Assembly: GCA_016198705.1 (NCBI GenBank)
Contig: JACQIA010000066.1
Coordinates: 3,610 to 67,609 of the forward strand
Length of the DNA stretch: 64,000 bases
Source of the DNA: Candidatus Aenigmatarchaeota archaeon
GTDB lineage: Archaea; Aenigmatarchaeota; Aenigmatarchaeia; CG10238-14; SCSR01
Direction of reading: 5' to 3'
The notes under the pieces are model-generated. The model saw only the letters and a program-made list of their open reading frames with translations, was not told the DNA's origin and did no database searches. Made by a program: the position numbers and the translations under genes. Below, in pieces: positions 1-64,000 of this stretch; within the stretch, counting starts at the first letter, position 1; every line of letters starts with the position of its first letter.

Positions 1-89
1 TTAACGAGTCAATATGAAATAATAAGGAGGCGGGTGGTAGTTTTAGAGATAAATAGATTATTATTGAATATTACCTAAGTGAAATTTAT

Positions 90-494
90 ATGGCTCAACA
101 ATATTTAAAAAGAATGGAATCTGCAAGGGTTGCTCTCAATCGAGCAAGAAGCGATCTAATTGAACATTGTACAAGAGGTATAAAAGAATTAATGGAAGTT
201 GGTTATCCGAGAGATGTAATGCTTGGTGAAATAGAATATAGACTAGCTTCTAGTATGCCAGGTCGCACATGGAAGTATTGGTTACACGAAGGAAGATTGT
301 GTATTGACACTGGATTAGTCGGTGATCCGAGGGAAATATCGTACCGTGTTGTAAGAGAAGTGACACCTGATGTGCTAATAGAAATGCAATTACAACAATT
401 ACCTTTTGAACAATATAATGAAGATACGCTTAAACGGGTCGCACAGAACATAGAAGAGGGATTAAAACAATCTAAACCTGTTCCCCAACAATAA
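90..494 (+). CDS. hypothetical protein (134 aa)
   Basis: Intact ORF with no recognisable motif. It lies where rpoK/eno would be expected downstream of rpoN in the canonical archaeal order. Confidence 0.35.
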   Translation: MAQQYLKRMESARVALNRARSDLIEHCTRGIKELMEVGYPRDVMLGEIEYRLASSMPGRTWKYWLHEGRLCIDTGLVGDPREISYRVVREVTPDVLIEMQLQQLPFEQYNEDTLKRVAQNIEEGLKQSKPVPQQ

Positions 495-625
495 CAATTT
501 TATAAACGCATATAATACCACGCCGCCGACCGCGTAAAATAAAACGAGTGTAAAAATATTGCAACTAACTGCTATTAAATAAACTGCGCTTAATCATATG
601 CATTTTATTTCATCAAACCTTCAAT

Positions 626-832
626 TTACGGTTTAAATTGACTGACTTCCTTTAACAAATCTATGTTTCCCATGAAGGTCTGTCTGCAGCAATAACGGAC
701 TAATCCCAAGCTATCCAAAACCTTTTTACCATCCCCACCCTTCTCCAAGCCTTTCGTATATTTTTCCCATAAATGCCCTACGACTTTACCACAAGTTATG
801 CAACGGACTGGAACGATTATTTTTACCACCAA
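626..832 (-). CDS. rpoN: DNA-directed RNA polymerase subunit N (Rpb10 homolog)
   Basis: 68 aa. N-terminal IVPVRCITCGKVVG zinc-binding motif and CCR..F tail are typical of RpoN. It is downstream of rps9, as in archaeal operons. Confidence 0.85.
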   Translation of the reverse strand: MVVKIIVPVRCITCGKVVGHLWEKYTKGLEKGGDGKKVLDSLGLVRYCCRQTFMGNIDLLKEVSQFKP

Positions 833-845
833 TTAATTTAATTCA

Positions 846-1772
846 TTACTGATTTTGAGTATTTAAAACTTTAAGCAAGTATGGAATGTCTAGATTTAGA
901 GCCTCTAAAATCTTTCTGAAATTCTTAACACTAAAGTTTCTTTTCATCAACTCAACATCTCTTATATTTTCTCTTCTAATTCCAATTTTCTTACCGAATT
1001 GATTCTGTGACAAACCTAATTCAAATCTCCTTTTTCTTAGAATTGGACCAAGATCTTTTACATTTGATAATATTTTAATCCAGTCTTCTTCTCTAGGCCA
1101 TTTGTCTTTAAAGAATTTTTGTTCATGGTAGATCCCTTTGGCTCCAGTTGTGCAGTTTTCTATTTCAGATGGACAATCTAGTCCTATGAATTTAAAGAAT
1201 CTGAAAGGTGTACCATCTTGAGTATTGGAGTATAGGCAATAACCGCATTTCTTGCCTGTAAAACCACTTTTATATTCAACAGGATAAAAGTTTAATCCTA
1301 ATTCTTTTAATTTACCAATCAAGATATCGATATTCTCTTTTGAAAAACAATTTGTAGCCAAGACTATAAATGGTACTCTATTTCCATCGTTTTTCCTTCT
1401 TACTAAACACCCATCTCCCAAATACCAAAAAAGCAACTTTATGGGAGTAATCTCCAAATTAGAAGGTAATATTTTGACTGTTTTACCACTTATTCTAGTA
1501 TACCACTCTTTTCTTAAAGAAAGAAATTTAGGATAAGGGCAGGTATTGATGTAAAAGCCCAACATGAACAAATCTGTATTATTTCGTGAAATCCAACAAT
1601 TAATGCCGCTCATGTTAAAATACTTTGCTACCCATTTTAAGAATTCTACATCTTTACCAACAATTTGAAAAGTGAAATATTTTCCGTCTTGTGACCTTAT
1701 ACTGCCATCACCAAGTAACCCACCTTCGATAATCTCATTAAGTATCATGTATACCACTTTATTTATATACAT
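846..1772 (-). CDS. free-standing LAGLIDADG homing-endonuclease-like protein with C-terminal XRE-type HTH
   Basis: Two LAGLIDADG-type motifs (IIEGGLLGDGSI and LLFWYLGDGCLV) about 100 aa apart, plus a C-terminal HTH_3-like segment (RKRRFELGLSQNQFGKKIGIRRENIRDVE). Sits between rps9 and rpoN. Confidence 0.6.
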   Translation of the reverse strand: MYINKVVYMILNEIIEGGLLGDGSIRSQDGKYFTFQIVGKDVEFLKWVAKYFNMSGINCWISRNNTDLFMLGFYINTCPYPKFLSLRKEWYTRISGKTVKILPSNLEITPIKLLFWYLGDGCLVRRKNDGNRVPFIVLATNCFSKENIDILIGKLKELGLNFYPVEYKSGFTGKKCGYCLYSNTQDGTPFRFFKFIGLDCPSEIENCTTGAKGIYHEQKFFKDKWPREEDWIKILSNVKDLGPILRKRRFELGLSQNQFGKKIGIRRENIRDVELMKRNFSVKNFRKILEALNLDIPYLLKVLNTQNQ

Positions 1773-1831
1773 TATTAGTATATGTTAATAAAACTTTTTC
1801 TAAAGTAGAAAGTATATATTATGAAATATAT

Positions 1832-2254
1832 TTAACGCTTGCTCCTTTGTTTGTGCCTACGAGAACCACGTTTTGACGCCCCACCAGCATGATGAGGTTC
1901 ATTTCTCCTAGGATCATAAACTAGCATATTCCTATTATACTGCATAAAAGTACTCCTCAAATCCTTGCTCTTGGAAAACTCTACTAAACCTTTGGCAATA
2001 GCCATCCTAGCAGCCTCAGCCTGCCCAACAACGCCACCAGACCTGACACTAACATCAACATTCACTTTATTCGCCCAGTCACCAGCCAGCAACAAAGGCT
2101 CTTTAACCCAAAGCCTCAGCACCTCGCTGCCCCATATGTCCAAAGGAGTTGAATTTATCTTAACCACACCACTTCCTGGAATAACTTTAGCTCTGGCTAT
2201 TGCTAATCTCCTTTTTCCTGTAGTGAACAACACCTTTTGGTCCTTCTTTTTCAT
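1832..2254 (-). CDS. rps9: 30S ribosomal protein S9 (uS9)
   Basis: 140 aa with basic C-terminus ending ...RRHKQRSKR, characteristic of uS9. Follows rpl13. Confidence 0.9.
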   Translation of the reverse strand: MKKKDQKVLFTTGKRRLAIARAKVIPGSGVVKINSTPLDIWGSEVLRLWVKEPLLLAGDWANKVNVDVSVRSGGVVGQAEAARMAIAKGLVEFSKSKDLRSTFMQYNRNMLVYDPRRNEPHHAGGASKRGSRRHKQRSKR

Positions 2255-2667
2255 TTCATTCCACCTATAGAATTGGATATCTCGCCCAAGGTAATGTATT
2301 TATTCTTCAATTTACTTGCGTCGGCAATTGATATTTTTTCAAAAGTTCTATCCTTGAATTCTTCCGGCACACCAACAAACACTTTTAGATTCTTAAACGC
2401 ACTTCTACCCTTGGTTCTATCCCAAGGCAGCATCCCCCTCACTGTTCTTCTTAAAATTTCATTAGGGTATTTGGGGAAGAAAGGGCCATGTATAGCGTCA
2501 CCACGTTCAAGCCTGTGGAAATAAAACTCTACTTTTGACTTTGGATTCCCTGACAGGACTGCCTTTTCACTATTCACAACAATTATCCTTTCCCCGTTTA
2601 ATAATTCCTTGGCTACAACAGACGCAAGTCTTCCAAGTATCTGATTTTCAGCATCGTAAAATTTCAT
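2251..2667 (-). CDS. rpl13: 50S ribosomal protein L13 (uL13)
   Basis: 138 aa. Sits between rpl18e and rps9 as in the conserved order. Overlaps rps9 by 4 nt (translational coupling). Confidence 0.85.
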   Translation of the reverse strand: MKFYDAENQILGRLASVVAKELLNGERIIVVNSEKAVLSGNPKSKVEFYFHRLERGDAIHGPFFPKYPNEILRRTVRGMLPWDRTKGRSAFKNLKVFVGVPEEFKDRTFEKISIADASKLKNKYITLGEISNSIGGMK

Positions 2668-2671
2668 ACAA

Positions 2672-3049
2672 TCACATTAAAATTCTGACACCAGTTCCCT
2701 TTGGATTAATCTTCATCAATTCCTCAATTGCTATAGGTCTGCATTTGGCTTTCCTCATTTTTTCTAACGCTGACGAAGAAAATCTCCAAGCAGCTATGCT
2801 AACTGTCTTTGTTAATTCACCGTTGCCAAGAACTACTCCAGGCACAACCACAGCTCCGCCATCCTGTGCATACTTGCTTATGTCGGATAAGTTCACTTCC
2901 ACCCTCTGCCTTCTTGGCTTCCCCAGCTTCTCTGCCACGTCTCTCCATAGAGGTGCACCTACTTCATAAGAGTTCTTTTTCAGCATTTCTATCAATTGTT
3001 TCAAATACGCGTTTGTGGGGCCTGTTCTTCTGCTCATAGTCATCAGCAA
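2672..3049 (-). CDS. rpl18e: 50S ribosomal protein L18e
   Basis: 125 aa with MSRRTGPTNAYL N-terminal region typical of L18e. Upstream of rpl13. Confidence 0.8.
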   Translation of the reverse strand: MLMTMSRRTGPTNAYLKQLIEMLKKNSYEVGAPLWRDVAEKLGKPRRQRVEVNLSDISKYAQDGGAVVVPGVVLGNGELTKTVSIAAWRFSSSALEKMRKAKCRPIAIEELMKINPKGTGVRILM

Positions 3050-3087
3050 TTACATAATGTAGTATTTAGAGGTTTTTAAATTTGTTA

Positions 3088-3172
3088 TGCGCCAATCGGG
3101 ATTTGAACCCGAGCCACAAGCTGTTTCCTTTAATTGGGAAGCTCGTATCCTACCAGGCTAGACTATTGGCGC
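3088..3172 (-). tRNA. tRNA-Gly(CCC) with about 12-nt intron at canonical 37/38 position
   Basis: Minus-strand read: acceptor GCGCCAA/UUGGCGC plus discriminator A; D-arm GUCU-AGCCUGGUA-GGAU; anticodon stem CGAGC/GCUUG with loop UUCCCA[intron AUUAAAGGAAAC]A; T-arm UCGGG-UUCAAAU-CCCGA. An alternative parse gives Trp(CCA). Confidence 0.6.
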
Positions 3173-3253
3173 TTGCACTAAACTACTATTCCAACCTTTT
3201 TATTAAATTCTTTCATTTTTAGTTTATGAATAATTTAGTTGAAAGAAATAAAG

Positions 3254-3351
3254 GCGCCGAGAGGGAGATTTGAACTCCCAAGAGCTTTCGCTCGCTGGTT
3301 CACTTCCAATAGACTCAAGACCAGTGCCATACCGGATTAGGCGATCTCGGC
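3254..3351 (-). tRNA. tRNA-Ser(UGA) with long variable arm and about 13-nt intron
   Basis: Acceptor GCCGAGA/UCUCGGC with discriminator G and encoded CC; 3-bp D-stem; anticodon stem CUGGU/ACCAG with loop CUUGAG[intron]A; long variable arm CGAGCGAAAGCUCUU; T-arm GGGAG-UUCAAAU-CUCCC. Confidence 0.55.
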
Positions 3352-3446
3352 ATCCAAATTTATCTCATCATCTTGAGAATCAGCTCTTGATGTCTTTTTA
3401 ATAAAGATATTTTCTACTTATAAGTTTAATTTCTAAGAACAATAGT

Positions 3447-3740
3447 TTATTGGACAACTTCCAATTTCCCATTCTTAGGAATAGTTATCTGCAATTTCTC
3501 TCTGAATTGGGTAGAATATGCGCCAATAACATTAATTGTATCCCCAACTGCGATTGATTTAATTTGGGTTTCCCACAAAGACAAAGAAATCTGCCCCGTA
3601 TCGTCTTCAAGTATAGCATCAGCCACAGAACGAGGGCCGTATTTGGTCTGCACATCCCTGCTTTCAGATATCTCCAGCACCTTTGCTGTCAATGTTATGT
3701 TGCTCATCCCAACCTTCACATCTGAAATTTTCATATACAC
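3447..3740 (-). CDS. small OB-fold nucleic-acid-binding protein (SSB/RPA-like)
   Basis: 97 aa, a single OB-fold-like beta-rich domain. Pattern resembles short archaeal SSB-like proteins. Confidence 0.4.
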   Translation of the reverse strand: MYMKISDVKVGMSNITLTAKVLEISESRDVQTKYGPRSVADAILEDDTGQISLSLWETQIKSIAVGDTINVIGAYSTQFREKLQITIPKNGKLEVVQ

Positions 3741-3767
3741 ACTAATTTATTTTAGTATTTAAGTATT

Positions 3768-4718
3768 TCACACTATTTTATAAGTTCCTTTTTTCATTAC
3801 CAATTTATCATTTCTAACGGCAACACCCTTAGTTCTTTTGTGCATCTCCGCGCTTGTCATCTTTGCTATGCCCAATGCAATCAATTCTTCTTTTAAGCTG
3901 AACATAGCAATAGTTTCACCCCTGACAATATCTTCCTGGATCCTGCAAATGCCGTTAACATAAACTGGCGCACCGTTGCAGATATTCTCTATCGCCGAAT
4001 CTTTTACAACAATCTTCTTTACATGCGGTATAGCATGCTCAACCGGAATTAACATATCCCTCAACAATCTTTCTTCTTTATTATTTCTCCAAAATTCATA
4101 CGCATCCCTAACGTCTACTAACGAATGGGAGATTTCTTCATTGAAACTGCCAACCCTAGTCCTGCGCAATTCCGACATATGCGCCCCAATTCCCATAGCC
4201 TGTCCGATGTCATGCACAAGTTTTCTTATGTAAGTCCCAGCCTGGCAGCCAACTTTAAACAAAACATCCTTACCATTAGCCTCTAAAATATCAAGAAAAT
4301 AAATTTCCCTCTCCCTCTCCCTTCTTGCCACAGCAGACTTTACCGGAGGAGTCTGTTTTATGCTTCCAAGAAATCTCTCAGCAATTGTATTTCTTAAAAC
4401 ATCCTCAGTCACATCTTTATGCAGATGCATTACTCCAACATATTCCTTATCCAGTCCAGTTAAAACTGTCATGACTTTTGTTGCATCATCCAATCCAATC
4501 GGCAGCACACCGGTAACCGCAGGATCCAATGTTCCGCTGTGCCCAGACTTTTTGACATTAAAAATATTTTTAACCCAAGCAGTACACTGATGAGAGGTTG
4601 GCCCGCTGTGTTTATCCAAAATTATCAAGCTAGAAGTTATCAATTCTTCAACAGTTCTCTCGCCAGGGTTTTTGCCCAAATTCGAATTTGTTTTTTCTTC
4701 AGATTTGTTTAGCCACAT
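3768..4718 (-). CDS. cbf5: tRNA/rRNA pseudouridine synthase Cbf5 (TruB family, H/ACA RNP catalytic subunit) with PUA domain
   Basis: TruB catalytic-Asp context KKSGHSGTLDPAVTGVLPIG and C-terminal PUA-like segment. 316 aa. Confidence 0.85.
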   Translation of the reverse strand: MWLNKSEEKTNSNLGKNPGERTVEELITSSLIILDKHSGPTSHQCTAWVKNIFNVKKSGHSGTLDPAVTGVLPIGLDDATKVMTVLTGLDKEYVGVMHLHKDVTEDVLRNTIAERFLGSIKQTPPVKSAVARREREREIYFLDILEANGKDVLFKVGCQAGTYIRKLVHDIGQAMGIGAHMSELRRTRVGSFNEEISHSLVDVRDAYEFWRNNKEERLLRDMLIPVEHAIPHVKKIVVKDSAIENICNGAPVYVNGICRIQEDIVRGETIAMFSLKEELIALGIAKMTSAEMHKRTKGVAVRNDKLVMKKGTYKIV

Positions 4719-4869
4719 ATACCTATATAAGGTTTTGTTAAAAAACTTTTAAGCTGCATTTCGGCAATTGCTCACCTTTAAATCCTTATGCCAAAATTTA
4801 AAGAAAGATTGAAAAGGTTTTCGTCGTTTAGGATAAAAGATTGCAATCATAACAAAATAAAAGAGATTC

Positions 4870-5877
4870 ATGCAAAAGAAGTTAATTGTCTTCTATTTAA
4901 TCGCCTCATTGTTTAGTTTTTCTTATTTCGTTTACTCCGATCATCCTCCAGGTTCAAATGTGACTTTCCCTCAGGATCAGATAGAACGTGATTTGGCTTT
5001 GATTAAAAAATCCGCTTACTATAACTTCGACATTTTATTTTCAGCAGACGAGGTGGAGGCAAAAGCAGGTGAAAATGCAACTGTAAATTTCACCATCATT
5101 AACAAAGGCAGTTTCGCCCTGCGAGAATTCAACGTTGGCTTAAATGGGATAGATTATCCTTATGAAATAACACCGCAAAAAAGCGAAATACCTGTATGGG
5201 GAGAATGGAATAATGTAGACGGTTTGAAGCGCGGGCAAGTAAATTACCAAATGAAAATAAACGTTCCTTCTAACGCAACTGACGTGCATTTAGTTAATCT
5301 GACAGGAATGGAGAATTTCTCCTGGCGCAAAGTTTCAAAGTCGAAAATACTTATACTGAAAGTAGTTCCATCAGTTCCTGTCGAGCCAAATATAGAAGTT
5401 TCCAAGATATCCGCTCCGGAAATGATAAAAGAATACGAACCGTTTAATATCAGCTTTTCAGTTGGCAACCAAAACCCATTCAGACAACAGATTGACATTT
5501 CACTTGATATTCCTTTAGACTGGTCTGCGGTTGAAAATAAAAAATCATTATTGCTAGAATCTAACAAGTCTTCTGATGTCATTTTTACAATAGTGCCGAC
5601 AAACACGAGCGGCAATATTTCAATAGATATAGTTTACCCATTCAAGAAGCAAATCTTCTCGTTGGTCAAAGAAGGTCCTCTCCTAACCCCAATTGTAGAC
5701 GAGCCTGAAGAAGAGGCAGTAGCCAAAAAGTCGACAGGCATAGCAGCGATATTGGAATTTATTAGAAATTTGAGCCCCATATTTTTGGCGATTATAGTCT
5801 TGATTGCTGTGATAGTCGTATGGTTTATTGTAAAATTAATAAAATTCTATACCGGAAGGAAAAAGGAAGAAGCTTAG
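4870..5877 (+). CDS. secreted/surface protein with N-terminal signal peptide and C-terminal TM anchor
   Basis: N-terminal hydrophobic signal sequence, many N-x-S/T sequons, C-terminal TM IFLAIIVLIAVIVVWFIV followed by a basic tail. Confidence 0.5.
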   Translation: MQKKLIVFYLIASLFSFSYFVYSDHPPGSNVTFPQDQIERDLALIKKSAYYNFDILFSADEVEAKAGENATVNFTIINKGSFALREFNVGLNGIDYPYEITPQKSEIPVWGEWNNVDGLKRGQVNYQMKINVPSNATDVHLVNLTGMENFSWRKVSKSKILILKVVPSVPVEPNIEVSKISAPEMIKEYEPFNISFSVGNQNPFRQQIDISLDIPLDWSAVENKKSLLLESNKSSDVIFTIVPTNTSGNISIDIVYPFKKQIFSLVKEGPLLTPIVDEPEEEAVAKKSTGIAAILEFIRNLSPIFLAIIVLIAVIVVWFIVKLIKFYTGRKKEEA

Positions 5878-5940
5878 AATCACTTGCTGTTTAGTTTGTA
5901 TCTTGCCAAATTCCAAATAAAAAAATTGCCAATTGAATAA

Positions 5941-6324
5941 TTATTTATCCATCTTCTTAACTTCTGCTTTCTCTTTAGGCTTCGTCTCAGCCTCTTTAAC
6001 TTTCTCCTCTTTCACAGCTTTCATTTTGCCAGCAGAAGGCAACTTCAAATTAAACTTTGTAACAACATTAGCTTTCTTGTAGGCTTCTATAATTTCCTCA
6101 TCAGTCGCATCCTCTTTTATCTCGAGGATATGCCTTGTCGGCTCTAGATGAGTTATGTTAGCCTTCCTTCTTTTAATTCCTGTAAGAAGTCTAGGACCAG
6201 TAACCATGACAAAAGAGTTCTTCTTTGTCTTCTCGTTTGTGATATTATTCAAAACAACACACAGCCTACCAGCCTCCCTGCCCACTAGTTTCATGCACAC
6301 CCTTCCAACTTCCAATGCCATCAA
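5941..6324 (-). CDS. rpl14e: 50S ribosomal protein L14e with Lys/Glu-rich C-terminal extension
   Basis: N-terminal KOW-like EVGRVCMKLVGREAGRLCVV plus TGPRLLTGIKRRKANITHLEPT, typical of L14e. Confidence 0.8.
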   Translation of the reverse strand: MMALEVGRVCMKLVGREAGRLCVVLNNITNEKTKKNSFVMVTGPRLLTGIKRRKANITHLEPTRHILEIKEDATDEEIIEAYKKANVVTKFNLKLPSAGKMKAVKEEKVKEAETKPKEKAEVKKMDK

Positions 6325-6563
6325 ATCACTCTCGCTTTTTCTCTAAATAAATCTTTTGTACAATTGCCGCAAAGATATCCGCCATAAATTCTGGTTGGTC
6401 TTCTTTCAGTTTTAGACAGCTTTCCAGCTGCAGCAGCATGCATCCTTGGCATGCCGTGCAATTCCGCTTTACAATTTGCGCATCTGTTAATTCCTATCTT
6501 CCTTCTTCCGCTTCTGATTACTAATTTTCCAGAAGGCGTTCTTACCTTAATTTTTTTCATCAA
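6321..6563 (-). CDS. rpl34e: 50S ribosomal protein L34e
   Basis: 80 aa with C4 zinc motif CANCK...CGNC and RTPSGK N-terminus typical of L34e. Confidence 0.8.
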   Translation of the reverse strand: MMKKIKVRTPSGKLVIRSGRRKIGINRCANCKAELHGMPRMHAAAAGKLSKTERRPTRIYGGYLCGNCTKDLFREKARVI

Positions 6564-7039
6564 CTTACACCAAACATTTTATTGGCTATCCACCCTAGCG
6601 TAAGAGAAACAAGGAAATACCACAACAGCCAGTCGAACGAATGGCCTACAAATGGCAAGTTAAACGGCAATGACGCTACAGTCAATCCTTTATACTTCTC
6701 CCCCACCCACGGCAAAATCAACGAAATTACCAGCATGGAAACAACCAATGCCTTCAGCGTATGTTTCATATATTCGTTGTTCGTCTTCATCATCTCGTTT
6801 ATCAGTTTATTAACATTTTCCTTGTCGCCTAGCTTCTGCGCCTGGTTCAAATTTTCCTTTATCTCCTCCATCTTGGTTCTAATGCTCTTTGCCACGTCCT
6901 TATTTACCAAGAGCCTGTTTATGCTCAAGACAAGCATGGTCAGCATAGAAGATAGAATTAAAACTGATACATAATGGGGCAATATTGTTAGGGGTGAAAA
7001 AATCATGTCAAATATTGGATACAATTGTTCAAATACCAT
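6560..7039 (-). CDS. DUF106 family membrane protein (archaeal YidC/Oxa1/EMC3-like)
   Basis: 159 aa with 3 TM segments and a coiled-coil KE-rich loop. Positioned between secY and rpl34e exactly as DUF106 is in archaea. adk and cmk, which normally flank it, are absent. Confidence 0.5.
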   Translation of the reverse strand: MVFEQLYPIFDMIFSPLTILPHYVSVLILSSMLTMLVLSINRLLVNKDVAKSIRTKMEEIKENLNQAQKLGDKENVNKLINEMMKTNNEYMKHTLKALVVSMLVISLILPWVGEKYKGLTVASLPFNLPFVGHSFDWLLWYFLVSLTLGWIANKMFGVS

Positions 7040-8482
7040 TTACTCACCGCCAAGCAACTTCCTAATTAGAGGATGTGCGTCCTCCAAGGGCTGGTTGCTC
7101 AATTCTTCATAATAATTATAAATGATCATAACAGTTAAAAGGATTCCTGTACCGCTGCCGATAGCTCCTGTAAAATCTCCAAGTGCTGCCAGCAGGCCTA
7201 CTGTAAACCCACCTAGTACCGATAAAGGCGGGATGTACCTGTTTAAAACAGATTCCACAATCCTAGGATCCCTTCTGTAGCCAGGTATCTGCATGCCTAT
7301 ACCCTCTATCTGCCCTGCTATCGTTTTCGCATCCATACCTGCAGTATTCACCCAAAATACCGAAAAAATTACCGACCCTATAACCAGGAATGCCAGATAA
7401 GTAAATGCTCTCAAAACTTCTGAAGGTGTTAGCGCAAATGTTACTACATCTATCAAAAGATTTCTGGGTGCGGATAAATAATAAACAATTCCGCTAGTTG
7501 GGTTGCCTTGGTCATCAAAACAGCCCATTACTCCACATAAACCTTCGGGTGTTGGTGATATGCCTACTCTAGCAGTTAATTGTACATTCGCAAGCAAGGC
7601 TGCTGTAAGTATTACTGGTATATTGCTTGTATACAGAAGTTTTAAGGACCAAGACTTTCCAAACCCCCTTAGAGCAGAGAAAGCCAAAGGCACCTCAACT
7701 TTTATTCCCTGTATGTAGATTACCAACAAAAATACGAGAACTGTTGCTAGGAGTGGCATGAAATTAACTAAAGATTCTATAAAATTGCCTGAAATAAGGT
7801 TTGACAAAAATCCCCAAAGCAATCCTATCGGTGGGTTGCCTTCACCGGGTATGCATGTGCTGAATTGAAGAGGCGCGCATGTTGCCGCTAATGGTGATAT
7901 GGCTCTAACAAGAATTTGCGACCCAACACCTGCAGCTATGAACAGGCTTACACCAGAACCAAATCCCCACTTTGAAACCAACTCGTCCAGCAAAATTACA
8001 ATTATTCCACCTGCAGCCAACTGCAATATCACTATTAAAAGAATGGGAACACCACCAGCTACTGGCACTGCGCCCGCCAGCACAAATGCAGTGGCTTCTA
8101 TGAAAGCAAAAGAAATTGCCAAAGTCTTGTTCCAAGTTTGGAATTTTTTCCTGGAGTCAGGCTTTGTCATGTCCCAATTGATTATCTTAGAGCCAACCAA
8201 GAGCTGCAAAATAATTCCGGCAGTTACGATCGGTCCTATCCCCAACGTCATCAGGCTGCCGAATTTAGAGCCAAGAACAATTTCAAAGAACCTGAATTGT
8301 TCGAAAGAAGTCGGGGCCAAACCGAAAACAGTGATGTATGACATTGTTAGATACATCAAAAGAGCTAACCCAGTCCATTTCAGCCTTTCATTAAACCCTT
8401 GTTTGTAAAGAGGCTTTTCTACAGACGGCAGGAATTTTGCTATCTTTGTAATTAATTCGGGTTTTTCAGCTTGCTCTTCCAA
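7040..8482 (-). CDS. secY: preprotein translocase subunit SecY
   Basis: 480 aa, 10-TM polytopic protein immediately downstream of rpl15 in canonical position. Confidence 0.9.
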   Translation of the reverse strand: MEEQAEKPELITKIAKFLPSVEKPLYKQGFNERLKWTGLALLMYLTMSYITVFGLAPTSFEQFRFFEIVLGSKFGSLMTLGIGPIVTAGIILQLLVGSKIINWDMTKPDSRKKFQTWNKTLAISFAFIEATAFVLAGAVPVAGGVPILLIVILQLAAGGIIVILLDELVSKWGFGSGVSLFIAAGVGSQILVRAISPLAATCAPLQFSTCIPGEGNPPIGLLWGFLSNLISGNFIESLVNFMPLLATVLVFLLVIYIQGIKVEVPLAFSALRGFGKSWSLKLLYTSNIPVILTAALLANVQLTARVGISPTPEGLCGVMGCFDDQGNPTSGIVYYLSAPRNLLIDVVTFALTPSEVLRAFTYLAFLVIGSVIFSVFWVNTAGMDAKTIAGQIEGIGMQIPGYRRDPRIVESVLNRYIPPLSVLGGFTVGLLAALGDFTGAIGSGTGILLTVMIIYNYYEELSNQPLEDAHPLIRKLLGGE

Positions 8483-8491
8483 ATTATCGCC

Positions 8492-8926
8492 CTATCCAAT
8501 AATTACAGCTTTTCCGCCAGCCGATTCCAATTTTTTGATTGCAGATTTCGAAAAATATTTTGATTCTACGATTAAAGACTGCTTCAACACGCCAGAGCCC
8601 AATAACTTATCATATCCGATTTTTTTCAGGTTTATTTTGATTGAATTGCCTTCTTTCACAGCGAGATTTTTTTGCAAAAGATTTTCCATAATCCTGTTTA
8701 GATCCTCAATGTTGATTATCTTTACATCTTCAGCAATATTTTGCGGTATTTTGAAACCATGCTTGCCGAAATGATCCGGTTCGTACTTCACGACATAACT
8801 CCATTTATGCTTGTGTCTGCCCGCCTGGCCTCTCCCACCCCTGCTTCCTCCACCTCTCCATTTTTTATGGCTGCCGTGATAAGACCTTTCTCCACGTCTG
8901 TGTTTCTTTTCTTTTCTAACAACCAC
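8492..8926 (-). CDS. rpl15: 50S ribosomal protein L15 (uL15)
   Basis: Gly/Arg-rich N-terminus RGGGSRGGRGQAGRHKHK typical of uL15. Between rpl30 and secY. Confidence 0.85.
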   Translation of the reverse strand: MVVRKEKKHRRGERSYHGSHKKWRGGGSRGGRGQAGRHKHKWSYVVKYEPDHFGKHGFKIPQNIAEDVKIINIEDLNRIMENLLQKNLAVKEGNSIKINLKKIGYDKLLGSGVLKQSLIVESKYFSKSAIKKLESAGGKAVIIG

Positions 8927-9382
8927 TTAAATCATCCTCATCAAAAGTTCATTAATTTCTTTTCCCCTATAGCCCAAATCACCTTTTGGATGATGCTCCC
9001 TCACCGATTTAAAGCCTTTGGACGGCGGGGTTAGCCTAAAGAAAGGCTGCAATATTTTAAAATCCCTTAATTTATTATTGTCACTAATCAAGCCATCAGC
9101 AAGCGCTTCATATGAAGCAATGCCGATTTTCTTCAGAATGCTTTCGTCAACCCTTTTATCTACTTTCAACCTCAGTCTTTTCTTAAGCACTTCTACCAAA
9201 GAATTCTTGTCAATTTCTCCGTATGTGATCCACTCTTTAGCAACTTCCAGCATGCCTTTGAAAGTAGGATTTTCAGCAACAATGGCACATGAATTGGCAT
9301 TATCAAGTCTCAGCATCTTCAATGTGTCTTTAACATTATTTCTGATACCAACCGTACCACGAATTCGGATAACCGCATACAT
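8927..9382 (-). CDS. rpl30: 50S ribosomal protein L30 (uL30)
   Basis: MYAVIRIRGTVGIRNNVKDTLKMLRL ferredoxin-like N-terminus typical of archaeal uL30. Confidence 0.85.
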   Translation of the reverse strand: MYAVIRIRGTVGIRNNVKDTLKMLRLDNANSCAIVAENPTFKGMLEVAKEWITYGEIDKNSLVEVLKKRLRLKVDKRVDESILKKIGIASYEALADGLISDNNKLRDFKILQPFFRLTPPSKGFKSVREHHPKGDLGYRGKEINELLMRMI

Positions 9383-10159
9383 TTACTCAACCCTTTCGTA
9401 GACATACAATTTTTTCAACGCATCATAGATTGCTGAAATTAAATTGATTCTCATGCTTGTATTTCCAAAAGTTTTAACCCAGGCATCCTTAATGCCGGCA
9501 AGTCTGAATATTTTCTTGCTCTCGTCGTTAGCAACCAATCCAACTCCCTTGGGTGCTGGCTGCAAAACAAATCGTACAGAACCGGATTTTCCAGTGATTT
9601 TATAAGGAACACTATGGTTAGTGCCGCAATCACATTCCCAACTTCCGCATCCAAGCTTTATTCTCAGTAAATTCAGCTTCGCCCTTTGGATTGCTTTGGC
9701 TATAGCATCCCTAGTTTCAGGCGCTCTCCCCTGACCTATGCCAACCAAACCGTCTTCATTTCCTACCACAGCATATGCAGATGTGGTGAACCTTCTGCCA
9801 GATTTGTGCATAGCAGCAGTTATCCTAACTGGTATTCTCTGTATGCCGCCGCCTTTACCAGCTCTTCCGCCAATAAGAATTAATTCATTCTTTATATTCG
9901 GAACTAGCATGTCTATTATTTCAGGTTCAGCTATTCTCCTGCCTGATTTAAGCACATCATCGATATTTGTTATCTTCCCATTGAAAACTTCTTGGCCCAG
10001 GCTGGTTTTTGGTTTCCATCTTTCTAAATCCGGCGAAAGCTTTATTTCAGGAACTTCCTCTACCACAGGAACTTCTGCCAATTCCGTTGTTACCACTACT
10101 TCATTGGGTTGCTGCACTTCAATCTCTTTCTTTTCTTCAACCAAACTATCCACCTTCAA
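9383..10159 (-). CDS. rps5: 30S ribosomal protein S5 (uS5) with N-terminal extension
   Basis: dsRBD-like and S5 C-terminal segments (GGRAGKGGGIQRIPVRI..., VVGNEDGLVGIGQG). Between rpl18 and rpl30. Confidence 0.85.
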   Translation of the reverse strand: MKVDSLVEEKKEIEVQQPNEVVVTTELAEVPVVEEVPEIKLSPDLERWKPKTSLGQEVFNGKITNIDDVLKSGRRIAEPEIIDMLVPNIKNELILIGGRAGKGGGIQRIPVRITAAMHKSGRRFTTSAYAVVGNEDGLVGIGQGRAPETRDAIAKAIQRAKLNLLRIKLGCGSWECDCGTNHSVPYKITGKSGSVRFVLQPAPKGVGLVANDESKKIFRLAGIKDAWVKTFGNTSMRINLISAIYDALKKLYVYERVE

Positions 10160-10661
10160 TTATATGTTTAACCTTTTCAAATGCAGAAGGCAATTCTTTA
10201 AATTTGTTATTAACAGCTATATGCTTTCCAAGTACCCTGTCATCAGAAGGCAGTATCTCCTTTTCTACAGGAACGTTCAACCCACCATCTACAGCCCCTT
10301 TAACAACAGCATAAATTCTATTGCCTTTGGTAGACGAGTACAGGCCAGAATCCAAAATGGCTTCTTTGATGTTGCTCTTCGCAGCTTGCTTGCCCAGAGC
10401 CAATCCAGTCAAGTATGCGGCAGATATATTGTCGCATGCGAATTTCCATCCAATTTTCTTCAGCTGTTTGCTGTATGATGATAAAATTATCTTGTCGCCT
10501 TTGCCGTCGAATTCAACTATCTGTGCTGTGATGTAGTTTAAACTCCTTCGTACAACCAATCTTAGTCTTCTAGATTTCAACATCTTCAATCTTCTCTTAT
10601 AATCGGTTTTGCCCAACCTAGTTCTTTTGAACGGCATTCTGTATCTCGGTGACAGCTTCAT
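10146..10661 (-). CDS. rpl18: 50S ribosomal protein L18 (uL18)
   Basis: FKRTRLGKTDYKRRLKMLKS N-terminus characteristic of archaeal uL18. Confidence 0.85.
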   Translation of the reverse strand: MKLSPRYRMPFKRTRLGKTDYKRRLKMLKSRRLRLVVRRSLNYITAQIVEFDGKGDKIILSSYSKQLKKIGWKFACDNISAAYLTGLALGKQAAKSNIKEAILDSGLYSSTKGNRIYAVVKGAVDGGLNVPVEKEILPSDDRVLGKHIAVNNKFKELPSAFEKVKHIIEGG

Positions 10662-11086
10662 TTACCCACCTTCTTAAGAAAATCATGCTGCTCAAGATAA
10701 ATCCTCAAGTGGTGCTTGCTTCTGAACATTCCACCTTTGACCATCAAGCGCATTTTTTTATAAGTGCTATTGTCTATCTGGGTTGAAGTTTTCAATTCTT
10801 TCAGCATAGCACGCAAAGGCCTTACAGTATGTATCCATCTTCTTTTTTTCGGCCATAGGGCGAATTTGGAACCCTTTCTGCCGCCTGTGCTTCTCCTCTT
10901 CCTCTTTTCTTTGGGCATCTTTAGTTTTCCAGGCAGAGCTTTCACAGCATTTTGATTGACTAATTTCTTTACATCAATCCTGGTTATGGCCTTTTCCACA
11001 TCTTTTACTTTATTTGGATCCAGCCAAACTTTCGACATTCCCACCTTGAGTATTTTTGCTGCTAGTTTCTTTTGGAAGCTTGCCAT
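10658..11086 (-). CDS. rpl19e: 50S ribosomal protein L19e
   Basis: MASFQKKLAAKILKVGMSKVWLDP N-terminus typical of L19e. Confidence 0.85.
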   Translation of the reverse strand: MASFQKKLAAKILKVGMSKVWLDPNKVKDVEKAITRIDVKKLVNQNAVKALPGKLKMPKEKRKRRSTGGRKGSKFALWPKKRRWIHTVRPLRAMLKELKTSTQIDNSTYKKMRLMVKGGMFRSKHHLRIYLEQHDFLKKVGK

Positions 11087-11125
11087 ACCAATTATTTCTT
11101 AAAGTAGAATTTAAATATTTGATAA

Positions 11126-12301
11126 ATGGCTAAGAAGAAAGTTGGGAAAATTCCAGTCAAGTCTATTGCATCAATTATAGTAATTTTAGCTGCAGTGTCT
11201 TTCTTGGGAATAAGACCTAGTTCACTAGGTAGTTTGAAGGAAATTACTCTTCCTGATGGTTTTTCTATCGAAGTTTTTGCCGAAGGGCTAAGTGCTAGCC
11301 CCACTGCCTATCCAGGACCCAATACAGGACCGAGAATGATGGAATTTATTGATGGGGTTTTGTTTGCAAGCATCCCCTCTCAGGGAAAGGTTGTTGCTTT
11401 GCCTGATGACAATAATGATTTCAAAGCCGATAGAGTTGTAACCGTGATAGATAAATTAGGAAATCCTCATGGGTTGGAATTTCATGATGGTTGGCTGTAT
11501 ATTGCAGAAGAAGAGCGTGTTATAAGAGTAAAATTAAAGGATAATTTGGAGGCTGATTCAAGCACGCTGGAAGTTTTGGTTGGACATATACCGAATGAGA
11601 GATTGCCACACGGCGGGCATTTCACGAGGACGATAAAAATTTTTAATAACAGTCTGTATTTGAGCGCTGGTTCTGGTTGCAATGTTTGCTATGAACAAGA
11701 TGAGAGAAGGGCTGCGGTCACTAAATGCGATTTGGATGGGAAGAATTGCAAGACATTTGCTAAAGGAATTAGGAATGCTGTCGGATTTGTTTTTCATCCA
11801 ATTACTGGAGAGATGTATGCTACTGAGAATGGAAGAGATTTGCTGGGAGATGATTTACCGCCGGATGAAATAAATATAATCAAAGAAGGGAAGGATTATG
11901 GCTGGCCTATATGCTATGGGAAGAATATTCATGACACGGATTTTGACAAGAATGTTTACATAAGAGATCCATGTGCTGATAAGGAGCCGTCATTGATAGA
12001 TCTGCAGGCGCATTCAGCTCCATTGGGTTTGGCATTTTATTATGGAAATAATTTCCCTGAAGGATACAAGGGAGATTTGTTTGTTGCCTATCATGGTTCT
12101 TGGAACAGGGGTGAACCAACTGGATATAAGATTGTTAGGATTAAGGTTGGTGAGAAGAAGGTGGAGGATTTTGCTACGGGATGGTTGACGGGAACTACTG
12201 TAACAGGCAGGCCTGTAGGTATAATAATTGCTAGTGATGGAAGTATGTTTGTTTCTGATGATAATGCGGGGAAGATTTATAGAATAAGTTATATAGGATA
12301 A
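11126..12301 (+). CDS. PQQ-dependent soluble sugar (glucose/sorbosone) dehydrogenase-like beta-propeller protein
   Basis: N-terminal TM/signal, then a 6-bladed propeller pattern with HGL/HGGH/HGSWNRG motifs resembling SGDH/Asd family. Opposite strand to the flanking ribosomal genes. Confidence 0.55.
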   Translation: MAKKKVGKIPVKSIASIIVILAAVSFLGIRPSSLGSLKEITLPDGFSIEVFAEGLSASPTAYPGPNTGPRMMEFIDGVLFASIPSQGKVVALPDDNNDFKADRVVTVIDKLGNPHGLEFHDGWLYIAEEERVIRVKLKDNLEADSSTLEVLVGHIPNERLPHGGHFTRTIKIFNNSLYLSAGSGCNVCYEQDERRAAVTKCDLDGKNCKTFAKGIRNAVGFVFHPITGEMYATENGRDLLGDDLPPDEINIIKEGKDYGWPICYGKNIHDTDFDKNVYIRDPCADKEPSLIDLQAHSAPLGLAFYYGNNFPEGYKGDLFVAYHGSWNRGEPTGYKIVRIKVGEKKVEDFATGWLTGTTVTGRPVGIIIASDGSMFVSDDNAGKIYRISYIG

Positions 12302-12340
12302 GATATTGAATCTAACATTCTAGTCATCTTGAAATCTCAA

Positions 12341-12691
12341 CTACACTTTGACTCCTGGATTCAAAACTTTAACCTTCAATTCCTCAGCTTTTTTCAAAAT
12401 CTCACTTCTTTTCCTAGTACCAACAGTATGCGCAATCTTCACAGCTTCCTTACCTTTATCCAAATTCATCAATTCATCAACATTATGGACCAAAACTTCC
12501 CTGAATCCAGAAGGATGCAGGAATTTTGATTCTTTAGGAGCGCCATAGCCAACACTAGGCATTTTTATCTTGCCCTTTTCTCTAACTCTCAGCTTGTTCT
12601 GTTTGCCTCTGGGCTTTCTCCACGATGTGCCCAATCTCCTGTACGCTTCATGCATATATCTCAAAAACTTTGGCTTCTTCTTAGGATTCAT
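12341..12691 (-). CDS. rpl32e: 50S ribosomal protein L32e
   Basis: KFLRYMHEAYRRLGTSWRKPRG and SGFREVLVHNVDEL typical of L32e. Confidence 0.85.
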   Translation of the reverse strand: MNPKKKPKFLRYMHEAYRRLGTSWRKPRGKQNKLRVREKGKIKMPSVGYGAPKESKFLHPSGFREVLVHNVDELMNLDKGKEAVKIAHTVGTRKRSEILKKAEELKVKVLNPGVKV

Positions 12692-13126
12692 TTATCTCCC
12701 ACTCCAATAAGTTCCTTTTTGTTTTTTCCACTTCTTATAATCGTTCAATATCTTTGGATGGTCAAAACCAAGACTATCTGCATCTATTTCATCAACATCA
12801 AACCACTTGGCATCTTCTGCATCTGATGATGCTTTTAGCTTGCCACCAACCGCTTCTGTAATAAATACAACCGTAGCAACCCTGCCTCTAGAATCTCTAT
12901 TTACATCAGAGTAAACCCCCAGAATTTCCTTTAGCTTAACCTTCAATGACGTCTCTTCTGTAACTTCCCTTAATGCAGCCTCTTCTACAGTCTCATCCTC
13001 TTCAACAAATCCGCCAGGTATTTCCCAAGATCCTTTGTACGGCTCATTCATTCTTTTTATCAAAACTATTTCATTATTTCTTTCAACAATAATATCGGCA
13101 GTCATGCCAAAACCATAAGGTCTCAT
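12692..13126 (-). CDS. NUDIX hydrolase
   Basis: Nudix box GGFVEEDETVEEAALREVTEETSL (Gx5Ex7REUxEExGU-like). Inserted between rpl32e and rpl6. Confidence 0.75.
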   Translation of the reverse strand: MRPYGFGMTADIIVERNNEIVLIKRMNEPYKGSWEIPGGFVEEDETVEEAALREVTEETSLKVKLKEILGVYSDVNRDSRGRVATVVFITEAVGGKLKASSDAEDAKWFDVDEIDADSLGFDHPKILNDYKKWKKQKGTYWSGR

Positions 13127-13663
13127 CTATTCACCTTTGCTAACTATCCAAATGCCATCTTGAAACACGCGTCTGTCTCTTGCAGTAATTCTTGTACATT
13201 GCTCAATGTTTGCCGCAGTCCTACTTACATCATCAATATCAACACCAGTAACAGTTACATCTGCACCATCAATTTTTACCTCGGCCTTCCCAGCAGTCTT
13301 TGCAACTCTGGGCTTACGCTCGCCTAGGAAATTTTGTATAATTATTTTTTTACCTTCAACTTTAACCGTCACAGGAAAATGAGAATATACAACCTTCAAT
13401 TTGTAAGTATACCCCTTTACAATACCATTAATCATATTTTTTATATGTGCAATCGTGCTGCCAACTACTGCTTTAACATGCCTCCTGTCAGATTCAGAAG
13501 AAACTTTCACCTTGCCGTCAATCTTCTCTATGTTGATATCCTTTTCATATATCAACCGCTTTTCTAAATCACCTTTAGCCCCCTTAACTCTCACCTTGTT
13601 TCCTAAAATTTCCACTTCCACACCCTGAGGAATTGATAATTCTTTTGAGTACATTTCAACCAC
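13127..13663 (-). CDS. rpl6: 50S ribosomal protein L6 (uL6)
   Basis: Two-domain 178 aa with IPQGVEVEILGNKVRVKGAKG start typical of uL6. Confidence 0.85.
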   Translation of the reverse strand: MVEMYSKELSIPQGVEVEILGNKVRVKGAKGDLEKRLIYEKDINIEKIDGKVKVSSESDRRHVKAVVGSTIAHIKNMINGIVKGYTYKLKVVYSHFPVTVKVEGKKIIIQNFLGERKPRVAKTAGKAEVKIDGADVTVTGVDIDDVSRTAANIEQCTRITARDRRVFQDGIWIVSKGE

Positions 13664-13703
13664 TATATGGTGCTTATAAATTTGTGTATTAATCTTATAA
13701 AGT

Positions 13704-15320
13704 ATGCCCGGGTCGGATATCAGAAAAACAGCGAGACTCGCATTACGCCTTGATCCTGAAAAGGTCGGCTGGATTTACGCTTCTTTAATGAACCAGCCAC
13801 AGGTAGAATTATCCAAAGGTCCATTTCCACATCCGTTTAGTTCGCTTACCTATGTGGCTCAATATAACCAAGGTCAATTGGCATTGGTTGTCGGCTTGGG
13901 TTTAACGGACGAGTTCACAACTCGTTATGGTCCAACGGTAGGATCTCCTGAAGATTTGCAACCTCTCTTAAAGCGCTATAAGGGACACCAGTTTATTAAC
14001 AATGGGCAAGGTTTAGTATTGCATAATGATGACCAAGTTCAAGGCATGATTGTCCGAATGGAAGACCATATTGTGATTCAGCAAGGCGGGCAGGCAGGAA
14101 AGTTGCCTTTATCTCAGCAAACTCCAGTCAATGATTTACAAGTTCATTTAGCTAATTTTGGTTTATTGCCGCAGCGTTATGTGAGTGCTATATGGAATGC
14201 TTCACCCGAAACAGATCAAATGCGATTACAATTTGCACTTGATGTGCCGACCTTGCCAGAGGGCGCCCCACAAACGTATTTTTCAACATTTGAGATTATA
14301 GGTCAACAATTACGCGAGCGTCCAAGACCTGTCAGTTTGGATGATGATATTGGTGGATACAGGCATGCCAAAGAAGTGATGAAAGCCCTATTAATGGATC
14401 TAGTACAACCTGATGTCAGTCGCCAACATGGAACACAACCCTATAGCAACAAGTTTGTATTGTTTACTGGCGAGGAAGGAACTGGAAAAAGCTTGTTTCC
14501 AAAGGCATTGGATAAAATGTTACACGACAGAGTTGGCGATAGATATGAACATTTTCGTCTTCAAATGGGCACTTTATTGAGGCAATATGGTCCTGCATCA
14601 TCAGCAATTGTGAGTACTGTATTGGGTCATATAAGAGAGAATGAAAGAAAAGGCGTTCCAACATTATTACATCTTGATACATTAGAACAACTGCTACCAT
14701 CACATCTGAAATCCAGAAGAAACTTATTGGCAGGGTTACACAATGAAGTGGGTTATGATTATCCGGCTCTACAAACTCCCTCTTCTGCCGAGTTTAATTT
14801 TTCATTACAGGTCATCAATCCCATCATTGCTGAGTTTACTGCCTTTGGCCGCGAGCTAGGTGCGCAAAGCCAGTATGTTGTTGTACTTGGTGAAAGCCGT
14901 GTGTCTCGTGAGGAGTTGCCAGAAGAAGTCGCACGAACATTTCGACGTACAATCTCTCTAGATAACCCCAGCCCTTCAGATTCAGCTGATATACTGCGTG
15001 TGCAAATAAGGACTACAAGAAGTTTCGCCGAAAGAGCAAATACTGAAGAAGTGAAATACGACCCTTTTGTCTCAGACATTGAATCGCAATTGGATATAAT
15101 TGCCCAGAGTGCGGTTGGCCTGAACGGGCGTGATATACAGCAATCATTATTGAATATTACTACAAGACGCAAAGCAGCGACATTAGACGGACTTCCATAT
15201 TTACCGATTACAGCCGAGGAGTTAGGTGAGGAATTGACAAAACGTCGGGTAGAACGGGGAATAGTAGAACAAACGAAACGTCGCATAGGTTTCAGAACAA
15301 GATCAACAGCAACTCAATAA
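13704..15320 (+). CDS. divergent AAA+ ATPase-like protein (classic-clade AAA core, degenerate Walker motifs) with unknown 220-aa N-terminal domain
   Basis: DIGGYRHAKEVMKAL, then FVLFTGEEGTGKSLFPKAL (Walker A-like GxxGxGKS instead of GPPGTGKT), LLHLDTLE (Walker B with D-T instead of D-E), VVVLGESRVSREELPEEVARTFRRTISL (ATNRP/arginine-finger region). GC-richer and CGN Arg codons. Antisense to the flanking ribosomal genes. Confidence 0.55.
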   Translation: MPGSDIRKTARLALRLDPEKVGWIYASLMNQPQVELSKGPFPHPFSSLTYVAQYNQGQLALVVGLGLTDEFTTRYGPTVGSPEDLQPLLKRYKGHQFINNGQGLVLHNDDQVQGMIVRMEDHIVIQQGGQAGKLPLSQQTPVNDLQVHLANFGLLPQRYVSAIWNASPETDQMRLQFALDVPTLPEGAPQTYFSTFEIIGQQLRERPRPVSLDDDIGGYRHAKEVMKALLMDLVQPDVSRQHGTQPYSNKFVLFTGEEGTGKSLFPKALDKMLHDRVGDRYEHFRLQMGTLLRQYGPASSAIVSTVLGHIRENERKGVPTLLHLDTLEQLLPSHLKSRRNLLAGLHNEVGYDYPALQTPSSAEFNFSLQVINPIIAEFTAFGRELGAQSQYVVVLGESRVSREELPEEVARTFRRTISLDNPSPSDSADILRVQIRTTRSFAERANTEEVKYDPFVSDIESQLDIIAQSAVGLNGRDIQQSLLNITTRRKAATLDGLPYLPITAEELGEELTKRRVERGIVEQTKRRIGFRTRSTATQ

Positions 15321-15700
15321 ACAAAACAGACCAACTTACCGCCAACGTGCAATTCTTTCGCTTTTTTATGCTCTATTATGCCTTTTGGCGTAGTAAGAAC
15401 TAACAAGCCAATGTTTCTTGCCGGCAAATACCTCTTCTCCCACTTCTCGAACTCATCAAGTGCAATGGAAAATCTAGGCTTGATTACATTTGTGTCTAGT
15501 ATCTTCCCTTTCAACTCAATCTTGAACTTCCCGCCCCTTCCATCGTCAACCAGCTCAAATGCGCCTATATAGCCGTTGTCTTGCAAAACTTTCAGCACAG
15601 CCTTTATCTCGTTAGAAGCTCGAGTAATGCAGCTAGTCTTTCCTACTCTATCGGCGTTCTTTATCACCGACAATACATCTGCTAACGGGTCTTGCAACAT
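15314..15700 (-). CDS. rps8: 30S ribosomal protein S8 (uS8)
   Basis: MLQDPLADVLSVIKNADRVGK N-terminus and C-terminal GGKLVCFVY typical of uS8. Confidence 0.85.
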   Translation of the reverse strand: MLQDPLADVLSVIKNADRVGKTSCITRASNEIKAVLKVLQDNGYIGAFELVDDGRGGKFKIELKGKILDTNVIKPRFSIALDEFEKWEKRYLPARNIGLLVLTTPKGIIEHKKAKELHVGGKLVCFVY

Positions 15701-15775
15701 TTAATCACTAATATAAACGATTATTTTGATTTAAAAACGTTTAAAACGTTATTATTGAGCCATTCGAGTTACTCG

Positions 15776-16150
15776 CTATTTTTCAAATATTTTAAGTGCA
15801 CCTGCCACAACATAAGGATCAAGACTAATACCATTATCAGCTTCCAACCTTCTAGCTATTTCAGTAGCAAGTTCTTCTGTAGTATCAAAATTAGTTGCAA
15901 GTTCATCATAAAGTCCTCTAATAAGTGCTCTTATTTGTGTAGACTTATATCCACTTCCTCTAGAAGCTCTACGAACATCGCCTCTAAAATGGTCTTCTTC
16001 TTGATATCTTTGTCGACTGTCCGGATCTGTATAAACTCTACCACCACTTCTTATTACATTAAACCCCTTTCTCCGTAATGCATCAGCTGTATCTAGAGAT
16101 ACATCAAGGGGAACATAACCCGATGGAATAGGATTACCAAGTCTATCCAT
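15776..16150 (-). CDS. hypothetical protein (124 aa), compositionally atypical
   Basis: Intact ORF directly upstream of rps8, where rps14/rpl5 would normally be. CGN arginine codons, no recognisable motif. Confidence 0.35.
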   Translation of the reverse strand: MDRLGNPIPSGYVPLDVSLDTADALRRKGFNVIRSGGRVYTDPDSRQRYQEEDHFRGDVRRASRGSGYKSTQIRALIRGLYDELATNFDTTEELATEIARRLEADNGISLDPYVVAGALKIFEK

Positions 16151-16186
16151 TATACAAATTTTGGTCGAAACAAATAAATGTTTATA

Positions 16187-16915
16187 TTATTTTCTTATAC
16201 GGTAAATGAAATAAAGTAAATTCATGGACAACAGACTTACAAATAGTGCATAAGGAATTCTAACTACAAACGCCAGCAACACCACCAGCACAGCTAAAGA
16301 TACACCGAATGCTATTTGTTGATTTCTGACTATTGGAGTTGTCTTGGGTTCTACTGCCATAATAAAAGCAAAGTAGTATGGTAAACTTAACAAATCACTT
16401 AATGATTGCAATCTTATGTTATTAGTGAAGTATGTTAAAACTAAAAATACAGCAAGAAAAGACAAAGCTAAATGCAGTTTTCTAATCTTCCATGCAATTA
16501 TCACAAGAAATGGGATTAAAAATGGGACAGCAGCCCACCACGAATCGAACTTTGAAAATATAAGGAAACCAATTAGCATGCCGAATGTAGCCGGATTAAG
16601 TATATGATATGCCTTGTATTTCAGCAGGTGTTTCGAGACTATGGCTATTGCAGATGCAACTAAAGGGATGTATAGCGGATCTTCGAATGAAACTATCGAA
16701 CCAACTATCAAACCAGAAATAACGGCAGAGTAAGGAAATTTAAACTCTTTCTTAAGAACTTTTCTTATTACAATATCCAATATTGAAGCAGTCAAGACAG
16801 CTGTTAAGAGCGTAGGCAGAGTTTTTTCAAAACCGTTTGTTAACATCCCGCCTATAGCCATTATGGATAATGCTACAATTACCCAAACATAAACGTCATT
16901 CCAGTTTATCCCCAT
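16187..16915 (-). CDS. polytopic membrane protein (about 7 TM), unknown family
   Basis: 242 aa, highly hydrophobic, HILNPATFGML segment. No confident family assignment. Confidence 0.45.
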   Translation of the reverse strand: MGINWNDVYVWVIVALSIMAIGGMLTNGFEKTLPTLLTAVLTASILDIVIRKVLKKEFKFPYSAVISGLIVGSIVSFEDPLYIPLVASAIAIVSKHLLKYKAYHILNPATFGMLIGFLIFSKFDSWWAAVPFLIPFLVIIAWKIRKLHLALSFLAVFLVLTYFTNNIRLQSLSDLLSLPYYFAFIMAVEPKTTPIVRNQQIAFGVSLAVLVVLLAFVVRIPYALFVSLLSMNLLYFIYRIRK

Positions 16916-17015
16916 GCTATCTTAAATAAATTATCAATAATTAAGAATAAAATAGAGACAATATGAAACAAATCTATGCATTCACTTCAATATTACTTTT
17001 ACTAAGTTCTGTATA

Positions 17016-17030
17016 CTACAGTAACTGTAG
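17016..17030. promoter_or_regulatory. 15-bp perfect palindrome ctacagtaactgtag in divergent intergenic region
   Basis: Read directly: ctacagt-a-actgtag. Lies in the 310-bp spacer between the membrane-protein gene (minus) and the 17227 ORF (plus). Confidence 0.4.
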
Positions 17031-17141
17031 AAGACGAAGAATTTTCCCATGATCTAGATCAGGCGACTGATGACTTGAGCCAAGTAGATGCTTTGCACCT
17101 AAAGTAATTAAGACACACAAGATGTTGTTGTTTGAACTAGA

Positions 17142-17155
17142 TGTAACACGTGTTA
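17142..17155. promoter_or_regulatory. 14-bp perfect palindrome gtaacacgtgttac
   Basis: Read directly in the same intergenic spacer, about 70 bp upstream of the 17227 start. Candidate operator. Confidence 0.4.
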
Positions 17156-17226
17156 CAGGACTAAAAGTGCAAAGCCCCAAGTAGAATAAAATATAAAAAC
17201 ACTTCACATAGAAAATAATAGTTATT

Positions 17227-17607
17227 ATGTCTGCTGGTAAATTTGGAACTGCGATAAACTGCATAGATGGCAGGACACAATTGCCTGTTATCGAGTGGTT
17301 AATGGAAAATTTTCATCTCGATTTCGTGGATATGATAACCCACCCCGGTCCAGATAAATTATTATCACAAGGAAGACCAAGCGAATTAGAAGCAATGAAA
17401 GCAAAGGTGTTAATCTCGATCAAAGCACACGGTTCTAATGTAGTAGCTGTTACAGGTCATTATGACTGTGCTGGTAATCCTGTAGCAAAGGACGAACATT
17501 TGAGTCAAATAAAGAGAGCTACTGAGTTTATCCATTCCTTTACTCTTCCAATCAAGGTAGTTGGCCTTTGGATTAACGAGAATTGGAAAATTGAGATTGT
17601 TGAGTAG
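17227..17607 (+). CDS. small beta-carbonic-anhydrase-like protein (CxDxR / HxxC motifs)
   Basis: NCIDGRTQ and GHYDCAGNP resemble the beta-CA zinc ligand motifs (CxDxR, HxxC). Only 126 aa, so assignment is tentative. Confidence 0.35.
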   Translation: MSAGKFGTAINCIDGRTQLPVIEWLMENFHLDFVDMITHPGPDKLLSQGRPSELEAMKAKVLISIKAHGSNVVAVTGHYDCAGNPVAKDEHLSQIKRATEFIHSFTLPIKVVGLWINENWKIEIVE

Positions 17608-17614
17608 AATTAAA

Positions 17615-17715
17615 TGCGCCAGGGGGGAATTTCAGCTTTAGCTTTTGAACCCCCGTTGCAAGCTTGGAAGGCTCGCGTCTATTGGCAACTATTAACCAGG
17701 CTGGACCACTGGCGC
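17615..17715 (-). tRNA. candidate tRNA-Gly(UCC) with two non-canonical introns (D-region and T-loop)
   Basis: Minus strand: acceptor GCGCCAG/CUGGCGC plus discriminator A; anticodon stem CGAGC/GCUUG with perfect loop CUUCCAA; 4-nt variable CAAC; T-stem GGGGG/CCCCC enclosing 22-nt loop UUCAAA[AGCUAAAGCUGAAAU]U; 33 nt between acceptor and anticodon stem (about 14 nt extra). Same anticodon stem as the 3088 tRNA-Gly. Confidence 0.45.
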
Positions 17716-17757
17716 TTAACATTAAATAAAGAATGCAAGACTTTAAAATAAGTATGC

Positions 17758-18456
17758 TTAGGTTGCAAGGACATTAGGAACATTTTGCAAAGAACCGTTT
17801 ACCCATTCATCTATTTCTTGGTCTGTCAGTCCTTTCAATGGCGTTTCTGACCAATAGCTGTTTATAACAACATGAGGATCAATATGGTGTCTTCTTCCAT
17901 TAGGAAAAACGTGCACAGGGACAGCACCGAAACGTCTATGAATCCTAACAGCTTCTTTTGGACTATATGTGAAAAGATTTGGATATTGTTTAAAATTCTC
18001 AATTGCGTATAAAATAGTCTCTATAGTTACTTGACCTCGAATTCTTTGGCTATCGTCATAAGATTCAAATTGGAACAACAACATAGTATCAGGTTCTTTA
18101 GCATCCCCATTGCTTCTAACTTCTTCTGCAGTAGGTGGAATGTTTTTCGGGTCACCATGTGTCTGAAGTTTATATATCTCAAGACCACCTACTATCCCAT
18201 CGGTAGAATCGGAAGTGCCATTAAGCCTTGCAATATATATTGTACCTGGCCGTTCTTGTATATGCCCAACTAATGCAGGCACATCATCATGCGCATATCC
18301 TCCCCATATTTCCCGTCTTCTTCGTACCAAATATCCCATTTCCTGTTCCGAAAGCAATGTTGGACTTACTAATGCTGTAATATTGAGTACCCTTTTCTCT
18401 TGAGGAATAAAAAGTCGCGATGATGGTGCGTATAATTGATTTGATACAGTCACCAT
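17758..18456 (-). CDS. hypothetical protein (232 aa), compositionally atypical
   Basis: Intact ORF, GC-richer, CGN codons, adjacent to a tRNA gene. No confident motif; weak GNAT-like impression only. Confidence 0.35.
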   Translation of the reverse strand: MVTVSNQLYAPSSRLFIPQEKRVLNITALVSPTLLSEQEMGYLVRRRREIWGGYAHDDVPALVGHIQERPGTIYIARLNGTSDSTDGIVGGLEIYKLQTHGDPKNIPPTAEEVRSNGDAKEPDTMLLFQFESYDDSQRIRGQVTIETILYAIENFKQYPNLFTYSPKEAVRIHRRFGAVPVHVFPNGRRHHIDPHVVINSYWSETPLKGLTDQEIDEWVNGSLQNVPNVLAT

Positions 18457-18540
18457 AAAATCATTATCCTATTTATTGTAATTAAGGCTTAAATAATTAA
18501 TGTGTAGAAACAAGTCTTTTAGCAAACTTTAAATATAGAA

Positions 18541-19083
18541 ATGTTCGAGCAGATAACTATGGAAGATGAAATGAAAGAAGAAACCAAAGAAGCCCAAAAT
18601 ATTGAAAATAAAATTCTAGATACGTCTAAAGATACCAATACCGAAGAAATATTGCCTAAAGAAATAGAAGAGAAAGTTGAAGCAAATTTAACAACAGAAG
18701 AGGATGAGGAAAACAAAAAGAAAAATAAAAATGAAGAGGAGTCAAAAGAAACCAAACAGCATAATTCTTATTCCATATCTCCAATAGACGCGCAAGTATT
18801 GTATGAAGCATATAAAAACCGTCATTCATCGTCTTACCAAAATGTGGAGGTAGTTCTTTATTCTTATCAAGTGCCGTGGTTCGCTACTGCTATGACTGAT
18901 GGCAATAAAATTTGGTTTGGCCCGAGGATGGAATTTTACGATCCGCACACAAATGACAGATTGTATCATGAGTTGAGCCACTGGAGAATTGCTACTCCAT
19001 ACGGAACTGAATTGGATGTAGAAACTATGGCGCAGTTGCAATTACCAAGAAATAACAGTGTTAGTATTTCATACAAACTTTAA
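18541..19083 (+). CDS. hypothetical protein with acidic low-complexity N-terminus and HExxH (YHELSHW) zincin-like motif
   Basis: N-terminal E/K/D-rich about 70 aa. C-terminal region contains HELSH, a minimal HExxH metal-binding motif (SprT/WLM-like impression). Confidence 0.35.
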   Translation: MFEQITMEDEMKEETKEAQNIENKILDTSKDTNTEEILPKEIEEKVEANLTTEEDEENKKKNKNEEESKETKQHNSYSISPIDAQVLYEAYKNRHSSSYQNVEVVLYSYQVPWFATAMTDGNKIWFGPRMEFYDPHTNDRLYHELSHWRIATPYGTELDVETMAQLQLPRNNSVSISYKL

Positions 19084-19592
19084 GTAACTTCACTCTCTCT
19101 TTTAATCCAATAAACATCTTCCTTGCTCCTTGACGGTCCAGTGGATTTCTCATCCTTTACTTCGGGCATTGGTACTTCTTTTTTGGGCATCTCAACATGC
19201 ACCGCTTTGATTTTATTCGCCACGTCATTCAATTCCTGTTCTGTAGTTTGCATAGGCTGGTTTTCAACCAAAGGAATTTCCTTTTCATAGACAGGATATA
19301 CTCTTATGTGGAAATGTGGAACTTCTTGAGATGGGATAATGGAAAAATCAACTGTTAGAGGGTTCAAGGCTTTTTTAATCATCTTGCCAACAATTTGTGC
19401 CGCCTGAAATACTGTTGTGGAGCTTTCTAAATTTTCATCGAACTCTATGTAATGCTGTTTTGGTGCTATTATGGTCATGCCTGCTGAACGAGGCGCTATA
19501 TCTAAGAAAGCTATAGAATTCAGATCCTCATAGACAACAAAAGCTTTAATTTTCTTGTTTACAATATCGCAAAAAACGCATTTTTCTGGCAT
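19080..19592 (-). CDS. HIT-family hydrolase with C-terminal extension
   Basis: CVFCDIV...YEDLNSIAFLDIAPRSAGMTIIAPKQH and HFHIRVYP (HxHxR variant of the histidine triad). Confidence 0.65.
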   Translation of the reverse strand: MPEKCVFCDIVNKKIKAFVVYEDLNSIAFLDIAPRSAGMTIIAPKQHYIEFDENLESSTTVFQAAQIVGKMIKKALNPLTVDFSIIPSQEVPHFHIRVYPVYEKEIPLVENQPMQTTEQELNDVANKIKAVHVEMPKKEVPMPEVKDEKSTGPSRSKEDVYWIKRESEVT

Positions 19593-19704
19593 ACGAATAA
19601 TTTAACTTAGAATGTTTATATTACCCTTCGGCAATACTAAGATTAATTTTAAACCTTTTTAACTATTCTTATCTAAAAATTATAATCCAAAATAAGGCGA
19701 TTTC

Positions 19705-20679
19705 ATGCCACAAGTCAGAAGACCAAGACGAGGAAGTCTGCAATTCCATCCAAGGGTTAGATCTAAAAGAATGTATCCTACAATTACAACATATCCGATT
19801 ACAGACAAACCCAAAGCTCTGGCATTCGCCGGCTACAAATCAGGAATGCTTCATGCAATGATTTCAGATAACAATAAAAACTCTCCCACTTTTGGGCAAG
19901 AAATTTCAGTTCCAGTAACAGTTTTGGATTGCCCTCCTTTGAAGGTAATCGGGATTAGGGCATATAAAAATTCGTACAATGGTTTGAGCGCTTTAAAAGA
20001 AGCTATAGCAAAAGATTTGCCTAAAAACTTGTCTAGAAAAATCAATATTGGCGAATTTAAAACAGAGGAAAACTTATCAGCCATAGAAAAGAATTTGGAT
20101 AAAGTATCCAACTTGCGCTTAATTGTTTCCACCCAACCAAAGCTTTCTGGCATAGGCAAAAAAACTCCTGAAATATTCGAGATAGAAATTGGCGGGGCAA
20201 ATGCAGGCGAAAAATTAACTTTTGCTAAACAAGTGCTTGGTAAAGAAATCAAGCCTAGTGATGTGGTCAAAGAAGGCGAATTGGTTGATACTGTAGCCAT
20301 TACTAAAGGCAAGGGAACAGTAGGACCTGTTAAAAGATACGGCGTTAAAATACAAAACAGGCATGCAAAACAAAAACGTAGACATGTAGGGGCAATAGCA
20401 GCACAAACACCAGGGAGGGTTTTATGGACATCTCCAATGGCAGGGCAGTTTGGATTGTTTACAAGAACTGAATTAAACAAAAGGATATTGAAGATTGGAG
20501 ATGGGGTAGAAATCAATCCTAAATCCGGATTTACACGATATGGCATTATCAAAAGTAATTATATTTTAGTACAAGGCTCTGTACCTGGCGCTAAGAAAAG
20601 ATTGGTATTGTTAAGGCCTGCTATCAGACCATCCAAAATTAAATTGTTAGTTCCTGAAATTAAACAGGTAGTGAAGTGA
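19705..20679 (+). CDS. rpl3: 50S ribosomal protein L3 (uL3)
   Basis: MPQVRRPRRGSLQFHPRVRSKR start and 324 aa length typical of archaeal uL3. Confidence 0.9.
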   Translation: MPQVRRPRRGSLQFHPRVRSKRMYPTITTYPITDKPKALAFAGYKSGMLHAMISDNNKNSPTFGQEISVPVTVLDCPPLKVIGIRAYKNSYNGLSALKEAIAKDLPKNLSRKINIGEFKTEENLSAIEKNLDKVSNLRLIVSTQPKLSGIGKKTPEIFEIEIGGANAGEKLTFAKQVLGKEIKPSDVVKEGELVDTVAITKGKGTVGPVKRYGVKIQNRHAKQKRRHVGAIAAQTPGRVLWTSPMAGQFGLFTRTELNKRILKIGDGVEINPKSGFTRYGIIKSNYILVQGSVPGAKKRLVLLRPAIRPSKIKLLVPEIKQVVK

Positions 20680-20680
20680 T

Positions 20681-20920
20681 ATGACTTTAGCTCATGTATT
20701 TTCACCATATAATCTGAGTAGGAGATATGATCGAACCTATACATTTAGACTAATAAAAGAGAAAGCTGTTTATCTAGTGCCGCCAGAAGAGGTTGATAGA
20801 ATAATACTACCGCCTATTCTAGGATTCTATGATACCGATTTTGCTATAATTTTTAGTCCGGAAGGATACACAGAATTTTTAAATCGATTAGACAAACATG
20901 GTAAGAGAATTGTGGGATAA
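20681..20920 (+). CDS. hypothetical small protein (79 aa) inserted between rpl3 and rpl4
   Basis: ATG 1 nt after the rpl3 TGA (...gtgaagTGAtATGact). Intact ORF, no known motif. Confidence 0.4.
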   Translation: MTLAHVFSPYNLSRRYDRTYTFRLIKEKAVYLVPPEEVDRIILPPILGFYDTDFAIIFSPEGYTEFLNRLDKHGKRIVG

Positions 20921-20967
20921 GTGTGTTTTAGTATGTTTAACTTAAAAGGAAAATTAAATAAATAAAA

Positions 20968-21423
20968 ATGATTTTTATGACAACTGTTGCAAAACGCGAA
21001 AGAGAATTGTTCGGAGAAATAGATCAATTGGTTATTGATTTATGCAGCTTACGCCCTGTGCTGAATAAAGATTCAGCTATTAGCATTGCCGGACAAATAA
21101 AAAGAGCTCATAAAGCAGGAGTTGGTAGTGGGGCTTACATAGAAACTCTAACAATGGGGGTTATTTTAGTCAATTACGCATTCGAACATATGCAAATTAC
21201 TGCCGACGATGTAAATAAATTAATTGGAGTTAGCATTCGTAGATTTAATTCTTTAGGGCCATATGGCTGTGGGGTATTAATTACTGCTGATAATTATGAT
21301 GGACGCCAGCGTAGATTTCCTACTTATGAGTTAGCCAATACAGAACTCGGGAAAAAATATATTGATATAGCATCAAGATTAATACCTAAATTAAAATCAT
21401 TAGATAGTTTGAGAGTTGCTTAA
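20968..21423 (+). CDS. hypothetical protein (151 aa) inserted between rpl3 and rpl4
   Basis: Intact ORF with CGN codons. Its end overlaps the rpl4 start. No known motif. Confidence 0.4.
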   Translation: MIFMTTVAKRERELFGEIDQLVIDLCSLRPVLNKDSAISIAGQIKRAHKAGVGSGAYIETLTMGVILVNYAFEHMQITADDVNKLIGVSIRRFNSLGPYGCGVLITADNYDGRQRRFPTYELANTELGKKYIDIASRLIPKLKSLDSLRVA

Positions 21424-22228
21424 TATGCAAGCTAGTGTTTTAGATTTAAACGGCAAACCTGTAGAACAAATAGAATTACCCAAAATTTTTTCCGAACCAA
21501 TAAGGGAAGATTTAATTTTGCGCGCAGTATTATCATCACAAAGCAGAAGAAGACAGCCGTATGGAACTAGCCCCTTGGCAGGCAAAAGAACAGCTGCAGG
21601 CTTTCATGGTGGGAGACCTGGCAGAACTGGTGCACATAGATGGGCAATGGTAGGAAGGGAGATGGCCCGATTGCCTAGATTGCATGGCAAGACTGTTCCT
21701 TGGCTGACATTTAGAGCTAGGTTTGTCCCACAGGCAGTCAAAGGAAGAGAAGCATTTCCTCCGCTAGTTGAAAGGGTATGGGAACAAAAAATTAACCATA
21801 AAGAAAGGAAGAAAGCAATAATGTCAGCTATCTCTGCTACAGCAATTAAAGAATTGGTTGTCAAACGCGGGCATAAAGTGGAAAAATTGAAGTTGCCTTT
21901 AGTGGTTGAAGATAAAGTGCAAAGCATCTCTAAAACCAAAGATTTGGTGGAATTTTTGGAAAAAATCGGATTACAAGGCGAGTTGCAGAGGATAAAAGAA
22001 AAGAAAATCAGGGCTGGCAAAGGCAAATCTAGGGGCAGACGCTATAAAAAGAAAACAGGGATTTTATTTATTATAACTGAAGATAAAGGTATAAGCAAAT
22101 CTGTGAAAAACTTGACCGGATGTAATGTCTGCAGAGTGGAAAATCTTTCTACAGAGTATCTTGCACCTGGTGCTAGTCTAGGGAGATTGACAATTTTTAC
22201 CAAATCAGCTATAGAGAAGTTGAAGTGA
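21416..22228 (+). CDS. rpl4: 50S ribosomal protein L4 (uL4)
   Basis: 270 aa with [30 protein letters not shown] region typical of archaeal uL4. Confidence 0.85.
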
Positions 22229-22494
22229 TAAAGATGGATCCCCATAAAATATTGAATTATCCGCATATGACAGAAAAGTCTGTGTCGTTGATCGAGAGAG
22301 AGAACAAGATTACATTTATAGTAAACATGAAAGCAGACAAAAAACAGATAAAAGAAGCTGTGGAAAAGGTGTTTGAAGTCAAAGTTGATAAAGTGAATAC
22401 ATTGATTACTGCTAGTGGCCAGAAAAAGGCTTTTGTAAAACTGAGGCCAGAATTCAAAGCTATAGATGTAGCAGTTAAGTTAGGAATAGTGTGA
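22225..22494 (+). CDS. rpl23: 50S ribosomal protein L23 (uL23)
   Basis: 89 aa with [25 protein letters not shown] and KKAFVKL typical of uL23. Overlaps the rpl4 stop. Confidence 0.85.
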
Positions 22495-22497
22495 TTT

Positions 22498-23202
22498 ATG
22501 GGTAAACGAATAATTCCACGAGCAAGAGGCAAGGGAAGCCAGAGATACAGATCTCCAAGCCATAGATTTCTGGGCAAGGTAGAATATTTTCCTTTTGGCA
22601 ATATGGCTGGAAAGGTTATGGATATACAGCACGATCCTGGAAGGTCAGCACCAGTTGCAATTATAAAAACTCAAGATGGAAAAGAAATTCTGCATATAGC
22701 CCCAGAAGGTTTGAGAGTTGGGGATATTGTTAACTATGAAGGCGAGGTTACAGTTGGCAATGTCTTAGGATTGGGAAAGATTCCAGAAGGAACAAAAGTA
22801 TTCGGCGTAGAAACATATCCAGGCTCAGGTCCAAAATTATGCAGAAGCAGCGGTGTCTTTGCTCAAGTGATTGGCAGGTCTGGTAGCAATATTTTAATCC
22901 AATTCACATCAGGAGCTGTGAAGGAAATAGATGCACGATGCAGAGCGACTATAGGAATACCAGCTGGCGGGGGCAGGGTGGAGAAGCCTTGGGTAAAAGT
23001 TGGCAAAAAGTGGCATGCATTGCATGCAAGAAGCAAGATATATCCACGAGCTGCTGGAGTGACGATGAATCCTGTAGACCATCCTTACGGAGGCAAGAGC
23101 CACAGACCCAGGCCATCAAGAACTGTATCGAGAAACGCCCCGCCTGGAGCAAAAGTTGGAAGCATATCAGCAAAAAGAGTTGGAAAGAGAAAGGGAAGCT
23201 AA
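22498..23202 (+). CDS. rpl2: 50S ribosomal protein L2 (uL2)
   Basis: MGKRIIPRARGKGSQRYRSPSHRF and NPVDHPYGGKSHRPRPSRTVSRNAPPG typical of uL2. Confidence 0.9.
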   Translation: MGKRIIPRARGKGSQRYRSPSHRFLGKVEYFPFGNMAGKVMDIQHDPGRSAPVAIIKTQDGKEILHIAPEGLRVGDIVNYEGEVTVGNVLGLGKIPEGTKVFGVETYPGSGPKLCRSSGVFAQVIGRSGSNILIQFTSGAVKEIDARCRATIGIPAGGGRVEKPWVKVGKKWHALHARSKIYPRAAGVTMNPVDHPYGGKSHRPRPSRTVSRNAPPGAKVGSISAKRVGKRKGS

Positions 23203-23233
23203 TTTTATATCTATGAGATAATTAAGTGATTGT

Positions 23234-23641
23234 ATGGTAAAAGAATTCCATTTCCGGGGAAAGAATCTAGAAGAACTTAAGAAGATGTCTATTGACGAGG
23301 TTGCCAAGTTATTCCCATCTAGAGCCAGAAGAAGTTTGAGAAGAGGATTTACAGAACAGCATAAAAAACTTTTAGAGGGTATAAGAAAAAATCCAGATAA
23401 ATTCCATAAAACGCATGTAAGGGATATGATAATTTTGCCTGAGATGAGTGGTGCCAAGCTGGGCATTTATAAAGGAGGAGCCAAGGCCGGTGATAGCAGC
23501 AAGTGGGTTAATGTTGTTATTACTCCTCAGATGATTGGACATAGGATTGGGGAATACAGCATACCTATAGGAAGAGTGAAACATTCAGCTCCTGGAATTG
23601 GTGCTTCTAAGGGCAGTAAGCATATCGCCACTAAAACGTAA
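23234..23641 (+). CDS. rps19: 30S ribosomal protein S19 (uS19)
   Basis: FHFRGKNLEEL...GHRIGEYSIPIG; GHR(L/I)GE motif typical of uS19. Confidence 0.85.
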   Translation: MVKEFHFRGKNLEELKKMSIDEVAKLFPSRARRSLRRGFTEQHKKLLEGIRKNPDKFHKTHVRDMIILPEMSGAKLGIYKGGAKAGDSSKWVNVVITPQMIGHRIGEYSIPIGRVKHSAPGIGASKGSKHIATKT

Positions 23642-23645
23642 GTTA

Positions 23646-24011
23646 ATGATTTTTATGCAAGCCTCATCAAAACTAACAGATGCGAAAATATCTTTTAAAA
23701 GTTCACTTGTTTTATCAGGCGAATTAAAAGGCTTGAAAGCAGATAAGGCTGAACAATTTCTCAATAATTTGCTAGATCAAAAAGTCAGCATAGAGGGCAA
23801 ATATTATCCCAATGTCACGAAAGTTTACCTGGAAGTCTTGAAATCAGCTGAAGCCAATGCCAGGCAGAAGAATTTGGATACAGAAAAATTATTTGTTAAA
23901 ATTGCTAAGGCAGACAAGGCAAGGAAATTCGTCAGGCCTAAATCAAGGTTTAAGTTTAGAGGAAGGGAAGGCAAAGCTACTAATGTAGAAATTGTGCTGG
24001 AAGAACGATAA
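23646..24011 (+). CDS. rpl22: 50S ribosomal protein L22 (uL22)
   Basis: In-frame ATG at 23646 just after the rps19 stop. KISFKSSLVLSGELKGLKADKAEQFLNNLLD...GREGKATNVEIVLEE typical of uL22. Confidence 0.8.
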   Translation: MIFMQASSKLTDAKISFKSSLVLSGELKGLKADKAEQFLNNLLDQKVSIEGKYYPNVTKVYLEVLKSAEANARQKNLDTEKLFVKIAKADKARKFVRPKSRFKFRGREGKATNVEIVLEER

Positions 24012-24049
24012 CAATAGACTTTATACAATCTCGGGTTCAATTTTTATAT

Positions 24050-24877
24050 ATGTTCAGAAAATACGGCTTCCTTGGTATTTTGCTAATAGTTTTTGTTGAA
24101 ATAAATTTCTTTTTAAAAATCCAACCATTTGCAAACTGGTATTTTCCAATCATTTGGTTTGGGTATATTTTGACAATTGATGCTCTGGTTTACAAGCTCA
24201 GAGGCAATTCTTTGATAAGCAACAGATTTTCTCAATTTTTAGGTATGGTTATAATCTCTATGCTTTTCTGGTGGATTTTTGAATTTATGAATATATCAGT
24301 GCAAAACTGGAGATATTTGGGTCTTGAAGGCCTTGGTATTTGGAAAGATTTATTTGGCTCCATCTCATTTTCAACTGTGCTGCCTGCATTATTTGAAACT
24401 GTTGAACTAATAAGGGCTATACATCTTTTCGATAAAAGGAAGTTGCATAAAAAATATAAGATTACAAAAGGGTTTTTGCATTCTATGATGTTTCTTGGTG
24501 TTATTTCTTTTACCGCCCCTATATTTTTTCCAACATTTACATTTCCATTAATTTGGATAAGCTTATTCTTAATCCTTGATCCGATAAATTATCTTCATAA
24601 GCAGCCGAGTATCATTGGACATTTAAAAAATGGAAACCTAACAATCCCATTGTCTTTGTTGTTCGCAGGTATCATTTTAGGCTTTCTGTGGGAATTTTGG
24701 AATTATTGGGCAATACCCAAATGGACTTACGATATACCATTCATAGGATTTTTCAAGATTTTTGAAATGCCAATTCTAGGGTATCTAGGCTATTTCCCCT
24801 TTTCATTTGAACTGTATGCTATGTATTGGTTTGCCAGAAGTTTGTTTATTCATAAAGAGCATTTATTGGCTGATTAA
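24050..24877 (+). CDS. polytopic membrane protein (275 aa), Trp/Phe-rich, unknown family
   Basis: About 8 hydrophobic segments. Inserted between rpl22 and rps3. Confidence 0.4.
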   Translation: MFRKYGFLGILLIVFVEINFFLKIQPFANWYFPIIWFGYILTIDALVYKLRGNSLISNRFSQFLGMVIISMLFWWIFEFMNISVQNWRYLGLEGLGIWKDLFGSISFSTVLPALFETVELIRAIHLFDKRKLHKKYKITKGFLHSMMFLGVISFTAPIFFPTFTFPLIWISLFLILDPINYLHKQPSIIGHLKNGNLTIPLSLLFAGIILGFLWEFWNYWAIPKWTYDIPFIGFFKIFEMPILGYLGYFPFSFELYAMYWFARSLFIHKEHLLAD

Positions 24878-24889
24878 TTATAGAGTCTG

Positions 24890-25198
24890 CTAATGACTTT
24901 TTTGTCTTACAACCCAGCGACGAAAAGGTTCATGATCACCAGGCAATCCTATTCCATATTCATCACCAGGCTTTAACTCCATTTCTTCACCCTCTGTTAA
25001 CTTATACCATTCAGATACTCCTCGATAATGCATGTCTAAGTAGAATACCGGTAATTTGTCTTGTACGGCCCTTATTGAAAGATGATGTTTTCTAGTATTC
25101 GGGAAAATAGCCAAAACGCCTGGGTTATCATCACCATAAATTATACCAGATTCCTGAGAATTGTGAATTCTATCAGTAATGTATATTTTTCCTACCAT
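24890..25198 (-). CDS. hypothetical small protein (102 aa), possibly cupin-like
   Basis: Intact ORF convergent with the membrane-protein gene. Weak cupin-like beta pattern only. Confidence 0.3.
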   Translation of the reverse strand: MVGKIYITDRIHNSQESGIIYGDDNPGVLAIFPNTRKHHLSIRAVQDKLPVFYLDMHYRGVSEWYKLTEGEEMELKPGDEYGIGLPGDHEPFRRWVVRQKSH

Positions 25199-25301
25199 AC
25201 TTACTATTCTTCTGGAGATTTATTATATAAATTTGTTTTATGTACATACTCTTGAGTATTAACCAAAACCTTAAAAATGGATCCTCCTAATAATTGAATC
25301 T

Positions 25302-25910
25302 ATGGCAATTGAAAGGTTGTTCGTGAAAGAGGGAATAAAGGAATCTGAAGTAGAGGAATATTTGAGAAACAAGTTCGAGAGAGCCGGCTACAGCCATACT
25401 TTAATAGAAAGAACGCCGTTGGGCACCAGGATAATAATTTTTGCTCAGAAGCCCGGGTTGGTTATAGGCAGAAGCGGAAGAAGGATTAATGACATAGCGG
25501 AAGAAATAAAAGCAAAGTTTGGATTTGAAAATCCTTTGGTTGATGTCAAGGAAGTTGACAACCCATTCATGGACGCAAACATCATTGCTAACAGAATTGC
25601 TAGGGCTATAGAAAAGGGGATTAATTTCAAAAAGGTCGCCAATTACTATCTTGAAAAAGTTACCGAAGCGGGGGCTATCGGCATCTCAATACACGTTGGA
25701 GGCAAGCTTGCAGGCAGTGAAAGGAGCAGATTTCAGAAATTCAAAAGAGGCTTTGTTGCATTTTCAGGCGAGTATGCAGATAGGCTTGTGGATAAAGGTA
25801 ATGCGCGGGGTAAAATCAAACCAGGCGTAGTCGGGATTAAAGTTTTTATAATGAGGGAAATGCCGAAAGAAGTCGAATTGAAGGAAGATGCCGAAGAAGC
25901 GAAGAAGTAA
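25302..25910 (+). CDS. rps3: 30S ribosomal protein S3 (uS3)
   Basis: KH-domain segment PGLVIGRSGRRINDIAEEIKAKFG and 202 aa length typical of archaeal uS3. Confidence 0.9.
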   Translation: MAIERLFVKEGIKESEVEEYLRNKFERAGYSHTLIERTPLGTRIIIFAQKPGLVIGRSGRRINDIAEEIKAKFGFENPLVDVKEVDNPFMDANIIANRIARAIEKGINFKKVANYYLEKVTEAGAIGISIHVGGKLAGSERSRFQKFKRGFVAFSGEYADRLVDKGNARGKIKPGVVGIKVFIMREMPKEVELKEDAEEAKK

Positions 25911-25955
25911 ACGATAGGTTTTTATATTTTAAACTATGATAAAGGTTTAGAGCAA

Positions 25956-26171
25956 ATGGCAATTCTTAAGGTAAAACAAATTCGGGAAACTGCGCAAGAT
26001 GGTTTAAGTAAAAAATTATCTGAACTAAAGCTAGAGCTTCTTAAGGAACAAGGGAATGTGAAGATGGGGAGACCCATTAAAAATCCTGGTAAAATTAGAG
26101 TTTTGAAGAGGACGATCGCTAGAGTAGCTACAATACAACAAGAAAGAAAATTGAAAGAGGTAAAGAAGTAA
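25956..26171 (+). CDS. rpl29: 50S ribosomal protein L29 (uL29)
   Basis: 71 aa helical KIRETAQDGLSKKLSELKLELLKEQG typical of uL29. Confidence 0.85.
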   Translation: MAILKVKQIRETAQDGLSKKLSELKLELLKEQGNVKMGRPIKNPGKIRVLKRTIARVATIQQERKLKEVKK

Positions 26172-26173
26172 CA

Positions 26174-26509
26174 ATGGCTGAAGTTTGCCCTAAATGCAGA
26201 AGTCCAATGATGGCAAATGTCTGCTCACGCTGCGGTTTGCCTTCTGATATCTGCGCATGCGTAGCTATAGGCCAAGCTGAACATAAGATAAGAGTTTTTC
26301 TTGAGGTCAGAAAGTTTAGAAAACCTATAACCATTGTAGAAGGGATAACGGACAATGCAAAGAATATAGCCAAACAGTTGAAGTCAAAGCTTGCATGCGG
26401 CGGAACTTACAAAGACAACCACATAGAGCTTCAGGGAGATCATCAGAACAGGATAAAAGAGATATTGGTGAAACTGGGCTATTCTGCAGACCAGATTGAA
26501 GTCAGTTGA
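26174..26509 (+). CDS. translation initiation factor SUI1 (aIF1) with N-terminal zinc ribbon
   Basis: CPKCRS...CSRCG ribbon followed by a SUI1 fold segment (KIRVFLEVRKFRKPITIVEGI...ACGGTYKDNHIELQGDH). Confidence 0.8.
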   Translation: MAEVCPKCRSPMMANVCSRCGLPSDICACVAIGQAEHKIRVFLEVRKFRKPITIVEGITDNAKNIAKQLKSKLACGGTYKDNHIELQGDHQNRIKEILVKLGYSADQIEVS

Positions 26510-26525
26510 TTAAGCACCGTTAAGT

Positions 26526-26936
26526 ATGAAGAAAAAAATGCCAAAAACAGAAGAGGAATGGAAGACGTGTCTTGCTCCTGAAGCGTTTAGCATACTAAGG
26601 AAAAAGGGAACTGAAATACCGTTTACTGGGAAATATGTGAATAATAAGAAGAAAGGGGTGTATGTTTGTGCTGGGTGCGGGAATAGACTGTTTTCTTCTG
26701 ACACAAAATATGAGTCTGGCACGGGTTGGCCGAGTTTTTGGGCTCCGGCTTCTAAAAATGGCATAGAAATGAAGCCAGATAATAGTTTGTTGATGCATCG
26801 GACTGAAATTTTGTGCATGAAATGCAAGGGACACTTGGGGCATGTTTTTGACGATGGTCCTAAACCAACAGGAAAAAGGTTTTGCATAAATTCAGCAGCA
26901 TTACATTTTAAAGAGAAAAAGAAATCTGTTGGATGA
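26526..26936 (+). CDS. msrB: peptide-methionine (R)-S-oxide reductase MsrB
   Basis: CAGCGNRLF...GWPSF...[16 protein letters not shown]; two CxxC pairs and the RC(G)xH(L)GHVF catalytic motif. Confidence 0.85.
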
Positions 26937-26997
26937 TTACAAAGTTTTTATTCATATAATATGCTATTTTAGAATATTATACAAGTTTGTGTTACAT

Positions 26998-27282
26998 ATG
27001 CCAATAACACCTCAAAATCTAGTTCGACATGAATTGATTTCCTTACCTGTCAAAATATCAAAATCAACAGACTTGACACAAAAAGGATTATCAGGTAAAG
27101 TAATAGACGAGACATACAACACAATAAAAATAGAAGCAAAAGATGGCAAGGAAAAGACTGTAATAAAAGGAAATTGTGTTTTTGTATTCACCCTTCCTAA
27201 TAAAACTAAAGTCCAAGTTGACGGCAATCTTCTTGTTTCCCGTCCGGAAGATAGGATAAAGAAGAAATTCCCAAAATGGTGA
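26998..27282 (+). CDS. RNase P protein component 1 (Rpp29/Pop4)
   Basis: LISLPVKISKSTDLTQKGLSGKVIDETYNTIKIE...GNLLVSRPEDR matches the Rpp29 Sm-like fold. Likely start at internal ATG 26998. Confidence 0.7.
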   Translation: MPITPQNLVRHELISLPVKISKSTDLTQKGLSGKVIDETYNTIKIEAKDGKEKTVIKGNCVFVFTLPNKTKVQVDGNLLVSRPEDRIKKKFPKW

Positions 27283-27393
27283 GTTTCTGGTAATTCGGTT
27301 TATCGCAACTCATTATAGATTATAACGAACTTAATTGTTTAGACTTTAATAACAAATGCCAAAATTAAACTTAAAAATTTACATTTTCAATAG

Positions 27394-27936
27394 GTGGATA
27401 TGGTACCAGGACGGTTATTTGGACGAATTCCTTATGTTGTTACAACTCCAACTCCTAATCCTGATATGAGCCTTTCCAAATATCTTTACGAATTGACAGA
27501 TAGACAGATGACAATTTTAGGTCTTGCTGCAACAGCATACACAAATGGAGCAATAGCAGATATTTTATTACTTACTCCTCAAAGTGTGCGGGAATATTTC
27601 AATAGAATTTATATGAAGATGTCAATCCAACCAGACGGCATGGATTCACGGGTCGTGGCTGCACGAACTTATAGATTTGAATTTCCATTCGAAGTTGCTG
27701 ACAGAGAAGCTGGTTTTGTAGGCCTTAATCCTTATGACCGTGAGGTACTCAAATGGCTTGCAGAGGGCTATAGTAATGGTGAAATAGCAAGGCGCATGGG
27801 ATCAACAATTAGAAAGATAAATGGGTATTTTCGACGTGGAATTTATGGGAAGATGGTACTACCAAAAACAATAAAGCCTGATAATGAAAGGGTAAATAAA
27901 AGAGTGTTAGCCATGCTGTTGGCAGATAGAGTTTAG
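27394..27936 (+). CDS. transcription regulator with two tandem LuxR/GerE-type HTH domains
   Basis: LTDRQMTILGLAATAYTNGAIADILLLTPQSVREYFNRIYMKM and LNPYDREVLKWLAEGYSNGEIARRMGSTIRKINGYFRRGIYGKM both fit the LuxR C-terminal HTH pattern. Bacterial-type regulator inside the ribosomal operon. Confidence 0.55.
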   Translation: MDMVPGRLFGRIPYVVTTPTPNPDMSLSKYLYELTDRQMTILGLAATAYTNGAIADILLLTPQSVREYFNRIYMKMSIQPDGMDSRVVAARTYRFEFPFEVADREAGFVGLNPYDREVLKWLAEGYSNGEIARRMGSTIRKINGYFRRGIYGKMVLPKTIKPDNERVNKRVLAMLLADRV

Positions 27937-28058
27937 GGAAGACAGTAAAATATGGAAAAAATTTCTCAAAATTGATTTCTACTGAAGATTACTTTTCTTC
28001 AGAAAAACCGCATTGTAACTTATAAAAACATGTCTTTTCTAATTAATAGAGTATCATT

Positions 28059-28385
28059 ATGAAAGCAAGAAACATAGGAATAGATGTCAAGCCGCCAGAG
28101 AAAACATGCGAAGACGTAAACTGTCCATTCCATGGAACACTTGGGGTTAGAGGCAACCTTATTCAGGGAAAGGTAGTTTCTACCAGAGCCCAAAAAACCG
28201 CAGTTATAGAAAAAAATTACCAGCACTACCTGCCAAAATATGAAAGATTTGAAAGAAGGCACAGCAGAATAGTTGCATACAACCCCGAATGCGTGGGGGC
28301 AAAAGAAGGAAATGTCGTTTCTATCGCCGAATGCAGGCCTTTGAGCAAGACTAAAGCGTTTGTTGTCATAGAGAAGGTGAAATGA
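28059..28385 (+). CDS. rps17: 30S ribosomal protein S17 (uS17)
   Basis: CEDVNCPFHGTLGVRGNLIQGKVVS...VSIAECRPLSKTK typical of archaeal uS17. Confidence 0.85.
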   Translation: MKARNIGIDVKPPEKTCEDVNCPFHGTLGVRGNLIQGKVVSTRAQKTAVIEKNYQHYLPKYERFERRHSRIVAYNPECVGAKEGNVVSIAECRPLSKTKAFVVIEKVK

Positions 28386-28783
28386 TGAAAGCAGTCAAAG
28401 CTAGAGTATCAAGAGGATTGAGGGTAGGAAGCAATATTACATGTGCTGATAACACTGGGGCTAAAATTATACAAATAATTTCTGTCTTGGGCTACAAAGG
28501 TGTGAAGAGAAGACAGCCTACTTGCGGTGTTGCTGATGTGATCAAAGCTACTGTAAAAGAAGGCGACATAAAGATCAGAAAACAGGTTGTTAATGCAGTA
28601 ATAGTAAGACAGAAAGCTGAATACCGCAGGAAAGAGGGATTGAGAGTAACGTTTGAAGACAATGCAGCAATACTGGTTGATGATAATAATGAGCCAAGAG
28701 GCACTGAAGTTAAAGGGCCTATAGCCCGAGAGGTAATCGAGAGATTCACTTCTATATCAAAAGTCGCAGGCATAGTGGTTTGA
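28382..28783 (+). CDS. rpl14: 50S ribosomal protein L14 (uL14)
   Basis: SNITCADNTGAKIIQIISVLGYKG typical of uL14. Confidence 0.9.
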   Translation: MMKAVKARVSRGLRVGSNITCADNTGAKIIQIISVLGYKGVKRRQPTCGVADVIKATVKEGDIKIRKQVVNAVIVRQKAEYRRKEGLRVTFEDNAAILVDDNNEPRGTEVKGPIAREVIERFTSISKVAGIVV

Positions 28784-29263
28784 ATGAAGGTCAAATCTAA
28801 AAAACCAAACAAACAAAGAAAATTTCTACATAATGCACCATTGCACTTGAGAAGAAAGCTTTTGTCAGCACATTTATCCAAAGAACTGCGGCAGGAATTT
28901 AAAAGGAGAGCTTTGCCCTTGAGAAAAGGGGATGAAGTGGAGATAGTTAAAGGAAAATATGCCAGTAAAACTGGTAAGATTGCAAAGGTTGATTTGAATA
29001 ATTATAAGGTGTATATCGAAGGCATAACAAGAAGAAGGACTGTTGGTACAGAAGTTCAAGTTCCAATACACCCAAGCAACCTGGAAATAACAAATTTAAG
29101 TTTAAATGACGAATTTAGGAGAAAAATACTGCAAAGAAAGGGAATAAAAGTAGAAAAACCGAAAGAAATGGAGGATAAGAAAAATGTCGCACCTGAAAAG
29201 ACTGTTGATACCAAGATTTTGGAGAATACCGAAAAAGACAAAGAAATGGGCAGTAAGTCCTAG
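28784..29263 (+). CDS. rpl24: 50S ribosomal protein L24 (uL24) with KE-rich C-terminal extension
   Basis: KOW motif LRKGDEVEIVKGKYASKTGKIAKV. ORF runs 80 nt into rps4e and ends with TAG. Confidence 0.8.
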   Translation: MKVKSKKPNKQRKFLHNAPLHLRRKLLSAHLSKELRQEFKRRALPLRKGDEVEIVKGKYASKTGKIAKVDLNNYKVYIEGITRRRTVGTEVQVPIHPSNLEITNLSLNDEFRRKILQRKGIKVEKPKEMEDKKNVAPEKTVDTKILENTEKDKEMGSKS

Positions 29264-29882
29264 GCCAGGCCCGCATAAAAAATTCGAATCAATACCACTG
29301 CAAGTTATAGTTAGGGATATATTGAGCATAGCGGAAACGGGCAAGGAAGCCAAGACAATTATTAAAAAGGGCGAAATACTGGTTGACGGCAAGCCTAGAA
29401 AGGACAGCGCTTATCCTGTTGGTTTGTTCGATGTCATTTCTACACCAACTTCCAACCAATTCTACAGGATTGTTCCATCTGCAAGCGGGTTTACTGTAAT
29501 TTCCATATCATCAGACGAAGCGAATGTAAAAATTTGCAAAGTCGTAAACAAAGCAGTAGTCAAAAAGAATAAATTGCAGTTGAATCTAAACGACGGAAAG
29601 AATATTCTTGTTGATGATGGGAAGTACAGCACAGGGGATTCTCTTTTGATTGAAGTGCCTTCATTGAAAATAAATGGGCATTTGAAATTGGCCAAGGGCA
29701 GTTTAGGCATTATACTCAAAGGCAAAAATTCTGGAAAGTCGGCTGAAGTTAAAGAAATACTGCCTGGTAAATTCAGACAGCCTTCAAGAATTATCTGTGA
29801 AATAGAGGGAAAGGACGCAGAAGTTTTGAAAGATAATTTTATTGTTGTTGGAAAGGAAAAACCTTTGGTAGCAGTGAGTTGA
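29184..29882 (+). CDS. rps4e: 30S ribosomal protein S4e
   Basis: HLKRLLIPRFWRIPKKTKKWAVSPRPGPHK N-terminus typical of S4e. Confidence 0.85.
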   Translation: MSHLKRLLIPRFWRIPKKTKKWAVSPRPGPHKKFESIPLQVIVRDILSIAETGKEAKTIIKKGEILVDGKPRKDSAYPVGLFDVISTPTSNQFYRIVPSASGFTVISISSDEANVKICKVVNKAVVKKNKLQLNLNDGKNILVDDGKYSTGDSLLIEVPSLKINGHLKLAKGSLGIILKGKNSGKSAEVKEILPGKFRQPSRIICEIEGKDAEVLKDNFIVVGKEKPLVAVS

Positions 29883-30389
29883 ATGCAAGAAAATCCCACG
29901 CATGCAGTAAAGATAGAGAAACTAACCCTCAACATAGGATGCGGGACTGATAAGGAAAAAATTGAAAGAGCGACAAAACTGTTGGAGATGCTGTCCAACC
30001 AAAAGCCTATGATAACCCTTTCAAAGAAAAGATCAACGTTCGGTGTTCCGGAGAAAAAACCCATTGGAGTTAAAGTAACATTAAGAAAAATAAAGGCGGA
30101 GGAATTCTTCAGCAGAGTTCTTCAAGGGCTGGATAATAAATTAAAATCCTCCCAGCTCGACAATCAGGGCAATATAAGCATCGGCATAAAGGAGTATATA
30201 GACTTGCCTGATGTCAAATACAGTCATGAAGTTGGAATGCTGGGTTTGGATTGTTCTGTCACACTTCAAAGGTCTGGATACAGAATCAAACGCAGGCGAA
30301 TACAGAAAAGGGATATATCCTCAAAAAGCAAAATTTATAAAGAAGAAGTGGTTAATTGGTTGAAGGGAAAAGGTGTTCAAGTTGAATGA
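29883..30389 (+). CDS. rpl5: 50S ribosomal protein L5 (uL5)
   Basis: NPTHAVKIEKLTLNIGCG...GVPEKKPIGVKVTLRK typical of uL5. Confidence 0.85.
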   Translation: MQENPTHAVKIEKLTLNIGCGTDKEKIERATKLLEMLSNQKPMITLSKKRSTFGVPEKKPIGVKVTLRKIKAEEFFSRVLQGLDNKLKSSQLDNQGNISIGIKEYIDLPDVKYSHEVGMLGLDCSVTLQRSGYRIKRRRIQKRDISSKSKIYKEEVVNWLKGKGVQVE

Positions 30390-30561
30390 AGAAACTAACC
30401 TCGTAGAATTCACAGCAAAATTGGGGGGAGTAATTTTCAAAAAAGCCGAGCTCGAGAACAATTTTGAGGCGGTTTATTCTAAAGTTATTGAGAGAATGTT
30501 CCAACTGCAAGCTGTTGGCGGAGACGAATTTCTTGTTGTCCTTGGGGACATTGGCGGTTAG
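30373..30561 (+). CDS. questionable small ORF (62 aa) in the rpl5-rps14 spacer
   Basis: ORF overlapping the rpl5 3' end and filling an unusual 180-nt gap before rps14. No motif. Could be spurious. Confidence 0.2.
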   Translation: MFKLNEETNLVEFTAKLGGVIFKKAELENNFEAVYSKVIERMFQLQAVGGDEFLVVLGDIGG

Positions 30562-30569
30562 GTGTCTTT

Positions 30570-30716
30570 CTGGCTGTTAAAAAATTCGGCAAAGCTACAA
30601 AGCAATGCAGGCGGTGCGACAATTCCCGCGGGGTTATAGGAAATTACGGATTGCTGTATTGCCGCAGATGTTTTAGGGAAATAGCCAAAGATATAGGGTT
30701 TCATAAATATAGATAA
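30570..30716 (+). CDS. rps14: 30S ribosomal protein S14 type Z (uS14), non-canonical start
   Basis: Frame translation gives (L/M)AVKKFGKATKQCRRCDNSRGVIGNYGLLYCRRCFREIAKDIGFHKYR*, a clear zinc-binding uS14. There is no in-frame ATG/GTG/TTG between the upstream TGA (30489) and the conserved region. CTG at 30570 would give MAVKKFGK. Confidence 0.6.
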   Translation: MAVKKFGKATKQCRRCDNSRGVIGNYGLLYCRRCFREIAKDIGFHKYR

Positions 30717-30719
30717 TTT

Positions 30720-31586
30720 ATGCCTTATCAAACTATTGTCTTATCAACTGCATTCCTAGGTTCTACAATCTCAGCTATATGGGACTTGAAGACTACAGAG
30801 ATACCGGATCAAATACCGTACATCATGATAGCTGTGGCATTAATCACTTATGGCATTCAGTCTTACGCGGAATCAAACTATTGGATTGTACTGAACAGCC
30901 TTATAGTTGGTTTATCGCTTTTAGGTTTTGGTTTTCTTATGTACTATTTAGGGCAGTGGGGTGGGGGGGATGCCAAGCTGCTGTCGGCACTAGGATTTTT
31001 ACTTCCTGCAGCACCAAGCGGTTTTGCAAGTTTATTAGGCTCGTTCCCATTGAGTTTGTTGTTTAATCTATTCTTGGTAGGCTCTGTCTACATGCTTGCT
31101 TACGCTTTAGTGTTAGCTGGGATGAATAAAAAAATCATCGAAAGGTTCGTAAGCGATGTAAAATCTAGTAGCAATATTTTTCTAGCTGGTTCTGCAGTTC
31201 TTTTCATTATGTTCGTCTTTCTGAATTTATTTATTTCAAATTTATTTTCTGTTCAAAGTAGTGCAGGATTTTTAATAGCCAATTCTGTATTTCCATTGCT
31301 GGCAACTATTTCCATCTTCCTAATTTGGAAATTCGCTAAGGCTGTTGAAGATGTTGGATTCAGAAAGAAAATTCCCATTTCAAAGTTGAAAATCGGCGAT
31401 GTAATCTTAGAATCAAAATTGTGGGAGGGAATAACTGAAAAAGAGCTGAACACTATTAAAAGGTCTGGCAAAAGATTTGTTTGGGTTAAGGAAGGCGTGA
31501 GATTTGCCCCAGCATTTCCTTTGGCATTACTTTTCACTCTTTACTTCGGCGATGGCATTTTGCTATTTATGAAGTTTGTAAGTTAG
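30720..31586 (+). CDS. type IV prepilin/preflagellin peptidase (A24 family, PibD/FlaK-like)
   Basis: Polytopic membrane protein with N-terminal WDLKTTEIPD and GGGDAKLLSALG, matching the two catalytic-Asp motifs of A24 aspartic peptidases. Confidence 0.65.
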   Translation: MPYQTIVLSTAFLGSTISAIWDLKTTEIPDQIPYIMIAVALITYGIQSYAESNYWIVLNSLIVGLSLLGFGFLMYYLGQWGGGDAKLLSALGFLLPAAPSGFASLLGSFPLSLLFNLFLVGSVYMLAYALVLAGMNKKIIERFVSDVKSSSNIFLAGSAVLFIMFVFLNLFISNLFSVQSSAGFLIANSVFPLLATISIFLIWKFAKAVEDVGFRKKIPISKLKIGDVILESKLWEGITEKELNTIKRSGKRFVWVKEGVRFAPAFPLALLFTLYFGDGILLFMKFVS

Positions 31587-32135
31587 CCTTTCTTTATTAA
31601 CCAAATCAAAGATTTCCTTTAGATCGTCATCAGTAAATTCATCAACATGCCAGTCGAAAAATTCTTTCAAATCACTTTCTTTGTAGCCTTCACCCAAGTA
31701 CTCCAGAGCTTGGATTATAATTTCCAACCTGTCTATCTGCCTGACGATTTTCGCCTCTTTAGTTTTCATTTCTTCAAATTCTTTCCATGCCTCAGCATAT
31801 TTTTCCCGTATACTTTCCGGCAACATTGACAAAAGCTTCTCCATAGCATCCTTTTCCTTAGCCTTCCATTTTTCCATTCCTAATTTCTTTTTTGCTATGG
31901 GATCCCAATCGCCGATTATGGCTTCTGGCAAATCATGCAGCAAAGACATCCTTACTACCTTCTCTGTATTCAGCTTCTTGATATCGGCAACAATTAGTCC
32001 AAAAACTGCGGTTCTAAAAATATGCTCAGCCACGCTTTCTGGATTCTGTACATTGCTCCAAGTGACCCAGCCAGTTCTCTCTATTTTCTTCAGCTTGCCT
32101 GCAAATTTCAAAAATTCTAAAATTTCTTTATACAT
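31563..32135 (-). CDS. HD-domain phosphohydrolase (YfbR-like 5'-deoxynucleotidase family)
   Basis: ESVAEHIFRTAV...LLHDLPEAIIGD (H...HD...D metal-binding pattern). Confidence 0.65.
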   Translation of the reverse strand: MYKEILEFLKFAGKLKKIERTGWVTWSNVQNPESVAEHIFRTAVFGLIVADIKKLNTEKVVRMSLLHDLPEAIIGDWDPIAKKKLGMEKWKAKEKDAMEKLLSMLPESIREKYAEAWKEFEEMKTKEAKIVRQIDRLEIIIQALEYLGEGYKESDLKEFFDWHVDEFTDDDLKEIFDLVNKERLTYKLHK

Positions 32136-32198
32136 TCAAACCCACTTACTAAAAATAATTAAGTAAACCTTTAATACTACTTAATTCAACAATTTCTT

Positions 32199-32612
32199 GT
32201 GAAGGTCAAAGAGGTTATGCACAGCATTACTAAATTACCATCTCACACTACTATAGTTGATGCCGCCATTGCTATGGATAAAAAGACCATAGGTTCTATC
32301 TTGGTTGAAGAAAACTGTGAAACAATAGGTATCGTGACTGAAAGAGACATACTGCGTAAGATAGTTGCCAAGGGCAGAGATCCAAGCAAAGTTGCAATTA
32401 AAGAAATAGCCTCCAATCCTTTGATAACTGTTGATGAAAATGCAACATTAGCCGAAGCAAGTGAAAAGATGGCTAAACAAAATATAAGGCGATTAGTTGT
32501 GACTTCCGGAAATAAAATTGTAGGAGTAATAACAACTAGGGATGTGTCAAACAATGTCAATTATCTTTTGGCTAAAGGGGCTACAGCTTATTTGCCAAGT
32601 TATTATCCGTAG
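32199..32612 (+). CDS. CBS domain pair protein
   Basis: Two CBS-like repeats (GIVTERDILRKIV ; GVITTRDV). Confidence 0.7.
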   Translation: MKVKEVMHSITKLPSHTTIVDAAIAMDKKTIGSILVEENCETIGIVTERDILRKIVAKGRDPSKVAIKEIASNPLITVDENATLAEASEKMAKQNIRRLVVTSGNKIVGVITTRDVSNNVNYLLAKGATAYLPSYYP

Positions 32613-32616
32613 AAGA

Positions 32617-33900
32617 TTATTTCATTTCCAGTCTTTCTATCCCATTCATGTAAGGCTGTAAAACTTTTGGCACCAATATAGCGCCATCTTTTTGCTGAAA
32701 TTGCTCTATTATAGCAATCATAGTTCTGCTAGTAGCTAATGCTGTGTTATTCAAAGTATGGATAAATCCTGTAGGAGCCTGCCCCTGTTTTTCTCTAAAT
32801 CTTATGTTAAGCCTTCTTGCTTGGTAATCTGTGCAATTACTGTTAGAGCCAATTTCCCTGAATTTACCGTCAGCCATCCAGAATTCCGTATCATATTTTT
32901 TAGCAGCTATGCTGCCTATGTCACCGGTGCAGACATTTACAACACGATAATGCAATCCTAAAGCCTGGTACATTTCTTCTGAATTCCTCTGCAGATCTTC
33001 GTGCAATCTCCAGGATTCTTCAGGCAAACAAAAAACAAATTGTTCAATCTTGTTAAACTGGTGTGTCCTAAACAAGCCTTTGGTATACTTGCCGTGAGCG
33101 CCGATTTCTTTCCTGAAACAAGGTGATATGCCCGCCAATTTTACAGGCAAATTATTTTTATCCAGTATCTCGTCTGCAAACATTGCCCCCATGGCATGCT
33201 CGGATGTTGCTATCAAATACATCTCCTCGTTTTCAATTTTGTATGTGGCCATTTCAAAATCCACTGGATCCACCATTCCCTCTCGAGTCTTCTTGTTAAT
33301 CATGAAAGGCGGCTCTATTATAACAAACCCCTTTTTGCTTAGGAAATCTAAAGCAAACCGTTGGATAGCCAAATCCAAAAGCACCAATTCATTTTTCAAA
33401 AATACAAACCCAGCGCCAGCCACTTTCGCAGCCCTTTCCGAATCAACCAACTTTAGATTTTCCAAAATCTCCATATGGTTCTTTGGCGTAAAATAAAATT
33501 TTTGTGGCGAACCCCATTTTCTTAATTCGACATTTTCATTCTCATCTTTGCCAACAGGAACACTTTCATGCAGAAGGTTGGGAATACCCATTAAAAATGA
33601 TTTCTCTTTAATTTCCAGTTCACTCAGTATTTTCTCTTTTTTCCCTATAAGGGCATCAATTTTTTTCGCTCCAGCTAATATCTTTTTTGCCGGCTTATTC
33701 GCTTTTTTCGACTTTGCCACTTCAATGCTTAATTGGTTTCTTTTTTGCCGTAGTTTGTTTATCTCAGTCTGCGCTTTTCTCCATGTGACATCGACTTTTA
33801 GCAATTGCTCTAGAAGTTTGAGCTTATCAGGAGCATTACGTTTTTTCAAATTATCTTTTACTAAAGTTGGCTTTTCACGTATGAGTTTTATGTCAAGCAT
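32617..33900 (-). CDS. serS: seryl-tRNA synthetase
   Basis: 427 aa with N-terminal coiled-coil arm and class II core (FRKEIGAHGKYTKGLFRTHQFNKIEQF ; motif 3 GSNSNCTDYQARRL). Confidence 0.85.
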   Translation of the reverse strand: MLDIKLIREKPTLVKDNLKKRNAPDKLKLLEQLLKVDVTWRKAQTEINKLRQKRNQLSIEVAKSKKANKPAKKILAGAKKIDALIGKKEKILSELEIKEKSFLMGIPNLLHESVPVGKDENENVELRKWGSPQKFYFTPKNHMEILENLKLVDSERAAKVAGAGFVFLKNELVLLDLAIQRFALDFLSKKGFVIIEPPFMINKKTREGMVDPVDFEMATYKIENEEMYLIATSEHAMGAMFADEILDKNNLPVKLAGISPCFRKEIGAHGKYTKGLFRTHQFNKIEQFVFCLPEESWRLHEDLQRNSEEMYQALGLHYRVVNVCTGDIGSIAAKKYDTEFWMADGKFREIGSNSNCTDYQARRLNIRFREKQGQAPTGFIHTLNNTALATSRTMIAIIEQFQQKDGAILVPKVLQPYMNGIERLEMK

Positions 33901-33950
33901 AAACTAAATTTGATATTAGATTTTAAAAAGCAGTGGCAACATCAAAAATC

Positions 33951-35117
33951 TCATCTAGTTATCCTTTCCCGTTTCATGAATTCAAACAATTCCTTCGCTT
34001 CTCTATTCTTTTCGAAATACCTCCTTACAGGATCCAATATATCTGACAATCCCTTGGAAACAGCATTTTTCAAATCCGCGGGATGCAATTTACCTTCTCT
34101 GAATTCCCCTTCCAATTTTTCATAATTATGAAATTCCACATTCCCACCATAGTTGGAAGGCCTTTCAACTCCCAAGTGATCATTTTTCCTAAAAATTATG
34201 TATCTACAAATCTCTAAAATGGGATTGTTTTCTATAACTTTTGGCGGACAAAACGCATTATCTATCTTTTCTTTGATTTCTGAAGAAGAATCGTGAATTG
34301 AAATATAACTTTTCGGAATTGATTTTGCCATCTTGCTTGATATTTCTACATCAAACCCTTTACTTGCTTCAAACCCACCCATTTTTGTCGGTCCTGATAG
34401 TCCTATCAACAGATGGTGATGAACGGCAACAGGCTTCCATAGACCCAAATTCAATCCTATCTCTCTTGCCAACATATTCGCCCGTCTCTGATCTATTCCC
34501 AGCTGGCAGATATCACAGTTGAGTTTGAAGATGTCTGTAGTCTGCATCAAAGGATAAATGTAGCTAGCTGCCGGCAGCTGTTCATCTTCTGTCCTGCCCA
34601 TGATAGTTAAAGCTCTTTTGACCCTTTGCATCGATACTTTACTTCCTAATTTTAAAACTAATTCCCAATAGCCCAAATCTTTGCACAAATCCTCAGCAAA
34701 AACAAATTCAACTTTTTTAGGATCAACACCACAAGCAATCCATGCATGCTTCAGATATTCGCCAGCTTTTCTCAACTTATTTAAATCCCCTCCTAATTTC
34801 ATGTTGATTGCTGCATGCCATGTTGCCAGAAGAATCTTGTAATGTATACCTGCTTCTATTAGATCGTTCATCTTTATTGCTGATAACAAGCCTGTCCCAA
34901 GATGGGCAATACCACTAGGCTCAAATCCGTTATACGCTACAGGATGTTCTTTAGTTTCAAGCAATTGTCTCAAGTCTTCTTCTGTGATTACTTCTTCTGT
35001 AGGAGGACTCAATATTAGTTCTAGTTTTGTTTCTAAATCCATTATACCACTAATAAAGATAGAATTTTTTGATTTATCTTTTATTAACCTTTGTTCGATA
35101 GTCTTAAATAAATACAA
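33951..35117 (-). CDS. tyrS: tyrosyl-tRNA synthetase (archaeal type) with N-terminal extension
   Basis: YNGFEPSGIAHLGTGL (HIGH-like), ILLATWHAAIN, IYPLMQTTD..., KMAKS (KMSKS), C-terminal LHPADLKNAV; collinear with M. jannaschii TyrRS. True start may be the internal Met (MDLETK...). Confidence 0.75.
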   Translation of the reverse strand: MYLFKTIEQRLIKDKSKNSIFISGIMDLETKLELILSPPTEEVITEEDLRQLLETKEHPVAYNGFEPSGIAHLGTGLLSAIKMNDLIEAGIHYKILLATWHAAINMKLGGDLNKLRKAGEYLKHAWIACGVDPKKVEFVFAEDLCKDLGYWELVLKLGSKVSMQRVKRALTIMGRTEDEQLPAASYIYPLMQTTDIFKLNCDICQLGIDQRRANMLAREIGLNLGLWKPVAVHHHLLIGLSGPTKMGGFEASKGFDVEISSKMAKSIPKSYISIHDSSSEIKEKIDNAFCPPKVIENNPILEICRYIIFRKNDHLGVERPSNYGGNVEFHNYEKLEGEFREGKLHPADLKNAVSKGLSDILDPVRRYFEKNREAKELFEFMKRERITR

Positions 35118-35134
35118 GACATCTTAAATGTTGA

Positions 35135-36565
35135 TTGCTGATGCAAACTGTTATACAAACGGCAGTATTACGAGAAATAGTTCCAAGCGGATTGACATAT
35201 GGAATTGATGAACGAAGAGCCATAAGTGAACGTGGAATACCACTTGAAGTCCGATACATAACTCCTATAGATAAATCATTGGAAAGAGTATGGGAGGGTA
35301 GGAAAAATTCTGGAAAAAATATATTCAACAAAAGTGGTGTGTGGCGTCGTAGAGAGGCGCTTAATTTTCTTGGCATAAATACAGAAAGCTATGAAGAATG
35401 TGCTGCAAACCTTGTTTCGTTGGACGGCAGTGAAGGTGCAAACTCAGGACCGTTTCGTTTGTCTAACGCTGCACAATATGTTGGATTACCTAGCGGCGAT
35501 GTTTCATTTTTATATGAAGGCAATAATCCGAGCGGTTCATTCAAAGACAGAGGAACTGTAGTTGTGGCTACTGATGGTAGAAGACATGACGTAAAACGCT
35601 ACATAGTAGCTTCCACAGGGAATACAGCAGCGTCGATGGCTGCAGTAATAGCTAACGAAAAAGTTGGAGGAAGATATTCGCGTGATGTAGAACTTATTGT
35701 AATTATACCACATGGGAGAGTAGCGACAGAAAAACTACTGCAAGCACAAGCATACGGAGCAAAAATTATTCAAATAGACGGAGATTTTGATGCTGCATTA
35801 GAGATGTCCCGTCAGTTAAGAGAAATTGATCCCACAATGTATCCTGTTAATTCTTACAATCCATTTAGAATAGAGGGGCAAAAAACAGAGACATTTGATA
35901 TAATTGAGTATCTGAAACAAGTTCCGGATTGGATAATCACACCAGGTGGCAATTTAGGCAGTACAGCTGCTATACACAAAGCACTTCTGGATATGCGTGA
36001 ATGGGGATGGATTGGTAAAGTGCCGAGAATAGCTGTTGTAAATGCTGCAAATGCCAATACACTTGAATTATTTTACAACAGAGAAGGAGTTAGGTGGAAT
36101 CATGGCGATTTTGATGTTCGATCAGTAGGAGAATTTTATTCTGAACTGAGAATGGAACGTGCTAGCGACAGACATCGTAAACGTAGCACTCATATGTCAG
36201 CAATCGACATACATTACCCTGCAGAAGAAAATATGATGAAAGCATTGAGAGCATTGGAAGATACGAATGGTGTGGTAACAAGTGTAACAGATGCAGAGGC
36301 ATGGGAGGCAAAAGCTGTAATAGACAGCAATGGAATGTTCATGGTTGATTTGGCATCTGCTGCAGCTTTGGCTGGTTTGAGAAGACTTTTTAGAGCTGGT
36401 AATATAGAAAGAGGTCAAATTGTTGGCGTTAGATTAACCGGCAGAGACAAAGACACGGGATTGAGCGCTAGATACTATAACAATCCGCGCATGAAACATT
36501 CTAACGTACCATTGCAACTTCCTAATGACGTAGAAGCAGTTAAAAATGCGATTTATGTACAATGA
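35135..36565 (+). CDS. threonine-synthase-like PLP-dependent enzyme (fold type II)
   Basis: GNNPSGSFKDRG PLP-lysine motif and GGNLGSTAA glycine loop, with an N-terminal about 110-aa extension. CGN-rich codon usage. Confidence 0.6.
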   Translation: MLMQTVIQTAVLREIVPSGLTYGIDERRAISERGIPLEVRYITPIDKSLERVWEGRKNSGKNIFNKSGVWRRREALNFLGINTESYEECAANLVSLDGSEGANSGPFRLSNAAQYVGLPSGDVSFLYEGNNPSGSFKDRGTVVVATDGRRHDVKRYIVASTGNTAASMAAVIANEKVGGRYSRDVELIVIIPHGRVATEKLLQAQAYGAKIIQIDGDFDAALEMSRQLREIDPTMYPVNSYNPFRIEGQKTETFDIIEYLKQVPDWIITPGGNLGSTAAIHKALLDMREWGWIGKVPRIAVVNAANANTLELFYNREGVRWNHGDFDVRSVGEFYSELRMERASDRHRKRSTHMSAIDIHYPAEENMMKALRALEDTNGVVTSVTDAEAWEAKAVIDSNGMFMVDLASAAALAGLRRLFRAGNIERGQIVGVRLTGRDKDTGLSARYYNNPRMKHSNVPLQLPNDVEAVKNAIYVQ

Positions 36566-36685
36566 AATCAAAACATGGACAAGAAAGACTTTCCAGTCAT
36601 AGACAGAATGCAATCTGAGTTCGGTTTAGACTAAGTTGAAAATTAAATTAACTATTTACTTTAGCTTTACAAATTACTTTGTCAT

Positions 36686-37954
36686 ATGCAATTGAATTTT
36701 TTAGGCGCCATGAATAGAGTCACGCCGTCAGGAATTCTGGTTGACACAGGCAAAACAAGATTTGTCCTTGATTATGGCGCTGATGTTGAGCACATGCCAC
36801 CAAAACCACCGATGGCTGTGGATAAAGTAGATTATATTTTGCTTTCACACGGTCATTTAGACCATTGCGGTTCACTTCCGATGCTAGTAAAGAAAAACGG
36901 CTGCCCGATAATCTCCAATGCTTGCACAAAGGAATTAACAGAATTGCTGCTTCTGGATTCTGTAAAGATAAACATGATGGAAGCTGGTGATATAGAGGAA
37001 GCTAAACTGCCGTTTGATAAACAAGACGTCAAGGTCACGGTAAAAAAGTTTGTAGATTTTAAATATAGAAAGCCTTTGTCCTTCAAGAACACGGAAATAA
37101 TTTACTATGATGCCGGTCATATACCCGGAAGCGCTATGATACTGATGAAGATTGATGGCAAAACTCTGCTGTATGATGGAAATTTCAACACTATCGATAC
37201 AAGATTGCTGGCAGGGTGCGACCAAGATTTGCCGAAAATAGACTATTTGATAACAGAATCAACCTATGCACAGCGCGAGCATCCTGATAGGAAGTCGCAA
37301 GAAAAGGAGTTAGTGCAGTTGGTGAATGAAACAATATCAAACGATGGCGTAGCTTTAATTTCCACTTTTGCCATAGGAAGAGCTCAGGAGATATTATTGA
37401 TACTTGATTCTTATGGAATAGATTATCCTTTGTATATTGATGGGATGGCAAGAAAATCCACAACAATAATCAACAAATACAAAAATTTGCTTAAAGAACC
37501 TAGGAGTTTGGATGATGCATTGAAAAAGGTCACTTATGTCAATGGAGATGGTATGAGAAGCAAGATTATAAAGCGGCCCTGCGCTATAATTACAACGTCA
37601 GGCATGCTGTCTGGAGGGACTGTAGTTCCGTATATCCAAAAATTGCATGCGGATAAAAATTCTAGTTTAATTCTCACTGGTTTTCAGGTGCCTGGTACGC
37701 CTGGGCATACGTTGTTGCAGACTGGGAGGTTTGTTCATGAAAATTCAGATTTGGAGGTTGAGATGTTTGTCAAGCGATTCGATATGAGTGCTCATGCCGG
37801 AAGAAAGGAAATTTTTTCATTTATCAAAAACATCAATCCAGAGAAGGTTTTTTGCGTGCATGGGGATGATACCAAAGGATTTGCAGAGGAATTGAAGGGA
37901 AAAGGTTTTGATGCTGTGGCGCCGACTGTAGATAATAAGATATTTAATATTTGA
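36686..37954 (+). CDS. beta-CASP ribonuclease of the metallo-beta-lactamase fold (aCPSF2/RNase J-like, no KH domains)
   Basis: HGHLDHCGSLP (HxHxDH) plus downstream D/H motifs and 422 aa size. Confidence 0.7.
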   Translation: MQLNFLGAMNRVTPSGILVDTGKTRFVLDYGADVEHMPPKPPMAVDKVDYILLSHGHLDHCGSLPMLVKKNGCPIISNACTKELTELLLLDSVKINMMEAGDIEEAKLPFDKQDVKVTVKKFVDFKYRKPLSFKNTEIIYYDAGHIPGSAMILMKIDGKTLLYDGNFNTIDTRLLAGCDQDLPKIDYLITESTYAQREHPDRKSQEKELVQLVNETISNDGVALISTFAIGRAQEILLILDSYGIDYPLYIDGMARKSTTIINKYKNLLKEPRSLDDALKKVTYVNGDGMRSKIIKRPCAIITTSGMLSGGTVVPYIQKLHADKNSSLILTGFQVPGTPGHTLLQTGRFVHENSDLEVEMFVKRFDMSAHAGRKEIFSFIKNINPEKVFCVHGDDTKGFAEELKGKGFDAVAPTVDNKIFNI

Positions 37955-37990
37955 TTATTTGGGACTTAACAAATTCTAATCTTTATTTTC

Positions 37991-38314
37991 TCAAGGTCTG
38001 TATGCCTCTCTTTCAATGCGTCTTGGATCGCCGTATTGTTCTCTTAGTAGACGTTGGTCAATGACGGCCTGTCGTCTGTCAAGGATACATTGTGCTTCAG
38101 CCATTTTCTCTCTCAAGTTTGTTATAATTGTATCTACATCGGGATTTTCTGTATAAGGGGTAAGCGAAGTAATTGCTCTATCGTATCTATCTCTTAACTC
38201 TTCCGCTCTAGTCGTGCGTATGTTTTTAGGTATTTTTACTCCCCATAGAGCCATTGCTTCAGCTAAAAGAGGTGAAGGTGGTTTCTGAAACGGACTATCC
38301 ATTGTATCGTACAT
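37991..38314 (-). CDS. hypothetical protein (107 aa)
   Basis: Intact ORF divergent from the 38429 ORF. Helical, no motif. Confidence 0.3.
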   Translation of the reverse strand: MYDTMDSPFQKPPSPLLAEAMALWGVKIPKNIRTTRAEELRDRYDRAITSLTPYTENPDVDTIITNLREKMAEAQCILDRRQAVIDQRLLREQYGDPRRIEREAYRP

Positions 38315-38428
38315 AATTACTCCTTGTTCTATTCAATCGTATAACAAATAACTAAGCTAACGCCTACCATATAAATAGATTTCGCTACTGAAGAATAGTA
38401 ATCTTTATATATAAGTAACTACTATACA

Positions 38429-38692
38429 GTGACTATGTCAATACAGGCACAAATAGCTCTATGCTCAGAGCACTATCGAAGATGGAAGGATATAGCCTTG
38501 ACTAAAGGCGATATGAAGGCTATGGAAAGGGCATTCTTCTGGCTGGAGCTGCAAACGGCGTTTATTGCATTACATGCTTTAGAGCAATCTAGAAATGACA
38601 TAAAGACCAAAAGAAAGCTTATTATTGCCAAGACAAATCTATCAAAGAAATTGGCTGAATACGCGAATGAAGTATTAAATGAATTGCGCTGA
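38429..38692 (+). CDS. hypothetical protein (87 aa)
   Basis: Intact ORF, helical, no motif. Confidence 0.3.
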   Translation: MTMSIQAQIALCSEHYRRWKDIALTKGDMKAMERAFFWLELQTAFIALHALEQSRNDIKTKRKLIIAKTNLSKKLAEYANEVLNELR

Positions 38693-38725
38693 AACTAATT
38701 AATTTGAGAACTACAATATTATTGT

Positions 38726-39940
38726 ATGTTGAAGAAAAAGGTAATTTTCCTGTTCCTTGACGGTTTGCCTGATATTCCTGTTGACGATAAAACACCCTTA
38801 AGTGAAGCAGACAAGCCAAACATAGATTGGTTTGCCAAGAACGGCGTTACCGGTGAAATTTTACTTTTGGATAAAAGCTATTGGACTGAATTGACAAGAA
38901 CAAGCGTCTCCCATACAGCCAACATAAGTCTTTTAGGCTATGATCCTAGGAAATTCCCAGTCAAACGAGGCGTTCTAGAAGCAGTAGGAGCTGATATGCA
39001 ATACAAAGAAGGCTACCTGGCGCTTAGGTGCAATTTTGCTACAGTCGACAAGGATTTGAATGTTGTTGATAGGCATGTTGGCAGAAATGTCACGGGATTG
39101 CCAGAATTGGCTAGATACATAAATGAAAATGTAGATATCAGTGTTCCGTTTGCCTTCAAACGCACTTACGAGCACAGGGCTGCATTGATGATAAAAATGA
39201 ATCTAAGCGATGAGATATCCAGCAACGATCCTATGAAGGAAAGCGAAAAAGTAAAAAGAATTTCCGCAACCAAACCTGATGCTTTAGTTTCAGCAAAAAT
39301 GGTCCAGGATTTCATCGATAAAGTTCATGGGTTGATAGAATACCATAAAGTTAACGAAGAGAGAGCAAAAAAGGGAATACCGGTAGCAAACTACATTTTG
39401 GTCAGAGAAGCTGGAAATAAACTTTTGGATTTAACGCCTCATTTCATAAATAAACACAAGATAAAAAAAGCTGCATCTATATCAGAAGCCGGTTCAATAA
39501 AAGCTACTTGTATGTTGGCGGGGTTTGATTCCATAACCGTGCCAGAAATTGTTGATTTTGGCAAGATTGACTACCGCAAGACAATGGATTTTGTTTTCGG
39601 CAATATAGAATATGCACTGCCTGATTACAATTTTGTTTTTGCTCACATCAAAGAGACGGATGTTGCAGCTCATGACAAGGATTTTGACAGGAGAGTTGAG
39701 GTTATAGAAGCTATAGACGACCATTTAGAAAAGTTCAAAGGATCTGACAACATTTTGGTTATGACTTCCGATCACATTACATCTACAGAAACTGGTAAGC
39801 ATGAATATGGAACTGTGCCAGTGATGGTTTATGGCAAAGGCAAAGACAAAAGCAAAAAATTCGATGAACTATCTGTAAAGAATGGGAAATTGAAAAATTA
39901 TACTGGCGCTAAGTTGATGAAATATATATTTGGAAGTTAA
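38726..39940 (+). CDS. apgM: 2,3-bisphosphoglycerate-independent phosphoglycerate mutase, archaeal type
   Basis: VIFLFLDGLPDIP N-terminal metal-binding motif and about 400 aa length typical of the archaeal iPGM family. Adjacent to enolase. Confidence 0.75.
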   Translation: MLKKKVIFLFLDGLPDIPVDDKTPLSEADKPNIDWFAKNGVTGEILLLDKSYWTELTRTSVSHTANISLLGYDPRKFPVKRGVLEAVGADMQYKEGYLALRCNFATVDKDLNVVDRHVGRNVTGLPELARYINENVDISVPFAFKRTYEHRAALMIKMNLSDEISSNDPMKESEKVKRISATKPDALVSAKMVQDFIDKVHGLIEYHKVNEERAKKGIPVANYILVREAGNKLLDLTPHFINKHKIKKAASISEAGSIKATCMLAGFDSITVPEIVDFGKIDYRKTMDFVFGNIEYALPDYNFVFAHIKETDVAAHDKDFDRRVEVIEAIDDHLEKFKGSDNILVMTSDHITSTETGKHEYGTVPVMVYGKGKDKSKKFDELSVKNGKLKNYTGAKLMKYIFGS

Positions 39941-39978
39941 CATAGCCTTTAATTACCCGGACAATAAATTCATTTTTA

Positions 39979-41136
39979 ATGAAAGTCAAACGTTTGAAAA
40001 TAAGGGGAGTTCTGGCAACCAATTCCCACAAGACGATAGAAGTTGAATTGCAGACCGAGAGAGGTTCTGTACGAGCATCAGTCCCTATAGGCACTAGCAG
40101 GGGGAAGTACGAAGTAAGCTATCTTCCGGTGGACAGGGCACTTCTAAAATTTGACATCATAAAACGGCATTTCACAGCCGAGCAGCTAGCCGACCAAAAA
40201 GAAGCTGACGAATTGCTGAGGATTGTAGACAAAACTCCAGATTTCAAAGAAATAGGCGGCAATCTAGCATTGGCTATTTCATCTGTGTTTCTTAAAGCAT
40301 TTGCTCTGGAAAATAATCAAGAAGTTTTCCAATTTTTATCACCAAAGCCATCAATGCCAAAACCAATTTCAATCGTAGCAGGCGGATGGAAAGGACAAAG
40401 TGATATACAGGAATTCCACTTCCTACCCGTGCACCAAAAATCTTTCTCAGATAGCATGTCGAAAATTGCTTCAGCCTACTTTGCAGTTGCTGATAAATTG
40501 AAAGAACATGACAAGAATTTTAAATTCAGCAAAAATCTAGAATCTGGCTGGTTTACAACATTGCATTATGAAAAGCTATTGGAAATATTGGCGAGAATAG
40601 CAAATGAGCATCTATTGAAAATAGGTTTGGATTTTGCCGCATCACAAATTTGGGATGGCAGAGATTATGTATATTCAGATGGGAGGAAGCTGACATCAAC
40701 GCAACAAATTGAATTGATGGAAAACTTAGCCAAGACGTATCCGATAATTTTCATAGAAGACCCGTTCCATGAAGACGACTACATCTCATTCTCAACTCTA
40801 ACACATAGATTGCAAAATAAATTGGTCTGCGGAGATGACATATTTTCTACAAATCTCCAAAGATTGAAGTATGGGATTTTGCACAACGCGACAAACGCAA
40901 TTTTAATTAAGCCAAACCAGATAGGCACGATAACAGATACAATTAAAGTAGTAGAAGAAGCTAAGCGAAATAAATTAACCACGGTGATGTCGCATCGTTC
41001 CTCTGAATGTGATGATGTGTTGGTTGCACATTTGGCTGTGGGGTTGAATTGCGATTATGTTAAGTTTGGTATATCTGGTGATAGAGTCATAAAGCTTAAT
41101 GAAATGATACGAATAGAAGAAAAGATTTCAAGTTAA
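39979..41136 (+). CDS. eno: enolase (divergent, short)
   Basis: N-terminal IRGVLATNSHKTIEVEL... and C-terminal SHRSSECDDVLVAHLAVGLNCDYVKFG (compare SHRSGETEDTFIADLAVG...IKTG). Confidence 0.7.
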   Translation: MKVKRLKIRGVLATNSHKTIEVELQTERGSVRASVPIGTSRGKYEVSYLPVDRALLKFDIIKRHFTAEQLADQKEADELLRIVDKTPDFKEIGGNLALAISSVFLKAFALENNQEVFQFLSPKPSMPKPISIVAGGWKGQSDIQEFHFLPVHQKSFSDSMSKIASAYFAVADKLKEHDKNFKFSKNLESGWFTTLHYEKLLEILARIANEHLLKIGLDFAASQIWDGRDYVYSDGRKLTSTQQIELMENLAKTYPIIFIEDPFHEDDYISFSTLTHRLQNKLVCGDDIFSTNLQRLKYGILHNATNAILIKPNQIGTITDTIKVVEEAKRNKLTTVMSHRSSECDDVLVAHLAVGLNCDYVKFGISGDRVIKLNEMIRIEEKISS

Positions 41137-41236
41137 TTGTCTTCTTCAATATGATACTTGTGATGGTACTCAACCTTACTTGGATACACTAATCAAACTG
41201 AGTTAATTTTAAGTTCAAACATTCCAAGGTAGTATT

Positions 41237-41893
41237 ATGGCAAACGACGCTTATTCTGGCATTTATGAAGTGATGTCAAAATTACCTTATTACGAGCTTA
41301 TAGTTTCACAAATTGACGAAATGTTCGTTAGACTTGTTTTGTTCACATCTGTAGTTGTCCTCTATTCAATTTTTGTCTGGCATTTTTACAGAGGTTTATC
41401 AAAGCGAGATGTATTTAATTTAAATTTGGATAGCATCACAGGAAAATTCGCAACTCTCAAAAAAATTGGCGGAGTTCTCCTTTACATAATTAAGTATACT
41501 TTTGCGTTTCCTGTCTTCACGTTTTTCTGGTTCTTTGTATTCACATTGGTTTTATTGACTTTGTCAAAAGTTCTTAGCGTGAATGAAATAATTTTTGTCT
41601 CCCTTACAATCGTTGCTACGACCAGAGCTACTGCTTACTATAATGAAGACTTATCGATTGAATTGTCCAAGATGTTGCCATTTGCAGTACTAGCTATTTT
41701 TCTCGTGGAACCTACATTTTTCTCCGCTGAACTTATTTCAGGGCGTCTGACTACTTTAATCGAAATCGGACCGGGAATATTGAGATTTTTACTTTTCACA
41801 ATAGCTTTAGAGTGGTTATTAAGGATACTTTACCAAATTTCTTTGTTTGGCAAGAAAAAAATCACAACAGAGAAATCCTATAAGAGCAGTTAA
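41237..41893 (+). CDS. membrane protein (218 aa, about 5 TM), unknown
   Basis: Hydrophobic segments; no motif. Confidence 0.35.
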   Translation: MANDAYSGIYEVMSKLPYYELIVSQIDEMFVRLVLFTSVVVLYSIFVWHFYRGLSKRDVFNLNLDSITGKFATLKKIGGVLLYIIKYTFAFPVFTFFWFFVFTLVLLTLSKVLSVNEIIFVSLTIVATTRATAYYNEDLSIELSKMLPFAVLAIFLVEPTFFSAELISGRLTTLIEIGPGILRFLLFTIALEWLLRILYQISLFGKKKITTEKSYKSS

Positions 41894-42053
41894 TTTCGTA
41901 TATTTTATAATATATTCTTTGTCATCACAACTCTTCTTGGATAATGTATCTCTACTCCCGCCTTAGTTAATTCTTTCCTGATATTTTCCAGCATCCCGCT
42001 TTGGTTACAAATTAGAAAAAAACTGTAAAATTGGTAAGCAACTTATCTTAACT

Positions 42054-42887
42054 CTATATTTCTTTAGAAATTTCCTTCAATCTTCTTATGCGCTCTTGTA
42101 CAGGTGGGTGAGTTGAGAAAAGATTTACCAAAGCATCTCCACGGAACGGATTTACAATAAACAAATGACTTGTTGCAGAATTTCCTTGCAGCGGGTAATG
42201 ACTGGCAACTTTTGATATTTTGTCCAATGCACTTGCCAATGCCAACGGTTTCTTGGAAGCTAAAGCACCTGTTTTATCCGCAGCATATTCCCTAGTTCTT
42301 GTGATAGCCAACTGTACCAAAGTAGCAGCCAATGGCGCCAAGATTATCAAAGGTAATAATATAGCACTACCACCCTGTCTCTTCTCCCCGCCAAATGCAC
42401 CCCACCAAGCCATCTGTGCAATATAAGCAATCGCCCCAGCAATAGTAGCAGCTATGGTTGAGGTTAAAGTATCTCTATTCTTTACATGACTTAACTCATG
42501 CGATATTACCCCTTCAATTTCATCCCAATTCAAATTCTTCATCAATCCAGCAGTTACAGCTACTGCGGCATGCTTAGGAGAACGACCGGTAGCAAACGCA
42601 TTGAGTATAGGAAGATTTACAAAATACAACTTAGGCTTTGGCATATTCATTTCATCTGCAAGTTTTTCTACAATATCATGCAACTTCGGCTCATCGCTCT
42701 TTGAAATAGGTTTAGCCTTATACATCGCAAGAACAATCTTGTCAGAATACCAATAGCTGATGAAATTCATAGCCAATGCTATAACAAAGAAGATTGTCAT
42801 ACCTTGAATTCCAGCCCATAAGAACCCTATGGCTAGCAGAATGCCCGTTAACAAGCCCAGCAATGCAGCAGTCCTTAAGAAGCTCAT
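42054..42887 (-). CDS. htpX: HtpX-like M48 zinc metalloprotease
   Basis: HELSHVKNRD (HExxH) after two N-terminal TM segments, plus a downstream Glu-containing helix, typical of HtpX. Confidence 0.8.
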   Translation of the reverse strand: MSFLRTAALLGLLTGILLAIGFLWAGIQGMTIFFVIALAMNFISYWYSDKIVLAMYKAKPISKSDEPKLHDIVEKLADEMNMPKPKLYFVNLPILNAFATGRSPKHAAVAVTAGLMKNLNWDEIEGVISHELSHVKNRDTLTSTIAATIAGAIAYIAQMAWWGAFGGEKRQGGSAILLPLIILAPLAATLVQLAITRTREYAADKTGALASKKPLALASALDKISKVASHYPLQGNSATSHLFIVNPFRGDALVNLFSTHPPVQERIRRLKEISKEI

Positions 42888-42964
42888 GTTACCAATCGAT
42901 TAATTATACTTTAACAGCCTTATAAAAATATCTATCTTGAATCCAATATCTTTTAAGGAAATCT

Positions 42965-43549
42965 ATGAAAAAAGGCGGATTTATAAAATTTATAAGAAGC
43001 TTTATCGGCGAATACGAATGGAAACGCAGAAATACAATACTTATCATCCTAAGTCTGATTATTTCCTACGCAATACTAACTTCACAATATACTCATAACT
43101 TAATTCTCAGCTTAGGCGATTATGGCTATTTAGGCAGTTTTATTATTGGGCTGTTTTACACATACAGCTTAACTACAATACCAGCTACTGCAGGGTTTTT
43201 CCTTTTGGGGGAAAGCCTAAGCCCGCTTTTATTGGCATTATTCGGAGCTTTAGGCTCACTTCTTGGCGACTATATAATATACCGTTTCGTGAAAGACAAT
43301 TTCACCAAAGAGATGGAAGAATTTTCACCAGGGGTAAGGAAAATTATAAAGGGCATTAAAAACTCAAGGCATTTAAGAAAATTCATGCCATTAATCGCAG
43401 GTTTTATATTCGCATCGCCATTGCCAGACGAATTGGGGGCTGCTTTGCTTGGCATAATGAAATTTCAATTCAAAAAATTCTTGCTATACTCATACTTCTT
43501 TAATTTCTTGGGCATTTTGATAATTGCAACTGTCGCTAAACTTTTGTAG
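42965..43549 (+). CDS. membrane protein (194 aa), possibly DedA/TVP38-like
   Basis: Hydrophobic with G-rich helices. Weak family impression only. Confidence 0.3.
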   Translation: MKKGGFIKFIRSFIGEYEWKRRNTILIILSLIISYAILTSQYTHNLILSLGDYGYLGSFIIGLFYTYSLTTIPATAGFFLLGESLSPLLLALFGALGSLLGDYIIYRFVKDNFTKEMEEFSPGVRKIIKGIKNSRHLRKFMPLIAGFIFASPLPDELGAALLGIMKFQFKKFLLYSYFFNFLGILIIATVAKLL

Positions 43550-43579
43550 AAATTTAAATACATAACTCAAATAATACTC

Positions 43580-44533
43580 ATGCTAAATTTGGTAGATTTA
43601 GTAGACAATCAAGAAAAAATTATAAGCGCAGACGAACTAAAAGACGCAAAACTTCATAATGTTTGGCTGGATGTGAGAGATCCTACCGATGCAGAAATAA
43701 AAGCTTTGACAGAGAAGCTTGATATATCCAAAAATCTGGTAAAGCCTACAGAATTCCCCACCTATTCATCTATACGCATGTTGGAAGATGCTGTTATTTT
43801 CTATTTTTCCAGTTTCTCCGGCGAATTTGACTTAAAAATGCTATCTTCCATCGCAATTATCTTCGCGAAAACTTTTGCGGTTACCATAAGAATGGCAGAT
43901 GTAGAAGCGTTCGATAAAGCAAAGGAAGGCTTGCATAAAGCAGAGATAGACACGCCTTCTTATGTCCTCTATGTGCTGTTGGATGAAATAATAAGAAGTT
44001 ATTTTTCGTATGTGGAGATTGTCGACGAGAGAACCTCGCAGTTGGAGGAAGCCATACTTGAAAAGCCTACAGAAGATGTGTTTAGAGAAATATTGGGGCT
44101 GAAGTCAAAATTAACTACATTTAATCGTCTACTCTGGTATGAAAGAAGCGTTCTATATGTTTTGAAGAGGTCTACCTTGCCTTTCATAACTGATACAACT
44201 AAAGCCTATCTAGATGAATTGATAGATGATTTGACCAAGCAGATAGACAGTGTTACTATCTTCAGGGAAGTTTTGTCCGATGCCACAAACTCCTATCGCG
44301 CAGCCATATCACATCAGCTTAACATCAGGATCGAAAAACTTTCGGATGTAGTTAAGATACTAACTGCTTTAACAGTGATAGTCGCAGTTCCAACTCTTAT
44401 ATTCACTTACTACGGTCAAAATTTTCCGTTGCAGGAATTCAAATCACCAGAAGTTTCGTATTTAATCACAGCAGTTACTATTCTGTTGAGTCTAGGCATG
44501 GTTTTTGTTTTCAAGAAGAAAGGATGGGTTTGA
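43580..44533 (+). CDS. corA: CorA-family divalent cation (Mg2+/Co2+) transporter
   Basis: Soluble N-domain plus two C-terminal TM helices, with YGQNF (variant of the YGMNF signature) at the end of TM1. Confidence 0.7.
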   Translation: MLNLVDLVDNQEKIISADELKDAKLHNVWLDVRDPTDAEIKALTEKLDISKNLVKPTEFPTYSSIRMLEDAVIFYFSSFSGEFDLKMLSSIAIIFAKTFAVTIRMADVEAFDKAKEGLHKAEIDTPSYVLYVLLDEIIRSYFSYVEIVDERTSQLEEAILEKPTEDVFREILGLKSKLTTFNRLLWYERSVLYVLKRSTLPFITDTTKAYLDELIDDLTKQIDSVTIFREVLSDATNSYRAAISHQLNIRIEKLSDVVKILTALTVIVAVPTLIFTYYGQNFPLQEFKSPEVSYLITAVTILLSLGMVFVFKKKGWV

Positions 44534-45139
44534 TCATCTCACAACTTCTATTTTTAGGATGCCGTCTTTGAATTCTTTATCAACATACGCGTTTGTAGGA
44601 ATGGGTATTAATTTAAAATAAACCTTATCGCCAGCAAAAGCTCTAATCTCAATGCTTTGTTCCAATTGCTTTATCTGCACATCCTCTTCTTTAACATCAG
44701 GTAAATTAATTTTTATAGTCTGCCTGTTGCCGATGCGCTGTATCTTAGTTTCAGGTTCTTCTGTAACTTTTGGAATTCTAACTTCCTTGCTGGGCTCTTC
44801 AACATCTCTTTTATATTCTTTAACCCCTAATTTGGCTTTAATTTCCGGCTCCAATCTTTTGTATTCGCCAGATGTTTTCATTTCAACTTTAGGTTGCATG
44901 CCTGTGCCAGATGTAATTGTAATGCTTACACCACCACCCCCCAAAGGAGACCTAACCCTAAATCTCGGAAATCTAAAATCCGTTTTGAATTCTTTGTCTA
45001 TTCTTCTAAATTCCTTGCCAACATCTCCAAAAATACCATCAATAGGTTTTCCCACCAAACCATCCCCACAATGGGCGCAGAAATTCCACTCTGATTTGGT
45101 CTCCTTATTGCAATTCTTGCATTTCTTTTTCCAAAACAT
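44534..45139 (-). CDS. zinc-ribbon-Hsp20 fusion (small heat shock protein-like)
   Basis: N-terminal CKNC...CAHCG ribbon. C-terminal alpha-crystallin-like segment IKINLPDVKEEDVQIK...AYVDKEFKDGILKIEV. Confidence 0.5.
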   Translation of the reverse strand: MFWKKKCKNCNKETKSEWNFCAHCGDGLVGKPIDGIFGDVGKEFRRIDKEFKTDFRFPRFRVRSPLGGGGVSITITSGTGMQPKVEMKTSGEYKRLEPEIKAKLGVKEYKRDVEEPSKEVRIPKVTEEPETKIQRIGNRQTIKINLPDVKEEDVQIKQLEQSIEIRAFAGDKVYFKLIPIPTNAYVDKEFKDGILKIEVVR

Positions 45140-45246
45140 GCTATCCCTTTGATTTCCCTATAGATATATAATCGTTTATTGAATTATTTAATCTATTCAC
45201 AAGCTTTATCCAACTGCTATTTACTATACCTATGATAATTAGAATC

Positions 45247-45435
45247 TCACGTTAACGTCTGTATCTTCTTTCCTTTCATCTCTGCTTTCCCGCCAGTTGG
45301 AACAACCAACACTTCTTCGCAATTCAGACATTTGACAACACTTGAAGCCTTGCTGAATGTAACTTGCTCATTTTTACACTTTCTGCAAAGTAATTTTATG
45401 AATTTTGATTCTGTGGTAACTGCTATTCGTTTCAT
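45247..45435 (-). CDS. rps27e: 30S ribosomal protein S27e
   Basis: 62 aa, C4 ribbon [35 protein letters not shown] typical of S27e. Confidence 0.85.
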
Positions 45436-45716
45436 GCTTTCACCAATTCAAGCTTCTTTGCCCTAAATCCTCTACCATGCATATGTTTTTTACCGCATAC
45501 AGAACACTTAAACCTCAAGTCTACCCTCTTAGTCGGTTTCTCCCTGCCCTTGGGATTTTCTTTTGGAAAACTTCCATACCCAAGCATTTTTCTTAGAAAT
45601 CTCCTTTGCCCCTGTGCCATAGTTCTTCTTGTCTTCTTCTTTGCCAGCTCTACAGTATGTTTGGTATGTTTCTTGCAAAATGGACAGTATATGTTGATTT
45701 CTTTAGGGAATTTCAT
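45432..45716 (-). CDS. rpl44e: 50S ribosomal protein L44e (eL42)
   Basis: [13 protein letters not shown]...[10 protein letters not shown] zinc motif and basic composition typical of L44e. Overlaps the rps27e start. Confidence 0.85.
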
Positions 45717-45745
45717 CTAATCACTTTCAATTTCAACCTTTAAAT

Positions 45746-46264
45746 TTATTCTATCGCACCTTTTTCCATCAATACTTTAATATTGTCTTCAGGCAATCTC
45801 GCAGTATCCCCTTTCTTGAAGGGACCGTAAGTTTTCATGTCGCTTCCCAGAAACTCAGGAACATCTTCCTTGAAAACTACTATTTTAAGTTCCTCTTTGT
45901 TGGTTGCAACAACAGGTTGCAGGATGCTATCCCGTCTATCTTTTATTAAAGCAACTAAAGAATTATAAAATCCCTTTTCTTCTTCTGTCAAGTTTTCTGG
46001 CGAAACTTTAGTTCTTGTATTCATTATCGCCGCATTTAGGATTTTCCTCTCCCTTCTATCTCTTATATCTTCTACCAGCCTTTCCACGTTCTTTATTTCC
46101 AAAAATCCCTTCCTATCGTCACCTTCTACCACTCGTCTTTTGCTTTCCAAATACGATGCTACAGCATTAAAGAAGCTTTCAGGCAATCTCGCTAATTTAG
46201 GCAATCTTTGCTCTTCCCTTTGGATCTTTCTTATTAGTTCAAAAGTGATGGTTTCTTCTGGCAT
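45746..46264 (-). CDS. putative GINS subunit (Gins15/Sld5-like)
   Basis: 172 aa with an alpha-helical N-domain and a small beta C-domain. Immediately downstream of priS, the conserved archaeal gins15-priS neighbourhood. Confidence 0.45.
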   Translation of the reverse strand: MPEETITFELIRKIQREEQRLPKLARLPESFFNAVASYLESKRRVVEGDDRKGFLEIKNVERLVEDIRDRRERKILNAAIMNTRTKVSPENLTEEEKGFYNSLVALIKDRRDSILQPVVATNKEELKIVVFKEDVPEFLGSDMKTYGPFKKGDTARLPEDNIKVLMEKGAIE

Positions 46265-46308
46265 ATCAGTTAATATACAACAGCTAAAGCGTAAAAGGTT
46301 AACTAAAG

Positions 46309-47601
46309 TTACTTCTTTTTGAGCTTCAGTTTATCAACTTTGGCAATTTTCCTAATAGGATAGCTTATCGGGTTTTTTATGCCTTGTGTATGCAATTCAC
46401 TGCACAAATCATACACGTCCATACTTTTGTAGAAATTTTCATTTTCACAATTTGGCGGAGCCAAAATTCTATCGGCTTGCCTAAAATGCCATCTCAACTG
46501 TGATCGCAAATAGTTTGCTCTTAACGGGGGATAGTTCTTCTCGTTCCATTCAAAAATCCTCTTTTCTATATTCTCAGCATCCCATCCCATGTTTCTCAGG
46601 AAATTTATCAGAATGAATAGCGAACGTTTTTTGCCATCTGCCATACCCTCCAAAATTCTTTTTATGCAGGGAGGAAAGTACATTTCTGGTATTAATTTGA
46701 CACGCTTAAATTGCCTTATTTTTAGCAATTCTCCCCTTTCTTCGATCATGTGTTTTGAGGCCCAGTCTAGAGCTTCTACAACCAAAAATTGCGCATCACC
46801 CTTCGCTTTTGGTATTAAAAATTTCTCCTCAACTTTCACTTTTTCCGGCAAGGCCTGTTCTTTTTCAAATTTATCTATATCTTCCGGCTTCATCGGCAAA
46901 CTGACCAGCAAAGAAGATTCGTGCAGCGAATAGGGAAGCCTGAAAAGGTGCCTGCTCTTAAAAATATCCATATTAACAATTTTGAAAGGGTCTATTTCAT
47001 CGTCTTTAATTATTTCGTTTAATGTCTTTCCAATTCTTCCAGCCAAATTTTCAGGGCTGTCTAATGCAATCAATTCGTCTTTTAGCATATCTTTCATATA
47101 CCACTTTATAAAAATCGTAATTTTTTCTTGCAGATCTGGATAAAGTTTCTGCATTGGCTGGTAATTAATTGTTTCGGGCAAAGCTTCGAAGGGAATTCCT
47201 ATATGGAAGCCTTTTCCGCCAGAAAATTTCAAAGAATAATTTCTAACGCCATAGTCTTTGAGCGCTTCAACAACTGTTTTTGTGACAATTTTTGCAATTT
47301 CAAAATCCTTGACATCAGGATCGAAAAAAACACTCCAGCCTGTCCTGATATTATCCAATTGCTCTTTCGCCATCCCTACTTCCAATTTCATAGGGTTGGA
47401 CCATTGTTCGATGCTGCCATGGAAAGCTATAGTCCCTTCAGACACAGCTTGTAGAATATCAGCTGGATATTGCAGCATGTCAGGCCTTTTACCAAAGGTT
47501 ACGTCCTTGTATACAGAAACGACTTCCCTGTTATTTGCTACTTCTATTATAGCCTTTTTTACAGATTCTTTAGAATACCAATTGTAAGCCTTTTGTAGCA
47601 T
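46309..47601 (-). CDS. priS: DNA primase small (catalytic) subunit PriS
   Basis: WSVFFDPDVKD (catalytic Asp pair) and KFSGGKGFHIGIP (SGxRG/KGxH motif) typical of archaeo-eukaryotic primase. Confidence 0.75.
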   Translation of the reverse strand: MLQKAYNWYSKESVKKAIIEVANNREVVSVYKDVTFGKRPDMLQYPADILQAVSEGTIAFHGSIEQWSNPMKLEVGMAKEQLDNIRTGWSVFFDPDVKDFEIAKIVTKTVVEALKDYGVRNYSLKFSGGKGFHIGIPFEALPETINYQPMQKLYPDLQEKITIFIKWYMKDMLKDELIALDSPENLAGRIGKTLNEIIKDDEIDPFKIVNMDIFKSRHLFRLPYSLHESSLLVSLPMKPEDIDKFEKEQALPEKVKVEEKFLIPKAKGDAQFLVVEALDWASKHMIEERGELLKIRQFKRVKLIPEMYFPPCIKRILEGMADGKKRSLFILINFLRNMGWDAENIEKRIFEWNEKNYPPLRANYLRSQLRWHFRQADRILAPPNCENENFYKSMDVYDLCSELHTQGIKNPISYPIRKIAKVDKLKLKKK

Positions 47602-47660
47602 AAAGTTCCATGAGAAGCAAAGCTCCTCAACAATAATAATAATCTAAAGGTATATAAATT

Positions 47661-48329
47661 CTAAGAAAACGCAGATTGTTCTTTCTTTCGTGGCATTAGC
47701 CTTCTTATTTCAAAAATGCCAAATATCTTTTTAATCCTGCTAACAATCAATTCCAAATTGGTCTCCGGATAATAATAATTGATGGCATCTACAGCCCATT
47801 TACCTTTTTTAGTAACGAAAAAATAAGCTTCCCTTGCCAGCTTGAAAGATTTTACCAATCCAGCTTTCTCCAACTGTTTTAAATGATATCTGGTTCTTGG
47901 TGCGTTATCATTGATTTCATTAGATATTGCTGACACGTATTTTTTCTCTTTCTCCAATGACCTGAGTATTTTACGTTTTTTGCTGTCTTTTAACAAATTA
48001 CTGATTTCTAAAGGGGCTTCCTTAATTTCTATTATTTTCTGCCCATAATTTCTTCGTTTGGTAAAGAGCTTTAGAAAATAAAATGCTAGAAATAGCACTA
48101 TCAGATATGGGAGGCTAAAATTCAAAATAACAATTACTTCTGCTGGAATACTACTATGGAAGGGCATATCATTAATTATGTTAAACCTTTTATAAACTTT
48201 TAAAATGTTTTTAACATTACTTTTAATTATTATTAATTCATTGAATGAAAGTTGCCTTAAAAAGCCTTTCCCAAGGTTTTTTGGAGGTGTAAGTATGGGA
48301 TACGACAACCCACCTAAGACTTTCGACAA
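47661..48329 (-). CDS. membrane-associated winged-helix (ArsR/PadR-like) protein
   Basis: One or two N-terminal TM segments. C-terminal KRKILRSLEKEKKYVSAISNEINDNAPRTRYHLKQLEKAGLVKS wHTH pattern. Confidence 0.45.
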   Translation of the reverse strand: MSKVLGGLSYPILTPPKNLGKGFLRQLSFNELIIIKSNVKNILKVYKRFNIINDMPFHSSIPAEVIVILNFSLPYLIVLFLAFYFLKLFTKRRNYGQKIIEIKEAPLEISNLLKDSKKRKILRSLEKEKKYVSAISNEINDNAPRTRYHLKQLEKAGLVKSFKLAREAYFFVTKKGKWAVDAINYYYPETNLELIVSRIKKIFGIFEIRRLMPRKKEQSAFS

Positions 48330-48370
48330 TCCGCCGGCATGAACGGTCTAGTAAAGGGGGCCCCTCCCTT

Positions 48371-48571
48371 TTATTTTCTTTTCCACTTAATTCCTTTTTT
48401 AGTATCTTCTAGAATAATGTCAAATTCCTCTTTCAATCTATTTCTAATCTCATCTGCAGTTTTGTAATCGCCTTCTGCTCTTGCCTTTTCTCTCCTTTCA
48501 ATTAAATCCTTCACTTCTCCCGATAATTTTTCCTTTTTAATTTTTGGAATAATTTGAAAAAATTGTCCCAA
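48371..48571 (-). pseudogene. cysS: cysteinyl-tRNA synthetase C-terminal fragment (separated from the body by an in-frame TAG)
   Basis: KTADEIRNRLKEEFDIILEDTKKGIKWKRK matches the CysRS C-terminal helical/anticodon-binding end. Same frame as 48599..49807. Begins with TTG. Confidence 0.6.
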
Positions 48572-48598
48572 CTCTTCTAATGAACACTTTGCAGTTAT

Positions 48599-49807
48599 CT
48601 AGTCCTTTTTAGAATATTTATTCACATCAATTTGTTTATTTATAAAAGAAATAATCTCAAAAAAATGTGTCAGTGCTAGTGGTGTGTTGATATCATCTTG
48701 CATTGCATCCAAGAATTTCTTCTCCATTTTTTTTAATTTTGTCAAAAAAACTGGTTTACCACTCTCCGCCCTTTTTAAATTATCTTTAATTCTTTCCAAA
48801 GTATCAGAAATTTTGTTCAGCTTCTTTTTTGCAACATCCAAATCCCTTTCATTGTAATCCAATGGTTTTCTATAATGTGTTGAAGCAATCCATAATCTAA
48901 AAACCTCTGGCGAATATTTTTCCAGCGCATCCGCTAGGCGTACGAAATTGCCAAGCGACTTAGCCATCTTTTGCTTGTTGATTGTTAATAATCCAGTGTG
49001 GACCCAGTATTTGACATAAGGTTTAATCCCAGTTGTAGCTTCTGCCTGTGCTATCTCGGCTTCGTGATGCGGAAATGCCAGTTCTATCGCACCACCATGT
49101 ATGTCATACTGTTTACCAAGATGCTTTATTGCAATCGCCGTATCCTCAATATGCCAGCCAGGATATCCCCATTCGCACCAAGGCGAATTCCATCTTAAGA
49201 TATGCTCTGGCGAAGCTTTGATCCATAGTGCAAAGTCATGCGGGTCGGTCTTATCCGTATTAAGTTCAACTCTTGCACCCGGCCTTAATTCCTTTGGAAC
49301 CTTCTTTGATAATTTACCATAATCCTTGAATTTAGAAACATCGAAATACACCGAATCATTTGCGATATACGCATATCCATTTTTCAAAATTGTTTGAACT
49401 TGGCCTATTATTTCTTTAATGTGATCTGTTGCACGTGGCAATAAATCCGGCTTCTGCAATTTAAACTTTTCCATCATTTCCAACCAATGGTTAAGATAAA
49501 AATTTGTTATTTCCAAAGGATCTTTGCTTTCTTCCTTAGCTTTTTTGATTATCTTATCTTCTCCTGTATCTTCTGTCAAATGCCCCACGTCAGTAACATT
49601 TTGTAAGTAAGCCACTTTGTAATCAAGATATCTAAGAAATCTAACTAGAGTATCATAAAATGCATAAGTCCTAGCGTGGCCTAAATGCGCGTAATCATAA
49701 ACAGTTACACCACAAACAAAAATTTTAACATACTTATCTTTCAATGGTTTAAATGTTTCCTTCTTCTTTGTCATTGTGTTAAACAATCTTAACATCAGAA
49801 ACACCAC
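48599..49807 (-). CDS. cysS: cysteinyl-tRNA synthetase, catalytic body (ends at in-frame TAG)
   Basis: VCGVTVYDYAHLGHARTY (HIGH), zinc ligands, KMAKSLGN (KMSKS). Stop TAG at 48599-48601 is followed by 9 sense codons (ITAKCSLEE) and then the C-terminal fragment. Confidence 0.8.
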   Translation of the reverse strand: MVFLMLRLFNTMTKKKETFKPLKDKYVKIFVCGVTVYDYAHLGHARTYAFYDTLVRFLRYLDYKVAYLQNVTDVGHLTEDTGEDKIIKKAKEESKDPLEITNFYLNHWLEMMEKFKLQKPDLLPRATDHIKEIIGQVQTILKNGYAYIANDSVYFDVSKFKDYGKLSKKVPKELRPGARVELNTDKTDPHDFALWIKASPEHILRWNSPWCEWGYPGWHIEDTAIAIKHLGKQYDIHGGAIELAFPHHEAEIAQAEATTGIKPYVKYWVHTGLLTINKQKMAKSLGNFVRLADALEKYSPEVFRLWIASTHYRKPLDYNERDLDVAKKKLNKISDTLERIKDNLKRAESGKPVFLTKLKKMEKKFLDAMQDDINTPLALTHFFEIISFINKQIDVNKYSKKD

Positions 49808-50907
49808 TTTCTTATTAAATTTTCAAAAATATACCTACTTTTCCTTAATTCATCAATCTTCACATACTCGTTATCAGAATGCGCAGTCTCATTGGCAACT
49901 CCTATTGCAATACACTCCATCCCCAACTTCCTGTGGTAAAGTTCCATTTCCGTATACCCAGACAACTTCCCAATCTTCAAGTTGCTTATGCTTTGAAGAA
50001 GCTTAACCAATTTAGAATCTTTTGGGGTTTTTATGGCAACTCTAGACTCCCCGAGCATTTCAAAATCTCCCCCCACTTTTGTATCTAATTTTAGTTTAAT
50101 CAAAATTTTTCTGAACTGGTTTATAGCATATTCGATACTTTCACCATGAGTTAATCTTCTGTCTATTGAAACTTCGCAATAACTGGGAACAATGTTAACC
50201 TTTGTACCGCCAACTATTTTGCCTATATTGATGCTACCTCTCCCTAAGAATTCATCGTTTTTCTTTGTCAAATCATCTTTCAACCTCTCAACTTCTGCAA
50301 TAAACTTTGCCGCTTTCGTGATTGCGTTCACTCCCAATTCAGGATACGCGCCATGTGCAGCCTTTCCCTTGAAAACAAACTTCAGATGAAGCACACCCTT
50401 TTGTACAATCTTAATCTCAAAATCAGAATCAGATACAACACCATATTTGACGTCTTTGAACAAATCTTTCCTGTTGTTTATCAAATAGTTAGAACCACCA
50501 AACCCAACCTCTTCATCTCCAACTAATGTAATAAGTAGCTTCCTTTTGAATTTTTCCTTCGAGAATTTCTGTAGTGATGATAAGATAACAGCTACATTTC
50601 CCTTGCTATCACAACTTCCCCTGCCATGTAGTTTCCCATCAACTATCCTTGCTTCGAACGGGTCGTATTTCCAATTTTCCACTTTACCTACAGGAACTGT
50701 ATCAATATGGCTGTTCAACATCAACCCCCCATCATTTCCTGCTGATGCAACTACATTATATCTATTTTCACCAAATTCAACCAACTCTGCATCAACTTTC
50801 AAATCATTCAAATAATCAAAAACATACTTGGCTATCGACTTCTCATTGCCTGGAGGATTTTCGGAATTTATCCTTACCAATTCCTGCGTCAACTCTACTT
50901 CATCCAT
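49795..50907 (-). CDS. M20-family metallopeptidase / deacylase (ArgE/DapE-like)
   Basis: LNSHIDTVP, GRGSCDSKGN and GDEE(V)G metal-binding motifs; 370 aa. Confidence 0.7.
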   Translation of the reverse strand: MDEVELTQELVRINSENPPGNEKSIAKYVFDYLNDLKVDAELVEFGENRYNVVASAGNDGGLMLNSHIDTVPVGKVENWKYDPFEARIVDGKLHGRGSCDSKGNVAVILSSLQKFSKEKFKRKLLITLVGDEEVGFGGSNYLINNRKDLFKDVKYGVVSDSDFEIKIVQKGVLHLKFVFKGKAAHGAYPELGVNAITKAAKFIAEVERLKDDLTKKNDEFLGRGSINIGKIVGGTKVNIVPSYCEVSIDRRLTHGESIEYAINQFRKILIKLKLDTKVGGDFEMLGESRVAIKTPKDSKLVKLLQSISNLKIGKLSGYTEMELYHRKLGMECIAIGVANETAHSDNEYVKIDELRKSRYIFENLIRKWCF

Positions 50908-50911
50908 TTTA

Positions 50912-51400
50912 TCACCAAATTTTTGGAATCCATATCGGCACTTTCTTTTTATATTCTAGATAGCTCTTCCCATAAGTTTTCTCTAGCTTTCTTTCTTCCC
51001 AAACAACAACGCCAAAGTGGACTGCAGCCATGAAAACCGGTATAATTATAAACAATGCCAGCAGATTTGTGAATATCGCAACCCCTGCTATCATCACAGC
51101 CCATGAAAAATAAATCGGATTTCTTGTGTACTGGAAAGGACCTGTAGTAATCAATCCCTTTGGCGGCTTCCAAGGCATTGGAGTTCCTTTGGCCTTAAGA
51201 AATTCTCTGACTGTGTAAACATCCAAAAATATTCCTAATGTTGCAATAGCTAACCCAATCAAGTTTGAAGGATAAGTGAAAAAATTTGGTAGATGCAAGT
51301 AGGAATCCAGATAAACGGCTAAGTAATAGGGTAGAATTAAAATGAATAAAAGAATGAAAACAGGGCGCAAAAGGAATAATTCTATATTTGTTGATATCAT
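50912..51400 (-). CDS. isoprenylcysteine carboxyl methyltransferase (ICMT/PEMT-like) family membrane protein
   Basis: TGPFQYTRNPIYFSW and C-terminal VVWEERKLEKTYGKSYLEYKKKVP match the ICMT family signature. Confidence 0.65.
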   Translation of the reverse strand: MISTNIELFLLRPVFILLFILILPYYLAVYLDSYLHLPNFFTYPSNLIGLAIATLGIFLDVYTVREFLKAKGTPMPWKPPKGLITTGPFQYTRNPIYFSWAVMIAGVAIFTNLLALFIIIPVFMAAVHFGVVVWEERKLEKTYGKSYLEYKKKVPIWIPKIW

Positions 51401-51412
51401 TCCATCACTATT

Positions 51413-51691
51413 TTATAACCCAAAAATTTTCTTAACTACACTCTCTTCGTCTTTGTATTTTTGATAGAATTTTAGCGCAGATTGGTAAAGTTTGTAATTG
51501 CCATGGGGAAGCAGTTCCCATGCAAAGAATTGGAATTTCTTGTGCCAAAGTAGTTTGAAAACAAGGTAGTTCTTCTTCGATTCGCCAAATCTGTTCGCTT
51601 TATTTACGTCTTCAAACATTCTAGAATAGATTTTTTTCGTATCTTTTGTTATCCATACTACTTTGATAGTACCTTTTTCTATGGCTGGCAT
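51413..51691 (-). CDS. hypothetical protein (92 aa)
   Basis: Intact ORF, basic/aromatic-rich, no motif. Confidence 0.3.
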   Translation of the reverse strand: MPAIEKGTIKVVWITKDTKKIYSRMFEDVNKANRFGESKKNYLVFKLLWHKKFQFFAWELLPHGNYKLYQSALKFYQKYKDEESVVKKIFGL

Positions 51692-51709
51692 TAAATCACA
51701 AATTTAAAG

Positions 51710-51784
51710 AGCTCAGGGTGGGATTTGAACCCACAATCAACCGCTCTGCAGGCGGTGGCCTTAACCGGATTCGGCAACCTGAGC
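51710..51784 (-). tRNA. tRNA-Cys(GCA)
   Basis: Acceptor GCUCAGG/CCUGAGC with discriminator U73 (the Cys identity element); anticodon stem ACCGC/GCGGU with loop CUGCAGA; T-arm GUGGG-UUCAAAU-CCCAC. No intron. Confidence 0.75.
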
Positions 51785-52062
51785 ATTAATAATTATTTGT
51801 TATTCTAAGATACTTTATTACCTTATTTTTTCTAAGCAAAGAAAATCTAAAAAAGCTTACGCCACTTTTTCAATTAGAACTCTTGTAGCGTTATAAGGCA
51901 CACGTTCTAGTTCTAAAAGATAAATAATAGGTGTAGATCTGTTGGACGAAATTTCATTATATAAAATAGTAAGGTCATGACAAATTTCACGCCATCTGTG
52001 TCTTGTGTTCTGGTTATATTGCCTTGACACTTTTAATGTATTATTCTTTGGTATTAAAAAAC

Positions 52063-52332
52063 TTATTTCTTCTTAACTTCCTTCTTCAGCTTCAACAGTT
52101 TTATCTTAAACCCACACTTGTTGCATTGCAGGGCAAACTTCTTGTTAGCACCAGTACCAGTTACAAATGGTTCTCCCCACACTTCCTTCCTCTTTTCATC
52201 ATTTTTGCATTCAGGACATGTCAAGTCTATAGTGGCGTTGGTTTCTTCTTTCAATTTTGAAATCCTAATCTTGCCTGTATTTTGGCCAGAAGAGTTTTCC
52301 AACTCCCTTGTTGTTATATATTCTAAAGCCAT
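52063..52332 (-). CDS. zinc-ribbon protein (89 aa), unknown
   Basis: CPECK...CNKCG ribbon with a Lys-rich tail. Directly downstream of rpl40e. Confidence 0.4.
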   Translation of the reverse strand: MALEYITTRELENSSGQNTGKIRISKLKEETNATIDLTCPECKNDEKRKEVWGEPFVTGTGANKKFALQCNKCGFKIKLLKLKKEVKKK

Positions 52333-52336
52333 ATCA

Positions 52337-52507
52337 TCACAAAGGTCTTTTTTTAGGTCTTAAAGCCCTACTACCGCAATTACGACATTTAACCTTTCCA
52401 GCCCTGACCTTTGCAGGATCAGCCCTAATCTTGCTTTTGCATACCCTGCAGACAAAAACTCTCAGATACAATCGAGCCAACGCTTCCGGGAAAGTTTTCT
52501 TAACCAT
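52337..52507 (-). CDS. rpl40e: 50S ribosomal protein L40e
   Basis: Not in the ORF track (under 60 aa). Minus-strand translation gives MVKKTFPEALARLYLRVFVCRVCKSKIRADPAKVRAGKVKCRNCGSRALRPKKRPL*, a typical L40e zinc ribbon. Confidence 0.75.
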   Translation of the reverse strand: MVKKTFPEALARLYLRVFVCRVCKSKIRADPAKVRAGKVKCRNCGSRALRPKKRPL

Positions 52508-52562
52508 AAATTATCTAATGTTTCTATTTGACAAACTAGCTTTATAAAAGATTGCCCACCAC

Positions 52563-52841
52563 TTGACAAACAACTTTAAATATGTTTCTTTTGAAATTAA
52601 AAAATGGTGTAGTATGATCCGATACAACAGATTAAATGGCCTACAGCTAGCAATTCTTATAGAGCTAGAAGATGCAGTAAAAAGAGTACACATATCACCA
52701 GAAAAACTACCCCCACAAGAAAGAAAATTTGGTATAGCATACTGGCTGGGACGATGTGATGAAAGAGATTTAAGTAATCATCCATATGTTCAAAAAACAC
52801 GAAAGTTATACAAAAGTCATTTACAACGACAATCCATATAA
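52563..52841 (+). CDS. hypothetical protein (92 aa)
   Basis: Intact ORF; no motif. Confidence 0.25.
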   Translation: MTNNFKYVSFEIKKWCSMIRYNRLNGLQLAILIELEDAVKRVHISPEKLPPQERKFGIAYWLGRCDERDLSNHPYVQKTRKLYKSHLQRQSI

Positions 52842-52925
52842 AAACGTGAAATAAAAAGTAGCTGAAATCGCAAAATTTTTAAGCAATCTTTAAATATTAA
52901 TTTACCTACCATACTTTTCGGTATA

Positions 52926-53507
52926 ATGCTTAAATCCGAGATAAGAATACTTGGTTTTGATGACGGTCCTTTTGAAACTAAAACGAAGGCCACCACTCCT
53001 GTAATTGGTGTTATCTATAGAGGCGGCAAGTTCTTAGACGGCATATTGCGAACAGATGTAGAGGTTGACGGGTTGGATTCTACAGGAAAATTGGCAAAGC
53101 TTATTAACTCCAGCAGACATAAACAACAGTTAAAAGTAGTGATGCTGGACGGCATTACAGTAGGCGGTTTTAACATAATCGACATCGTGCAATTGCACAA
53201 GAATACAAATATTCCTGTGATAGTTTTCAACAGAAAACACCCAGACCTGACTGCTGTAAAAAATGCCTTAAACAATTTTCATGATTTCGACATAAGATGG
53301 AAGATGGTAAAGAATGCAGGGAAGATCAAAGAATGCGAGCTGGATGACAGCAAGAAAATTTATTATCAATCTATAGGCATGTCAGATGAAGATGTTGAAG
53401 AGACTTTGCTTTTAAGCTCTACGCATGGCGATATACCAGAACCTCTTAGAGTAGCCCACTTAATCGCAACAGCAATAGTAAAAGGGGAGTCTTATGGACG
53501 CGCGTAA
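52926..53507 (+). CDS. DUF99/UPF0215-family protein (archaeal, RNase H/EndoV-like fold)
   Basis: IRILGFDDGPF N-terminus and about 190 aa size match the archaeal DUF99 family. Confidence 0.5.
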   Translation: MLKSEIRILGFDDGPFETKTKATTPVIGVIYRGGKFLDGILRTDVEVDGLDSTGKLAKLINSSRHKQQLKVVMLDGITVGGFNIIDIVQLHKNTNIPVIVFNRKHPDLTAVKNALNNFHDFDIRWKMVKNAGKIKECELDDSKKIYYQSIGMSDEDVEETLLLSSTHGDIPEPLRVAHLIATAIVKGESYGRA

Positions 53508-54027
53508 GCTTTGGAAAAAGCTGAACGAAGGATGGATTGGCATCCTGTTTTCCATATTTCTAGGAATAGTTTTTGCTACGTTTTTCTATTATGTAGTTTT
53601 AGCCACAGCTTTCCAGACTACTTTGCCGGTAGTTGCTGTCGTCTCATCATCTATGGAGCACAGGAATCCAGAGTTAACCCATTACAGCTGGTTGAACAAG
53701 GCTTTCAATTACGATAGAAAAACCATAGATTCTTGGCCTGTTCCAAACGGCTTTTTAATAGGCGATATGCCTGTGGTGCAAGGAACTAGCGAATACAGTG
53801 TAGGTGATGTTGTAGTATACCGGGTGCAGGAGCAGCCAGCTCCCATAATCCATAGAATAATAAAGATTAATGGAGACGGGACTTACCAGACCAAAGGCGA
53901 TAACAACTTGAGCCAGTTGTCATACGAACTTTCGGTAAAAAAAGAACAAGTATACGGCAAGGTAATCTTTATAATCCCTAAACTAGGATATGTAAAGGTA
54001 TTAGCTGCTCAAATCTTTGGGATTTAG
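53494..54027 (+). CDS. signal peptidase I (archaeal Sec11/S26B type)
   Basis: N-terminal TM followed by VVSSSMEH (variant of the conserved SGSMEP catalytic-Ser box). 177 aa. Confidence 0.6.
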   Translation: MDARKLWKKLNEGWIGILFSIFLGIVFATFFYYVVLATAFQTTLPVVAVVSSSMEHRNPELTHYSWLNKAFNYDRKTIDSWPVPNGFLIGDMPVVQGTSEYSVGDVVVYRVQEQPAPIIHRIIKINGDGTYQTKGDNNLSQLSYELSVKKEQVYGKVIFIIPKLGYVKVLAAQIFGI

Positions 54028-54028
54028 T

Positions 54029-54361
54029 ATGATTAAATTTTGTTCAAAATGCGGCAATTTGTTGGTTGTAGAAAGAAAAGGCAAAAAGACATTTTTAGTT
54101 TGCAAGACAGGGCATAAACAAACCAAATTAAAGCGCGAAAAGATTCTGATATCAGAGCACATTACCGACCATAAAAGAGGTGTGGTGGTTATGGGCAAGG
54201 ACGAAGGTATAGCTGAGTTGCCTAAGACAAAAATTATGTGTCCGAAATGCGATCATATGGAAGCACACTGGTGGATGCAACAGACAAGAACTGCTGATGA
54301 GCCGCCTACATTGTTCTATAGATGTATCAAGTGCAATTATAGTTGGAGAAGTTACGGTTAA
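54029..54361 (+). CDS. tfs: transcription factor S / RNA polymerase subunit M (TFIIS-type zinc ribbon)
   Basis: N-terminal FCSKCGN...C ribbon and C-terminal CPKCDHMEAHWWMQQTRTADEPPTLFYRCIKCNYSWR (TFIIS C-ribbon). Confidence 0.8.
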   Translation: MIKFCSKCGNLLVVERKGKKTFLVCKTGHKQTKLKREKILISEHITDHKRGVVVMGKDEGIAELPKTKIMCPKCDHMEAHWWMQQTRTADEPPTLFYRCIKCNYSWRSYG

Positions 54362-54446
54362 CTTCAAAACCAAAATTTAAAACTTTTAAGCTTTGATTCC
54401 TCAATCATTTTTAACTTGATTAGTGCTAAAACTCTGAGGCAAAATA

Positions 54447-54767
54447 ATGACAGAAGATTCGTTAGAGAAAGTCAAAGAAACAGAAAATCGAGCAGCCAAT
54501 ATTATAGAAGAGGCTAACCAAGAGAAGGAAAAAATAATTGCAGATGCCAAGAAAAAAGCGTTGGATATAACGGAAGAAGCCGAGGCGGATGCAATGAAAG
54601 AAAGGGGAAAACTGCTCGAAAGAATAAAAAAATCAATTGATGAAGAAAAGCAGGAAACCCAAGAAGCCATGGAGTACACTATTAAGAAACTAAAAATGGA
54701 TTCTAAGGCCAAAATTTCAAAAGAAGTTGCCTTTCTATACCAGAAATTCCTCGAGGCGATAGGATGA
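54447..54767 (+). CDS. atpH: A-type ATP synthase subunit H
   Basis: 106 aa charged coiled-coil protein at the head of the atp operon. Confidence 0.65.
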   Translation: MTEDSLEKVKETENRAANIIEEANQEKEKIIADAKKKALDITEEAEADAMKERGKLLERIKKSIDEEKQETQEAMEYTIKKLKMDSKAKISKEVAFLYQKFLEAIG

Positions 54768-56563
54768 TCAGGCCTAAAGAAATGACAATGGTCAGGATAA
54801 TAACCCCGTCTAGGCATGTTCGCAATGTTATAGAAACTCTGTACGAGTTGAAGGTATTGCATATACTTGATTTTAAAAAAGGCGAGGACGAATTTTTTGA
54901 CATAGGAAAGCCGTTTAAAGAAGCTACCACCTATTCAGAGCAATTGATTGCATTGCGTTCCATTATTTCTAGGCTCAGCATAACAGGCACACCAAAGGAC
55001 TTAAAAAATCTCAGCGACGCTCAGAAAAGACTCTTGGAATTAAACAAATCCTTTAAGGATACTGTAGAAAAATTGGATAAAACAAAATCTGTGGAAAATG
55101 AACTTCTAAATGACTATAAAAATCCATTGGCGAATCTCGGCATCAGTCATAAAATCAAAGAATTTAAATCGCTAGTTAGTTTTCTAGGTACTGTAAAGTC
55201 TCCCATCGAATCAAAATTAAATGCCATAACAACTGATTATAGTCTTACACAAAAGAAATTAGAAAAGCGAATAGCGTTTGCACTTTTTATAAAGAGGGAA
55301 CTCGGGGAAAAAGTTAAGGCAATTTTAAGCGAATCAGGATTTGCAGAACATCAGTTGCCAAAATTAAACAGAACAGAAATAGAAGAGCGATTAGCCAAAA
55401 TAAGGAAAGAAAAAATTGCTTTGGAAAATCAGCTGGAAACTTTGAAGAAAAATAATTCCCAGTTTCTGGTAGATTACGAGTTTGCCTTAACTCAATTGAA
55501 TGAACAATCAGAAGTGCCATTAAGATTCGCATCAAGCAAAAATACATTGATAGCTACAGGTTGGATACCTGCTGATAAAGCAGAAAATATAAAGCAAAAT
55601 CTGGCTAAAATAACTAAAGAGAAGGTTTTTGTAGAATTGTTGCACGGCAAAAATCCACCAACAGTCTTGGAAAATCCCAAAATGATAAATCCGTTTGAAT
55701 TTCTTTTGAACCTATATTCCCTGCCAAAATATTATGAAATTGATCCAACAATACTAATGTTCATAGCATTTCCATTGTTCTTTGGGTTCATGCTAGGGGA
55801 TGTTGGTTATGGGTTGACTACCCTTGCAATAATCTTTTTGCTTGAGAAAAAACTACCAACTGCTATAAAACCATTGCTAAGAATAATAACCATCTCTTCT
55901 TTATCCAGCATAGCTTTTGGTTTTATTTTTGGAGAATTTTTCGGATACGAATTTATTGCACATCCTTTGCTGAACAGGGTTCATGAAATAAACACTATGA
56001 TGTTGATATCTGTTGCCGTAGGAGTAGTGCACATAAATCTTGGGTTGGTTCTAGGATTGATAAATGAACTAAAGCATCATAACTTTTTAGAAGCCTTTTT
56101 AAGAAAAGGTTCATGGATTGTCCTTCAAGTAGCTGTAGCAATTTTAGGTTTTGGTTATCTGCAGGCCAACCAATCCTTCCAAATGATCGGAGGCATTCTA
56201 ATACTGGCTTCAATACTGATGATAATCAAAGGGGAGGGTATTCTAAAAATAGTAGAACTTCCGGCTATCCTTTCAAACACACTCTCATACATTAGATTAT
56301 ATGCAATAGGCTTGGCATCAGTCTCTTTAGCGTCTGTATTTAACAAAATGGCATCAGGATTTTTTGTTCAAGGAGGATTTTCTATTGCAATCGGCATTTT
56401 CGTTTTATTGGCAGGACATTTCATTAACTTGTTGCTTGGTCTTTTAGGACCATTCCTACATTCACTTAGGTTGCATTATGTTGAATTTTTTCAAAAATTT
56501 TATGAAGGAGGGGGCTATAGATATAGCCCCTTTGGAATAATTAAAATGTTAGGAGGTAGATGA
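54764..56563 (+). CDS. atpI: A-type ATP synthase subunit I (a-subunit)
   Basis: 599 aa with a hydrophilic coiled-coil N-half and a polytopic C-half containing the conserved Arg-containing helix (LSYIRLYAIGLAS). Confidence 0.85.
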   Translation: MIRPKEMTMVRIITPSRHVRNVIETLYELKVLHILDFKKGEDEFFDIGKPFKEATTYSEQLIALRSIISRLSITGTPKDLKNLSDAQKRLLELNKSFKDTVEKLDKTKSVENELLNDYKNPLANLGISHKIKEFKSLVSFLGTVKSPIESKLNAITTDYSLTQKKLEKRIAFALFIKRELGEKVKAILSESGFAEHQLPKLNRTEIEERLAKIRKEKIALENQLETLKKNNSQFLVDYEFALTQLNEQSEVPLRFASSKNTLIATGWIPADKAENIKQNLAKITKEKVFVELLHGKNPPTVLENPKMINPFEFLLNLYSLPKYYEIDPTILMFIAFPLFFGFMLGDVGYGLTTLAIIFLLEKKLPTAIKPLLRIITISSLSSIAFGFIFGEFFGYEFIAHPLLNRVHEINTMMLISVAVGVVHINLGLVLGLINELKHHNFLEAFLRKGSWIVLQVAVAILGFGYLQANQSFQMIGGILILASILMIIKGEGILKIVELPAILSNTLSYIRLYAIGLASVSLASVFNKMASGFFVQGGFSIAIGIFVLLAGHFINLLLGLLGPFLHSLRLHYVEFFQKFYEGGGYRYSPFGIIKMLGGR

Positions 56564-56567
56564 TAAA

Positions 56568-56801
56568 ATGGCAGTAGATATAGGAACAGGGTTATTAGGA
56601 CTTGGTGCTGGTCTAGCTCTCGCAGGAGGAGCAATCGGTGCTGGTATAGCTGAACAACAGATAGGAGCAGCAGCAGTAGGTGCAATGGCTGAAAAAGAAG
56701 AACTATTCGGTAAAGGATTGATTCTTACAGTCATCCCCGAAACACTAGTAATCTTCGGCATGGTAGTAGCAATACTAATAATCGGCATGGCAGGACCATA
56801 G
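56568..56801 (+). CDS. atpK: A-type ATP synthase subunit K (proteolipid c)
   Basis: 77 aa two-helix hairpin, Gly/Ala-rich, with the conserved Glu (PETLVIFG). Confidence 0.85.
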   Translation: MAVDIGTGLLGLGAGLALAGGAIGAGIAEQQIGAAAVGAMAEKEELFGKGLILTVIPETLVIFGMVVAILIIGMAGP

Positions 56802-57359
56802 ATGGCTTTAGAAAATGTGATAAATGAGATTATTTCCCAAGCCGAAAAGCAAAAACAGGAGATAGTTGATTTAGGTAAACAAGAGGCCAAGAAAATATTA
56901 GAGGAAGCTACATACAAAGCAAAAGAACAATCTAAACTATTTGGCGAAGAAACTAAGAAAATTCTTGGTGAGACTAAACGAAGGGAAATTTCAGCCTTTA
57001 ATATGCAATTGCACAAAATGTTCTTGGAAACAAAAAAAAATATACTCGACGAGCTTCACATGCAATTGGTAGAAAAAATAGATAAGCTAGATTCTAACAA
57101 AAGGAGAGAATTGTTGCAAAAGCTTGCTGAGAAGGCGAGAAAAGAGCTGCCTGATGCAAAATTTATTTACTGCAATGAGAGAGACAAAGAACTTTCTTCA
57201 GGCATTAAAAATCTCAAGTTCGCCAGCTCAGTTGACTGCTTGGGCGGTGTGATAGTAGAAAACGAAGATAGAAGCGTTAAGATAAACTATACGTTTGACT
57301 TGCTGTTACAAAATGTAAAGGAGGCATACTTAAATGAGGTTGCTAAAAGGATTTTCTAA
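56802..57359 (+). CDS. atpE: A-type ATP synthase subunit E
   Basis: 185 aa coiled-coil with C-terminal globular part, in operon position. Confidence 0.75.
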   Translation: MALENVINEIISQAEKQKQEIVDLGKQEAKKILEEATYKAKEQSKLFGEETKKILGETKRREISAFNMQLHKMFLETKKNILDELHMQLVEKIDKLDSNKRRELLQKLAEKARKELPDAKFIYCNERDKELSSGIKNLKFASSVDCLGGVIVENEDRSVKINYTFDLLLQNVKEAYLNEVAKRIF

Positions 57360-58257
57360 AGACAGCGACATGTCAGGGTATGCATATACCAATACCAGAG
57401 TTAAGGCAATGAAGGCAAAGCTTTTGAAAAAAGATGATTATCAGAAATTCCTTAAAATGTCTTTAGCCGAGATTACCAGATATTTGCAAGAAACTGAATA
57501 CAACAAAGAGATAACAGAACTCGCAGTGAAATTTAGTGGCATCAATCTTATAGAATATGGTTTGAACAAGAACTTGGAGAATACGTTTGCAAAAATATTG
57601 GGCGTTGCTCTGCTACAACCTAAAGAACAGATTGGGCTTTACTTGAGAAGATATGACGTTGCAAATATAAAAACCATATTGAGGGGTAAATTCTCTAAGG
57701 CATCTAACGAAAAAATAAGCAATGAATTAATTGCAAGCGGAGAGTTCTCACGAGTTTTCCTAGAAAATGTTATCAAAGAAGCTTCTAATGTCGGGGAAGT
57801 AATAGAACATTTCAAAGTAACGGAATATTATTCAATTTTGAAGGAGTTTTCTAACGATTTAACTAAATTAGAAGACGAGTTGGACAAACTTTATTATACC
57901 GTAGCTTTAAAAAATGCTGAAAAGGAACTTAAAGAGTACATTCGAATGGAGATTGCAATTAAAAATGTGTTGAACAGATTAAGAGGGAAGAAAGCTAATA
58001 TAAAAGTCGAAATTCTGCCACGTGAGAAGAAAATAAACGTTCCTTACCAAGAAGATTCTATAGATGCAAGAGTTTTTATAAAAAAACTTCTGATAGAAAA
58101 AGCACTCAGGATGGTTCATGAAGTCAAATTCAATATAAGACCAATATTAGGGTATTTCGTAGCTAAGGAAAATGAAGTTAGCAATGTTAGAATTTTAACA
58201 AGGGGAAGACACGCTGGATTAAGCGAGGAATTAATTCAAAAGCAGTTGGTGATTTGA
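57334..58257 (+). CDS. atpC: A-type ATP synthase subunit C
   Basis: 307 aa helical protein between atpE and atpF. Confidence 0.7.
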   Translation: MRLLKGFSKDSDMSGYAYTNTRVKAMKAKLLKKDDYQKFLKMSLAEITRYLQETEYNKEITELAVKFSGINLIEYGLNKNLENTFAKILGVALLQPKEQIGLYLRRYDVANIKTILRGKFSKASNEKISNELIASGEFSRVFLENVIKEASNVGEVIEHFKVTEYYSILKEFSNDLTKLEDELDKLYYTVALKNAEKELKEYIRMEIAIKNVLNRLRGKKANIKVEILPREKKINVPYQEDSIDARVFIKKLLIEKALRMVHEVKFNIRPILGYFVAKENEVSNVRILTRGRHAGLSEELIQKQLVI

Positions 58258-58553
58258 TGGAGATAGCTGTTGTTGGAAATGATGATTTTGCAACTGGATT
58301 TTCACTAGCTGGAATAAAATATTATTTCACCTCAGAGGCAAATTTAGACGAAAAAATTGAAGAGGCGTTGAAGTATGATGAGATAGGTGTGCTGGTGATG
58401 GAGGAAGACCAATTTAAATCATTGAGCAACAAAACTAGAAAGATGCTGGAAAAATTGGTGAAGCCAGTTTTAGTTTTAATTTCCGATAAAGGCAAGGAAA
58501 CAAACATCAGAGAAATGATTAAAAAGAGTTTAGGTGTTGATCTATGGCGTTAG
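58254..58553 (+). CDS. atpF: A-type ATP synthase subunit F
   Basis: 99 aa, [20 protein letters not shown] typical of subunit F. Confidence 0.8.
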
Positions 58554-60289
58554 GTAAATTATACCGTATATCCGGTCCAGTAGTAGTTGCAGAGGGTTTG
58601 GATGCAAAGATGTATGAACTGGTGAAGGTTGGAAATGAGAAGTTGCTAGGTGAAGTTATACAGATAACAGGAGATAGAGTAACGATACAGGTTTATGAAG
58701 AAACTACAGGGTTAAGACCTGGTGAGCCGGTAGAAGGCACAGGCGCTTCGCTTTCAGTAGAATTGGGTCCTGGATTACTATCACAGATATATGACGGAGT
58801 TCAAAGGCCTCTGCCAGTTTTAGCAAAAATGTCCGGCGACTTTATCAGCCGTGGTTTAACTGCATCTGCTTTGGATGAAAATAAGAAATGGGATTTTGCT
58901 GCTAAAGTGAAGAAGGGTGATGAAGTAGTCGGTGGAAATATACTCGGGACTGTTCAAGAAACAAAATATTTTGAGCATAAAATTTTAGTTCCTCCAAATG
59001 TCAAAGGAAAAATAAAAGAGATAAACTCTGGTAAGTTTAATGTTAGACAACCTATAGGTGAGTTGGACGATGGAACAAAATTGTATTTATCCCATAAGTG
59101 GCCGGTTAGAACACCACGACCTGTCAAAGAGAAATTGATGCCAACAATTCCAATGATAACAGGGCAAAGAATACTTGATAGTTTGTTTCCAATAGCCAAA
59201 GGCGGAACAGCAGCTATACCTGGTCCATTCGGTTCAGGAAAAACTGTTACGCAGCAACAACTGGCGAAATGGAGCGATGCAAAAATTGTAGTCTATATAG
59301 GTTGTGGTGAAAGAGGAAATGAAATGACAGAAGTCTTGACAGAATTTCCAAAATTAATAGATCCTTATACCAACGCTCCGTTGATGGAGAGAACTGTATT
59401 GATTGCAAATACATCGAACATGCCTGTTGCCGCCAGGGAAGCATCTGTCTATACAGGAATGGCAATTGCTGAATACTTTAGGGACCAAGGTCATGATGTA
59501 GCATTGATGGCTGATTCTACAAGCAGGTGGGCTGAGGCAATGAGGGAGATTTCATCAAGGTTAGAAGAAATGCCTGGTGAAGAGGGATATCCTGCTTATC
59601 TTGCTGCAAGGTTATCTGAATTCTACGAAAGAGCAGGAAGAATTATATGCTTGGGTAAGGATGGTATCGAAGGTTCTGTAACTGCAATAGGTGCTGTCTC
59701 CCCTCCCGGTGGAGACTTTTCCGAACCTGTAACGCAAAATACATTGAAGATAACAAAAGTTTTCTGGGCATTAGACGCAAGACTAGCTCAGCGGCGTCAT
59801 TTCCCTGCCATCAACTGGCTAGAATCCTATTCACTTTACAAAGACATACTGTCGCAATGGTATATTGACAAAGTAGCAAACGATTGGAATGAAATTAGAC
59901 AGAAAGCCATGGAAATTCTTCAGCAGGAAGCATCCCTACAAGAGATAGTTCAGTTAGTAGGAAGCGATGCCTTGCCAGAGAAAGAGAGATTGACTATCGA
60001 AATAGCCAGAATAATTAGGGAAGGTTTTCTGCAGCAATCAGCATATCACGCAGTTGACTCTTATTGCAGTTTGAAGAAGCAGTATGGAATGTTGAAAGCA
60101 ATAATGAAATTTAGAGAGCTAGCATTTCAATCCCTCGAAGAAGGAACAAATTTACAGTCTATAATTTCTCTTGATATAAAAACAAAACTCATGAAAGCAG
60201 CTTTGATAGATGAAAAGAACTTTGAACATGAAATTCAAAAAATAAATGAGCAGATGAGTTTAGATTTCAAATCGGTGGTTGGATCATGA
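58544..60289 (+). CDS. atpA: A-type ATP synthase catalytic subunit A
   Basis: P-loop GPFGSGKTV, non-homologous insertion region, 581 aa. Confidence 0.9.
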
Positions 60290-61659
60290 AAGAATATCAG
60301 ACAATAACAAGAGTCGCAGGCCCATTGGTGTTTGTAGAAAAAACTCATGATGTTGCTTATGGCGAACTTGTAGAAATAGAATTGCATGGTGAAAAGAAAA
60401 GCGGGCAAGTTTTAGACACATCTAAAGATGCCGTAGTTGTGCAGGTTTTTGAAGGAACTTCCGGTATTGATAGAAAGTCAGTTGTGAAATTCTTGAACAA
60501 GACAATAAAATTAAATTGCACCAAAGAATTGCTAGGAAGGATTTTAGATGGGTTGGGAAGGCCAATAGACGGTGGACCTGAAGTAATTCCTGACGAGCAA
60601 AGGGATGTAAACGGCGCTGCGATAAATCCTTATTCGCGTGATGCCCCCAGAGATTTTATTCAAGCAGGCATATCCTCTATCGACGGAATGAATACGTTGG
60701 TAAAGGGGCAGAAGCTTCCTATTTTTTCCGGCTCCGGGTTGCCTCATAATGACATAGCCTTGCAGATAGCAAGGCAAGCTAAAATTGGCAAGGATTTTGC
60801 TGTAGTGTTTGTTGCGATGGGAATTACCAATGAAGAGGCGCAGAGGTTTATAAAAGAATTTGAGCAGACCGGAGCGTTGGAAAGGGCTGTTGTATTTTTG
60901 AATTTAGCTGATGATCCAGCGATTGAAAGATTGGTAACACCAAGAATTGGATTAACAGCAGCAGAATATCTTGCATTCAACCATGAGATGGATGTTTTAG
61001 TTATATTGACAGACATGAGTTCCTATTGTGAAGCTCTGCGTGAGATTGGAGCTGCAAGAGAAGAAGTTCCGGGAAGAAGAGGATATCCTGGATACATGTA
61101 TACAAATCTTGCAACAATTTACGAAAGAGCTGGACTGATCAAAGGGAAAAAGGGCTCTATAACACAATTTCCGATTCTAACATTGCCAGGTGACGACATA
61201 ACGCATCCAATACCAGATTTAACAGGCTACATCACAGAAGGTCAGATAGTTCTTTCAAGGGAGTTGCATGCTAAAGGAATATATCCGCCGGTAGATGTAT
61301 TGCCGTCTTTAAGCAGGCTGATGCAGATTGGTATTGGTTCTGATAAAACTAGGGATGACCATCGGGCTGTAAGCAATCAGCTGTATGCGGCATATGCAGA
61401 AGGTAGGTCATTAAGGGGATTGGTTGCGATAGTTGGAGAAGAGGCATTGACTGAAAGGGATAGGGCATATCTAAAGTTTGCCAAGGCTTTTGAAGAACAA
61501 TTTACTGGCCAAGGCAAGAATGAAAATCGAAGCATAGAGGAGACTTTGAATTTGGGATGGAAGCTATTGCAGATATTGCCGAGGAATGAATTGATAAGAA
61601 TTGAAGATGCATTGATTGAGAAATATTCCAAATTATTGAATTTACAATTTGCAGGATAA
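60286..61659 (+). CDS. atpB: A-type ATP synthase subunit B
   Basis: 457 aa, degenerate P-loop region ([11 protein letters not shown]) typical of the regulatory B subunit. Confidence 0.9.
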
Positions 61660-61743
61660 TTTCCTCATAATCTCATTCAAAAGTAATCTTTTAAGCATTC
61701 AAATATGTGAAAAACTTTATCATCTTTAAAAAACATAATTAAA

Positions 61744-62205
61744 TTGATGGTAAGATTTTATAGCATTCCAGCAGCCAGAGAAGATATTGACAAAAGAAAC
61801 ATTATGCTGGAGATAGAAGATAGTGCTGATCGAATGAAATGGAGGACCTACCATGAAGGTGGTAGAGAAATTTCTTCTGGCACAACTATTTTGGATAAAA
61901 AACAACATTCGATTACAAGTCTTCTTGGTTCGAGGATTTTATTTGACTCGCGGGACAGGAGCATTTTGTACGCCGAAAGTATTGAAGATGCAATAAGGGC
62001 TTTCGTAAGTTATCCTTATTACACCAATCATTTATTTAGCGAAATAGATCGAGTATACAAGGTAGCAGTGCCTTTAATTCCAGAATTGGCAGAAGTCAGA
62101 AATATGGATAAAGGTACACTAGACGATGATTTTGCCAGATGGGTAAGAGAAATTCCTCCTCTTTCACCAGAATGGAAAAAATTGCTAGGAGATAAACCTA
62201 AATAA
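61744..62205 (+). CDS. hypothetical protein (153 aa) inserted between atpB and atpD
   Basis: Intact ORF in operon orientation; no motif. Confidence 0.35.
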   Translation: MMVRFYSIPAAREDIDKRNIMLEIEDSADRMKWRTYHEGGREISSGTTILDKKQHSITSLLGSRILFDSRDRSILYAESIEDAIRAFVSYPYYTNHLFSEIDRVYKVAVPLIPELAEVRNMDKGTLDDDFARWVREIPPLSPEWKKLLGDKPK

Positions 62206-62226
62206 ATTCTTAATTAAAGGTTTATT

Positions 62227-62850
62227 ATGCCGATAACACCAACACGTTCAACTTTATTGAGATTGAATAAAACGATTAAGCTAGCAGTAGCTGGACATTC
62301 GCTTTTGAAAAGAAAGCGCGACGGTTTAGTTCAAGAATTCTTCAAGGTCTTAGCACAAGCTAAAGAATACCAATCGAAACTTCAGGAAAATTATCAGAAA
62401 GCCAAAGCATCTATAAATTTGGCCAGAGCTGTAGAAGGGAGCGCCATAGTAAAATCTGCATCATTCGCCCATAAGGAGAAGGCGGAAATAGAATTGGAGA
62501 CCAGAAATGTGATGGGTGTGGTGGTTCCTAAGATTAGAAGCGATTACCAGGTTGCAGCGTTCCATACCCGCGGTTATGGTATCATAGGAACATCGGGGTA
62601 TATCGATGATGCTGCAGAATCGTATGAGCATGTTTTGAAAGATATTATCACAATCGCAGAAATCGAGACTACTTTAAAGAAATTATTGATAGAGATTGAT
62701 AAAACCAAAAGAAGGGTTAATGCTTTGGAATTTAGAGTGATACCAAAATTGAAGAGCGATGCTAAATATGTTAAGCAACGATTAGAGGAGATGGAGAGGG
62801 ATGATATTTTTAGGCTGAAGAGAATCAAGTCAAAGAAGGCTGCTGCGTAA
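62227..62850 (+). CDS. atpD: A-type ATP synthase subunit D
   Basis: 207 aa coiled-coil protein (PTRSTLLRLNKTIKLA...) typical of the central-stalk D subunit. Confidence 0.8.
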   Translation: MPITPTRSTLLRLNKTIKLAVAGHSLLKRKRDGLVQEFFKVLAQAKEYQSKLQENYQKAKASINLARAVEGSAIVKSASFAHKEKAEIELETRNVMGVVVPKIRSDYQVAAFHTRGYGIIGTSGYIDDAAESYEHVLKDIITIAEIETTLKKLLIEIDKTKRRVNALEFRVIPKLKSDAKYVKQRLEEMERDDIFRLKRIKSKKAAA

Positions 62851-62860
62851 AAAGGAATGT

Positions 62861-63307
62861 TTATCGACGATAAGTAAATCTGCTTCTTGCCACGTTTAAT
62901 CTTTCACCAAGTTGCAGTCTTTTTTCTCTAGGCAAATACCCAGCCTGTCTGGTAAGGAAATTAGCTGCTCCTGCAATACTTGAACTAGGATTCGTATTTT
63001 TACCAGTAAGTACAAGCTGCAAACCTTTCATATGTATTTTGTACTCTCTTAAAATATCCACTTCTCTTCTAAAATTAGAATCATCAGCGTAACGTTTCAT
63101 TGCTTCATCATACGTATGACCTATCTTACTTAGAAGACCATCTACCACTGGATGAAACTTATAGCGCGGATCTCTAGCTTGTTCTACCGCATTTCGCATG
63201 GAATCCCAATCTTCCCATCGTTCACTTTTCACTGAATATAATGCAGAAAGAAGGTTGTCGATAAGAACTTTTACTCCTATTTCCTCTTTTACAGGAGCTT
63301 GCACCAT
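62861..63307 (-). CDS. hypothetical protein (148 aa)
   Basis: Intact ORF convergent with atpD; no motif. Confidence 0.3.
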   Translation of the reverse strand: MVQAPVKEEIGVKVLIDNLLSALYSVKSERWEDWDSMRNAVEQARDPRYKFHPVVDGLLSKIGHTYDEAMKRYADDSNFRREVDILREYKIHMKGLQLVLTGKNTNPSSSIAGAANFLTRQAGYLPREKRLQLGERLNVARSRFTYRR

Positions 63308-63376
63308 ATGATTAATTTAACTACGAATATAAAAATAACGCAATTTTTAATAAAGTTTTAACCTAATTCATATATA

Positions 63377-63877
63377 ATGGCATTTGAAGAATTCTGGAAA
63401 TTAATTACACTATTTGGCGGTTTTGAAATATGGGTGGCGATAATTTTCGCAATTTTAGCGATTTACGCCATTGTTACAAAATCTAAGAAGCATAGAATTG
63501 CATCATTAGCATTCATTTTGATATCGTCGATTATTGTTTCCACTGCTGTTGCAGAATTACTGAAGATGTCGCTAAAAATACCAAGGCCATGTGTTGGTAG
63601 CAGTGACTGCCCATCTGACTACTCTTTCCCAAGTGGGCATGCAACAAGAATTTTTACGCTAGCAGCTGTAATGGCTTTAAGCATAAGAGATTTTAGAATT
63701 AAATTTGCTTTTCTAATCCTAGCGATGCTAGTTTCCATTTCCAGAGTTGCATTGAATTACCATACTTATGCAGATATCATAGCAGGAGCATTGGTAGGAG
63801 TCTTGGTTACTTATTTGGTAAACGTTCTCTACAAACGCGTGTCAAGCTTAAAAACTTTCAAGACAATAACTTCTTGA
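63377..63877 (+). CDS. PAP2-superfamily membrane phosphatase
   Basis: KxxxxxxRP-like (KIPRP), PSGH (YSFPSGHATR) and SRxxxxxHxxxD-like (SRVALNYHTYAD) motifs across 4-5 TM helices. Confidence 0.7.
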   Translation: MAFEEFWKLITLFGGFEIWVAIIFAILAIYAIVTKSKKHRIASLAFILISSIIVSTAVAELLKMSLKIPRPCVGSSDCPSDYSFPSGHATRIFTLAAVMALSIRDFRIKFAFLILAMLVSISRVALNYHTYADIIAGALVGVLVTYLVNVLYKRVSSLKTFKTITS

Positions 63878-64000
63878 TGAATTACAAGACAAAGACAATT
63901 TCTCAGGTGACTAAAGAAGATTCCAGAGTTGCAGTGATTGGCAAGGTTTTGGAAGTTTCAGACAGTCATTTCATCCTTCAAGATGATGCAACCACAACAG
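63877..64000 (+). CDS. partial ORF (N-terminus only), OB-fold-like
   Basis: MNYKTKTISQVTKEDSRVAVIGKVLEVSDSHFILQDD... resembles the N-terminal OB-fold of RPA/anticodon-binding-like proteins. Truncated by the window end. Confidence 0.3.
   Translation, partial: MNYKTKTISQVTKEDSRVAVIGKVLEVSDSHFILQDDATTT

Follow-up and report, generated by a model that had tools for sequence, protein, structure and literature searches.

In T-even phages, Seg and Mob are encoded by independent genes that lie between conserved genes, show presence/absence polymorphism and co-convert flanking markers. The homing enzymes of these phages are of the GIY-YIG or HNH type, and their transfer takes place by phage co-infection. 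In the yeast HO endonuclease, the added C-terminal DNA-binding domain is a zinc finger, and the HTH of WhiA is of a different type from the XRE/Cro-C1 (HTH_3) domain that concerns us here. The controller (C) proteins of restriction-modification (R-M) systems time and limit the expression of a nuclease via an operator in its promoter. To our knowledge, free-standing LAGLIDADG homing endonuclease genes have rarely been described in cellular prokaryotic chromosomes. HO (F-SceII) is a free-standing LAGLIDADG enzyme (PMC3384342), and I-TevI, a nuclease joined to a DNA-binding domain that contains an HTH, acts as the repressor of its own promoter (PMC3384342). What defines domestication of the WhiA type is that the catalytic residues, acidic as well as basic, have been lost (PMC3384342).

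Here we describe LHE, a LAGLIDADG-HTH gene in a 64-kb stretch of DNA from a Candidatus Aenigmatarchaeota archaeon (the window, by which we mean the whole stretch that was analysed). We consider it reasonably probable that LHE is a free-standing, site-specific homing endonuclease gene encoding a monomeric, two-motif, I-SceI-like enzyme, with its home at the rps9-rpoN junction of Aenigmarchaeota. A literature search brought up no mention of the family, of a fusion between LAGLIDADG_2 and an XRE-type HTH, or of a homing site between rps9 and rpoN. The features of the locus are as follows:

626..832, minus strand: rpoN, encoding RNA polymerase subunit N/Rpb10 and flanking the insertion site downstream, with a non-ATG start (TTG 832 or GTG 829)
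846..1748, minus strand: LHE, 300 aa, from its probable start ATG 1748 to the TAA stop at 846-848
860..875, minus strand: archaeal BRE/TATA-like element CTTAAAG TTTTAAATA, from the alignment of filled and emptied junctions
876..1040, minus strand: C-terminal HTH of the XRE/Cro-C1 type, aa 245-299 (Pfam HTH_3)
1062..1265, minus strand: most conserved stretch of LHE, aa 170-237 (...GxKG...F..KWP..DW...), from invariant alignment columns
1266..1736, minus strand: double LAGLIDADG_2 nuclease core, I-SceI-like, aa 13-169 (Pfam)
1404..1430, minus strand: LAGLIDADG motif 2, FWYLGDGCL, aa 115-123, with the catalytic Asp D120 at 1413-1415
1698..1724, minus strand: LAGLIDADG motif 1, GGLLGDGSI, aa 17-25, with the catalytic Asp D22 at 1707-1709
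1749..1831, minus strand: leader of 83 nt from the rps9 stop to the LHE start, a candidate promoter/operator
1832..2254, minus strand: rps9, encoding ribosomal protein uS9 and flanking the insertion site upstream
2251-2667, minus strand: rpl13
2672-3049, minus strand: rpl18e

An in-frame upstream ATG at 1772 opens a 308-aa ORF (846..1772, minus strand), to which the earlier note had assigned two LAGLIDADG motifs and a C-terminal HTH_3. Both domains are confirmed by Pfam: LAGLIDADG_2 (PF03161) matches aa 13-169 with an E-value of 8.6e-18 (65 bits, cutoff 25), and HTH_3 (PF01381) matches aa 245-299 at 4e-10. The nuclease family is thus PF03161 instead of PF00961 or PF14528, the two families proposed earlier. 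Because M9 is the start both in the homologues and in NCBI's gene model P0001 (300 aa), the gene most likely spans 846-1748 and ATG 1748 is probably its true start. The position inside the rpl18e-rpl13-rps9-rpoN block, with flanks on the same strand, is as the earlier note had it, and so is the absence of a surrounding intron or intein. Lying between two complete genes, LHE is equipped with a start, a leader and a stop of its own, and Rfam matched only tRNAs in the window and no intron around the gene; we therefore place it in the free-standing class. The 64-kb window holds no second copy of LHE or of its sister subfamily.

The fold of the nuclease core reaches approximately aa 200, beyond the Pfam limits. 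The AF2 model of LHE is confident (pLDDT 93, pTM 0.90) and has helices at 2-20 and 110-120, each followed by a beta pair. Its top PDB fold match by Foldseek is I-SceI (E-value 2.7e-9), and further matches include I-DmoI, I-AniI and I-OnuI. The family profile searched against the PDB finds I-WcaI (1.7e-10) and I-SceI (2.9e-9), and it aligns D22 and D120 with I-SceI D44 and D145. The acidic catalytic residues, a check that had been proposed for this gene, are near-invariant: Asp is found at D22 in 145/146 family members and at D120 in 146/147. A Lys or Arg occupies K40 in 143/147 members and R132 is conserved in 135/147; their positions make them candidate equivalents, in a comparison made on sequence, of I-DmoI K43/K130, the basic residues near each active site. 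By sequence and model, the N-terminal approximately 200 aa are a predicted I-SceI-type nuclease with both metal-binding Asp residues intact.

The most conserved stretch (aa 170-237) consists, by secondary structure and pLDDT, of the final strands in the nuclease core and a small linker subdomain leading to the HTH. A zinc site at the CxxC...C...C pattern (aa 175-207) was considered and rejected, as the cysteines vary between clades. The HTH most closely matches the controller (C) proteins of R-M systems and antitoxins of the HipB type (PDB: C.BclI, HipB), and the family profile matches C.BclI at 5e-8. PADLOC assigns LHE to ‘HEase’ (1.4e-12) and ‘Control_protein’ (9e-8).

How is the family distributed? 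Our comparison covered approximately 160 related loci. LHE is essentially confined to Aenigmarchaeota. Every copy found in rps9-anchored loci sits directly 3' of rps9, as is also the case in 52/62 metagenomic loci whose upstream DNA is long enough to tell. In a set of 80 species-representative rps9 loci, LHE is intact in 9, decayed in 7 (frameshifted, internally deleted or reduced to a stub, with a protein-level trace by HMM) and cut by contig ends in 3, while 10 of the 80 have tight rps9/rpoN junctions. The tight junction of the L065/L073 type contains AAGAGATAAATGATAATCCC. A sister subfamily with an HTH-LAGLIDADG-HTH architecture, 37-40% identical, occupies another fixed position, 3' of the NAD(P)HX dehydratase gene. 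One ectopic copy (L124) adjoins a C5 DNA methyltransferase. An early idea, drawn from the first four contexts, in which LHE is as conserved as S9, was that the gene is domesticated and conserved by vertical descent; it did not survive the rps9-anchored survey. A search of the viral contigs of IMG/VR found no close homologue; a viral vector was rejected, the only matches there being distant LAGLIDADG_2 proteins (25-33% identity) that lack the HTH.

In several clades, small ORFs of antitoxin families (DUF7557/VapB-like RHH or AbrB/MazE-like) lie between rps9 and LHE. Such ORFs are clade-specific, and none accompanies the copy in the window.

The presence/absence comparison of the rps9-rpoN junction that the earlier note had called for shows that even the closest relatives are polymorphic in this respect and that many copies have decayed. 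Overall, 55 copies of LHE are intact and 15 are frameshifted or internally deleted. Deletions form a graded series (L027 > L023 > L018 > L006/L007 > L025), and the window's closest relatives are emptied, with only the last approximately 30 nt of LHE left. The plan of looking for a cognate target where LHE is absent has to be revised accordingly, since most nearby alleles that look ‘empty’ are what deletions have left of LHE and not naive sites. In particular, L006/L007 were considered as naive empty target sites and rejected, because the last approximately 30 nt of LHE are still there and they fall at the end of the deletion series; no close relative of an LHE carrier yielded a naive empty allele. 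The last Arg codon of rps9 is CGN in 35/73 gene-linked alleles versus 13/62; CGN versus AGR as a target-site immunity polymorphism was dropped as non-diagnostic and confounded by phylogeny. The dN/dS of intact copies is 0.07-0.15 (approximately 0.1), so that by codon comparison the intact copies are under purifying selection.

The part of LHE that survives deletion holds the BRE/TATA-like element, which lies within the last 10 codons of the gene, approximately 30 nt upstream of the rpoN start, has its TATA box at 860-868 and is kept in relatives where the remainder of LHE is deleted. From its BRE/TATA consensus and its conservation, we infer that the element at 860..875 is a predicted promoter of rpoN. 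At the other end, the leader carries an inverted repeat ATATATT-TCAT-AATATAT (1814-1831) directly next to the stop codon of rps9. It also has another near-palindrome, CTTTCTAC/TTTAGAAA, and the TATA-like TTTTATTAA. The same leader is present in L085, L086, L027 and L026. Palindromes in LHE leaders include 1814-1831 in the window, TATACTTAAGTATA, and TTGGTACCAA, which occurs twice and flanks a TATA box. These repeats make 1749-1831 a candidate promoter/operator of LHE.

The clearest case of lateral exchange involves the window and L085, and two further features are needed to describe it:

1240..1869, minus strand: segment recently common to L085, comprising the rps9 3' end, the leader and more than the N-terminal half of LHE
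1832..1870, minus strand: stop codon of rps9 and the 36 nt before it, 94.9% identical to L085 in nucleotides and containing the left recombination breakpoint

Over codons 9-177 of LHE, the window and L085, which like L086 is a short contig from one sample, metagenome Ga0213870, where assembly chimerism is possible, share 96.1% nt identity with a pS of 0.14, versus a pS of 0.57-0.79 in the remainder of LHE. In the flanking genes the two are 66.4% identical at the nucleotide level in rps9 (excluding the last 36 nt) and 66.7% in rpoN (Fisher p-value for the comparison 2e-33). By these sequences, LHE moves together with the final 36 nt of rps9, a co-conversion-like tract. The hosts of L085 and L088 are 97% identical in S9 and carry different LHE alleles (74%). 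The converse of the window/L085 pattern is seen between L086 and L088, where rps9 is 88-97% identical, the N-domain of LHE is approximately 50% identical and the breakpoint falls again in the last approximately 60 nt of rps9. Neither L085 nor L086 fits a simple join of the other sequences compared. A partial copy in L014, 84% identical to the window, was examined as a second transfer and rejected, because aa 122-298 are in any case 75-87% identical between the window and its closest homologues (49-64% for aa 9-121).

Most inheritance of LHE is nevertheless vertical, since deep LHE clades roughly track host clades and the gene has diverged as much as its neighbours (mean pairwise identity 0.586, versus 0.576 for S9+L13); its long-term retention could therefore reflect a benefit to the host. 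The lateral exchange itself could be ordinary homologous recombination between alleles and not nuclease-driven homing.

The best reading of the Aenigmarchaeota loci, as we interpret their sequences, is that all stages of a homing cycle are represented at the rps9/rpoN junction: LHE appears to be kept, decaying, deleted or swapped. The site is fixed and polymorphic for presence, and degenerate copies occur along with intact ones; transfer at the same site, co-conversion of the flank and conflict between gene and host trees are also seen, subject to the short metagenomic contigs involved and to host-congruent deep clades. In such a cycle, the putative nuclease would make a double-strand break in junction alleles without LHE, near the rps9 stop codon. 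Repair from an LHE-bearing copy would then bring in the element with a short 3' tract of rps9; 36-60 nt of rps9 move with LHE in two independent comparisons, for which a nuclease cut is the presumed cause. After fixation, LHE would decay and then be deleted, as the graded series from frameshifts to 30-nt stubs suggests. The deletions must spare the 3' end, because the predicted promoter of the essential rpoN lies there; the end is indeed retained, and its role as a promoter would account for this. The fused XRE HTH may either repress the LHE promoter through the leader palindromes or give the nuclease added DNA-binding length.

Is LHE a regulator instead? The earlier note had offered a domesticated regulator or a selfish element. 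The selfish element is favoured by the catalytic Asp residues, the non-universality and the lateral exchange, and the regulator is the weaker of the two; it still stands because of the strong purifying selection, the rough deep co-divergence with the host and the rpoN promoter predicted inside LHE. It would be a domesticated or dual-function host regulator at the rps9/rpoN junction, analogous to WhiA, passed down vertically since an early ancestor of Aenigmarchaeota, with repeated losses during genome reduction and any nuclease activity vestigial. The architecture is WhiA-like and WhiA is among the fold matches (8dy9_I, E-value 6e-6). Pfam and NCBIfam give no WhiA match to the protein. The dN/dS of approximately 0.1, a divergence equal to that of ribosomal proteins with host-congruent deep clades, and operator-typical palindromes in the leaders also agree with regulation, for which I-TevI, a homing endonuclease that represses its own promoter, sets a precedent (PMC3384342). 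However, the catalytic residues are near-invariant, whereas domestication of the WhiA type means their loss (PMC3384342). It is also hard to fit an important regulator to a gene absent or decayed in most sampled species, the window's nearest relatives included, and LHE alleles have been swapped across hosts 30% different in S9. We therefore regard a host regulator as unlikely.

It is tempting to combine the two ideas. LHE might be a selfish nuclease part-way to domestication, which has captured the rpoN promoter and probably the start region, which the host erodes but never cleanly removes, and whose HTH sets its own level and that of rpoN, making it an archaeal ‘proto-WhiA’. We consider this a speculative possibility, on the doubtful side.

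Decay is so widespread that one could also take LHE for an ancient immobile relic, left by a single old invasion, decaying unevenly and made mosaic by ordinary homologous recombination, with the window copy intact by chance or only recently inactive. The many pseudogenes and deletion stubs, the deep congruence with the host tree and the failure to find a viral or plasmid vector would all suit such a history. We nonetheless find it quite improbable: with synonymous sites saturated between lineages, 55 intact copies at a dN/dS of 0.07-0.15 cannot be neutral survivors, catalytic residues are conserved in approximately 99% of full-length copies, and the breakpoints recur at the 3' end of rps9. Least probable of all, and very unlikely in our view, is an addiction or defence module whose nuclease acts as a toxin or against invaders and is held in check by its own HTH and by a small antitoxin-like partner encoded upstream in some clades: the resemblance of the HTH to R-M controllers and HipB antitoxins, the antitoxin-family ORFs of several clades and the methyltransferase beside the L124 copy speak for it, but PADLOC matches no defence-system model beyond the generic two, tight linkage to a single chromosomal junction is unlike defence islands, and the window copy lacks a partner of the clade-specific kind.

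If LHE is the homing endonuclease gene that we favour, the whole homing cycle may be visible within one phylum, from selected intact copies through frameshifts, internal deletions and 30-nt stubs to allele replacement. The pattern implies exchange of DNA between diverged DPANN archaea. As a predicted, catalytically intact counterpart of WhiA, LHE is informative on the path from nuclease to regulator; were the ‘proto-WhiA’ reading true, it would show a LAGLIDADG+HTH transcription factor arising from a homing endonuclease. The family may also supply compact I-SceI-like meganucleases that have an extra module for binding DNA and in which one half-domain varies naturally between alleles.

Set beside the known systems, LHE resembles WhiA/DUF199 in that a LAGLIDADG core is tethered to a C-terminal HTH. 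However, LHE retains near-invariant D22 and D120, and while WhiA is universal and vertically inherited in Gram-positive bacteria, LHE is sporadic, decaying and exchanged. With HO it shares a plan in which a free-standing enzyme of the LAGLIDADG type carries an extra DNA-binding domain at its C terminus; HO, in contrast, is intein-derived and fully domesticated for mating-type switching, and has a zinc finger where LHE has an XRE HTH. The R-M controller proteins (C.BclI, C.AhdI, C.Esp1396I) are the closest relatives of its HTH, which is fused to the nuclease in LHE, whereas a controller is a separate dimeric protein. Like Seg, Mob and I-TevI of T-even phages, LHE is wedged between conserved genes, polymorphic and accompanied by a co-conversion-like flank, but it is a LAGLIDADG protein and its host is a cellular DPANN archaeon. 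The best match in both sequence and fold is to I-SceI and I-WcaI, with two LAGLIDADG helices per chain, GDA/GDG motif ends, aligned catalytic Asp residues (D44/D145) and a core of approximately 200 aa, at an identity of only about 25%. Those enzymes are encoded in group I introns of the yeast mitochondrial 21S rRNA; LHE is a free-standing archaeal chromosomal gene, with a conserved linker and XRE HTH (approximately 100 aa) added to the core, and its site is the intergenic one between the rps9 stop and the rpoN start instead of an rRNA gene.

The gene under study (LHE; the name also covers its family members) lies on the reverse strand of the window. Its features and immediate neighbors are as follows.

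626-832, (-): rpoN
846-1772, (-): LHE open reading frame, 308 aa
LHE aa 13-169: LAGLIDADG_2 domain (PF03161; Pfam E 8.6e-18, 65 bits against a cutoff of 25)
LHE aa 17-25: LAGLIDADG motif 1, GGLLGDGSI
LHE aa 115-123: LAGLIDADG motif 2, FWYLGDGCL
LHE aa 245-299: HTH_3 domain (Pfam E 4e-10)
1832-2254, (-): rps9

The two motifs, the C-terminal HTH and the position within a same-strand rpl18e-rpl13-rps9-rpoN block all agree with what the earlier note had read from the sequence, and the gene is indeed free-standing rather than intron- or intein-borne. Its extent is most likely 846-1748, because the second ATG (window 1748) is where the homologues start, as does the NCBI model for a protein of identical sequence (P0001, 300 aa, "Candidatus Aenigmarchaeota archaeon"). 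Adjoining rpoN is an ORF at 90-494 (+) of 134 aa, for which Pfam gives nothing at E<=1. Just upstream of rpl18e are two tRNA matches, 3255-3351 (-) (97 nt; Rfam only, missed by ARAGORN) and 3088-3172 (-) (85 nt; called tRNA-Arg, with the anticodon oddly at position 27), which are candidate intron-containing or otherwise atypical archaeal tRNAs.

In NCBIfam and PDB sequence searches with LHE, the HTH alone is matched, nearest to antitoxins of the HipB type and to controller proteins of restriction-modification systems. A family profile (31 members) matches I-WcaI (E 1.7e-10) and I-SceI (E 2.9e-9) in the PDB, and aligns D22 and D120 of LHE to D44 (GLILGDAYI) and D145 (WFMDDGG) of I-SceI. These are the catalytic acidic residues at the motif ends whose retention the earlier note had proposed to check, and among 147 non-identical full-length family members they are nearly invariant (D22, 145/146; D120, 146/147); position 40 is basic in 143 of the 147. 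From the family alignment, AlphaFold2 gives a confident model (pLDDT 93, pTM 0.90), and the top Foldseek match of this model is I-SceI (E 2.7e-9, 25% identity), followed by I-WcaI, PI-SceI, WhiA, I-Tsp061I, I-DmoI, I-AniI and I-OnuI. Generic PADLOC models label the core "HEase" (1.4e-12) and the HTH "Control_protein" (9e-8). The motifs do match a LAGLIDADG family of Pfam, PF03161, and not the PF00961 or PF14528 that had been named. By alignment and model, the core appears to be an I-SceI-like nuclease with an intact predicted active site.

A word-indexed search finds 163 relatives that share both domains and a length of approximately 300 aa; the named ones come from Aenigmarchaeota MAGs, apart from a few under the labels Nanoarchaeota or MSBL1. 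An exhaustive search of 1.8 billion representatives gives no more than 19 clusters at E<1e-30, in many cases fragments, and weaker matches span the LAGLIDADG core only. In every context retrieved via the family proteins, LHE directly follows rpl18e-rpl13-rps9 in the same orientation. In a scan with the family alignment, rps9 is directly upstream in 52 of 62 metagenome loci with enough upstream DNA. One of the ten exceptions is an ectopic copy away from rps9 (P0107, L124 2995-3951; 318 aa, 52% identical), with a divergent C5 cytosine DNA methyltransferase gene (1059-2246(-)) approximately 750 bp from it. The others form a sister subfamily (37-40% identical; 373-410 aa) with an extra N-terminal XRE HTH, i.e., HTH-LAGLIDADG_2-HTH, and a fixed site of its own directly 3' of an NAD(P)HX dehydratase (Carb_kinase) gene (L142 2161-3324; L143 1028-2149; L146 634-1866; L159 2740-3909). 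With an HTH at either end, a single monomer could recognize a palindrome, one half with each HTH.

Is the gene a permanent resident of this junction? We scanned genomes with Rps9, not LHE, as the anchor, and classified 80 loci of species representatives, almost all of them from Aenigmatarchaeota.

State of the rps9-rpoN junction (80 loci)
Intact LHE: 9
Decayed copy or remnant, still traceable at the protein level: 7
Short gap without such a trace: 21
rps9/rpoN tight or overlapping: 10
Unrelated insert: 11
rpoN elsewhere: 15
Insufficient downstream DNA: 7 (3 with an LHE start at the contig end)

Far from being universally present at this position, as the earlier note had allowed it might be, LHE is polymorphic, and the window's nearest hosts by Rps9 protein (S9), L005-L007 (80-86% identical), lack it. 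All loci together hold 55 intact copies; another 15 carry frameshifts or internal deletions, and contig ends truncate 18 more. In L027, a deletion joins the leader and first codons to the last approximately 25 codons, and the interior of the gene is deleted in a similar way in L016 and L040; L023 retains approximately 30 codons, L018 fewer, L006 and L007 just CTTAAAGTTTTAAATACTCGAAAT..., and L025, L030 and L032 only a TATA-like box. LHE comes, decays and goes. The short-gap alleles near the window, where a cognate target had been expected, are thus deletion remnants rather than naive sites.

The junction is also a general insertion hotspot in Aenigmarchaeota: the unrelated genes include HD-domain-like and Nudix-like ORFs (L068, L072, L076, L082), and further inserts are in L017, L024, L047, L077, L008, L013 and L044, with traces of the LHE element (leader or HTH remnant) in L077 and L044. 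L026 (1340-2671) has a different LAGLIDADG protein there (443 aa, FFAGLFDADGNV motif, weak LAGLIDADG_3 match, E 0.0036), behind a leader (ATATATTTCATAATATATG...) common to the window LHE, which looks like cassette replacement at one site.

The 3' end of LHE survives in all deletion alleles near the window, and it contains a BRE/TATA-like sequence (860-875) approximately 30 nt before the rpoN start. From these two observations we infer that the element may now supply the predicted rpoN promoter, which would constrain the modes of deletion. In the clade with the element or remnants, rpoN starts with GTG/TTG (window 829-832) and is slightly extended at the N terminus (M-V/I-K-I-I-V-P-V-R), while taxa with a tight junction have ATG (M-I-I-P-V-R); the start region that rpoN now has may come from the element.

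Intact copies are under purifying selection (Nei-Gojobori dN/dS 0.07-0.15 between pairs). The LHE tree roughly follows the S9+L13 (Rpl13) tree at depth and the mean pairwise identities are equal (0.586 and 0.576), which suggests largely vertical inheritance, with sharp exceptions. The clearest is L085, a short metagenomic contig.

Nucleotide identity, window versus L085
rps9 body: 66.4%
Last 36 nt of rps9 and stop: 94.9%
Leader: 90%
LHE codons 9-177: 96.1%
Remainder of LHE: 72-85%
rpoN: 66.7%

The difference between codons 9-177 and the rps9 body is highly significant (Fisher p 2e-33), and synonymous differences agree: pS is 0.14 across codons 1-170 versus 0.57-0.79 in the rest. The hosts of L085 and another locus, L088, have S9 97% identical, with a different allele (74%) and leader in L088. 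L086, from the same metagenome as L085, is 88-97% identical to L088 in the rps9 body and only approximately 50% in the N-terminal half of LHE; the drop starts in the last approximately 60 nt of rps9. Towards the C terminus the comparison is mosaic, with blocks of 90-97%. Because both comparisons place the left breakpoint in the 3' end of rps9, alleles appear to have been exchanged across hosts, with the reservation that two short contigs of one metagenome could be chimeric; neither is a simple join of other retrieved sequences. A break near the rps9 stop repaired with short co-conversion would give this pattern, but the pattern alone is no proof that the nuclease made the break. The N-terminal half-domain, the part swapped in both recombinants, evolves faster (49-64% versus 75-87% for the rest, closest homologues against the window). 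It is tempting to speculate that it changes specificity for one half-site.

The HTH is of the XRE type, nearest R-M controller proteins. A palindrome in the window leader, ATATATT-TCAT-AATATAT (1814-1831), abuts the rps9 stop; leaders of another clade have TATACTTAAGTATA and longer perfect palindromes, and those of a third have a TATA box flanked by two TTGGTACCAA copies. Some clades have a small antitoxin-family ORF between rps9 and LHE: DUF7557/VapB-like on the LHE strand (approximately 40 aa; L020, L088, L090 at about 1587-1710, L100, L102, L106, L109, L011, L094) or AbrB/MazE-like on the opposite strand (58 aa; L001 4769-4945(-), L089, L092, L093). Each type is preceded by these perfect palindromes (TATACTTAAGTATA, or TTGGTACCAA twice around the TATA box). 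The HTH might give the nuclease a longer stretch of DNA contact, a role that added domains play in HO. We infer instead tight control of nuclease expression by its own HTH or by antitoxin-like partners; among homing endonucleases, I-TevI is a precedent for repression of the enzyme's own promoter (PMC3384342).

Across these loci LHE is seen intact, decaying, deleted and exchanged, which would be all stages of a homing cycle. Of the two readings offered by the earlier note, we favor the selfish one: LHE is probably a free-standing homing endonuclease gene, site-specific and fused to a controller-type HTH, active or recently active at the rps9-rpoN junction of Aenigmarchaeota. We found no description in the literature of this family, of a LAGLIDADG_2 and XRE-HTH fusion, or of an rps9/rpoN homing site. 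Group I introns with LAGLIDADG_1/2/3 genes occur in DPANN rRNA genes, in one case in Aenigmarchaeota (PMC6125680), and are therefore a plausible source of the nuclease core. Other LAGLIDADG elements are present in some of the genomes examined: a stand-alone LAGLIDADG_3 gene (325 aa) flanked by a hexapeptide transferase gene and glmS (L001 7824-8801), and a LAGLIDADG_3 intein in an inositol-1-phosphate synthase gene (L002 9909-end).

The main rival, a WhiA-like domesticated or dual-function regulator, seems unlikely: LHE shares the architecture of WhiA, but WhiA is defined by the loss of its catalytic residues (PMC3384342) and is inherited vertically and universally, whereas LHE keeps these residues and is sporadic. 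The closest known system is the monomeric LAGLIDADG homing endonuclease of the I-SceI type, which LHE resembles, as judged from sequence and model, in fold, both acidic residues, fixed site, polymorphism, decay and transfer, and from which it differs in being a free-standing gene.

Follow-up and report, generated by a model that had tools for sequence, protein, structure and literature searches.

A tRNA-Gly(UCC) gene with two short introns, at positions 21/22 and 59/60, predicted in an Aenigmatarchaeota genome

The 101 nucleotides at positions 17615..17715 of a 64,000-nt window from an Aenigmatarchaeota genome (the window being the whole stretch of DNA that we analyzed) contain tRNA-like stems on the minus strand that are interrupted by extra nucleotides in the D-region and in the T-loop, which raises the question of whether this is a tRNA gene with two introns at non-canonical positions, as the original prediction held, or a tRNA-derived remnant. 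When the window is scanned for UUCRA within a T-loop of at most 60 nt, a 5-bp T-stem and, next to it, an acceptor stem of 7 bp, both stems being GC-rich, we observe four sites, i.e., three known tRNAs and this locus, and the same scan on 30 shuffles returned a mean of 0.03 sites; the tRNA structure at 17615..17715 is far beyond chance expectation. The identical 101-nt sequence is also present in an independent Logan assembly of SRR12113383 (L035, 1388 nt). Our reading of the locus found the 7-bp acceptor stem with its discriminator A, and the GGGGG/CCCCC T-stem with its 22-nt T-loop region, just as first described. The Gly(UCC) anticodon arm is present as well, but is not the perfect arm that had been claimed, as it contains one G.U pair (G28.U42). 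This locus and the tRNA-Gly(CCC) gene at 3088-3172 have the anticodon stem CGAGC/GCUUG in common and not the acceptor stem, which differs by one pair (GCGCCAA versus GCGCCAG), and the excess in the D-region, first put at about 14 nt, is 12 nt.

Examination of the window sequence showed a complete tRNA-Gly(UCC) gene, with a 101-nt pre-tRNA body, the discriminator A at 17615 and no encoded CCA. Read on the minus strand, exon 1 (17693..17715) comprises the acceptor 5′ strand GCGCCAG, U8 and G9, the D-stem strand GUCC and the D-loop AGCCUGGUUA up to A21, and agrees with the two intronless orthologs described below (GTCC AGCCTGGTCTA AGAC in L006/L014). This exon is followed by a 12-nt intron, AUAGUUGCCAAU (17681..17692), at position 21/22, with a relaxed bulge-helix-bulge (BHB) motif of the bulge-helix-loop type. 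Exon 2 (17644..17680) carries the second D-stem strand AGAC, G26, the anticodon arm CGAGC-CUUCCAA-GCUUG (with the anticodon UCC within the loop CUUCCAA at 17666..17668), the variable loop CAAC, the T-stem 5′ strand GGGGG and the T-loop nucleotides UUCAAA (54-59), and is separated by a 15-nt intron, AGCUAAAGCUGAAAU (17629..17643), at position 59/60 in the T-loop and with a strict hBHBh′ motif, from exon 3 (17615..17628), which holds U60, the T-stem strand CCCCC, the acceptor strand CUGGCGC and A73. An A/T-rich, TATA-like box, UUUUAAA (17742..17748, minus strand), located 27-33 nt upstream of the mature 5′ end, is a putative promoter element; the upstream regions of the orthologs are all AT-rich, yet do not align with one another.

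In a BHB motif, the 4-bp central helix is formed by exon-1 nucleotides −6 to −3 paired with intron nucleotides −3 to −6, and each of the two 3-nt bulges is cut after its second nucleotide. This register was checked on the tRNA-Gly(CCC) gene of the window, where the intron AUUAAAGGAAAC follows nucleotide 37 and UUCC pairs with GGAA, and the canonical intron of an ortholog (L047) obeys the same register. Choosing the boundaries by running ARAGORN over 25,070 double-deletion variants was rejected: 3,461 distinct products passed the default threshold, and since this screen is too permissive, the boundaries were set from the orthologs and the BHB register. Each ortholog intron has exactly one product-equivalent boundary choice that is in register, with a 4/4 central helix. 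BHB motifs were looked for at both of the junctions proposed for the locus under study, and were found at both, strict at 59/60 and relaxed at 21/22.

The intron at 21/22 occupies pre-tRNA positions 24-35 (window 17692-17681), directly after A21. Two product-equivalent boundaries exist for it, and the one chosen is alone in giving a 4/4 central helix, in which UGGU (17698-17695) pairs with GCCA (17686-17683), and which is present in the minimum free energy (MFE) fold. The 3′ bulge reads AU|A and the 5′ site lies inside an 8-nt loop, which makes this intron the same bulge-helix-loop type as the canonical intron of tRNA-Gly(CCC) in the window. Its outer helix is just 1 bp (C17:G37), so that a broad-specificity endonuclease would be needed to process it. 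This intron belongs to a family present in six loci (L037, L039/L040, L046, L041 and L042) and absent in three (L044, L006 and L014), in which GCCAAU, the part that makes up the helix and the bulge, is invariant and the loop varies (UAGUU, AUAUU, AAUUU or AAAUU).

The intron at 59/60 occupies pre-tRNA positions 73-87 (window 17643-17629). Its central helix is also 4/4, with UUCA (17649-17646) paired to UGAA (17634-17631) between two bulges of 3 nt each (AA|A and AU|U), the outer helix being the 5-bp T-stem and the inner helix 2 bp (GC/GC) with a UAAA loop. Once it is removed, UUCAAAU remains, which is the T-loop of every relative, and in trials with random 15-nt inserts, 0.2% fell into this register. 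The UUCA/UGAA helix is absent from the MFE structure given by RNAfold, which shows the T-stem and the inner hairpin; since the energy of the BHB in the isolated T-arm (−10.0 kcal/mol) is within 2.3 kcal/mol of the MFE (−12.3 kcal/mol), and since the motif is recognized in its protein-bound form, we do not take this as a refutation. The 59/60 intron is present in the window and in L035 only, and all of the relatives are without it, reading GGGGTTCAAATCCCC. As its BHB is read from one sequence variant, i.e., this genome and the Logan contig of the same sample, it is predicted from the geometry of a single sequence and not from covariation.

Removal of both introns in silico gives a 74-nt product, which ARAGORN calls as tRNA-Gly(tcc) and which is in the same register as the intronless orthologs. 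This spliced tRNA retains U8, A14, G18G19, A21, U33, G53, UUC, A58, C61 and A73, and has the features of an archaeal tRNA-Gly(UCC), namely UCC in a 7-nt loop, G1:C72, C2:G71, G3:C70 and a 4-nt variable loop. No variation occurs among 11 orthologs in columns 1-3 and 72-74, or in the anticodon loop and the T-loop. Scoring the spliced orthologs against the cloverleaf showed that 95.7% of the cells are paired and that seven pairs have compensatory changes, and this covariation score was reached by none of 500 shuffles. The sole mismatch in the cloverleaf, C13.A22, is kept in 9 of the 10 distinct sequences, and since it is kept even in the intronless genes, we consider it a feature of the clade and not damage.

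Using an anticodon-arm/T-arm pattern search of a collection of species-representative genomes, we identified 34 loci; a pattern scan of metagenomes gave one locus only (L036), which is the same gene as the L005 locus. The S8 protein encoded in the window is 100% identical to an NCBI protein assigned to 'Candidatus Aenigmarchaeota archaeon', and at all loci around S8 homologs of 77-97% identity the tRNA-Gly(UCC) gene is in the same slot, within the conserved gene order L6, S8, RnfD-like gene, tRNA, variable genes, a 180-aa ORF, HIT, L3 and L4. The tRNA locus falls outside L045, L049, L050 and L051, and beyond the reach of the short P0005 and P0011 contigs. The orthologs carry many different intron patterns. 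For example, two Aenigmatarchaeota genes (L006 and L014) have no introns, and share the acceptor stem, D-arm and anticodon arm of the window gene with a CCGGG/CCCGG T-stem. The 21/22 intron is the only one in L037 (the relative whose S8 is 97% identical), L039/L040 and L046, and is joined by a 21-nt intron at 45/46 in L041 and L042. A 20-nt intron at 45/46 is the only one in L044, the L005/L036 gene (L005 being from an uncultured archaeon, with the same exons and without the T-loop intron) has an 18-nt intron at 23/24, and L047/L048 combine a 16-nt intron at 23/24 with an 11-nt canonical intron at 37/38. Orthologs of every intron pattern give the same mature sequence in register, and the intronless and single-intron orthologs place the exon junctions exactly where they were predicted, which supports the original reading of two BHB introns at non-canonical sites. 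In addition, the inner helix of the 45/46 family covaries (TCAGT/ACTGA, TCGG/CCGA and TTGG/CCAA), which suggests that the BHB structure is under selection in this clade.

We weighed these findings against three other explanations. If the T-loop insert were an unspliceable lesion in a one-intron gene, the locus would be a recently inactivated pseudogene, with GGA decoded by another copy. This explanation fits an insert that is unique to this genome and missing from L037, its relative with a 97%-identical S8, and it fits the foreign genes inserted on either side of the tRNA. However, the insert folds into a perfect 3-4-3 BHB whose register is exactly the one needed to give back UUCAAAU, as few random inserts would do, and both its first A and its −2 A match those of all 12 other introns of the clade compared (13 of 13 with the 59/60 intron included). 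Furthermore, the exons of the locus are intact at every position and identical to those of L041/L005, and the sole other Gly tRNA of the window has the anticodon CCC, which cannot read GGA by the wobble rules. On this balance we consider inactivation improbable.

We give very little credence to the alternative raised in the original prediction, i.e., a tRNA-derived element or an integration-site (att) remnant of a mobile element, since the gene is complete, orthologous and syntenic: it is full-length, with both halves, and it sits in the same slot as intact orthologs. The 3′ end of the tRNA has no second copy in the window, its 5′ end matches only the related tRNA-Gly(CCC) gene (3153-3172, with three mismatches), and no integrase was found by Pfam among the 48 window ORFs scanned; these observations stand against the variable flanks, which speak for this alternative, with the genes at 17227-17607 and 17758-18456 absent in relatives and with L005 and L044 differing at the 3′ flank. 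It is just as hard to believe that the 15-nt excess in the T-loop is an assembly or sequencing artefact. The source is metagenome-assembled and the insert comes from one sample series only, but the independent Logan assembly is identical, and a random error would not give an in-register BHB. The reading that we prefer, and which on the sequence evidence we regard as highly probable, is that the locus is a real tRNA-Gly(UCC) gene of three exons, with a relaxed intron at 21/22 and a strict one at 59/60. This tRNA-Gly(UCC) gene is presumably functional, and the predicted tRNA probably reads GGA and, through wobble, GGG.

Standard tRNA models overlook this gene, as had been anticipated, with both ARAGORN and Rfam silent at the locus. 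ARAGORN reported no tRNA at 17615..17715 with default settings, and with intron options and lowered thresholds it returned either nothing or spurious opposite-strand calls of Pro(ggg) and Leu(tag). No tRNA was found at the locus by Rfam at the gathering score (the RF00005 threshold of 29 bits was not reached), and there was no match at E ≤ 10 in 17500-17850. The Rfam scores of the orthologs fall from 59-61 bits for the intronless genes (L006 and L014), to 52-54 bits for genes with one intron, either the 12-nt 21/22 intron (L037 and L039) or the 20-nt 45/46 intron (L044), and to 44 bits for the gene with D-loop and variable-loop introns (L041); the genes with the 18-nt 23/24 intron (L005) or with the 23/24 and 37/38 introns (L047) have no match, and neither does the window gene, scored via the identical L035. 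This stepwise fall with intron load argues that the gene is missed because of its introns, and not because of poor exons. As ARAGORN and Rfam are both blind to it, annotation would wrongly call this metagenome-assembled genome devoid of tRNA-Gly(UCC), and a tRNA missed in this way skews completeness estimates, and inferences of minimal translation, for DPANN symbionts. The BHB models of tRNAscan-SE 2.0 were trained on introns of Crenarchaeota/Euryarchaeota and Thaumarchaeota, and not on those of DPANN (PMC8450103).

For the processing of this gene we propose that the 101-nt precursor would fold so that each pair of exon-intron boundaries forms a bulge-helix-bulge. In the T-arm, U54-A57 would pair with the 3′ segment UGAA of the intron, stacked on the T-stem between the two 3-nt bulges; in the D-arm, U17a-G18-G19-U20 would pair with GCCA of the intron, leaving a 3′ bulge of 3 nt and placing the 5′ site in the loop. 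The tRNA splicing endonuclease (EndA) would then cleave each bulge between its second and third nucleotides, and an RtcB-type ligase would join the exons into the 74-nt tRNA, to which CCA would be added. We infer transcription, EndA cleavage, ligation and aminoacylation of this tRNA; a Pfam scan of 48 ORFs in the window gave no match to EndA or RtcB. Because the introns pair the elbow nucleotides G18G19 and U54U55C56, the L-shape may be blocked until both introns are out, which may act as an ordered checkpoint in maturation.

The closest parallel is found in ARMAN-2 (Micrarchaeota), where a 13-nt intron at 59/60 of pre-tRNA-Cys(GCA) is cleaved in vitro by the organism's own epsilon2 EndA, and where pre-tRNA-Pro(GGG) has two T-loop introns, at 53/54 and 59/60 (Fujishima et al., 2011; PMC3239211). 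Both are DPANN with a short 59/60 intron, BHB-dependent boundaries and multi-intron genes, and in both the genes are missed by default finders. The two differ in that the 59/60 motif is strict (hBHBh′) here and relaxed (hBH) in the ARMAN-2 tRNA-Cys, in that the second intron lies in the D-loop, at 21/22, here and in the T-arm there, and in that cleavage has been shown in vitro in ARMAN-2, whereas the Aenigmatarchaeota gene is known from its sequence.

Multi-intron tRNA genes were reportedly described in the Thermoproteales by Sugahara et al. in 2008. The gene under study resembles those of Thermoproteales and Thaumarchaeota in having multiple non-canonical BHB introns, with relaxed motifs common and with rapid turnover between close relatives; those lineages also contain similar introns at different sites, for which an intron transposition model has been put forward. 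It differs from them in belonging to another phylum (DPANN), and in that its introns are very short, at 12 and 15 nt. Non-canonical BHB introns are known to occur as up to three per gene, with 45/46 and 59/60 among their sites (PMC4090602, PMC4033280, PMC8450103). Position 59/60 is a recognized insertion site, whereas 21/22 is not in the list of sites given in a review, which contains 20/21 and 22/23 (PMC4090602). Within DPANN, Kaneta et al. (2018) described tRNAs with non-canonical or multiple introns in Pacearchaeota, Woesearchaeota, Nanohaloarchaea and Mancarchaeum, and reported that tRNA disruption is increased in those DPANN whose EndA has an L3 loop, and that some disrupted genes still go undetected; their genome set did not contain Aenigmatarchaeota tRNA genes (PMC5829648). 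To confine such tRNAs to a few archaeal lineages, as in the original prediction, was too narrow, as they have been published for Thermoproteales, Thaumarchaeota, Nanoarchaeota and several DPANN (PMC4090602, PMC3239211, PMC5829648, PMC8450103). We found no description of Aenigmatarchaeota tRNA introns in the open-access literature; Aenigmatarchaeota would therefore join the lineages with multi-intron tRNAs, the kind of element being one already known.

We also observed D-arm or T-loop insertions in other tRNA-Gly(UCC) genes, from Woesearchaeota, Nanoarchaeia and a bin labelled 'Methanosarcinales' (L007 4346-4437, L019 ~6396-6426, L022 5954-6100 and L024 ~3701-3790). L007 has an intron of 18 nt in its D-arm, for which the BHB is good, the insertion in the T-loop of L019 is about 100 nt long, and for the 37-nt T-loop insertion in L022 the only strong BHB register fails to restore a 7-nt T-loop.

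What is new here, and we would call it mildly novel, is the speed of intron turnover: one orthologous gene has introns at five sites (21/22, 23/24, 37/38, 45/46 and 59/60) among relatives whose S8 proteins are 66-97% identical. Such a series of orthologs shows unusually fast turnover in a single gene and bears on how BHB introns are gained. It is possible, although we put this forward tentatively, that this Aenigmatarchaeota clade is in active, ongoing gain, loss or transposition of tRNA introns, in which case the 59/60 intron would be a very recent gain, as it is absent in L037, the relative with a 97%-identical S8. Our search for other copies of the 59/60 intron gave chance-level matches only in the window, and none in the fetched loci besides L035. 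The intron that it best resembles is the 23/24 intron of L047, with 12 of 16 aligned positions identical and an equal score in 4 of 2000 shuffles, a lead that is compatible with intron transposition. If true, the clade would be a natural system in which to time BHB-intron insertion and to work out its mechanism.

Both flanks of the tRNA are variable, with no strict link to the T-loop intron. On its 3′ side, a gene for a putative carbonic anhydrase, Pro_CA_2 (17227-17607, plus strand; PF20393, E 3e-52), reaches, with its stop codon, to within 7 nt of the tRNA 3′ end, and on its 5′ side lies a 232-aa ORF (17758-18456, minus strand) that matched nothing in Pfam. No relative has a homolog of either gene at this site, which bears out the earlier impression that this neighboring pair was acquired; the GC content near the flanking genes is unremarkable. 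In L037, L041, L042 and L046 a gap of 2 nt separates the tRNA 3′ end from the start codon of the RnfD-like gene, and other genes occupy the 3′ flank in L005 and L044. In the same region, a 538-aa ORF (13704-15320, plus strand), whose weak match to AAA-ATPase (E 0.0017) is below the cut-off of Pfam, lies on the opposite strand between L6 and S8 and overlaps the 3′ end of S8, and is also present in the Logan loci L050/L051. In all relatives, L6 follows within about 10 nt of S8, and this ORF looks like a genome-specific insertion inside the ribosomal-protein operon. A 124-aa ORF (15776-16150, minus strand), with no Pfam match, is also absent from the relatives' syntenic loci, so that a stretch of 5 kb contains four lineage-specific insertions, i.e., the 538-aa, 124-aa, Pro_CA_2 and 232-aa genes. 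Directly after the L6 gene of L045 we observed a LAGLIDADG_3-like ORF (1744-2856, a weak match), and the window itself contains a free-standing LAGLIDADG_2 homing-endonuclease-like ORF fused to an HTH_3 domain (846-1772, minus strand).

Two further tRNAs of the window contain, or most likely contain, introns. The tRNA-Gly(CCC) gene (3088-3172, minus strand; Rfam 52.5 bits), which ARAGORN mislabels as tRNA-Arg(acg), has a 12-nt bulge-helix-loop intron at 37/38. In addition to the anticodon stem, it shares with the 21/22 intron of the tRNA-Gly(UCC) gene the length and type of its intron, a 4/4 helix, an 8-nt loop, and an A both as the first intron nucleotide and at −2, and differs in that it contains one intron only, at the canonical position, and is detectable by Rfam. 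A 97-nt tRNA at 3255-3351 (minus strand), whose variable arm is long and whose anticodon loop is larger by about 13 nucleotides, has a 3/4 central helix in the BHB register and scores 45.3 bits in Rfam, with ARAGORN silent; most likely, this is a tRNA-Ser(UGA) that carries a canonical intron. tRNA-related genes are abundant in the window (3768-4718, 32617-35117, 48599-49807 and 51710-51784, all on the minus strand): a Cbf5/TruB-type pseudouridine synthase with a PUA domain adjoins the two tRNAs just described, SerRS and a Trp/Tyr-type aminoacyl-tRNA synthetase are side by side, and CysRS is about 2 kb from tRNA-Cys(GCA).

Follow-up and report, generated by a model that had tools for sequence, protein, structure and literature searches.

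A putative passenger-gene slot at the rpl3-rpl4 junction of a clade of Aenigmarchaeota

The adjacency of uL3 and uL4 is among the most conserved gene orders of life, and ribosomal operons are treated as a stable backbone for phylogeny, binning and strain tracking. Non-ribosomal genes are found embedded in S10/spc-type clusters of archaea, where aIF1/SUI1 and RNase P Rpp29 are presumably co-expressed with their neighbours; both are conserved across archaea and evolve slowly. General phage genomics offers further systems for comparison, the 'morons' and the swappable immunity (repressor) regions of lambdoid phages, where a fixed site flanked by conserved genes is taken up by small accessory genes or by very divergent DNA-binding alleles. 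Here we analyse a stretch of 64,000 nucleotides (the window) from a Candidatus Aenigmatarchaeota archaeon (contig JACQIA010000066.1), in which two small genes lie inside the junction of rpl3 and rpl4, although the uL3-uL4 adjacency is otherwise described as invariant in archaea (PMC10833476). The host clade, Aenigmarchaeota, consists of tiny groundwater archaea. We propose, with a probability of about 0.6, that the junction in this clade acts as a polymorphic slot, whose promoterless passengers owe their expression to read-through and translational coupling and are swapped by recombination, and that the larger gene, X, is probably a diversifying regulator.

All features of the locus lie on the forward strand. 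The left conserved flank is rpl3 (19705..20679; Pfam Ribosomal_L3, E 8e-74), and both the ORF list and the sequence place the ATG of ORF1 (20681..20920, 79 aa), a strain-specific orphan passenger, a single nucleotide past its stop (TGA-T-ATG), as originally predicted. This ATG occupies the place that the rpl4 ATG holds in empty junctions (…GTGAAATGATATGAAAGTT…). An AT-rich spacer of 56 nt (20921..20976) leads to ORF2, here called X (20977..21423, 148 aa; stop TAA 21421-21423), and the right conserved flank is rpl4 (21425..22228; Pfam Ribosomal_L4, E 3e-38). The family alignment favours ATG 20977 as the start of X; the alternative ATG 20968 falls inside the spacer, gives 151 aa and is also kept in the closest allele, that of locus L001. 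The end of ORF2 had been thought to overlap the start of rpl4, an overlap that arises only with the mechanical TTG start at 21416. Homologous L4 proteins all open with M-K/Q-x-x-V/I-L/F-D-L, and because of this shared N-terminus we place the real start at ATG 21425, which leaves a tight, non-overlapping gap of 1 nt behind the X stop (TAA-T-ATG). Since only a single nucleotide separates the pair from the stop of rpl3 and another from the start of rpl4, read-through of the transcript and coupling of translation are the natural reading. Judged from this spacing alone, ORF1 and X would both be 'hitch-hiking' on the operon.

Codon usage and homology confirm that both ORFs are real beyond chance: ORF1 has gene-like codon usage, above that of 97.6% of the 83 spurious shadow ORFs in the window and at the 14th percentile among 79-codon chunks of real genes, and ORF2 has homologs. 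The CGN codons remarked upon in ORF2 are present (5 of 11 arginine codons versus 4 of 21 in rpl3 and 4 of 25 in rpl4), marginal as that signal is. Neither ORF carries a recognisable motif, in agreement with the original prediction: Pfam, PHROG, NCBIfam and PADLOC hold no match for either of them, nor for the X family as a whole. This family is tiny, with about 12 members of 131-159 aa, and an exhaustive search of 1.84 billion representative proteins returned only 6 X clusters (window X against P0002, E 3.5e-83; against four further clusters, E 1e-14 to 9e-06). All members are intact ORFs of similar length with a conserved hydrophobic pattern, and the family pattern LxSL…LNSLxPxxCGV…YxL…YIxxAxxL is present in the window protein, the founding member. 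A metagenome scan with an alignment of window-type X found nothing. The alignment of the broad family varied too much for a search pattern to be designed from it.

Eleven of the 12 members, all from one Aenigmarchaeota clade, lie between rpl3 and rpl4, and this holds wherever both flanks are readable (the window, L001, L002, L010-L013, L015, L022 and L027). The exception is L014, where X precedes rpl4 and the upstream gene is not rpl3, on a contig of only 1.2 kb whose rpl4 is frameshifted. Remote X-like ORFs also sit at the rpl3-rpl4 junction in L016 and L017, with weak membership of the family (18.5 and 14 bits; hhalign probability 18%). The same junction differs among close relatives: some have X alleles of 25-45% identity, others small orphans of no relation, and others no insert. 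The empty junctions of L018 and L025 are both nested within the X clade. L019 has a 92-aa orphan in an insert of 280 bp exactly between the rpl3 stop and the rpl4 ATG, yet L020 and L029, about 90% identical to L019, are empty; L030 has a different orphan of 85 aa, and the three orphans (ORF1 and those of L019 and L030) are mutually unrelated. Across loci, cassettes start 0-22 nt past the rpl3 stop and end anywhere from 11 nt inside the rpl4 start to 1 nt before it. On the sequences compared, X is a new, hypervariable protein family, limited to one clade and dispensable.

This distribution bears directly on the idea, put forward when the locus was first noticed, that ORF1 and ORF2 form a two-gene cassette akin to an addiction or toxin-antitoxin module and draw on the expression of the ribosomal operon. 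The arrangement has the look of one, with a small and a larger gene tightly packed on the same strand, a patchy distribution and lateral exchange typical of such modules, and, for ORF2, an HTH-like predicted fold of the kind common among antitoxins. The compact two-gene look is, however, confined to this one genome. Eleven further loci have X but no ORF1, which itself lacks any homolog: among 5.8 billion proteins it matches itself only, and tblastn and six-frame searches of 31 related loci, phage records and viral contigs gave no match. Nor are there toxin, antitoxin or defence family matches (Pfam, NCBIfam, PADLOC), and an autoregulated promoter belonging to the pair is not evident. An X family HMM run against the 487 ORFs of all loci found no matches beyond the family, leaving a single fixed site per genome in place of the scattered copies of a toxin-antitoxin system, and the predicted structure of X resembles a winged-helix regulator, not a toxin. 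Since ORF1 and X do not co-occur, the toxin-antitoxin interpretation is largely refuted and we give it next to no credence. On the passenger-slot reading, ORF1 and X are two independent passengers in tandem in the window.

When near-identical backbones are compared, the break in similarity falls precisely on the rpl3 stop and on the rpl4 start. L002 and L017 share 98.1% DNA identity as far as the rpl3 stop and 93.8% starting at the rpl4 ATG, with cassettes that cannot be aligned; at the protein level, L3 is 99% identical and X 25%. The window and L016 share 95% DNA identity in the 3' half of rpl3 up to the stop codon and are unrelated thereafter, and L022 and L027 have L3 at 93%, L4 at 94% and X at only 26% identity. 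Conversely, related X alleles are found in distantly related backbones. The window X is L001-like, with a dS of 0.22 versus 2.26 for rpl3, and a mosaic tract defined by sliding-window identity (21335..21545, the 3' end of X and about the first 100 nt of rpl4) has 92-97% DNA identity to L001, whose rpl3 is only about 65% identical. Past about 21545 the identity to L001 drops to 50-65% and that to L002 and L015 is 80-90%, although such mosaic patterns rest on metagenome assemblies, possibly chimeric within conserved genes.

The last point raises the question of whether the window arrangement and some of the mosaicism are assembly artefacts that join co-occurring strains inside conserved ribosomal genes. 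Several junction states do co-occur in one metagenome (L016, L017 and L025), and independent Logan contigs break off at 20943 and resume at 21398, leaving a gap across X, so that the ORF2 body (20944-21397) is seen in the MAG only. Contig L031, for example, carries the rpl3-ORF1 join and ends within the ORF1-X spacer at 20943; contig L032 encodes the exact rpl4 protein. Both joins to the ribosomal genes are nevertheless reproduced in these independent assemblies, at 99.96% over 18290-20943 (rpl3 and ORF1) and at 99.96% over 21398-24083 (the 3' end of ORF2 and rpl4 onwards). Moreover, X is found in the junction in many samples (NCBI, ENA, JGI and Logan data), one of the contigs being 508 kb long, and chimeras would not yield precise in-frame cassettes. 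An artefact is therefore very improbable.

Cassette ends carry no conserved or inverted repeats, and neither the window nor the 31 loci contain a second copy. A MITE or insertion sequence was rejected as an explanation on the absence of terminal repeats, target duplication and a second copy, and a transposable element or homing endonuclease gene on the absence of a nuclease or transposase domain in the cassette. Viral origin found no backing either, with no matches in IMG/VR pattern scans or in tblastn against phage records. In relatives, a homing-endonuclease-like gene and a Y1 transposase occur at other operon junctions. Under the passenger-slot reading, alleles would pass between co-occurring populations by homologous recombination, with the highly conserved 3' end of rpl3 and 5' end of rpl4 as recombination arms. 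The cassettes would depend on the ribosomal operon promoter for transcription and on termination-reinitiation coupling for translation, and only insertions that spare rpl4 expression would survive. No promoter or palindrome belonging to the cassette itself was found. A TATA-like AAAATTAAAT lies about 20-30 nt upstream of ATG 20977; since AAAATTAAAT-type strings are common in a genome of 35% GC, we make no promoter claim for X.

What X does is suggested mainly by its predicted structure. The AF2 model, built from 8 sequences, is confident (pLDDT 89, pTM 0.85) and has helices at residues 4-23, 31-46, 52-71 and 76-83, strands at 101-103 and 117-119, and a helix at 122-147. In Foldseek searches against the PDB, the best 50 matches are all MarR/ArsR-type regulators, albeit weak ones (E around 0.1, TM 0.35-0.40), and structure matches in a viral library are HTH or MarR-like. 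On this model X is probably a nucleic-acid-binding regulator with a predicted MarR/ArsR-like winged-helix fold, and would act as a small, probably dimeric protein. It resembles MarR/ArsR-SmtB regulators in size (about 140-150 aa) and in the predicted order of N-terminal helices, helix-turn-helix, beta-hairpin wing and long C-terminal helix. The likeness stops short of sequence: Pfam gave no match for the window X at E up to 1, none of the 12 members matched an HTH-type Pfam model, MarR included, at E up to 10, and a PDB sequence-profile search with X returned coiled-coil noise only and no regulator. The putative recognition helix is short. The setting is also atypical, since MarR/ArsR-SmtB proteins bind as homodimers to a (pseudo)palindromic operator, usually in their own promoter, and X lies inside a ribosomal operon with no promoter of its own.

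Winged-helix folds are known in several eukaryotic and archaeal ribosomal proteins as well, and X could be a lineage-specific ribosomal protein or a ribosome assembly or translation factor made together with uL3 and uL4. Its tight coupling to both operon neighbours would fit, as would the presence of non-ribosomal translation genes (SUI1, RNase P p29) as normal passengers of the archaeal cluster. We consider this quite unlikely. X is absent from close relatives with intact operons (L018, L025), and where L3 and L4 are 80-99% identical, X is 25-45% identical. Its pI ranges across the family from 5.2 to 9.9, which is not consistently basic, its dN/dS is close to 1, and no ribosomal chain appears among the best 50 PDB fold matches listed. 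The patchy and hypervariable ORF2 is hence no lineage-wide conserved ribosome-associated protein.

Between the X of the window and that of L001 there are 18.7 synonymous and 62.3 non-synonymous differences, a dN/dS of 0.96 that comes from the single informative pair and could reflect relaxed constraint, as against 0.07-0.27 for rpl3 and rpl4; only 4.6% of neutral simulations remain stop-free. A dN/dS near 1 in X would also be expected if the cassette ORFs were mostly functionless translated spacers, their frame kept open for coupling to rpl4 and their amino acids drifting almost freely. The intact frame at a dN/dS near 1, the low-confidence model of ORF1 and the equally tight start and stop geometry of the unrelated orphans in the slot (ORF1, L019, L030) speak for such spacers. 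The alleles of X, on the other hand, keep recognisable homology, equal length and the LNSLxPxxCGV and YI..A..L motifs and, although their synonymous divergence is saturated, share a fold that is predicted with confidence, features that a neutral peptide would lose. Functionless spacers also leave unexplained why the empty allele, available by recombination, has not swept. We therefore regard this explanation as rather unlikely for the cassettes in general. Presumed growth-rate-coupled expression, allele diversity and a dN/dS of about 1 lead us to favour X not as a ribosome component but as a regulator or immunity-type factor, on which selection would be diversifying or frequency-dependent, as in a conflict with a virus or other mobile element.

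For ORF1 by itself, the translated-spacer explanation is plausible, if somewhat short of an even chance. ORF1 would be a young, strain-specific orphan, whose main role may be that of a translated spacer, maintaining ribosome coupling through X to rpl4. Its single-sequence AF2 model (pLDDT 46) is uninformative and too poor to classify. Several origins were considered and rejected: ORF1 does not derive from X by divergence or truncation (hhalign probability 0.2%), its DNA is no relic of rpl3, rpl4 or any other junction cassette (only AT-rich noise in six-frame and blastn searches), and it shows no kinship to the L019 and L030 orphans or to further small interlopers of the operon (z below 2.1). 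The spacer behind it contains a string, AAATAAAAATGATTTTTATGA, common to the window and L001, where it spans the rpl3 stop; as a relic of the 3' end of a donor rpl3 the spacer was rejected, the resemblance not being significant (p 0.06). Searched against Rfam at E up to 5, the ORF1-X spacer region matches nothing, and its RNA folding is not significant (z -0.48).

It is tempting to go further and to see in the junction a 'specificity' locus under balanced polymorphism, where ancient divergent winged-helix alleles and orphans would be maintained by frequency-dependent selection and shuffled among populations. The driver could be an immunity-type repressor directed against viruses or mobile elements, or a compatibility factor of the symbiont lifestyle. 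We hold this stronger version to be possible, though on the unlikely side. Were it true, the locus would combine the strongest operon for expression with the most conserved sequences as universal recombination arms, and would amount to an accessory or defence hotspot of a new kind, concealed in a core ribosomal operon. As an immunity or compatibility factor, X would offer a tractable entry into the conflict biology of uncultivated episymbiotic archaea. The passenger-slot reading has consequences of its own. A strain-variable, exchanged slot would mean that even this ribosomal operon recombines between lineages, and breakpoints inside rpl3 and rpl4 themselves would matter for ribosomal-protein trees and for MAG quality checks. 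New genes could gain expression and spread without promoters or dedicated mobility enzymes. X itself would be an uncharacterised, fast-diversifying family of predicted winged-helix proteins in DPANN archaea, whose expression would follow ribosome synthesis.

Among known systems, type II toxin-antitoxin modules share with the slot the compact gene pair of this genome and one HTH-like predicted fold; they differ in that ORF1 and X are not co-inherited, lack family matches and keep to a single fixed site. Integron cassettes are alike as promoterless single-ORF units at one site downstream of a strong promoter, at times in tandem (ORF1 and X in the window, another gene and X in L014) and differing between close relatives. 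In contrast to integrons, the slot has no integrase beside it in the window or the annotated loci and no attC-like or inverted repeats at the cassette ends, and its boundaries are stop and start codons. Compared with aIF1/SUI1 and RNase P Rpp29, X is restricted to one clade, dispensable and hypervariable. Phage morons and immunity regions differ from a slot that lies on a cellular chromosome in an essential operon, has no associated promoter, terminator or operator set and bears no similarity to phage or viral sequences. With both of them, the slot nevertheless shares the predicted exchange of genes or alleles by recombination in conserved flanks, which would leave mosaics with sharp boundaries.

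Our analysis confirms, with minor corrections, that two open reading frames lie inside the rpl3-rpl4 junction of the window, which stems from a Candidatus Aenigmarchaeota MAG. The first, ORF1 (20681-20920, + strand, 79 aa; NCBI hypothetical protein HY361_04060), begins 1 nt past the TGA of rpl3 (19705-20679, +, assigned by Pfam), as the original prediction had claimed. The second, the founding member of a small protein family that we call X (20968 or 20977 to 21423, +; HY361_04065, also an NCBI hypothetical protein), had been described as overlapping the start of rpl4. However, all homologous L4 proteins begin with M-K/Q-x-x-V/I-L/F-D-L, and the start of rpl4 (+, Pfam) is therefore ATG 21425 and not the mechanical TTG 21416; 1 nt separates it from the stop of X, in a second join of the TAA-T-ATG type. 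Independent Logan assemblies reproduce window positions 18290-20943 and 21398-24083 at 99.96% identity; these segments flank the body of X, for which the MAG is the sole source in sequence data. One matching Logan contig, L032, terminates (2687-2704) in CTGTCTCTTATACACATC, a Nextera adapter sequence, and this end is technical, not biological. A HIT-family gene (19080-19592, -) is divergent from rpl3, a position kept in the related loci L002, L012, L013 and L015 and in the Logan contig L031; the rpl3 promoter region is therefore the short shared intergenic spacer of 112 nt.

The lack of a recognisable motif in either ORF was borne out in Pfam, PHROGs, NCBIfam and PADLOC, none of which gave a match. 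In the related locus L001, the order is rpl3-X-rpl4 without ORF1, with the X homolog (P0002, 65% identical) starting 2 nt past the rpl3 stop. When 1.84 billion representative proteins were searched exhaustively (HMMER, two-sequence profile), only 6 clusters came back, and the addition of loci fetched via rpl3 and rpl4 brought the family to about 12 members of 131-159 aa. Clear members occur in the window, L001, L002, L010, L011, L012/L013, L014, L015, L022 and L027; the ORFs of L016 (131 aa) and L017 (144 aa) are counted as very remote ones (family HMM scores of 18.5 and 14 bits; hhalign E 1.3e-3). This HMM matched nothing beyond X members among the ORFs of all loci compared, HTH-type Pfam models matched 0 of the 12 members even at E 10, and our literature search found no description of the family. 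The AlphaFold2 model of X, built from 8 sequences, is confident (pLDDT 89, pTM 0.85). It opens with three helices at the N-terminus and a short strand, continues through a helix-turn-(short helix) and a beta hairpin whose basic loop is variable, and closes with a long helix at the C-terminus. The best 50 Foldseek matches in the PDB are all winged-helix regulators of the MarR, ArsR or CadC type, albeit weak (E about 0.1, TM 0.35-0.40, probability 0.5-0.96), and similarly weak matches to HTH or MarR-like proteins were obtained in a viral library. We take X to represent a new sequence family of MarR/ArsR-like winged-helix proteins, with only moderate confidence in the fold.

ORF1 is not a relative of X, the two being unrelated by comparison. 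A search of 5.8 billion proteins returned only ORF1 itself, and related loci, viral contigs and phage records gave zero matches. Its codon usage resembles that of window genes: it outscores 97.6% of the 83 spurious shadow ORFs compared and falls at the 14th percentile among 79-codon chunks from real genes. ORF1 may be a pure 'translated spacer', a role that would leave the conserved fold of X unexplained. The original prediction had taken both ORFs for a single cassette, possibly an addiction module. We reject this toxin-antitoxin reading: ORF1 has no homolog in the collections searched, L001 carries X alone, so that co-inheritance fails, and neither family searches nor the predicted fold of X, which resembles regulators and not a toxin, support it.

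The uL3, uL4 and uL23 genes always co-occur in a survey of archaeal ribosomal clusters (PMC10833476), and our literature search found no report of inserts at the rpl3-rpl4 junction. This junction, among the most conserved known, is nevertheless a strain-variable and laterally exchanged slot here. It is empty, with the rpl3 stop overlapping the rpl4 ATG or lying up to 15 nt from it, in L018, L020/L029, L025 and the outgroup Aenigmarchaeota (L003-L007, L023, L024, L028), where rpl3 abuts rpl4. X-bearing genomes cluster in both rpl3 and rpl4 trees, with the empty-junction L025 and L018 nested among them. Besides X, the slot can hold unrelated small orphans, namely ORF1 and those of L019 (92 aa) and L030 (85 aa), which share no mutual similarity in our comparison. 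The L019 insert measures 280 bp and fills the junction precisely from the rpl3 stop to the rpl4 ATG, whereas L020/L029, about 90% identical in DNA, are empty at the same point. Every cassette starts 0-22 nt downstream of rpl3, and its end falls anywhere from 1 nt ahead of rpl4 to 11 nt within that gene; neither terminal repeats nor attC-like motifs were found at the cassettes examined. X lies between rpl3 and rpl4 wherever both flanks are readable, except in L014, where it is 5' of rpl4 but preceded by a different gene. On that contig (1-128 and 566-1000), the C-terminus of the non-rpl3 gene reads …GLSAKHVARIVKEFVKGRIKKYLVK and overlaps the start of X, and the downstream rpl4 appears frameshifted; L014 is either a second case of tandem occupancy or a low-quality contig.

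Pairwise comparisons point to an exchange of cassettes. L002 and L017 share 98.1% DNA identity up to the rpl3 stop (L3 99% aa, dS 0.07) and 93.8% from the rpl4 ATG onward, around about 430 bp that cannot be aligned (X 25% aa). In DNA, the window and L016 match at 95% over rpl3 (3' half), lose all resemblance at its stop codon and return to about 80% identity on the rpl4 side, and L022 and L027 show the same contrast in protein (L3 93%, X 26%, L4 94% aa). The window and L001 display the converse: a divergent rpl3 (dS 2.26, 66% aa), a close X (dS 0.22, 66% aa) and 92-97% DNA identity for about 100 nt into rpl4, which then collapses, the window rpl4 beyond resembling L002 and L015. A single metagenome, Ga0213870, yielded more than one junction state (L016, L017 and L025). 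Metagenome assemblers can make chimeras within conserved genes; the pattern nevertheless recurs in NCBI, ENA, JGI and Logan data, one of the contigs being 508 kb long. The simplest mechanism would be homologous recombination through the conserved 3' end of rpl3 and 5' end of rpl4.

Between the window and L001, the only closely related allele pair, X shows 18.7 synonymous and 62.3 non-synonymous differences (dN/dS 0.96), as compared with dN/dS of 0.07-0.27 for rpl3 and rpl4. Only 4.6% of neutral simulations stay without stop codons, both indels between these two alleles are in frame, and all alleles retain their length, the hydrophobic core positions and the LNSLxPxxCGV…YIxxAxxL motif. On these grounds, X is taken to be a functional protein whose residues are replaced at an extreme rate, which could reflect either diversifying selection or strongly relaxed constraint, inseparable with one allele pair. 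A role of X as a ribosomal protein is unlikely: X is missing from, and dispensable in, close relatives, it is hypervariable, and the family pI spans 5.2-9.9. Its patchy occurrence and hypervariability do not fit a lineage-wide conserved ribosome-associated protein either.

The ribosomal cluster of the Aenigmarchaeota genomes compared is unusually permissive. Between rpl22 and rps3, the window carries a 275-aa multi-pass membrane-like ORF (24050-24877, +) and, in reverse orientation, a 102-aa ORF (24890-25198, -), neither with a family match in Pfam, PHROGs, NCBIfam or PADLOC; L002 has a 182-aa reverse ORF there, and L015 a 97-aa reverse ORF and a Y1 transposase. This junction looks like a second variable slot of the same operon. 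A SelR/MsrB methionine-sulfoxide reductase gene between SUI1 and RNase P p29 (window 26526-26936, +) and a gene whose product has a pair of GerE/LuxR-type HTH domains between p29 and rps17 (27394-27936, +) are further non-ribosomal passengers, the latter encoding another DNA-binding protein. A 405-aa ORF between rps19 and rpl22 of L002 (10071-11288, +) has no Pfam match above threshold and matches the intein/homing-endonuclease portions of NCBIfam models for intein-containing RFC, RtcB, RpoA'' and GyrA (best E 4e-8); its probable identity is that of a free-standing homing endonuclease gene of LAGLIDADG type within the operon. The window rpl4 abuts rpl23, a junction that holds differing small ORFs in relatives: 89 aa in L002 (8216-8485, -), 58 aa in L015 (7028-7204, +) and 127 aa with a Sigma70_r1_1 match in L013 (5252-5635, -). 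Outside this cluster, Rfam reports a third tRNA in the window (3255-3351, -; 45 bits) that is absent from the ARAGORN output and, at 97 nt, may contain an intron.

The best account of these data is that the rpl3-rpl4 junction is a promoterless passenger slot within the ribosomal operon. Expression of its occupants would rely on read-through and on termination-reinitiation, and their exchange on recombination through the flanks. The usual occupant is predicted to be a diversifying winged-helix protein, probably a nucleic-acid-binding regulator or an immunity-type factor. A slot shared by a fast-evolving winged-helix family and orphans is arguably more interesting than an addiction cassette. It is tempting to liken it to genomic hotspots or moron-like cassettes, and X itself to winged-helix regulators.
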